DNA of 26,550 bases from Mollicutes bacterium (GTDB lineage Bacteria > Bacillota_I > Bacilli_A > RF39 > UBA660): contig JAAZHN010000008.1 in assembly GCA_012510695.1 (NCBI GenBank), positions 1 to 26,550 of the forward strand. Reading direction: 5' to 3'. Positions 1 through 26,550 of the stretch are shown here, one piece after another. The notes below the pieces were generated by a model. It did no database searches, had not been told where the DNA came from, and saw nothing but the letters and a program-made list of their open reading frames with translations. The translations under genes and the position numbers were made by a program. Position 1 is the first letter of the stretch. Each line of letters starts with the position of its first letter.

Positions 1-957
1 AACTTAGCAAAAGTTTTACTTTATGCACTCAATCAAGGAATTGATGAGATGAGTAAAATAGAAGTTATTAAAGATATTCCCAAAATATCTGAAGGAGTTT
101 TAGAATATGAAGAGGTCCGTAAACTATATCGCTTAGTTATGGAAAGAACAGTTAAAACATATGTTGATACGATGAATGTTATTCATTATATGCATGATAA
201 GTATGCTTATGAAAGAAGCCAAATGGCTCTTCATGATACCTTAATTGATAGATTAACTGCTTTTGGAATAGCTGGTTTCTCAGTCGTAGTTGATAGTTTA
301 TCCGCGATTAAGCATGCTAAGGTTACTCCGATTAGAGAAGACGGGATTACAGTTGATTTTAAAATTGAAGGTGATTATCCAAAATATGGTAATGATGATG
401 ATAGAGTTGATGATATTGCTGTAGAAATTGCTGAAGAATTTATTAATGAATTAAGAAAACATGGATTATATCGTAATGCTAAACACACTTTATCAATTTT
501 AACAATTACATCAAATGTTGTTTATGGGAAAAATACAGGTGCCACTCCTGATGGAAGAGAGGCTCATGCAGCATTCGCGCCAGGTGCTAATCCCTTACAT
601 GGAAGAGATGTTAATGGAGCTCTTGCTTCATTAAATTCCGTAGCGAAAATACCTTACTGTGATGGTTGTGAAGATGGAATATCTAATACTTTCTCAATCG
701 TACCAAGTGCACTAGGTAGTGATGAATCATCACAAATTAATAATTTAGTTGATTTATTAGATGGTTACTTTACTAAAGGGGCTCATCATTTAAATGTTAA
801 TGTTTTAAATAGAGAGATGTTAATTGATGCGATGCATAATCCAGATAAGTATCCAAACTTAACAATAAGAGTAAGTGGTTATGCTGTTAGATTTAATAAA
901 CTGAATAAAGAACAACAAGAAGAAGTTATATCAAGAACTTTCCACGAGGCCGTATGA
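1..957 (+). CDS. pflB: Pyruvate formate-lyase (formate C-acetyltransferase), 3' part; the gene starts upstream of the window
   Basis: The frame is open from base 1 ([17 protein letters not shown]...). It contains [26 protein letters not shown] and the glycyl-radical motif TIRVSGYAV, and ends RTFHEAV-TGA. Confidence 0.97.
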
Positions 958-1673
958 AAGGGTATATTCATTCAATCGAAACATTCGGGATGTTAGATGG
1001 GCCTGGAATAAGAGTAGTAATCTTCTTACAAGGTTGTGCCCTAAGGTGTGCATTTTGTCATAACCCAGACTCATGGGCTAAAGAATCTGAAACAATGATG
1101 AGTCCTGAAGAAGTATTAAAGTTTGTCCAAAGATATAAATCTTACTTCAAAGATACTGGAGGTGTAACCTTCTCTGGTGGTGAACCTTTATTTCAAAGTG
1201 ATTTTCTTCTAGAATGTTTAAAACTTTTAAAAGAAGATGGCATTCATACTTGTATTGATACTTCAGGTGCTGGTAATAATAATTATGAAGAAATATTAAA
1301 ATATACTGATCTTGTAATTTTTGATGTTAAAGCTTTAACTGATGAAGATTATGAAGAATTAGTAAATTTTAGAAGAAATAGATCAGAGGAATTTTTAGAA
1401 CTTTGTCAAAGTATGGAGAAAAGCTTATGGCTAAGACAAGTCATAATTCCTGGTTATAATGATAATGTTGAATATATTGAAGAATTAGCTGAATATATTA
1501 AACCAATTAAATTTGTTGAAAAAATTGAATTGTTACCTTACCATACTAAAGGTGTTCATAAATATAAAGAATTAAATATTCCTTACCCACTTACAGATGT
1601 TCCTGATATGGATATCGATAAATGTAAGGAATTAGAAAAAATATTAATAGACAAAGTAAAAAGCCTTGATTAA
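954..1673 (+). CDS. pflA: Pyruvate formate-lyase activating enzyme (radical SAM)
   Basis: [15 protein letters not shown], CxxxCxxC ([13 protein letters not shown]), [20 protein letters not shown] overlap with the pflB stop. Confidence 0.97.
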
Positions 1674-1681
1674 GGCTTTTT
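1658..1681. terminator. Bidirectional intrinsic terminator lying inside the overlapping 3' ends of two convergent genes
   Basis: AAAAAGCCTT-gatt-AAGGCTTTTT perfect inverted repeat. It covers the pflA stop (1671-1673) and the opposite-strand stop (1670-1672). Confidence 0.75.
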
Positions 1682-2509
1682 GTTTTCTTCAATTTCCACA
1701 ATATCTCCTCGATAGAAATAATGTTTACCATCAGACTGTTTTTTGAATGTATATTTATAGGTTTTCAGCTTACCTTCTTTAGATAATTTATTGAATCCTT
1801 CATCTAAGTCGTTATATGTTCCCACTGCTGTAGGAGTAGAAATAATTTTATCATTAGTACTATTTTCTATATAATCAACATCTAATACTGGTAATTTAGT
1901 AAAGAAATAATATTTTTCGTTATTTTCTAATACATAAGCATAATGACTATAAACATAAATTGCTTCAGAATCTTGTTTTGCCGCAATTAATTGGTCTTTA
2001 GCATGTAATGATACTGGACCCCCTTCACCACCACATGGACCATTATCATGATAAATTTGTTTCTTAGAATCATATAATCCTAATTGACCACATATCTCTC
2101 TAAAATTTTCTTCTAAAGAACCATGTTCAAATAAAGAATCTGGACCAAAGATTTTTCTAAAAGCATTTTCCATATCACTTGCTTTTGCATACATCACATA
2201 TTCATCTGGGTTAGAATGGCTTATTATGTTTACTTCTTCTTTTGCCGAGACCATTTTGAATTCTCTTCTCATTGTTTCAACATTTGTATCAACAAAATCC
2301 CACATAAGCGGATAATTATCTGGAAAATAGATTAGCGAATTATTAGTAGGGAATTTTAAATTTTTAACCAGTGATGAATTAATATCTAAAGCTTTTAATT
2401 CACTATAACCATTTTCTGTTGTCTTAAATTTGGTTAAAACTTCTTCTATACTTTGTTTACTATATTTAAATATAATATGATCTGTATTATTTGTATCTTT
2501 TTTTATCAT
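1670..2509 (-). CDS. Hypothetical protein (279 aa), possibly chimeric: P-type ATPase-like N-terminal ~36 aa joined to a secreted-protein-like body
   Basis: Long ORF with SD AGGTGA 6 nt before ATG and TATAAT just upstream. No signal peptide or TM helix. Body contains CGQLG...GPCGG and YKYTFKK. Confidence 0.75.
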   Translation of the reverse strand: MIKKDTNNTDHIIFKYSKQSIEEVLTKFKTTENGYSELKALDINSSLVKNLKFPTNNSLIYFPDNYPLMWDFVDTNVETMRREFKMVSAKEEVNIISHSNPDEYVMYAKASDMENAFRKIFGPDSLFEHGSLEENFREICGQLGLYDSKKQIYHDNGPCGGEGGPVSLHAKDQLIAAKQDSEAIYVYSHYAYVLENNEKYYFFTKLPVLDVDYIENSTNDKIISTPTAVGTYNDLDEGFNKLSKEGKLKTYKYTFKKQSDGKHYFYRGDIVEIEENKKP

Positions 2510-2567
2510 TTGTTATCACCTAATTCAATTATAAGGCTTATTTAAATAAAGGCAAATATAATGAATT

Positions 2568-2591
2568 AAAAAAATCCTTAAATTAAGGATT
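2568..2591 (-). terminator. Intrinsic terminator downstream of tRNA-Cys
   Basis: Palindrome AATCCTTAA-n-TTAAGGATT (2573-2591) continuing into a T-run on the minus strand (A7 at 2568-2574 on plus). Confidence 0.65.
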
Positions 2592-2600
2592 ATATTTATT

Positions 2601-2674
2601 TGGAGGAGCTAGACGGATTTGAACCGACGGTGAAGGTGTTGCAGACCCATGCCTTACCACTTGGCTATAGCTCC
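2601..2674 (-). tRNA. tRNA-Cys (anticodon GCA) with encoded CCA
   Basis: Reverse complement: GGAGCTA TA GCC AAGTGGTAA GGC A TGGGT CT-GCA-AC ACCTT CACC GTCGG TTCAAAT CCGTC TAGCTCC T CCA. Perfect 7-bp acceptor stem and U73 discriminator typical of tRNA-Cys. Confidence 0.96.
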
Positions 2675-2683
2675 ATGAAAAGT

Positions 2684-2712
2684 ATTATAACAAATACTTT
2701 TTTTTATTTCAA
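2684..2712 (-). promoter_or_regulatory. Sigma-A type promoter for tRNA-Cys
   Basis: Minus strand TTGAAA-17 nt-TATAAT, with TG-n extension (TGTTATAAT), 9 nt upstream of the mature tRNA 5' end. Confidence 0.7.
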
Positions 2713-4299
2713 ATTAATTATGTATCTTATATTTCTAACAATTATTTCTAAGTTAATTTTATCAGAATATTTAATTGATGAATCAACTTCTAAAACTACT
2801 TTATCTTTTAACTTTTTAGAATTAATTAGTATTACTTTTGAATCATATTCATCACCGTTACTAATATATTTTACTTTTAAGAAATCTTGGAAAAAGTTAG
2901 CTTTATTAGTTAAGCCTCTAGCATAGTAACTAGATGTATCAATATCTAATTCATAGTCTAAAACTAATAATGTTGAGTTACCTAATCGTGATTTAGGAAT
3001 AATTATATCGACAAATGTTTCACAATCATTTTCAAAGTTACATTGCTCATACTCGAAGGTATAATTATCCTCAATTACATAATCATTTACAGTTAAGGTT
3101 GTATTCTTAAGCGTTGATTCATTTAATATAACTTCCGATCCATAGAATTTTGTATCTACATCTTTTATATCAGCAAAAAATGTTGGATTAAGTAAAACTT
3201 TTTGATATTTTCCATAAGTTTGTCTTGTTTTTTCATTATATTTATTACCACTTAGAATTTGTAATTTATAGACATCATCTTGTTTAAAATCATCAATTGT
3301 AAAAACAAATAGACGATTAACATTTGTATTAGGAAGCAAATCTTCTCCACTATATTGAATACCTAAATCAGTAAAGTAAGAATTGACAGTTTTTTCAGCT
3401 ACTATTGTTTTGGTTTTAGTCGCGACTGTTATCTCTTCAAAAATTATTTTCTCTGAACTTGCTGAGGTGTTTTTTAAATTTGCATTAACAACTAAATAAT
3501 ATTTTCCTTTGGAAATTTCACTGCCAGTTTTGGATAAATTAGTCACATATGAATCTGTAACTGAATATTGTAGAAAACCAACATTAAATATTTGATTTTG
3601 ACCATATTCTTTATCAGTTAATTCTTTTTTAAAGAAGATAAAAAATATTGCGACTAAGGTTCCGACAATGAATATGGTTACGATTATTGCAGTATTTTCC
3701 AAAAAGTAATAGCGCCATTCTCTACCATATCTTCTTAATTTAACAATATATTCTCGGTAATCAAAGCCTAATACGAATTCAAATTCTTCATTATCAGTTG
3801 TCGATACATCTAATTCAGCAAGATCTTTAGAAAAGTTAAATCTTTTAATATCAAAGCCTATCGATCTAACTAAACTGAAAATCAAGAAAAATATTTGGGG
3901 ATAATAAGCAATCCTTGCAAGATCATAATACATTCTTGAGGTTTGAATATTAACAACAGAAGTTTCAATAACATTATTAATTATATTATTACCAATAAAG
4001 ACAAAGATTAAAAATATAAAGTAATAAATCGTTCCAAAAATATAAAAGTTGCTTGGTTTCTTCTTGTTTTTCATTAGAAGATACATTGCAAAACTAAATA
4101 TTACATTAATCAAAATAGCTAAGTATACTATTATGCTTGTATTATTAAATATTGTTATTTTACCAGTATTAACTAATTCCCCTAATGTTGAAACTATAGG
4201 ATTGGTTGAAATTAAAACAAATAAAATAGCACCAAATGATAAGAAATTGATTAATCTAAATCTTTTTATTAAAAATGCGTATGGCTTTTTTAAAATCAC
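2704..4299 (-). CDS. Hypothetical multi-pass membrane protein (531 aa) with a large extracytoplasmic, possibly DUF4352/Ig-like region
   Basis: About 4-5 hydrophobic segments in the N-terminal 150 aa and another TM near aa 205-225, then a beta-rich domain (YYLVVNANLKNTS...DLLPNTNVNRLFVFTI). Start moved to GTG at 4299 because AGGAG lies 9 nt upstream; the track's TTG at 4308 abuts the SD. Confidence 0.8.
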   Translation of the reverse strand: MILKKPYAFLIKRFRLINFLSFGAILFVLISTNPIVSTLGELVNTGKITIFNNTSIIVYLAILINVIFSFAMYLLMKNKKKPSNFYIFGTIYYFIFLIFVFIGNNIINNVIETSVVNIQTSRMYYDLARIAYYPQIFFLIFSLVRSIGFDIKRFNFSKDLAELDVSTTDNEEFEFVLGFDYREYIVKLRRYGREWRYYFLENTAIIVTIFIVGTLVAIFFIFFKKELTDKEYGQNQIFNVGFLQYSVTDSYVTNLSKTGSEISKGKYYLVVNANLKNTSASSEKIIFEEITVATKTKTIVAEKTVNSYFTDLGIQYSGEDLLPNTNVNRLFVFTIDDFKQDDVYKLQILSGNKYNEKTRQTYGKYQKVLLNPTFFADIKDVDTKFYGSEVILNESTLKNTTLTVNDYVIEDNYTFEYEQCNFENDCETFVDIIIPKSRLGNSTLLVLDYELDIDTSSYYARGLTNKANFFQDFLKVKYISNGDEYDSKVILINSKKLKDKVVLEVDSSIKYSDKINLEIIVRNIRYIINLK

Positions 4300-4322
4300 A
4301 CTACCCAACTCCTATTATAAGT

Positions 4323-4331
4323 ATTATACCA
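4323..4331 (-). promoter_or_regulatory. Extended -10 promoter element
   Basis: Minus strand TGGTATAAT upstream of the AGGAG SD of the 531-aa gene. Confidence 0.5.
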
Positions 4332-4381
4332 CGAGCTTTAATTCATTTAACATATTAATAATTGTAATTTACACTTTGTTG

Positions 4382-5488
4382 TTATTTAACAAATATCTTA
4401 TTATCTGAATTAAATTTCCACTCATAATTTTTCATTATTTCTACTTCGCCATAATTTAAAGAATATTTATATAAAACATCTTCATGAACATAATATATAT
4501 AATCATTTCCTTTTTGAATAATTTTAGGACTATCTAAGTAACTTATTTGGATAAGATTATCAGTTAAATTGTCTTTAATAAATAAGTGATTATCTTTAAT
4601 TAAGTATTCATATCGAGTCTTTTCACTAAAGATAATTTCATTATTAACTAGTCGATTGATTGTTATGTCTTCCCATTTATCGTTATAGTTTTTACCCAGT
4701 CCATCGTCAGTAGAAATAATATTTATTTCTTTTTTTATTAGATCAATTTCATATTGGACTTTTTCTTTTTTATCTACTAAATACAATTTATCTCCAAAAT
4801 GACCATTAATGTAACTTTCATAACTTATTTCATATAGTATACCAATTTTTTTGCTCTCACCATTTCTCATATCTATAATAATTATTTCATTGAAATTATG
4901 ACTTAAATTGTAATTGGGTATAAAAAGATAATTATCAGTTTTATAAACTAAAGAGTTATCATATATATCTTTTTCAAATAAAGGTATTTTTTCTAACTTT
5001 TCCCTCGAAATAAAGTCTATACCTTTATAATTCCAGATTGCATAGTTTGAAGTATCACTTGTTAATATATTGTACTTATCTATCGTTGTATTTATATAAG
5101 TTTTACTAATATTATATTTTCCTGCAACAAATTGTTTGAACTTTTGGGTATCAATAAGTCTAAAATCAATCGTTTTTTGGCCCTGATAACAAAGGGGCAA
5201 TAATCTAACTTTTGCTACACTTATATCTATGCAGTAATAGTTATCCTCTACATATGTGTTAATTTTTTTTACTATATTACGAAAAGGTGAATATTTTTTA
5301 TCAAATGCATAGTTAAAAGATAAATTATTTTTATTAATTTGTATGTGGTATATTCCATCATATTTTTCACTCACATTGTAGTCATCAACTAAATATTTTT
5401 TTTGATAATTAGTTGGTTTATATAAAATATAGATGAAAATAATTATTATAATAATTAATATGATTAAAAGTGATTTGTTTTTTTTCAT
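4382..5488 (-). CDS. Hypothetical membrane-anchored protein (368 aa), beta-rich and possibly propeller-like
   Basis: Basic N-terminus plus hydrophobic anchor (MKKNKSLLIILIIIIIIFIYILY), SD GGGGTGA 3 nt before ATG, and repeated short beta-strand patterns in the C-terminal half. Confidence 0.8.
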   Translation of the reverse strand: MKKNKSLLIILIIIIIIFIYILYKPTNYQKKYLVDDYNVSEKYDGIYHIQINKNNLSFNYAFDKKYSPFRNIVKKINTYVEDNYYCIDISVAKVRLLPLCYQGQKTIDFRLIDTQKFKQFVAGKYNISKTYINTTIDKYNILTSDTSNYAIWNYKGIDFISREKLEKIPLFEKDIYDNSLVYKTDNYLFIPNYNLSHNFNEIIIIDMRNGESKKIGILYEISYESYINGHFGDKLYLVDKKEKVQYEIDLIKKEINIISTDDGLGKNYNDKWEDITINRLVNNEIIFSEKTRYEYLIKDNHLFIKDNLTDNLIQISYLDSPKIIQKGNDYIYYVHEDVLYKYSLNYGEVEIMKNYEWKFNSDNKIFVK

Positions 5489-5509
5489 AATTCACCCCAT
5501 AATATGAGC

Positions 5510-5959
5510 TTATGACTTTTTATTACCGTGACCGTACTTTTTCTTTTCTCTAATCATAAACGTGGTTATTTTTGTTTCTATTTCATCTAAAGATTTACGA
5601 TCAAGATTAGATAAATTAACTACTTCTTTTACTGTATCTATTTCTATTTTCCCCCAAATGATTCCCATTGCAACTTTTAAATCATTAAATAAATCAGGCG
5701 TTATTGAGTTGAGAAAATAACCCCATGTAACTCTTTTTGAACCAATTAAAAGCCTTTTATTAGTAACTACCACAACACATGTTTGAAAAATGTCTAAAGC
5801 TCGGTCGTTTTTTTGACCTGCACAGGCATATGTTACTTTCTCATCTGGGTTTAAGTGATCATCAATTACACGACAGTGTTTTTTTAATCTCCACCAGGTT
5901 AAAGTCATTGGATACTTTTTTTTGAATTCTTTTACTTTCTCATAAACTTCTGACTTCAT
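5510..5959 (-). CDS. Bacterial PH-domain protein (bPH_3/YokE-like)
   Basis: DHLNPDEKVTYACAG...VVVVTNKRLLIG...GKIEIDT pattern typical of bacterial PH domains. SD GAGGT. Confidence 0.7.
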   Translation of the reverse strand: MKSEVYEKVKEFKKKYPMTLTWWRLKKHCRVIDDHLNPDEKVTYACAGQKNDRALDIFQTCVVVVTNKRLLIGSKRVTWGYFLNSITPDLFNDLKVAMGIIWGKIEIDTVKEVVNLSNLDRKSLDEIETKITTFMIREKKKYGHGNKKS

Positions 5960-5966
5960 ATATACC

Positions 5967-6827
5967 TCACTTGCTCTTCTCTATTTTATAGAACTCTAGG
6001 GCATCTGTTACTCTTTCTTCACTTAAAGCGCCTAAAATACAATCAATAGTTTTTCCATTATGTATTAGTAAAGTTAATGGAGTATTAAATCCTTTATCAA
6101 TAGTTGTATCAACTCCACTATTTGAACAAGTTGCATATCCATCATCATCTGAAATTGTCTTAGAACGTCCAGGAATTATATATTTTTGAGCCATAATTTC
6201 ATTATATTCACTTTGATCATAAAATTCATAATCAAAGTAGTAAACATCTAATTCATATGTTCTAGCTATTTTATTTAGTGTTGGTTTAAACATTTCACAA
6301 AACGAACAAGAAGTACGACCAAAAGTCACCATTAAGATTTCTTCTTTATTAGCTCTATCGATAAACTCCTTGGCATCAGTAGAAACTTTATAATTTATTT
6401 GTTCATAAGCATTATCAAAATATTGGTTATCTAATATTTCTAAATCGCTTGGTGAGTATAGTCCCCTTCTAACTTCAATTATTGTTTTATTATCAATAAA
6501 TGCAAAAGCATTACCTTTTAGTATCTGAGAATTTGCTTCCTCAATACTCTTTTTTTCTTTTTCAGTTAAATTGTCGATGTTAACATAATATAATTCTCTT
6601 CCTTTTTTGTTTTTCAAACTTGATAAATTTGCATATGATTGTTTACTTACCTTACTTTTTGCATAGTCAAAATAAATAATTGACTTAGATCCGCTTGTTA
6701 GTTTATCTTGAAATTCTTCATAAGTTATCGGTTTCAAAGCTTTAGCATTATTATCTATAATCATCGGTACGATAATAATTAGTAATGCGACTACACCGAT
6801 TATAATTTTTCTTACACCTGTTTTCAT
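5967..6827 (-). CDS. Membrane-anchored tandem thioredoxin-fold protein (second domain has CxxC)
   Basis: N-terminal TM, FGRTSCSFCEMF active-site motif, cis-Pro-like NTPLTL, and a first Trx-like domain with FDYAKSKVS in place of CxxC. SD AGGAGG. Confidence 0.8.
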   Translation of the reverse strand: MKTGVRKIIIGVVALLIIIVPMIIDNNAKALKPITYEEFQDKLTSGSKSIIYFDYAKSKVSKQSYANLSSLKNKKGRELYYVNIDNLTEKEKKSIEEANSQILKGNAFAFIDNKTIIEVRRGLYSPSDLEILDNQYFDNAYEQINYKVSTDAKEFIDRANKEEILMVTFGRTSCSFCEMFKPTLNKIARTYELDVYYFDYEFYDQSEYNEIMAQKYIIPGRSKTISDDDGYATCSNSGVDTTIDKGFNTPLTLLIHNGKTIDCILGALSEERVTDALEFYKIEKSK

Positions 6828-6835
6828 TTATCCTC

Positions 6836-8149
6836 CTATTGAGCACTTGTAACTTGTATTTTTGCTTTAAATGTTCTTCCCTGGTCTTCATTTTGCTCTG
6901 ACCCCGGGTCTTCTAAATAGAAAATTATTTTATAATTATGAGTTGTATTATTAATAACAACATAATCTACATTTAATGATCCTAAGATATTAGTATTAGA
7001 ATTTTTAGGAGCATTTGCTTTATTAACAATATATATTCCATTTAGGATTACATCATATTTAAAATTATTTGTAACAAAATTATTTTCTACATCTTCCCAA
7101 AATAATCTATAACCAATATCAACTGGATTTTCACTTGTTATTGAAAAGTTTTTTTCAATTAATTGATTTGGCAAGACTCCAACTTCATCAACTTCATTTC
7201 CAGTATCAAAATTAATTACATAAACTGGCGTTACCACACTTGATGATGAACTAGAAACGAGTGGTTTTGATGATGAACTTGATGATGAACTTGAACTACT
7301 TGATGATGAGCTTGAACTACTTGATGATGAACTCGATGATGAACTTGGTCTATCTGGTCTTTTTGAACTTGATGAGGAACTACTTGGCTGATCGGGTTCT
7401 TTTGAGGAACTTGGCGTATCTTCTTCACAATTATAATCACAAACTCCATCGCCATCTGTATCACAATATTTATCACAAACACCATCATTATCATAATCAC
7501 AATTGTAATCACAAATACCATCGTTGTTATTATCACAATTTATCTTACATTTATCATCACAGTTATAGTCGCAGACTCCATCGCCATCTGTATCACAGTA
7601 TTTATCACAAACACCATCATTATCATAATCACAATTATAGTCACAAATACCATCTTTATTATTATCGCAATTTAAAATGCATTTGCCTTTTTCATCTTTA
7701 GCGCAGTTTAAATCACATTTTCCATTTCCATCTAAATCGATATTTTCATCTGGCCAACCATCTCCATTAACATCACAGTTAATTTTACATTTTTTACCAG
7801 CCTCTGGTTGATTAATTAAATTTACATCAGGAACACCGTCTCCATCTAAATCAATATTAAATGTAGCTTTAGTTCCACTATAATGGGCAATATTTACATC
7901 AGGAATTCCATCGCCATCAATATCACAGTTAATATCACATTTTCCATCACCTGTTAAATCGATATTAATATCTGGGATTCCATCTCCATCTAAGTCGATA
8001 TTTAATTTCATCGTCTTTGTAACAAAAAACCTAGATGAAAAAGCTATAAAAAAGAACATGAACAAACTCATTATTATTAAAATAATAAGGAGTTTTTTTC
8101 TTTTATCTTCTTTTTCCTCGACTTGTTCAAATGTTTCTTTTTTTTCCAC
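6836..8149 (-). CDS. Membrane-anchored Cys/Asp-rich repeat protein (TSP3-like DxDxDG repeats, poly-Ser linker, TasA/camelysin-like C-terminal domain)
   Basis: GTG start with AGGAGA SD inside the eno 3' end. TM at aa ~20-42, 12-aa repeats at aa 51-241, Ser-rich aa ~246-305, and a C-terminal beta domain ending QNEDQGRTFKAKIQV. Confidence 0.85.
   Translation of the reverse strand: MEKKETFEQVEEKEDKRKKLLIILIIMSLFMFFFIAFSSRFFVTKTMKLNIDLDGDGIPDINIDLTGDGKCDINCDIDGDGIPDVNIAHYSGTKATFNIDLDGDGVPDVNLINQPEAGKKCKINCDVNGDGWPDENIDLDGNGKCDLNCAKDEKGKCILNCDNNKDGICDYNCDYDNDGVCDKYCDTDGDGVCDYNCDDKCKINCDNNNDGICDYNCDYDNDGVCDKYCDTDGDGVCDYNCEEDTPSSSKEPDQPSSSSSSSKRPDRPSSSSSSSSSSSSSSSSSSSSSSSSSSKPLVSSSSSSVVTPVYVINFDTGNEVDEVGVLPNQLIEKNFSITSENPVDIGYRLFWEDVENNFVTNNFKYDVILNGIYIVNKANAPKNSNTNILGSLNVDYVVINNTTHNYKIIFYLEDPGSEQNEDQGRTFKAKIQVTSAQ
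7268..7345 (-). repeat. 26-codon poly-serine tract made of TCA/AGT/AGC/TCG codons, including tandem 21-nt units
   Basis: Plus strand tga tga tga act tga tga tga act tga act act tga tga tga gct tga act act..., encoding S269-S294. Confidence 0.95.
7427..7669 (-). repeat. Intragenic tandem duplication with 132-bp (44-aa) period
   Basis: actccatcgccatctgtatcaca occurs at 7443 and 7575. The copies 7427-7537 and 7559-7669 differ at 10 of 111 nt. Confidence 0.95.
7427..7999 (-). repeat. Array of ~14 twelve-residue repeats, consensus [IC]-D-x-[DN]-x-D-G-x-[CP]-D-x-[NY]
   Basis: IDLDGDGIPDIN / IDLTGDGKCDIN / CDIDGDGIPDVN ... CDYDNDGVCDKY / CDTDGDGVCDYN. Confidence 0.9.
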
Positions 8150-8150
8150 G

Positions 8151-9380
8151 TTATTCTCCTTTTAAAATTTTTTCTTCAATTCTTAGTAATCTATTATATT
8201 TATTAATTCTTTCTCCTCTTGAAGTAGAACCTGTTTTAATATAATTTATACCTAATCCAACTGCTAAATCTGCAATTGAAGTGTCTTCTGTTTCACCACT
8301 TCGATGAGACATTATTGGAATATAATTATTATTTTTAGCTAATTCTACTGTTTGAATTGTTTCTGTTATAGTTCCCACTTGATTTGGTTTAATAATGATT
8401 GAATTACACATCGTTTTATTAATACCTTCTTGTAATACTTCAGCATTTGTAACAAAGAAGTCATCGCCAACTAACATTATTTTGTTACCAACTTCTCTTG
8501 TAAGTGCGATCATATTTTCATCATCATTTTCATCAAATGCATCTTCAATGCTAATTATTGGATAATTATTTATCATGTTTTTATAATAGTTGACTAACTC
8601 AGAACCAGTAATTTGTCTTCCATCAATACTATATAACTTTGTTTCTACATCATAAAATGAACTAGCCGCGACATCTAATGCAATACCAACTTCTACACCT
8701 GGTTTATATCCAGCTTTTTCGATAGCTTGCATGATCAGATTTAATGCTTCATAGTTATTTTCTAAATTAGGAGCAAATCCTCCCTCATCTCCAACACCTG
8801 TTGCTAATCCTTTTTCTTTTAAAATTGATTTTAAATTATGGAATACTTCTGCTCCACATCTTAATCTTTCTTTGAAAGTTTCTTGTTTAGGAACAATCAT
8901 AAACTCTTGAATATCGATGTTGTTATCTGCATGAGCTCCTCCATTGACTATGTTAAACATTGGGAATGGTAGTTTTCTTCCAGGAAACAACTCATACATT
9001 TCTTTATTTTGAACAATTGCCAATGCTTTTAAAACACATAAAGAAACGGATAAGATCGCATTAGCGCCAAAATGATACTTATTTGGCGTGCCGTCAAGTT
9101 CAATTAATTTTTGATCAATTAATTGTTGATTTAATTCTTGATTAATAAAATGGTCCTTAATAATATTATTAACATTATCAACAGCCTTTGTAACACCTTT
9201 TCCAAGATATCTTGAATTATCTTTATCACGAAGTTCATGTGCTTCTTTACTTCCTGTTGAAGCCCCACTAGGGACACTTCCCAACACCCTAATGCCGTTT
9301 TCTAATGTTAGCTCACATTCGATTGTTGGATTTCCTCTTGAATCTAAAATTTCTCTTGCATGTAAATTACTTATTTTCAT
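8151..9380 (-). CDS. eno: Enolase (phosphopyruvate hydratase), 409 aa
   Basis: REILDSRGNPT, VPSGASTG, GDEGGFAP, LVGDD, SHRSGETED, IKTGS, KYNRLLRIEE. Start moved to ATG at 9380 because the track's GTG at 9389 is part of the SD GAGGTG. Confidence 0.97.
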   Translation of the reverse strand: MKISNLHAREILDSRGNPTIECELTLENGIRVLGSVPSGASTGSKEAHELRDKDNSRYLGKGVTKAVDNVNNIIKDHFINQELNQQLIDQKLIELDGTPNKYHFGANAILSVSLCVLKALAIVQNKEMYELFPGRKLPFPMFNIVNGGAHADNNIDIQEFMIVPKQETFKERLRCGAEVFHNLKSILKEKGLATGVGDEGGFAPNLENNYEALNLIMQAIEKAGYKPGVEVGIALDVAASSFYDVETKLYSIDGRQITGSELVNYYKNMINNYPIISIEDAFDENDDENMIALTREVGNKIMLVGDDFFVTNAEVLQEGINKTMCNSIIIKPNQVGTITETIQTVELAKNNNYIPIMSHRSGETEDTSIADLAVGLGINYIKTGSTSRGERINKYNRLLRIEEKILKGE

Positions 9381-9450
9381 TTTTTCCACCTCTAATTATA
9401 TATTTAGTTTACCATTTAGACTATTCTTTTTCAACAATTATGCAAATTTA

Positions 9451-9459
9451 TGATATAAT
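9451..9459 (+). promoter_or_regulatory. Extended -10 promoter for the FemAB-family gene
   Basis: TGATATAAT, 22 nt upstream of the ATG at 9482, in the divergent eno/fem intergenic region. Confidence 0.55.
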
Positions 9460-9481
9460 TTTTTAGTAAAGGACGGTATAA

Positions 9482-10801
9482 ATGAAGATAGTTGAATTAA
9501 CAAAAGATCAATTTGAGAGTTTTACTAATACACACCCCTTAAGAAGCCATTATCAAACGTTTTATTATGGCCAATTATTGAGTGAGTATTATTTTGATTA
9601 TAATTTAATTGGTTATGTCGATCACAACAATAGTATTAAAGCAGCATCTTTAATTGTAACCAAAAGAATTACTTCAATTCATAAGTATGCTTATGCTCCC
9701 AAAGGAATATTGATAGATTATAATGATCCAGGATTAGTAAAAAGTTTTACTAGAGATTTGAAAAAATATTTAAAAAAGAAAAAGATATTTATGTTAAAAA
9801 TTAATCCCGATATTATTATTGGTGAAGCAAGAAAAGAAAATGGTTATAAAACTGTATATAATATCAATTTTGACATCATTAGTATGTTAAGTGGTTTTGG
9901 ATATCTTAAACTTAAAAATAACTTATATTTCGAGTCTCAATTTCCAAGATTTAATACCATTGTTCATTTAGATCAATATAGGGGTTTAAAAAATTTAGCT
10001 AAGAATGTTCGTAATAAGGTTAATAAATCTGAAAGAAGAGGTTTATCATTACAACAAGGAACAGTAGATGATTTAGAGAAATTTTATGAATTTGTGAAAG
10101 ATAAAAGAAGTAGAGGTATTGAATATTACCGAGACTATTATAATTTATTTAATAAAGAGAACCAGATTGATTTGTTTTTGATTAGAGTTGATTATGAAAA
10201 ATATTTAACTACAGCCCAAAAAAGATATAATGATGAATTATCTTTAAATGAAAGTTTAAATAATGAGATGCAAAATAACCCAAATGATAAACTTTTAGCA
10301 AGAAAAATGCAATCTGATCGTGACCTTGCTTCTTATAAAAACGATATTTTAAAAGCAAGTAAAAACATTCATGATGAGAATAGTATAGTTATTGCTGGAG
10401 CTTTAGTAATTAAATATTTTAACAGAGCTTATATCTTAATAAGCGGTTATGATCAAGAATTTAAATTTTTAAGTCCAAATTATTACCTACATTATAAAAT
10501 TATTGAGCATTATAAGAGCTTAAATTTTGAATTTGTAGATTTAAATGGGATGACTGGTGACTTTACCAAAGAGAATCCTTATTATGGCTTAAATAAGTTT
10601 AAATTAGGGTTTAATGATATAGTTTATGAATATATTGGTGAGTTTGACCTTGTTATTAGAAAAAGAGTTTATAATGATTTGAATAATAGTGCTACTTTAG
10701 CAAAAGAATTTAATAAACCATGGGTTAAAAAGGGAGATATTAACTCTGAAGGAATCCATATCTCAGAACAAAAAGAAAATCAAGAAATAGAAAAGTTTTA
10801 A
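9482..10801 (+). CDS. FemAB/MurM-family peptidoglycan interpeptide bridge aminoacyltransferase
   Basis: YAYAPKG, LKINP, a central coiled-coil insert, DLNG..G...GLNKFKLGF, and EYIGEFDL. Confidence 0.85.
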   Translation: MKIVELTKDQFESFTNTHPLRSHYQTFYYGQLLSEYYFDYNLIGYVDHNNSIKAASLIVTKRITSIHKYAYAPKGILIDYNDPGLVKSFTRDLKKYLKKKKIFMLKINPDIIIGEARKENGYKTVYNINFDIISMLSGFGYLKLKNNLYFESQFPRFNTIVHLDQYRGLKNLAKNVRNKVNKSERRGLSLQQGTVDDLEKFYEFVKDKRSRGIEYYRDYYNLFNKENQIDLFLIRVDYEKYLTTAQKRYNDELSLNESLNNEMQNNPNDKLLARKMQSDRDLASYKNDILKASKNIHDENSIVIAGALVIKYFNRAYILISGYDQEFKFLSPNYYLHYKIIEHYKSLNFEFVDLNGMTGDFTKENPYYGLNKFKLGFNDIVYEYIGEFDLVIRKRVYNDLNNSATLAKEFNKPWVKKGDINSEGIHISEQKENQEIEKF

Positions 10802-10827
10802 ACAATAAGATAATCTTATTGTTTTTT
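10801..10827 (+). terminator. Intrinsic terminator of the FemAB-family gene
   Basis: AACAATAAGA-taa-TCTTATTGTT followed by TTTT, beginning in the stop codon. Confidence 0.75.
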
Positions 10828-10845
10828 CATGGGTAATTATTCCAC

Positions 10846-10872
10846 AAAAAAAGTTGTCAAATTGACAACTTT
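10846..10872 (-). terminator. Intrinsic terminator of the rpsL-rpsG-fusA-tuf operon
   Basis: AAAGTTGTCA-aat-TGACAACTTT with an A7 run on plus (U-tract on minus), 11 nt after the tuf stop. Confidence 0.8.
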
Positions 10873-10883
10873 ATTTAGTTAAA

Positions 10884-12050
10884 TTACTTAACGATTTCTG
10901 ATACTACACCAGCACCGACAGTTCTTCCACCTTCTCTGATTGAGAATTTAGTTCCATTTTCAAGTGCTACTGGCGCAATAAGTTCAACAGTCATGTCAAC
11001 ATTATCGCCTGGCATAACCATTTCAACACCAGCTGGTAGTTCTACAACTCCTGTAACGTCTGTAGTTCTAAAATAGAACTGAGGACGATAGTTACTGAAG
11101 AATGGAGTATGTCTTCCACCTTCTTCTTTAGATAGAACATATACACTAGCTTTGAATTTGTTATGAGGTGTTACACTACCTGGTTTAGCTAAAACTTGTC
11201 CTCTTTCAACTTCTTCACGAGTAATTCCACGAAGTAATACTCCGGCATTATCTCCTGCTTCTGCATACTCAAGTTGTTTTCTAAACATTTCGATTCCTGT
11301 AACAACTGTTTTCTTAGTATCTTTTAATCCGACAATTTCAACTTCATCATTTAGATTTAAATGACCTCTTTCAACACGGCCAGTTACAACTGTACCACGT
11401 CCTGAAATTGTAAATACGTCTTCAATACTCATTAAGAATGGTTTATCTACATCTCTAGTTGGTGTTGGAATATACTCATCAACAGCCGCCATTAATTCTT
11501 TAATAGCTTCTACGTATTTTTCATCACCTTCAAGAGCTTTTAATGCAGAACCACGAATGATTGGACATTCAGCATCGAATTCATATTTTTCTAGTAATTC
11601 ACGAATTTCCATTTCTACTAAATCTAGTAATTCTGGGTCATCTACTTGATCACATTTATTCATGAATACTACAATTTTAGGAACTCCTACTTGTCTTGAT
11701 AATAGGATATGTTCAGCAGTTTGAGGCATTGGTCCATCAGCAGCTGATACAACTAGAATTGCTCCATCCATTTGAGCAGCACCTGTAATCATGTTTTTAA
11801 CATAGTCGGCATGTCCTGGACAGTCTACGTGAGCATAATGACGTGATTCAGTCTCATACTCAACGTGAGAAGTACTAATTGTTATTCCTCTTTCTCTTTC
11901 TTCTGGAGCTTTGTCAATTTGATCATATGATTGAAATTCTCCGAATTGTTTTGTAATAGCAGCAGTTAATGTTGTTTTACCATGGTCGACGTGACCAATT
12001 GTTCCAATATTAATATGCGGCTTACTACGATCGAACTTTTGTTTTGCCAT
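10884..12050 (-). CDS. tuf: Elongation factor Tu (388 aa)
   Basis: [41 protein letters not shown]. Start moved to MAKQKF at 12050 (SD AGGAGG). Confidence 0.99.
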
Positions 12051-12076
12051 AATAAATTCCTCCTTTAACATTTCTA

Positions 12077-12105
12077 ATTTTACCTAATACTTGACATTTT
12101 AGCAA
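12077..12105 (-). promoter_or_regulatory. Internal tuf promoter in the fusA-tuf gap
   Basis: Minus strand TTGCTA-17 nt-TAAAAT, overlapped by the inverted repeat AATACTTG...CAAGTATT (12086-12110). Confidence 0.6.
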
Positions 12106-12115
12106 GTATTATTTA

Positions 12116-14188
12116 TTAATTGGCATTGTTTCTTTTAATTATTTCTTCAGCAATGTTTTTTGGTACTTCTTCGTAATGGTCGAAGGTTGGGGTAAATGTT
12201 CCTCTACCTTGTGAGTTACTACGTAGTGAAGTAGCAAGTCCAAACATTTCTGATAATGGCATCATTACAGTTATTTGTAATGCATTACCACGAGATTCTT
12301 GTCCCATTGGTTTTCCTCGACGACTAGTTAAGTCTCCCATAACGTTTCCAAAATATTCTTCTGGAGTTACAACATCAACTTTCATAATCGGTTCAAGTAA
12401 AACTGGTTTACATTTATTTTTTGCTTCTTTTAAGGCAAGTGAAGCAGCAACTTTAAACGCCATTTCTGATGAGTCAACATCATGATATGATCCATCATAA
12501 AGAGTAGCTTTGACATCAACCATTGGGTATCCTGCAAGAATTCCTCCAGCCATTGCTTCTTGAAGTCCTTTATCAGTTACTGGGATATATTCTCTTGGAA
12601 CAACTCCTCCAACAACTGCATCAACGAATTCATAGCCCTTATCTTTATTTGGTTCGAATTTGATCCAAACATGACCATATTGTCCACGACCACCAGATTG
12701 TTTAATATATTTACCTTCACATTCACCCATTTGAGTTAATGTTTCACGGTAAGCAACTTGTGGTTTTCCTACATTACAATCAACATTGAATTCTCTTCTC
12801 ATTCTTTCAACAAGAACTTCTAAGTGTAATTCACCCATTCCACTTATAACTGTTTGACCAGTTTCTGGATCAGACTTTTGTCTGAATGTTGGGTCTTCTT
12901 CTGCTAATTTTTGTAATGCAGTTGACATCTTATCTTGATCATTTTTACTTTTTGGTTCAATTGCTAAATCAATTACTGGTTCTGGGAAAGCCATACCTTT
13001 CATGATTACTGGGTTTTTCTCACCACATAATGTATCAGCAGTAGAAGTATTCTTTAGACCAACCGCAGCAGCAATTTCTCCTGTATAAACAGCATCTACT
13101 TCTTTTCTTTGATTAGCATGCATTTGTAGGATTCTTCCTACTCTTTCTTTAACTCCCTTTGTTGAGTTATAAATATAACTTCCTGCTTCTAATTTACCTG
13201 AGTAAACTCTAAAGAAAGTTAATTTACCAACAAATGGGTCAGTCATAACTTTAAACGCTAATGCAGTAAACGGTTCTTCATCACTTGGATTTCTAAACAC
13301 GTCTTCATTGTTTTCATCATAACAAGCAATCGCATCAACATCTAATGGACTTGGTAAAAAGTCAATTGCTGCATCAAGAGCAAACTTGATACCCATATTA
13401 GCTTTACCACTTCCTGGCATAACTGGGAAAAACTCAACAGCAAGAGTACCTTTTCTAATAGCCTTCTTAATTAATTCGACTGGCACTTCTTGACCTTCCA
13501 AGTATTTTTCCATTAATTCATCATCAAAATCCGCGACAGCTTCAATAAGTTCGATTCTTTGCTTTTCTGCTAAATCTTTTAAATCAGCTGGGATTTCAAT
13601 TTCTTCTGGTTCTTCAATTTCCTTACCATCATATTTATAGGCTTTCATGTTAATTAAATCGATTAAACCATTGAAACTTTCTTCAGCTCCTATTGGCCAA
13701 GCGATTGGTTTTGCATTAACACCTAATCTTTTACTAATTGAATCTAAACTAAAAGCATAATCTGCTCCAGTTTTATCCATTTTATTAGCAAATAACATTC
13801 TTGGAACTTTAAACTCTGTAGCTTGATGCCAAACAGTTTCAGTTTGTGGTTCTACACCATTTTGAGCATCAATAACTGTTATTGCTCCATCTAATACTCT
13901 TAAACTTCTTTCAACTTCAATTGTAAAGTCTACGTGTCCTGGAGTATCAATTATATTGAAACGGTATCCTTTCCAATTAGCTGTTGTTGCAGCAGAAGTA
14001 ATAGTAATACCACGTTCTTTTTCCTGGTCCATCCAGTCCATTTGTGATTCTCCATCATGAGTTTCACCAATTTTATGAGTACGACCAGTATGAAATAAAA
14101 CTCTTTCAGTAAATGTTGTTTTACCAGCATCTATATGAGCCATTATTCCTATATTTCTTACTTTATTTAATTCTATGTCTCTAGCCAT
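12116..14188 (-). CDS. fusA: Elongation factor G
   Basis: [61 protein letters not shown]. Confidence 0.99.
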
Positions 14189-14197
14189 ACTATCCTC

Positions 14198-14665
14198 CTA
14201 CCATCTATAATGAGCAAATGCTTTATTAGCTTCAGCCATTCTGTGAACATCTTCACGTTTTTTAACAGCTCCGCCAACACCTTTTGCTGCATCCATTATT
14301 TCATTTGCTAAATTAATAGCCATTCCTTTACCACTTCTTGTTTTAGCATAATTTACTAACCATCTTAGGGCTAATGTTTGTGATCTCTCAGCTGCCACTT
14401 CAACAGGAACTTGGTAATTTGATCCACCAACTCTTCTAGATTTAACTTCAAGAATTGGTTTAATATTTTCTAGTGCTTGATTGAATACATCGATTGCTTT
14501 TTCGCCAGATTCTTTTTCAATAATCGCGAAGGCTTCGTTGAATATTCTTTCAGCAGTTCCACGTTTACCATCATTCATAATTTGATTAACTAGTTTTGTT
14601 ATTAATTTAGAATTATAAACCGGATCTGGTAATACGTCTCTTTTTATCGCACGTCTTTTACGCAT
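14198..14665 (-). CDS. rpsG: 30S ribosomal protein S7
   Basis: [32 protein letters not shown]. Confidence 0.99.
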
Positions 14666-14680
14666 AATTTCCTCCTTTAA

Positions 14681-15100
14681 CTATTTTTTTGCTTTATCTT
14701 TTTTTGTTCCATATTTACTACGACTTTGTTTTCTATTTTCAACTCCAGCAGTATCAAGTGCTCCACGAACAATATGATAACGAACCCCGATTAAATCTTG
14801 AGCTCTTCCACCACGAATTAAAACAACACTATGTTCTTGTAAATTATGACCTTCGCCTGGAATGTATGTATCTACTTCACGACCATTTGATAATCTAACA
14901 CGAGCATATTTTCTTAAAGCTGAGTTAGGTTTTTTTGGTGTACGAGTTCCAACTCTTGTACAAACACCTCTCATTTGTGGGTGATCCGTCTTAGTTGTTC
15001 TTCTTGTCATACTATTAAAGCCGACGTTTAAAACTGGACTTTGTTTTTTTCTAGTTTTTCTTTTACGACCCTTTTTAAGTAATTGATTAATTGTAGGCAT
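14681..15100 (-). CDS. rpsL: 30S ribosomal protein S12, with Firmicute-type N-terminal insert
   Basis: [52 protein letters not shown]. Confidence 0.99.
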
Positions 15101-15116
15101 TTTATTCTCCTTTCAT

Positions 15117-15175
15117 ATACACAGTTCCCGGTGTATCAAATATTCCTTAATAATAGGTTCCACCTAAGTAGAACC
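15117..15175 (-). promoter_or_regulatory. Putative structured 5' leader of rpsL (two hairpins)
   Basis: Minus strand GGTTCTAC-ttag-GTGGAACC (15175-15156) and ATACAC-cgggaact-GTGTAT (15136-15117) just upstream of the SD AAGGAG. Confidence 0.45.
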
Positions 15176-15194
15176 AAAAAATTAATGCATTGTT

Positions 15195-15224
15195 AATATA
15201 TCATTTATTGACTTACATTGTCAA
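15195..15224 (-). promoter_or_regulatory. rpsL operon promoter
   Basis: Minus strand TTGACA-18 nt-TATATT with TG-n extension. The -35 lies in the last codons of the upstream gene. Confidence 0.6.
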
Positions 15225-15582
15225 CATTTTCTTTATTGTTTTTCTTAAATAATTTAAATGTTTCATATTTATCACATTTCAAATATGGTTTATACTGATA
15301 ACCAATTATTGTTTTATTGATTGTGACTTCACCATAACAATTCTTGTTATTAACACTTAAATCAATATATTTTATTAAATCTGAATTAGTAATAATTATT
15401 GAATTTCTATCTGCTATTTTTAATTTTAACTCTTCATTAGTTTTAACTAATTCAACCAGTTTTCTTTCTAGTTTAATATATTTTTCATTTCTCATAAAAT
15501 ATACAGCATATATTACTAAAAAACCAATTAAAAGAAACATTATTATTCCCCAGAACCAGGCAAGATTTGTTAATTTTCTCAT
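15205..15582 (-). CDS. Small membrane-anchored pilin-like protein (125 aa)
   Basis: N-terminal TM, Y.KLE.KL helix, C.G.V ... Y.PYLKC..YET C-terminal motif shared with the upstream paralog. ATGA overlap. Confidence 0.6.
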   Translation of the reverse strand: MRKLTNLAWFWGIIMFLLIGFLVIYAVYFMRNEKYIKLERKLVELVKTNEELKLKIADRNSIIITNSDLIKYIDLSVNNKNCYGEVTINKTIIGYQYKPYLKCDKYETFKLFKKNNKENVDNVSQ

Positions 15583-15968
15583 TGTCGATATCCCTCAGTA
15601 GTATAATTATCACATTTTATATAGGGTTCTATTTGATCTTCAATTGATTTAATATAACCCTCACATTCAAATTTGCTTTTTTCATCTAACATTTCAGCCA
15701 TTAAACCGGCTTTTTTAACTTCAAAATAATATATTTTACATTCCATATAATGACAGTCATAGCCATGTTTTACTAAATATTCTTTACCTGCTTTTTTTAA
15801 TTCATTTTCAAGATTTAAATAATATGTTCTTCCGCTTCCTATATTAATTTTAGCTAATTGATAGTGTAATTGATAACTAAGTGCCCACACAACAATAAGA
15901 GCAACAATTAAAATACCCATTAGCAAAAACATTTGGCCATAGCCCCAACCTTTATTATTTAATTTCAT
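15579..15968 (-). CDS. Type IV pilin/pseudopilin-like protein (129 aa) with atypical class III signal peptide
   Basis: MKLNNKG|WGYGQMFLLMGILIVALIVV, then Y..LE.EL..AGKEY, CEGYI, EPYIKCDNYTTEGY. Start moved to ATG at 15968 (SD GGTGA), with TATAAT at 15985-15990. Confidence 0.6.
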   Translation of the reverse strand: MKLNNKGWGYGQMFLLMGILIVALIVVWALSYQLHYQLAKINIGSGRTYYLNLENELKKAGKEYLVKHGYDCHYMECKIYYFEVKKAGLMAEMLDEKSKFECEGYIKSIEDQIEPYIKCDNYTTEGYRQ

Positions 15969-16014
15969 TTGTTTCACCACTTAAATTATAGGTTATTTTA
16001 AGTTTTATAGCAAC

Positions 16015-16034
16015 AAAAAAGAAGCATTGCTTCT
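16015..16034 (-). terminator. Intrinsic terminator after the YfcC-like transporter gene
   Basis: AGAAGC-aat-GCTTCT followed by a T-run on the minus strand. Confidence 0.7.
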
Positions 16035-16044
16035 ATTTCGTTAA

Positions 16045-17436
16045 TTATAATTGAGTTACTAATCCGATTACTACTATAACTAAAATTAATAAGCCAACAA
16101 TAAGTTTCCATGATTTTTTTAACCAAGTCGTATATGGTATATCTAAGAATGATAACCCAAGCATTAAGAATACACTTGATGGTGCGACAAATTGCGCTAG
16201 ACCATACACTGATTGGAAAATAACAGAAAGTGTGTTTTTATTGATTGCTGGTTCAAATGCACTAACCATTCTTGCTCCTGATATAGCCCATGTATTTTGA
16301 ACATCTACACCAAATATTGAAGCAAAGAAACCAATGAATGCTGCAACGAAGTAATTAAATTCTTTCATCATTCCATCAAATACTGTTTGAATAGCTGGAT
16401 AGTAATATACCACTGTTCTAATAAAGAATACTACAAATATAACCATTAATGGTTTAGCAACTTTCTTCATTCCTTCAACAAATGAATCGATGAAATCAGA
16501 AAGTGATATTCTTGAACCAATTGCAATTAGAGCTGATGCAAATAATATTAGTGCTTGGAAATTGAATAAATCCCATGTTCCAAATTCTGCATTATAACCT
16601 ACTAAATGTTTTAATAGTGGTTCACCTGCGATAGTTAATTCGTTAAACCAATTATGTAGACTTGCTGCCCACGTTGCATTAAATGCACTTCCCCATTGAA
16701 TCGCAGCAATTATTACCACGATTGATAATAAAACAAAAATGATTACAGAACCAATTGCTTTTTTCTCTTTTTTAGGTTTTTCAACTACGAATAATTCATC
16801 TGCAATTTCTGAAGTAGGTTCTTTTTTAGAACTTTTCTTAGCTTGCATTAATGTAAATACCACTAACATGATAAATGCTACTGCAAATAAACCAAAACGG
16901 TAAATCGCATTATCTTTATATGTGTTTTCTAAAACTGAAACTAATTGTCCAACATAATTACCATTGTATAAACTACCTATTGTTCCAACAAGAATAGAAC
17001 CAAATGTTGCTAAAAACGCTGTGAAGCGATCATACTTTAATTCTAAAATTACTGAAATAAAGAATGGTACAAAGAACAATAATGCAAATGTATCTATGAA
17101 TAATGCTGATAATATTGCAAAAAACAACATAGTTATTAAAATAAACATATCGCCTTGTTTCTTAAATGTACTTGAAACAGTTTCGATCATTCTTTTATAA
17201 AAGTTTGTTTTTTTCATTAACTCATAAAATCCCGCAATAACAATTATCATCGTAAATATCGCCGCATAAGAATTAACTCCAATTACACCGATTGTAAAGA
17301 AGTCTAAAACCCCAATTCTATAAAATTCAGCAGTTCCTTCTACAGATATTTTAAATATCCAAGAAAATAATACTGTTAATATTAATACTAATCCTGTCCA
17401 TTTAATTAAATTATTTTTTTCAAAAAACTTTTTCAT
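16045..17436 (-). CDS. YfcC/DcuC-like (ion transporter superfamily) membrane transporter, possibly an amino-acid or C4-dicarboxylate carrier
   Basis: About 12 hydrophobic segments and a C-terminal LGLSFLDIPYTTWLKKSWKL resembling the YfcC-family 'IPY..W.K' tail. SD AAGGAGG. Confidence 0.6.
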   Translation of the reverse strand: MKKFFEKNNLIKWTGLVLILTVLFSWIFKISVEGTAEFYRIGVLDFFTIGVIGVNSYAAIFTMIIVIAGFYELMKKTNFYKRMIETVSSTFKKQGDMFILITMLFFAILSALFIDTFALLFFVPFFISVILELKYDRFTAFLATFGSILVGTIGSLYNGNYVGQLVSVLENTYKDNAIYRFGLFAVAFIMLVVFTLMQAKKSSKKEPTSEIADELFVVEKPKKEKKAIGSVIIFVLLSIVVIIAAIQWGSAFNATWAASLHNWFNELTIAGEPLLKHLVGYNAEFGTWDLFNFQALILFASALIAIGSRISLSDFIDSFVEGMKKVAKPLMVIFVVFFIRTVVYYYPAIQTVFDGMMKEFNYFVAAFIGFFASIFGVDVQNTWAISGARMVSAFEPAINKNTLSVIFQSVYGLAQFVAPSSVFLMLGLSFLDIPYTTWLKKSWKLIVGLLILVIVVIGLVTQL

Positions 17437-17458
17437 AATAAAATCCTCCTTGTGTAAA

Positions 17459-17487
17459 ATTATAACACCAATAAAATAATATGTAAA
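17459..17487 (-). promoter_or_regulatory. Promoter for the YfcC-like transporter gene
   Basis: Minus strand TTTACA-17 nt-TATAAT with TG-n extension (TGTTATAAT). Confidence 0.65.
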
Positions 17488-17508
17488 TTGAATTTGTAAT
17501 TTAACATT

Positions 17509-18987
17509 TTACTTATTTTTCATAGTCGGAAATAAGATTACTTCCCTAATTGATTCACTCCCTGTTAAAAGCATAATTAGACGGTCTATTCCAAGACCCA
17601 TTCCCCCAGTCGGTGGCATTCCATATTCTAATGCTTCGACATAATCTAAATCCATTTCATTTGCTTCTTCATTGCCAAGTTCTTTTTCTTTAGTTTGATT
17701 TAAAAACCTTTCATACTGATCATCTGGATCATTTAATTCAGAAAAAGCATTAGCAAATTCTTTACCACAAATAAATAATTCAAATCTTTCTGTAAATCTT
17801 GGATCATTTTTATCTTTTTTAGCTAATGGGCTTATTTCAATTGGATGACCAATAACAAATGTAGGATCTATTAGTTTTTCTTCAGCATATTTTTCAAAGA
17901 ATTCATTAATAATATGACCATAATCAAAATGGTTTTCTAGTTCAATATTATGTTCTTTAGCTAATCTTTGTGCCTCTTCTAAACTCATATCTTGAGCAAA
18001 ATCAATTCCGGTTTCTTCTTTAATTGCTTCAGTCATTCTAACCCTTTTAAATGGAGTTTTTAAAGAAATTTTTTCTCCACCATATTCAAAATCATAAGTT
18101 CCAACAACTTCCATTGCCGTATTACTTATTAATTCTTCTGTTATTTCAATCATGCCTTCTAAATCTGTATAGGCTTTATATAGTTCAATTGTTGTAAACT
18201 CTGGATTATGACTCTTATCCATACCTTCATTTCTAAATAGACGACCGATTTCATATACTGCATCTAGACCACCAACAATTAATCTTTTTAAATTTAATTC
18301 AGTTGCAATTCTTAAATACATTGGAATATCTAAAGCATTGTGATGAGTAATAAATGGTCTTGCATTAGCACCTCCTAAAATAGTTCCTAAAATAGGAGTT
18401 TCGACTTCAATATAACCTTTAGAATCTAAGAAATTTTGAATTGAACGAATAATTTTTGGTCTTATGAATGCTATATTTCTAGCATTTTCATTCATAACTA
18501 AGTCGACATAACGACGACGAAATCTTTCTTCAACATCAGTTAAACCATGATACTTTTCTGGTAATGGTCTTAAAGCCTTAGTTAAATGAGTAAACTTAGA
18601 AGCTTTAATACTTAATTCACCCATATTAGTTCTCATTATTGTTCCTTCAATACCAACAATATCTCCAATGTCAGATTTATCGAATAATTCATATTCTTGC
18701 TCAGATACATTATCTGCTCTTATATATATTTGAATTTGACCAAATTTATCTTGGATATGAAAGAAACCAGCTTTACCTTTACCTCTTTTAGTCATTATTC
18801 TTCCAGCAATTATTACATTTTCATTTAACTCAGTTAGTTCTTCAGCAGTTTTTTCTTGGAATCTTTCCTTAATATCTTTAGAATCAGAGTTTAATTCAAA
18901 TCTACCGCCAAACGGATCAATACCCATTTCAATTAAATTATCTCTTTTTTCTCTTCTAATTAATTCTTGTTCTGTAAAATTTCTCAT
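17509..18987 (-). CDS. lysS: Lysyl-tRNA synthetase, class II (492 aa)
   Basis: [65 protein letters not shown]. Start moved to MRNFTEQE at 18987 (SD AAGGAAGTG). Confidence 0.98.
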
Positions 18988-19009
18988 TGATAACACTTCC
19001 TTGTTCATA

Positions 19010-19038
19010 AGTATACTGTAAAAGTTTATTATATACAA
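19010..19038 (-). promoter_or_regulatory. lysS promoter
   Basis: Minus strand TTGTAT-17 nt-TATACT. The leader is too short to hold a T-box. Confidence 0.6.
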
Positions 19039-19049
19039 ATACAATTTAT

Positions 19050-19078
19050 TTGATAATAAACAAGAAAAATTATATACT
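19050..19078 (+). promoter_or_regulatory. Promoter of the divergent lipoprotein gene
   Basis: TTGATA-17 nt-TATACT upstream of SD AAGGAGG. Confidence 0.6.
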
Positions 19079-19100
19079 TATAATAAGGAGGAATTATAAA

Positions 19101-19634
19101 ATGAAAAAATATATATTGGCATTAGGTTTAATCTCATTAATTTTTGGACTTGGTTGTAATAAAAAAACAGTTGATAATATCGGCAAGATAGAAAATAGTA
19201 ATAAAACCGTAACATATGAGTTAAAAGATAAATTGATTGAAAAGATAAATTTTAATCTTGTTGACTTTAAAAAACCAAAATCTGGAGATTCTATTTTTAG
19301 AAATTCAAAAATTGCTAGTGATTTACCGTTTACATTTTATAATACAATCACAGAAGAAATTTCTAATACATCTTTTGTTTATTGGAATTATAAAAATAAT
19401 GATGAGATAGAACATCTTGGTACTTCAACAGATAAAGACACAAAGTTTGATTCAGATAAAACATATACGATGACATTATTCATTAAACCAAAAGAAGGGT
19501 ATAGGATGTATAATAATAATCGTGTTGGTGAAGAAAATTTTGGAAAAGATTATATATTTAATGGAGTGCCTTGTTCACGTATTTTTCATATAGATGAAAT
19601 AGGAGTTTATTCATTAGACTTTATATTTGATTAG
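19101..19634 (+). CDS. Putative lipoprotein (177 aa) of unknown function
   Basis: MKKYILALGLISLIFGLGC signal peptide with lipobox-like Cys. Start moved to ATG at 19101 behind AAGGAGG. Confidence 0.7.
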   Translation: MKKYILALGLISLIFGLGCNKKTVDNIGKIENSNKTVTYELKDKLIEKINFNLVDFKKPKSGDSIFRNSKIASDLPFTFYNTITEEISNTSFVYWNYKNNDEIEHLGTSTDKDTKFDSDKTYTMTLFIKPKEGYRMYNNNRVGEENFGKDYIFNGVPCSRIFHIDEIGVYSLDFIFD

Positions 19635-19649
19635 AATTACTAAAAAAAT

Positions 19650-19671
19650 AAAAAACCGTGATGGTTTTTTT
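19650..19671. terminator. Weak bidirectional terminator between the lipoprotein gene and murC
   Basis: AAAAAACC-gtgat-GGTTTTTTT between convergent stops; only 2 GC pairs. Confidence 0.4.
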
Positions 19672-20974
19672 ATTTTTCTTTTAATATTTCTTTAAATTTA
19701 TTCATTATTATGTATATGCTTGTACAACTCATAAAACAATATACCGCTGAATCATGATCTAATAATTTTTTTACCGATTTTATTTCAATTTTTTCTGCAT
19801 TGGGAATTCTCTCAATCATTATATCTGAACTTACATTAGGGTAATCACTTTGTCTTTCTCGATCAGAATAGATGTCCATTATATAAGCTTTATCTGCAGT
19901 ACTTAGCGAACTAACAAAGTCATCTAGTAAAGCCTCTGTTCTTGAATATGTATTTGGTAAGAAGATTGCGATTACCTCTTTATTAGGATATTTTTGTTTA
20001 GCTGCTTTTATTGTGGCACTGATCTCAGTTGGATGATGAGCATAGTCATCTATTACAATTTTATTATTTATTCTTTCTTCTTTAAATCTTCTTTTAGCAC
20101 CTTTATAGTTTTCTAATGATTTTTTTATATCTTTTTTCTTAATCCCATATTTCATTGAAACTAAAATTGTTGCTAGGGCATTTTGAATCATATGTTCACC
20201 ATATATTTTTAAATCATAGTGATCAAAATATTCGTTTTTATAATATACATCAAATGAACTACCATTTTCACCTAAGATAATATTTCTGGCTACTAAATGA
20301 TTATTACTTTTAAAGCCATAGTATTCTGGCTTTGTTTTGAATTTAATACTTCTTATGTTTTTATCATCACCACAAGCAATAATTGTTTTAGCGCGATTAC
20401 CATATGTTTTAAATGACCTAATAATATCTTTTAAACCGGTATAACTCTCAACATGATCAAGTTCAATATTGGTTATTACAGCAGTTGTTGGGTAGTAAGC
20501 TAAAAAATGTTTATTAAATTCATCTGCTTCAAGTATAAAATTTTCATTATCTGGATTAGCAAAACCAGTACCATCACCAACAAAGTAATTACAACCGATA
20601 GTATTTTCAAATATTTCAGTTAACATAAAACTAGTTGTTGTTTTTCCATGAGTTCCACTTATACCAATTGTATTAAATTTCTTGGTAAGTTTACCAATTA
20701 TTTTATTGTAGTCCATGATTTTTAAACCTAGTTTTTTTACTCTTTTTATTTCTGGGTGGTCTTCACTAAATGCTTTGGAAAACGTAACAATTGTGTTTTT
20801 ATCTAATTCATTCGCTTCATGGAAAATTTTAATATTTCTTTTGTTTAATCCTTCTTCTGTAAATTTTTTCTCTTTAGAGTCATCATACCCAGATACTTCA
20901 TTGCCTAAATCATGTAAGATACACGCTAATGTACTCATTCCTGCCCCTTTTATGCCAATGCAATAATACTTCAC
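19670..20974 (-). CDS. murC: UDP-N-acetylmuramate--L-alanine ligase
   Basis: GIKGAGMS, GTHGKTTT, EADE, NIELDH, DDYAHHPTEI. GTG start with AGGAGA SD in the upstream gene end. Confidence 0.95.
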   Translation of the reverse strand: MKYYCIGIKGAGMSTLACILHDLGNEVSGYDDSKEKKFTEEGLNKRNIKIFHEANELDKNTIVTFSKAFSEDHPEIKRVKKLGLKIMDYNKIIGKLTKKFNTIGISGTHGKTTTSFMLTEIFENTIGCNYFVGDGTGFANPDNENFILEADEFNKHFLAYYPTTAVITNIELDHVESYTGLKDIIRSFKTYGNRAKTIIACGDDKNIRSIKFKTKPEYYGFKSNNHLVARNIILGENGSSFDVYYKNEYFDHYDLKIYGEHMIQNALATILVSMKYGIKKKDIKKSLENYKGAKRRFKEERINNKIVIDDYAHHPTEISATIKAAKQKYPNKEVIAIFLPNTYSRTEALLDDFVSSLSTADKAYIMDIYSDRERQSDYPNVSSDIMIERIPNAEKIEIKSVKKLLDHDSAVYCFMSCTSIYIIMNKFKEILKEK

Positions 20975-20975
20975 A

Positions 20976-22103
20976 TTATCTCTCCTTTAAAAATATTTCA
21001 TAATATTCATCATATGTAATATCTAATTCTTTAACCTTTGTTGCATGTTCTTTACCAATATATCTTACATGCCATGGTTCAAAATTATAACCAGTTATTC
21101 CTGTTTTACCTTTAGGAAACCTAATTATAAAACCAAATTTATGAGCATTATTTTCTAGCCAAGGATAAACTGGAGAATCAACCGTTATTCTCTTCCCATT
21201 AGTCGTGCAAAGATCTGTTGCTAAACCTAGTTGATGTTCAGAATGCCCTGGCTTTGCTGAATATCTCTCCGCATGTGCTCTTCCATCTCTTTTAATATAT
21301 CCATAAAATAATGATGTCTGGGTATTATAACTTCTGTATGAGCTTATTGTGCAAAGATGATATCCCGCCTCTTTAGCATACTCAAACATTTCTTTAAGAG
21401 GTTCAACTACTCTTTTACTAATAGATTTTGATTCGAAGTTTACTAAATCATTTGGTACAAAGCTTTTATCTAGTACATAAGCCTTATTAACTAATGTAAT
21501 ATCACTGTGAGGATCTATAGCGGGTTTTATATTTATATAAAAATTAGCACTGTCATAAGGCACTTCATCCTTCTTTATATCAATATCATGATTAACAGCT
21601 TTAACTATTTCTTCAAATGATAAAACATAACTATTAAATTCTTTATATCTAGCTAATTTGTCTAGATCAAAGTCTTTAATTTTTAGATAATCAATCTCAA
21701 ATTTATCTAATGTAATAATTTTATTAATTAATTCTTTTGTTTGATTACTCATTAAATAATTAATCTTTTCTGGTTCATATTCTTTTTCTAATAATTGAGA
21801 AACATGTTTGGAGAATCCTTCATATTCATGATAATCAACTAAATAATAATCATCAAAGTGCTTTTTATTAAAATAATCATCTTTTATCATTATTTCTAAA
21901 GTGGGGGAATAGTCTAGTTTATTTGCTTTATCTAATAAATTATTATTATCTAAAACTGTAATAACCTCTTTTGAATATTTGCCCTTAATTGGTGAGGCTT
22001 TAGAAAATATTTCTATAAATAATAATACACAACAAATAATTAGTATTACTGAGAATATACCAATAAGAATTTTTAATTTTTTATTTCTTTTTTCTTTTTT
22101 CAT
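20976..22103 (-). CDS. Membrane-anchored M15B-family zinc carboxypeptidase (VanY/LdcB-like)
   Basis: N-terminal TM, SSYRSY..Q, SAKPGHSEHQLGLATD and EPWHVRYIG zinc-binding motifs. Confidence 0.9.
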   Translation of the reverse strand: MKKEKRNKKLKILIGIFSVILIICCVLLFIEIFSKASPIKGKYSKEVITVLDNNNLLDKANKLDYSPTLEIMIKDDYFNKKHFDDYYLVDYHEYEGFSKHVSQLLEKEYEPEKINYLMSNQTKELINKIITLDKFEIDYLKIKDFDLDKLARYKEFNSYVLSFEEIVKAVNHDIDIKKDEVPYDSANFYINIKPAIDPHSDITLVNKAYVLDKSFVPNDLVNFESKSISKRVVEPLKEMFEYAKEAGYHLCTISSYRSYNTQTSLFYGYIKRDGRAHAERYSAKPGHSEHQLGLATDLCTTNGKRITVDSPVYPWLENNAHKFGFIIRFPKGKTGITGYNFEPWHVRYIGKEHATKVKELDITYDEYYEIFLKER

Positions 22104-22507
22104 TTTATTCGATTGATAAATGAATATTTACCAATAAATGGTAAATATTTATCTCTTCCTTTTATTACATTGTATATTCCAATTAATGCAAAAACAAAGT
22201 AGGTAATTACAACTAATAATCTCAGGGATGATGAAATATAAACTCCTGTTTGATTAATCATATATTTTCCTGATGTTCCACTACCTATTAGGACTTTATT
22301 TACAAATACATTCGCGACTACAAATTTATTTAAAATTGTGACGAAGAAACCAAAAATAATAGTAAACACAGTTAAAATCATTCCTTGACCAACATGGAAT
22401 TTAACTTCTTTCTCATTGCTATATGGACTAAAAAAACCAATTATCCAAAATATAAAGATGTAAGATAATACTTTGAATACTTTTGTATCAATTATTCGTT
22501 TATTCAT
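22100..22507 (-). CDS. DUF4870 (Tic20/MamF-like) small membrane protein, 135 aa
   Basis: VLSYIFIFWIIG...VKFHVGQG...IGIYNVIKG...LPFIGK. Start moved to ATG at 22507 behind AAGGAGG. ATGA overlap with the next gene. Confidence 0.7.
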   Translation of the reverse strand: MNKRIIDTKVFKVLSYIFIFWIIGFFSPYSNEKEVKFHVGQGMILTVFTIIFGFFVTILNKFVVANVFVNKVLIGSGTSGKYMINQTGVYISSSLRLLVVITYFVFALIGIYNVIKGRDKYLPFIGKYSFINRIK

Positions 22508-22554
22508 TATTATCCTCCTTGTATTGTTATTATACAATATTTAGTTTAAAAAAT

Positions 22555-22584
22555 AAAATAAAGAACGGTTAAGTCCTTTATTTT
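22555..22584 (-). terminator. Probable terminator after uvrA and the 100-aa gene
   Basis: Minus strand AAAATAAAGGAC-ttaacc-GTTCTTTATTTT (one G-U pair), starting at the stop codon. Confidence 0.6.
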
Positions 22585-22886
22585 TATATTTTTAACATAT
22601 ATGATGTTTCTTTACTTCCAAAATCGGAACCTATGAAAAATCTTTCAAAAGCAGCAACGGCTCTTTTTTTAGCATTTACTCCTTCAAAGATCATGGCATT
22701 TCGAATATTTATATACATAATTGTATTATCTATTGTTGTCATTCTCCATGTTTGATCAATAGAATTTGATTCGTATCCTCTAGTGTTGGCTGGGCCAATA
22801 TTTTTTTCAAAACTTTTTAGTTCTTCTATATATGCAAGATCTTGCCAAAAAATAATGGCATATATTTTTTGCTCATAATTTGACAT
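22584..22886 (-). CDS. Hypothetical protein (100 aa)
   Basis: SD AAGGAA before ATG, fills the gap between uvrA and its terminator, no recognisable motif. Confidence 0.6.
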   Translation of the reverse strand: MSNYEQKIYAIIFWQDLAYIEELKSFEKNIGPANTRGYESNSIDQTWRMTTIDNTIMYINIRNAMIFEGVNAKKRAVAAFERFFIGSDFGSKETSYMLKI

Positions 22887-22917
22887 TATAAAATTCCTTT
22901 CTAAAATTTATGAGTTA

Positions 22918-25725
22918 CTATAAAACATTTTTTAGAAATTGTCCAGTATATGACTCTTTGCATTTTATTATTTCTTCGGGAGTACCGGTTGCAATTACTT
23001 CCCCACCACCATCGCCACCTTCAGGACCAAGGTCGATAATGTGGTCAGCAACTTTTATTACATCTAAGTTATGTTCAATAACAATAACTGTATCGCCATT
23101 ATCAACTATTCTATTTAATATAACTAATAATCTTTTAATATCATCGGTATGAAGACCTGTTGTCGGTTCATCTAAAATAAACACACTTTTGCCTGTTGGT
23201 TTTTTTTGTAATTCTTTTGCTAGTTTTACTCTTCCTGCTTCGCCTCCAGATAAAGTTGGAGCACTTTGACCAAGTTCAATATAGGATAATCCCACATCCA
23301 TCATTATTCCTAATTCATATTTTATTCTTGGAATATTTTCAAAAAAATCGTAAGCTTCTTCAACTCGCATTTTTAAAACATCGGCAATATTTTTTTCTTT
23401 AAATTTAATATCTAATGTTTCTTTATTATATTTTTTTCCTCCACAGACATCACAAGGAACATAAACATCTGGCAAAAAATGCATCTCAATTTTTTTAACT
23501 CCGTCTCCCCAACAAGCTTCGCATCTTCCACCTTTAACATTAAAACTGAATCTTCCTTTTTTATACCCTCTGATTTTTGCTTCCTTTGTATTAACAAAAA
23601 CTTCTCTAATCTCATCAAAAACTCCAACATAAGTCGCTGGATTACTTCTTGGGGTTCTACCGATTGGATCTTGACTGATTAAAACAACTTTATCTATGTC
23701 ATCAATTCCTGTTATTTTGTCGTGTTTGCCAACCTCATATTTTGAGTTATAAACACTTTTCATTAAGGATTTATATAAAATCTCATTAACTAAAGAACTC
23801 TTACCAGATCCACTTACACCAGTAACACATATAAATTTACCTCTAGGAAATTCTACATCGATATTTTTTAAATTATTTTCCTTTGCACCCTTAATTTTAA
23901 TTGACTTACCCGAGCCTTTTCTTCTTACTTTAGGAACATCTATTTTTAATTTACCAGATAGGTATTTACCTGTTAGGCTTTCCTCATTTTTCATCACTTC
24001 ATCAGGAGTTCCAACTGCAACTATATAGCCACCATTTTTACCCGCAACTGGGCCAATATCAATTAAGTAGTCTGATGCTAGCATTGTATCATGATCATGT
24101 TCAACAACAATTAAGGTATTGCCAAGATCTCGCATTTCTTTTAATGATTTTATTAATTTATCATTATCTCTTTGATGAAGACCAATGCTTGGTTCATCTA
24201 ATACATATAAAACTCCAGATAATTTACTACCGATTTGAGTGGCTAATCTTATTCTTTGACTCTCTCCACCAGAAAGAGTTCCAGCGTTTCTTGCTAAAGA
24301 AAGGTATCCTAATCCAACATTATCTAAAAAATCTAATCTACTCATTATTTCTTTTAATAAAAGATTGGAAATTCCTCGCTCTTCTTCTGTTAGCTTTAAA
24401 TTATTTAAAAAATTCATTATGTCTTTAATACTCATTAAAGTTAATTCATAAATGTTTTTCTTGTTTATTAAAACAGATAAAACATCATCTTTTAGTCTTG
24501 AACCATGACAAACATCACATTGCATTTCCATCATGTAACCTTCAATCCAATCTCTTATCCAACTGCTTTGAGTCTCAATATATCTTCTTTCTAAATTGTT
24601 AACTATTCCTTCATATGCACTTGTTTGATATCTAACATCACCTTTATTTGAAACATACTTAAATTTTATTTCTTCATTGCTTCCATATAAAATTATGTTT
24701 AATTCTTTATTAGTTAAATTTTTTATTTTTTTAGTTATATCAATATTATAATGTTTACAAACTGTTTCTAGTGCTGTCATATTGGTATTCTGTTCAGGAT
24801 TAAAAGAAAGGATTCCGCCTTCTAAAATTGACTTATTACGATCAGGAATTAATAAATCAATATTTATTTTAGATTTTACTCCTAATCCCTTACATTCTGG
24901 ACAGGCTCCATATGGTGCATTAAATGAAAACATTCTTGGTTCTAAACTAGGTAGTGAAAAATTACATTTCATACAAGCATATTTTTCACTCATCATGATT
25001 TCTTCTTTACCAATTATATTAATTATTACTTTGCCATCAGCTAAATTAGTCGCATTTTCAATTGCTTCAAATAGGCGACTACGATCGCTTTTCTTTAAGA
25101 CTAATCGATCAATTACAACCTCAATATTATCTTTGATATTTTTTTCTAGTGTTATTTCCTCACTTAAGTCTTTTATTTCTCCATTGACTCTTACTCTAGT
25201 AAATCCCTTTTTACTTAAATCCGCAAATAGTTCCTTATGAGTTCCTTTTTCACCACGAATGATAGGTGATAATATTTCAAGTTTTGTTCCTTCATCAAAA
25301 CTTAAAATCTTATTAGTCATTTCTTCAATACTTTGACTTTTAATAGGAATTTTATGAGTAGGACAATGTGGGATACCAATTCTTGAAAATAGTAGTCTTA
25401 AATAATCATAAATCTCTGTTACTGTACCAACTGTACTTCTTGGGTTTTTATTAGTGGATTTTTGATCAATCGCGATGCTCGGACTCAAACCTTCAATTGA
25501 ATCAACATCTGGTTTTTCAGTGCCACCTAAAAATTGCCTAGCATAAGCGCTTAGACTTTCGACATATCTCCTTTGACCTTCAGCATAAATAGTATCAAAA
25601 GCTAAACTGCTTTTTCCTGATCCACTTACTCCAGTCATTACAACTAATTTATTTTTAGGGATTTCTAAATCAATATTTTTTAAATTGTTTTCTCTAGCTC
25701 CCTTAATTATTAATTTATCCTTAAT
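22918..25725 (-). CDS. uvrA: Excinuclease ABC subunit A (935 aa if started at ATT 25725)
   Basis: Two ABC ATPase domains (GVSGSGKSS twice, LSGGESQR/LSGGEAGR, LDEP twice) and Zn-finger CxxC motifs. The conserved N-terminus KDKLIIKGARENNLKNIDLEIP is in frame upstream of the ORF-track Met at 25638. Confidence 0.95.
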   Translation of the reverse strand: MKDKLIIKGARENNLKNIDLEIPKNKLVVMTGVSGSGKSSLAFDTIYAEGQRRYVESLSAYARQFLGGTEKPDVDSIEGLSPSIAIDQKSTNKNPRSTVGTVTEIYDYLRLLFSRIGIPHCPTHKIPIKSQSIEEMTNKILSFDEGTKLEILSPIIRGEKGTHKELFADLSKKGFTRVRVNGEIKDLSEEITLEKNIKDNIEVVIDRLVLKKSDRSRLFEAIENATNLADGKVIINIIGKEEIMMSEKYACMKCNFSLPSLEPRMFSFNAPYGACPECKGLGVKSKINIDLLIPDRNKSILEGGILSFNPEQNTNMTALETVCKHYNIDITKKIKNLTNKELNIILYGSNEEIKFKYVSNKGDVRYQTSAYEGIVNNLERRYIETQSSWIRDWIEGYMMEMQCDVCHGSRLKDDVLSVLINKKNIYELTLMSIKDIMNFLNNLKLTEEERGISNLLLKEIMSRLDFLDNVGLGYLSLARNAGTLSGGESQRIRLATQIGSKLSGVLYVLDEPSIGLHQRDNDKLIKSLKEMRDLGNTLIVVEHDHDTMLASDYLIDIGPVAGKNGGYIVAVGTPDEVMKNEESLTGKYLSGKLKIDVPKVRRKGSGKSIKIKGAKENNLKNIDVEFPRGKFICVTGVSGSGKSSLVNEILYKSLMKSVYNSKYEVGKHDKITGIDDIDKVVLISQDPIGRTPRSNPATYVGVFDEIREVFVNTKEAKIRGYKKGRFSFNVKGGRCEACWGDGVKKIEMHFLPDVYVPCDVCGGKKYNKETLDIKFKEKNIADVLKMRVEEAYDFFENIPRIKYELGIMMDVGLSYIELGQSAPTLSGGEAGRVKLAKELQKKPTGKSVFILDEPTTGLHTDDIKRLLVILNRIVDNGDTVIVIEHNLDVIKVADHIIDLGPEGGDGGGEVIATGTPEEIIKCKESYTGQFLKNVL

Positions 25726-25749
25726 AAATCACTCATTTCGAACATGATT

Positions 25750-25758
25750 ATTTTACCA
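25750..25758 (-). promoter_or_regulatory. Extended -10 promoter for uvrA
   Basis: Minus strand TGGTAAAAT, about 25 nt upstream of the proposed ATT start. Confidence 0.5.
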
Positions 25759-25768
25759 TATTGATATT

Positions 25769-25798
25769 AAAAAAAGAAATCATATAAATTTCCTTTTT
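25769..25798 (-). terminator. Intrinsic terminator after the SDR gene
   Basis: Minus strand AAAAAGGAAAT-ttatatg-ATTTCTTTTTTT overlapping the SDR stop codon. Confidence 0.55.
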
Positions 25799-26547
25799 CA
25801 CTTCTGTTTTTTATCCTGAAAATTACTTGTTATTTTCATTAAAATGCTATAAGGCATAAATCTTGACATAAAAGTTGTAGTTTTCCATCTTAAACCAGGC
25901 ATGATAATGATTTTATTTGTAAACATTTTTTTAATAGCATATTTAGCGATTTCCTTACTTTCAATATTTTTAGAATTAAACTTTGCTCCAGCGGTCTCAT
26001 TGAATTTAGAGTTAAAAGGTCCTGGACAAAGTACAGAAATTTTTACATTACTATTTAATTCTTTTAATTCATGACTTATCGCTAGAGTTTGTTTAACTAC
26101 ATAATTTTTTGTACTATAGTATGTGCTTAATTTAGGCCCCGCTTGAAATCCAGCTACACTTCCGACATTTAAAATTCTACCCGAATCTTTTTTAATAAAG
26201 TCTTTTAAATACAATTTAGTTAAAATATGAAGCGCTTTAATGTTAACATCAATCATTTCTAATTCTTTTTGTAAATCTGTTTCATGGAAATAACCAAACA
26301 AGCCAAACCCTGCATTATTTATTAATAAATCAACATTCTTATTTTCCTCATACATTTTTATTACATTTTCTTCTTTTGTTAAATTACAAATATATATTTT
26401 TGCTTCTGTTTTACAATTTTTCTTGGTTTCTTCCAAACCTTTTTTATCTCTTGCAACTAATATTAATTCATAACCTAACTCACTTAGTTGATAAGCTAGT
26501 TCTCTTCCTAATCCAGAACTAGCTCCTGTAATTAGTGCTTTTTTCAT
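25798..26547 (-). CDS. Short-chain dehydrogenase/reductase (SDR family), substrate unknown
   Basis: ALITGASSGLG Rossmann motif, NNAGFG, catalytic YxxxK (YYSTK), LCPGP. Confidence 0.92.
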   Translation of the reverse strand: MKKALITGASSGLGRELAYQLSELGYELILVARDKKGLEETKKNCKTEAKIYICNLTKEENVIKMYEENKNVDLLINNAGFGLFGYFHETDLQKELEMIDVNIKALHILTKLYLKDFIKKDSGRILNVGSVAGFQAGPKLSTYYSTKNYVVKQTLAISHELKELNSNVKISVLCPGPFNSKFNETAGAKFNSKNIESKEIAKYAIKKMFTNKIIIMPGLRWKTTTFMSRFMPYSILMKITSNFQDKKQK

Positions 26548-26550
26548 TAT

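Follow-up and report, generated by a model that had tools for sequence, protein, structure and literature searches.

Gene organization and domain architecture

In this study, we analyzed a 26,550-nt stretch of DNA (the window) and characterized a minus-strand gene (6836..8149) encoding P0001, a cysteine-rich repeat protein of 437 amino acids. The gene starts with a GTG codon located one base past the stop codon of the enolase gene, and the N-terminus given by the ORF call is conserved in the orthologs P0002 and P0003. The features described below are all encoded on this strand. A short, Lys/Arg-rich cytoplasmic N-terminus, in which seven Lys/Arg residues precede the hydrophobic stretch, and a single transmembrane (TM) helix at approximately residues 19–40 (helix 8–45 in the AF2 model) constitute an N-in signal anchor (8015..8149). 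The anchor is followed by the repeat array (residues 48–243, 7421..8008), whose 16 units and 11 C-x3-C pairs were delimited by the unit register, the family profile, and AF2. A Ser-rich low-complexity linker (residues 244–305, 7235..7420) is predicted to be disordered (pLDDT <50 for residues 245–301) and contains TRF repeats at 7267–7347; its length varies among orthologs and is far shorter in P0002 and P0003. The C-terminal β-sandwich domain (the head; residues 306–437, 6839..7234) is modeled with a pLDDT of approximately 96 and is TasA/camelysin-like according to AFDB fold matches and the A2 profile. P0001 is a membrane-anchored surface protein of type-II (N-in) topology.

The TM segment contains GATYA/S in many family members, and a SipW-type signal peptide was considered for this segment. 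NCBIfam models gave no support for this assignment, as the SipW-signal models matched neither P0001 nor nine relatives. Longer homologs have an additional N-terminal domain of 100–130 amino acids, which lacks a signal peptide, ahead of the same TM segment.

Register of the array and its cysteines

Residues 51–241 of P0001 correspond exactly to nucleotides 7999–7427. The units of the array follow the consensus D-x-[DN]-x-D-G-x-[P/C/A]-D-x-N-[I/C/L/V], which fits the Dx[DN]xDG Ca2+ motif, and there are 11 exact matches to D-x-[DN]-x-[DN]-G in the protein. This motif binds Ca2+ in a similar manner across at least 12 structural contexts (PMC3123361). The 16 in-register units comprise 12 regular 12-mers, three degenerate units (residues 88–99, 112–125, and 150–161), and one truncated 8-mer (residues 198–205); the original prediction of about 14 repeats was a fair estimate in view of this count.

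The translation confirmed the prediction that all 22 cysteines are arranged in 11 C-x3-C pairs (71/75, 121/125, 145/149, 157/161, 169/173, 181/185, 193/197, 201/205, 213/217, 225/229, and 237/241), and there is no cysteine elsewhere in P0001. An additional i/i+4 spacing, C197/C201 (CDYNCDDKCKINC), is present at the truncated unit; because these two residues are also four apart, the pairing at 197/201 is ambiguous from the sequence alone. When residues 48–243 were shuffled 200,000 times, the observed 12 i/i+4 Cys spacings were never reached (maximum 10), a test that overstates independence because the units of the array are duplicates of each other. The family-wide cysteine statistics described below are stronger evidence than this test. 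The predicted gradient from Cys-poor to Cys-rich units is real in P0001 and is also a trait of the family, as, among 119 family proteins, a Cys pair occupies the last unit in 91 and the first unit in 11. The pair C121-x3-C125 (7775..7789), which forms CKINC before DVNGDGWPD, is invariant or nearly so across the family in alignments A1 and A3. Both of its columns are nearly invariant in A1, and in A3 they correspond to C74 (nearly invariant) and C78 (invariant).

Repeat finding and k-mer depth revealed a 132-nt (44-codon) tandem duplication at 7425..7674, with 1.9 copies that are 91% identical. This event doubled the number of Cys-rich units in the distal part, each copy having four pairs. Between the copies, 10 codons differ synonymously and five non-synonymously, and every cysteine is retained. 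Four public runs yielded contigs that tile the gene, none of which spans both copies. In run X1, which may be the source sample, a 56-nt unitig common to both copies has approximately double depth (20.7 vs 8–9). Given the 91% identity of the copies, the tiling contigs, and the doubled unitig depth, an assembly artifact is unlikely.

A large family with coupled cysteines

Homology searches with P0001 gave 464 matches at E-values up to 1e-3. More than 460 homologs keep the same order of TM anchor, 12-mer array, linker, and C-terminal domain of approximately 135 amino acids, and the nearest relatives share 48–54% identity with P0001 across the whole length. The CxxNC-DxNGDGWPD pair, the terminal Cys pairs, and the C-terminal domain are kept in alignments A1, A2, and A3, and the last Cys pair in the homologs is located 150–170 residues ahead of the C-terminus. 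P0001 is not a singleton but comes from a large family that has neither a name nor a prior study, and the strict 12-mer register is a property of the whole family and not a peculiarity of this gene.

The residues at unit positions 8 and 12 were counted across 121 family proteins, which contribute 1341 units. Position 8 is occupied mainly by Pro (683), Cys (319), or Ala (250), and position 12 by Ile (660), Cys (343), Leu (180), or Val (102). Cys8 is accompanied by Cys12 in 316 of 319 units, compared with 82 expected under independence; because the family members are related, these counts are not independent events. The two cysteines together take the place of a Pro/Ala and Ile/Leu/Val pair. Of 1631 cysteines counted, 1387 fall in C-x3-C pairs. 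Isolated pairs are of the C-x3-C type in 494 cases and of the C-x7-C type in four, which rules out a C-x7-C loop within a unit as the pairing unit. The number of Cys pairs per protein ranges from 2 to 23 and is often odd (e.g., 3, 7, and 11). This number drifts fast, as orthologs within one genus bear 6, 10, 11, and 15 pairs.

Structure models

The AF2 model of whole P0001 is fairly confident (pLDDT 78.7), with values of 88–93 for the array, 88–95 for its first 100 residues, and approximately 96 for the head. Modeled alone, the array (pLDDT 78, pTM 0.65) forms a regular ladder with periodic β-bridges, located at unit positions 10 and 12, and has no helices. The shape agrees among models of family members taken from ESM Atlas and AFDB (TM 0.60–0.72). 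No PDB counterpart of the array-only model was found by Foldseek (E up to 10) or VIA-align (Z ≥ 2), a result that is not proof of a new fold because both programs handle irregular, loop-rich folds poorly.

The C-terminal head and TasA-like proteins

The C-terminal domain of P0001 is probably homologous to TasA-like domains, being TasA/camelysin-like on the basis of profile links and AFDB fold matches. The fold matches of the head include TasA, SipW-cognate proteins, and related exported proteins. The A2 head profile gathers 2843 representatives, many of which match Pfam Peptidase_M73 (PF12389) above the cut-off over an overlapping stretch. P0001 itself reached no Pfam TasA model, and the homolog P0018 matches PF12389 with an E-value of 0.0017. 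The 843-kb genome that carries the gene contains 16 matches to the head domain and four to five SipW-type peptidases. No TasA-like or SipW gene is present within the window. Of 59 homologous loci, 15 have an additional short ORF nearby that encodes the same domain.

Neighboring thioredoxin gene and redox setting

A membrane-anchored thioredoxin-fold protein with a CSFC motif is encoded 8 nt downstream of the array gene (5967..6827, minus strand). Four genomes of the genus have it next to the array gene. Of 80 homologous loci, the other 79 have no such gene near the array gene. Two further genera (G013 and G016) have the trx-bPH-mem368-mem534 module and no array with it, and for this reason the thioredoxin gene is weak support for the reading of the array proposed below. 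We rejected the thioredoxin as a dedicated partner of the array, since the adjacency is limited to the genus and the module exists without the array.

Anaerobic digesters are the habitat of the source organism. Neither DsbB nor VKOR was detected in its genome, which is 90% complete, and the only such component found was CcdA, which usually belongs to a reducing pathway. The cysteine pairs may therefore stay reduced in this habitat. Other exported proteins of the genome are also Cys-rich, including one of 887 amino acids with 45 cysteines, and thus cysteine is not avoided outside the cell.

Searches against known repeat families

Pfam and NCBIfam scans of whole P0001, the array, and its halves yielded no model that covers the array. 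The claim that no named family includes the array was thereby upheld, with no TSP_3, dockerin, or EF-hand match in the HMM scans, and none of the Pfam entries suggested for comparison (TSP3, TSP3_bac, and EF-hand-like) matches the array above its cut-off. TSP_3 (PF02412) gave no match at E-values up to 10 in P0001, the array, its halves, or five homologs, and no EF-hand Pfam model matched P0001 or pieces of the array. The best TSP3_bac (PF18884) match, over residues 156–243, has an E-value of 0.16 and 12.3 bits against a cut-off of 25, and is confined to profile positions 1–9. The Cys-poor half (residues 48–160) scores above the cut-offs of FG-GAP_3 (33.5 vs 26.9 bits) and FG-GAP (25 vs 22.1 bits). 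The FG-GAP_3 matches are confined to profile positions 1–16 of 61, which constitute the Ca loop, and the array lacks the remainder of the blade. Matches to ClfA/Sdr "MSCRAMM" models are compositional, reflecting Asp/Ser runs (24 bits against cut-offs near 1000), and a DUF6802 match falls below its own cut-off. PDB sequence searches with P0001, an array profile, and a head profile gave nothing significant and no thrombospondin or COMP; the best non-significant match was the Ca-propeller protein CRTAC1.

Discussion

We propose that P0001 is an extracytoplasmic rod of Ca2+ loops with optional Cys–Cys staples, which holds out a TasA-like head. We consider this the best explanation and assign it a probability of roughly 0.55. 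In the proposed mechanism, each of the approximately 16 back-to-back 12-residue units would fold into a Dx[DN]xDG-type Ca2+-binding turn, with Asp1, Asp/Asn3, Asp5, Gly6, and Asp9 as the residues of the turn. The units would stack into a thin rod via a ladder of short β-bridges at positions 10 and 12. The contact between positions 8 and 12 may be either hydrophobic (Pro/Ala with Ile/Leu/Val) or Cys–Cys, and in the Cys version the turn is most likely stapled by a local i/i+4 disulfide, mainly in the membrane-distal part. The rod, together with the disordered Ser-rich linker, would keep the TasA/camelysin-like β-sandwich head off the membrane of this small-genome, low-GC anaerobe. The head probably docks onto, or nucleates, fibers of the many SipW-dependent TasA-like proteins of the genome, in a TapA-like form of anchoring.

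The original prediction had offered two readings of the array. The "disulfide-stapled calcium-binding rod" is the better supported, by the coupling of Cys8 to Cys12 (316/319), the predominance of isolated C-x3-C over C-x7-C pairs (494 vs 4), the location of the array outside the membrane, and the AF2 ladder. Ca2+ binding, the disulfides, the geometry of the rod, and the anchoring of fibers are inferred. The "mixed Ca/soft-metal array" fits less well, as the Cys pairs swap with hydrophobic pairs, are often solitary, and number 2–23 per protein.

If the cysteines had neither a covalent nor a metal-binding role, and in permanently reducing surroundings simply filled the small hydrophobic pocket otherwise occupied by Pro and Ile, the array would be a Ca-loop or acidic spacer. 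The anaerobic habitat and the lack of a detected oxidase agree with such a role, as do the Cys-rich exported proteins elsewhere in the genome (45 cysteines in 887 amino acids) and the quick drift in pair number, with 6, 10, 11, or 15 pairs inside one genus. However, simple filling of space predicts mixed pairs, such as Cys with Ile or Pro with Cys, and only three of the 319 units with Cys8 lack Cys12. The (near) invariance of the 121/125 pair throughout the family and the retention of all cysteines after the duplication also argue against it, and we regard this explanation as unlikely.

Coordination of a soft metal (Zn, Fe, Ni, or Cu) by the pairs in reduced thiol form is less likely still; it would make the array a mixed Ca/soft-metal rod for binding or storage. 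The replacement of a pair by Pro/Ala and Ile/Leu/Val at equivalent positions in homologs is a structural substitution and not one expected of ligands. Although neighboring pairs in the distal part of P0001 recur every 12 residues and could share a metal, the 494 isolated pairs are unable to make a four-Cys site, pair numbers are often odd (3, 7, 11), and no known metal-site family was matched in the HMM scans. These points outweigh the occurrence of the cysteines always in twos and the anoxic habitat with CcdA and no detected DsbB/VKOR, which would suit metal-binding thiols. Finally, that the array is a divergent form of a known repeat (thrombospondin type-3, bacterial TSP3, or FG-GAP "calcium blades") is very improbable: the Dx[DN]xDG core is common to all of them, residues 48–160 exceed both FG-GAP cut-offs, CRTAC1 is the best (non-significant) PDB match, and thrombospondin type-3 repeats likewise combine Ca2+ sites with disulfides (PMC2289535), but the FG-GAP match covers profile positions 1–16 of 61, a 12-residue period cannot build a blade of approximately 60 residues, TSP_3 has no match and TSP3_bac only one at E 0.16, and the array model has no PDB match by Foldseek or VIA-align.

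A bolder extension of the stapled Ca2+ rod is offered tentatively and with considerable doubt. The array may be a new Ca2+-dependent mini-solenoid with no solved counterpart, in which each coil would consist of a Ca2+ loop and a three-residue β-rung, and the core contact would switch between Pro with Ile and a Cys–Cys disulfide. The rod could then serve small-genome anaerobes as a stalk, sensitive to calcium and redox state, by which TasA-like fibers are anchored to the membrane.

If the proposed model is true, the array is a tiny modular rod that depends on metal and can be tuned in length. Gain and loss of units is rapid, with orthologs inside one genus bearing 6 to 15 Cys pairs. The use of hydrophobic or covalent stapling at the same position would be a clean natural experiment in the replacement of core contacts by disulfides. 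The model would further give the TasA-type fiber systems of uncultured, genome-reduced Bacillota in digesters and guts a component anchored in the membrane. The family bears on the question of whether strict anaerobes without DsbB/VKOR form structural disulfides outside the cell.

Comparison with known systems

Narrow rods of the proposed kind have precedents among antifreeze solenoids, which are unrelated to the array in function. The Tenebrio molitor antifreeze protein (PDB 1EZG) is a disulfide-cored β-helix with 12 residues and one disulfide per coil, and in Ca2+-bound β-helices, of which the Marinomonas antifreeze protein is an example, Ca2+ ions lined up in a row replace the hydrophobic core. 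Cysteines recur at every sixth residue in the Tenebrio protein, whereas those of the array are at positions 8 and 12, and PDB sequence and fold searches gave no match between solenoids of these types and the array. The EF-hand has a 12-residue loop within a helix-loop-helix, with Glu at position 12; the array model has no helices, and its position 12 is Ile, Cys, Leu, or Val.

The array resembles thrombospondin type-3 repeats (PF02412; PDB 1UX6) and bacterial TSP3 (PF18884) in its contiguous Asp-rich Dx[DN]xDG Ca2+ loops. In both the thrombospondin type-3 repeats and the array, these loops lack flanking helices, are extracellular, and are combined with cysteines. Thrombospondin type-3 repeats consist of alternating 13- and 23-residue motifs, and their disulfides join successive repeats. 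In contrast, the period of the array is strictly 12 residues and its cysteine unit is a local C-x3-C. Thrombospondin type-3 repeats combine many Ca2+ sites with isomerizing disulfides (PMC2289535, PMC3123361). The loops of FG-GAP repeats (PF01839 and PF13517) in integrin-type β-propellers are nearly identical to those of the array, D-[LIV]-[DN]-G-D-G-x-x-D-[LIV]. These "calcium blades" have been described (PMC3123361). However, FG-GAP blades span approximately 60 residues against the 12-residue period of the array, and the AF2 model of the array has neither blades nor a propeller.

The head appears to share its β-sandwich fold with the TasA/TapA/SipW system of Bacillus subtilis (PF12389), in which TasA is a biofilm-fiber protein, and is linked by profile to proteins with SipW signals. 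TasA fibers assemble by donor-strand exchange, and TapA, a cell-associated accessory protein, acts by strand complementation (PMC9674648, PMC10151520). The head of P0001 does not directly follow a SipW-type signal peptide; it is C-terminal, behind a TM segment, the array, and the linker. The likeness of P0001 to TapA lies in its proposed anchoring role.

The array protein and its gene

The array protein (P0001) is encoded by an ORF of 437 aa at 6836–8149 on the reverse strand, with a GTG start 1 base past the enolase stop codon. The stretch singled out by the original prediction, nt 7999–7427, corresponds exactly to aa 51–241, and all 22 Cys residues lie inside the array at the positions that prediction had listed. 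Neighboring Cys residues are spaced by 4 or 8 residues, excepting three longer gaps. In register, the array comprises 16 units, i.e., 12 regular 12-mers, three degenerate units, and one 8-mer. The truncated unit reads CDYNCDDKCKINC; here, C197 and C201 are also four residues apart, a spacing missed earlier, and Cys pairing is therefore ambiguous at this point. The observed i/i+4 Cys count was reached in 0 of 200,000 shuffles of the array composition, a significance that is overstated because the units are copies of each other.

The distal Cys-rich part of the gene contains a 132-nt tandem duplication with 91% identity. Every Cys is retained in the two copies, which differ by 10 synonymous and 5 non-synonymous codons. 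The pattern speaks for selection acting on the copies and leaves an assembly error improbable. The gene is tiled by contigs of four public runs, drawn from anaerobic digester, biogas, and bioreactor metagenomes. None of these contigs bridges both copies; in one run, depth doubles over a 56-nt stretch that the copies share.

The array is followed by a Ser-rich linker (7235–7420, reverse strand), some 60 residues long, in which 26 Ser stand in a row. Judging from the short tandem repeats in its DNA (7267–7347) and its far greater length than in the orthologs P0002 and P0003, the linker is probably prone to slippage; it is possibly also a glycosylation site. In the ortholog from a sister genome (L111, G001:C3, 2529–3892), which has 15 C-x3-C pairs, a short N run causes a frameshift beyond which the TasA-like domain is encoded in another frame, indicating an assembly gap instead of a real truncation.

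A family with coupled cysteines

A word-seeded HMMER search, in which 8000 candidates were scored, collected 464 proteins at E values up to 1e-3, all annotated as hypothetical; the array protein belongs to a family and is not a singleton. The nearest relatives share 48–54% identity over the full length. Most loci are in genomes labeled as Bacilli, Erysipelotrichaceae, Tenericutes, or Firmicutes MAGs, and some cultured Clostridia have weaker matches to the array only. Members share one architecture: an optional cytoplasmic N-domain, a single TM segment, an array start (NIDxDGDGIPD), an irregular hairpin (NIDYKGNxKAxFNID), a nearly invariant CxxNC-DxNGDGWPD, more units terminating in ...DGxCDxxCDTDGDGxCDxNC, a linker, and a conserved domain of ~135 aa that starts 150–170 residues past the last Cys pair.

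The consensus of 1341 units from 121 family proteins is D1-[TLIV]-[DN]3-[GN]-D5-G6-[KIVW]-[P/C/A]8-D9-[LIYV]-N11-[I/C/L/V]12. Cys8 is accompanied by Cys12 in 316 of 319 units, compared with 82 expected under independence, although these counts are not independent events because the proteins are related. Isolated pairs are C-x3-C in 494 cases versus C-x7-C in four, which identifies Cys8...Cys12 inside one unit, rather than a loop enclosing the Ca site, as the functional unit. The two Cys of a unit seem to act together, the near absence of mixed pairs being otherwise hard to explain. A role of the pairs as thiolate–metal sites remains a rival to a disulfide. So does the reading of Cys as mere steric filler, at two positions otherwise commonly occupied by P+I (448), A+I (184), P+L (133), and P+V (86). 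C-x3-C pairs hold 85% of all Cys in these proteins and gather membrane-distally, being present in the last unit of 91/119 proteins versus the first unit of 11/119. A typical member has three pairs, placing P0001 with 11 at the high end; orthologs within its genus have 6, 10, 11, and 15.

Comparison with known families and folds

No match across the array to a characterized family emerged from the Pfam/NCBIfam, PDB, and fold searches, in keeping with the original prediction, which had recognized no named family. Among Pfam and NCBIfam models, TSP_3, dockerin, EF-hand, and Excalibur did not match, and TSP3_bac reached an E value of 0.16 at best in the Pfam scan of the array; matches to ClfA/Sdr were compositional. 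The Cys-poor half (aa 48–160) scores above the sequence cut-offs of FG-GAP_3 and FG-GAP. However, each match spans only profile positions 1–16 of 61, which form the "calcium blade" loop (PMC3123361) and do not make up a blade. A divergent TSP3 or FG-GAP array remains the third rival. Sequence profiles of the array found nothing significant in the PDB, the best, non-significant match being the Ca-propeller protein CRTAC1. AF2 models the array with good confidence (pLDDT 88–95 over its first 100 residues; pTM 0.65 when the array is modeled alone) as a ladder without helices, with β-bridges at unit positions 10 and 12. Neither Foldseek nor VIA-align matched the array model in the PDB, and its matches in AFDB and the ESM Atlas (TM 0.60–0.72) were all unnamed proteins of the same family. 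The array is a real, conserved, unnamed repeat type without a solved counterpart, and it uses a well-known Ca-binding motif as the building block within a widespread family.

Genomic and redox context

The next gene, 8 nt downstream of the array gene, encodes a thioredoxin-fold protein that is anchored in the membrane and has a CSFC motif; the two genes adjoin in four genomes of this genus. The module at 2704–6827 (reverse strand) encodes the thioredoxin-fold protein, a bacterial PH-domain protein, and membrane proteins of 368 and 534 aa. Two other genera of the same family carry it without the array gene (L107 in G013 and L108 in G016), the 368-aa protein having no match in L107. Placement of the array gene between the enolase gene and this module is confined to the window's genus; in the other 79 of 80 loci, the array gene has no such module nearby. 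Since each occurs elsewhere without the other, the array gene looks inserted between the enolase gene and a pre-existing module. This distribution speaks against the thioredoxin as a dedicated partner, and its adjacency is weak support for the disulfide reading.

In the window's own genome (843 kb, 90% complete), DsbB and VKOR were not found, and a CcdA/DsbD-type thiol-disulfide transporter is encoded on contig C21 (140–655, reverse strand); extracytoplasmic thiol chemistry may therefore use CcdA and thioredoxin-fold proteins. Cysteine is not avoided in exported proteins of this organism. Three large proteins with N-terminal hydrophobic segments contain 45 (C96:7828–10491, reverse), 38 (C108:283–4707, reverse), and 29 Cys (C38:2043–4514, forward), all lacking the C-x3-C pattern. 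The Cys exclusion found in aerobic Firmicutes by Daniels et al. (PMC2823432) need not apply to this anaerobe.

The C-terminal domain is a β-sandwich in the AF2 model (pLDDT about 96). Its AFDB fold neighbors include "Major biofilm matrix component TasA", "SipW-cognate class signal peptide" proteins, and related exported proteins. The domain profile matched 2843 cluster representatives, of which 1443 have E values up to 1e-10. Pfam Peptidase_M73 (camelysin/TasA) scores above its cut-off over an overlapping stretch in many of the representatives, which are either small proteins or large ones with the domain at the N-terminus. The family member P0018 matches the Peptidase_M73 model (PF12389) directly (E 0.0017). 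The same genome has 16 matches to the TasA-like domain (contigs C47, C87, C139, C156, C74, C1, C90, and others), nine matches to PF12389 above the cut-off, and four to five archaeal-type, SipW-like signal peptidases (C161, C143, C42, and C119), a heavy investment for 843 kb; the array gene is its sole Ca-loop array gene. Several of its TasA-like proteins are 575–605 aa long with SipW-type signal peptides. Of 59 homologous loci, 15 have an extra small ORF with a TasA-like domain no more than a few kb away; the window has none.

In some homologous loci, including those of the family members P0013 (L081) and P0039 (L085), the array gene stands beside cell-wall and division genes, either directly before a PBP with PASTA, MraY, and FtsW or after FtsE, FtsX, and a PcsB-like M23 peptidase, which hints that part of the family is linked to division or wall machinery. 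In the window, a FemAB-family peptidyltransferase gene (9482–10801, forward strand) lies divergently next to the enolase gene, indicating a peptidoglycan wall with an interpeptide bridge in this small-genome organism; crossing this wall may require the stalk together with the linker.

Proposed mechanism

We prefer the reading that the array is a Ca2+-loop stalk. In each unit, Asp1, Asp/Asn3, Asp5, Gly6, and Asp9 would serve as they do in Dx[DN]xDG sites, and a ladder joining successive units would be built by Asn11 together with positions 10 and 12. Positions 8 and 12 would be linked by either a hydrophobic contact or a Cys–Cys staple, the latter being preferred at the distal cap. Together, the stalk and Ser-rich linker would hold out the TasA-like head, which may anchor or nucleate fibers of SipW-dependent paralogs. 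Parallels to such a role would be the strand complementation performed by TapA (PMC10151520) and the donor-strand mode in which TasA assembles (PMC9674648).
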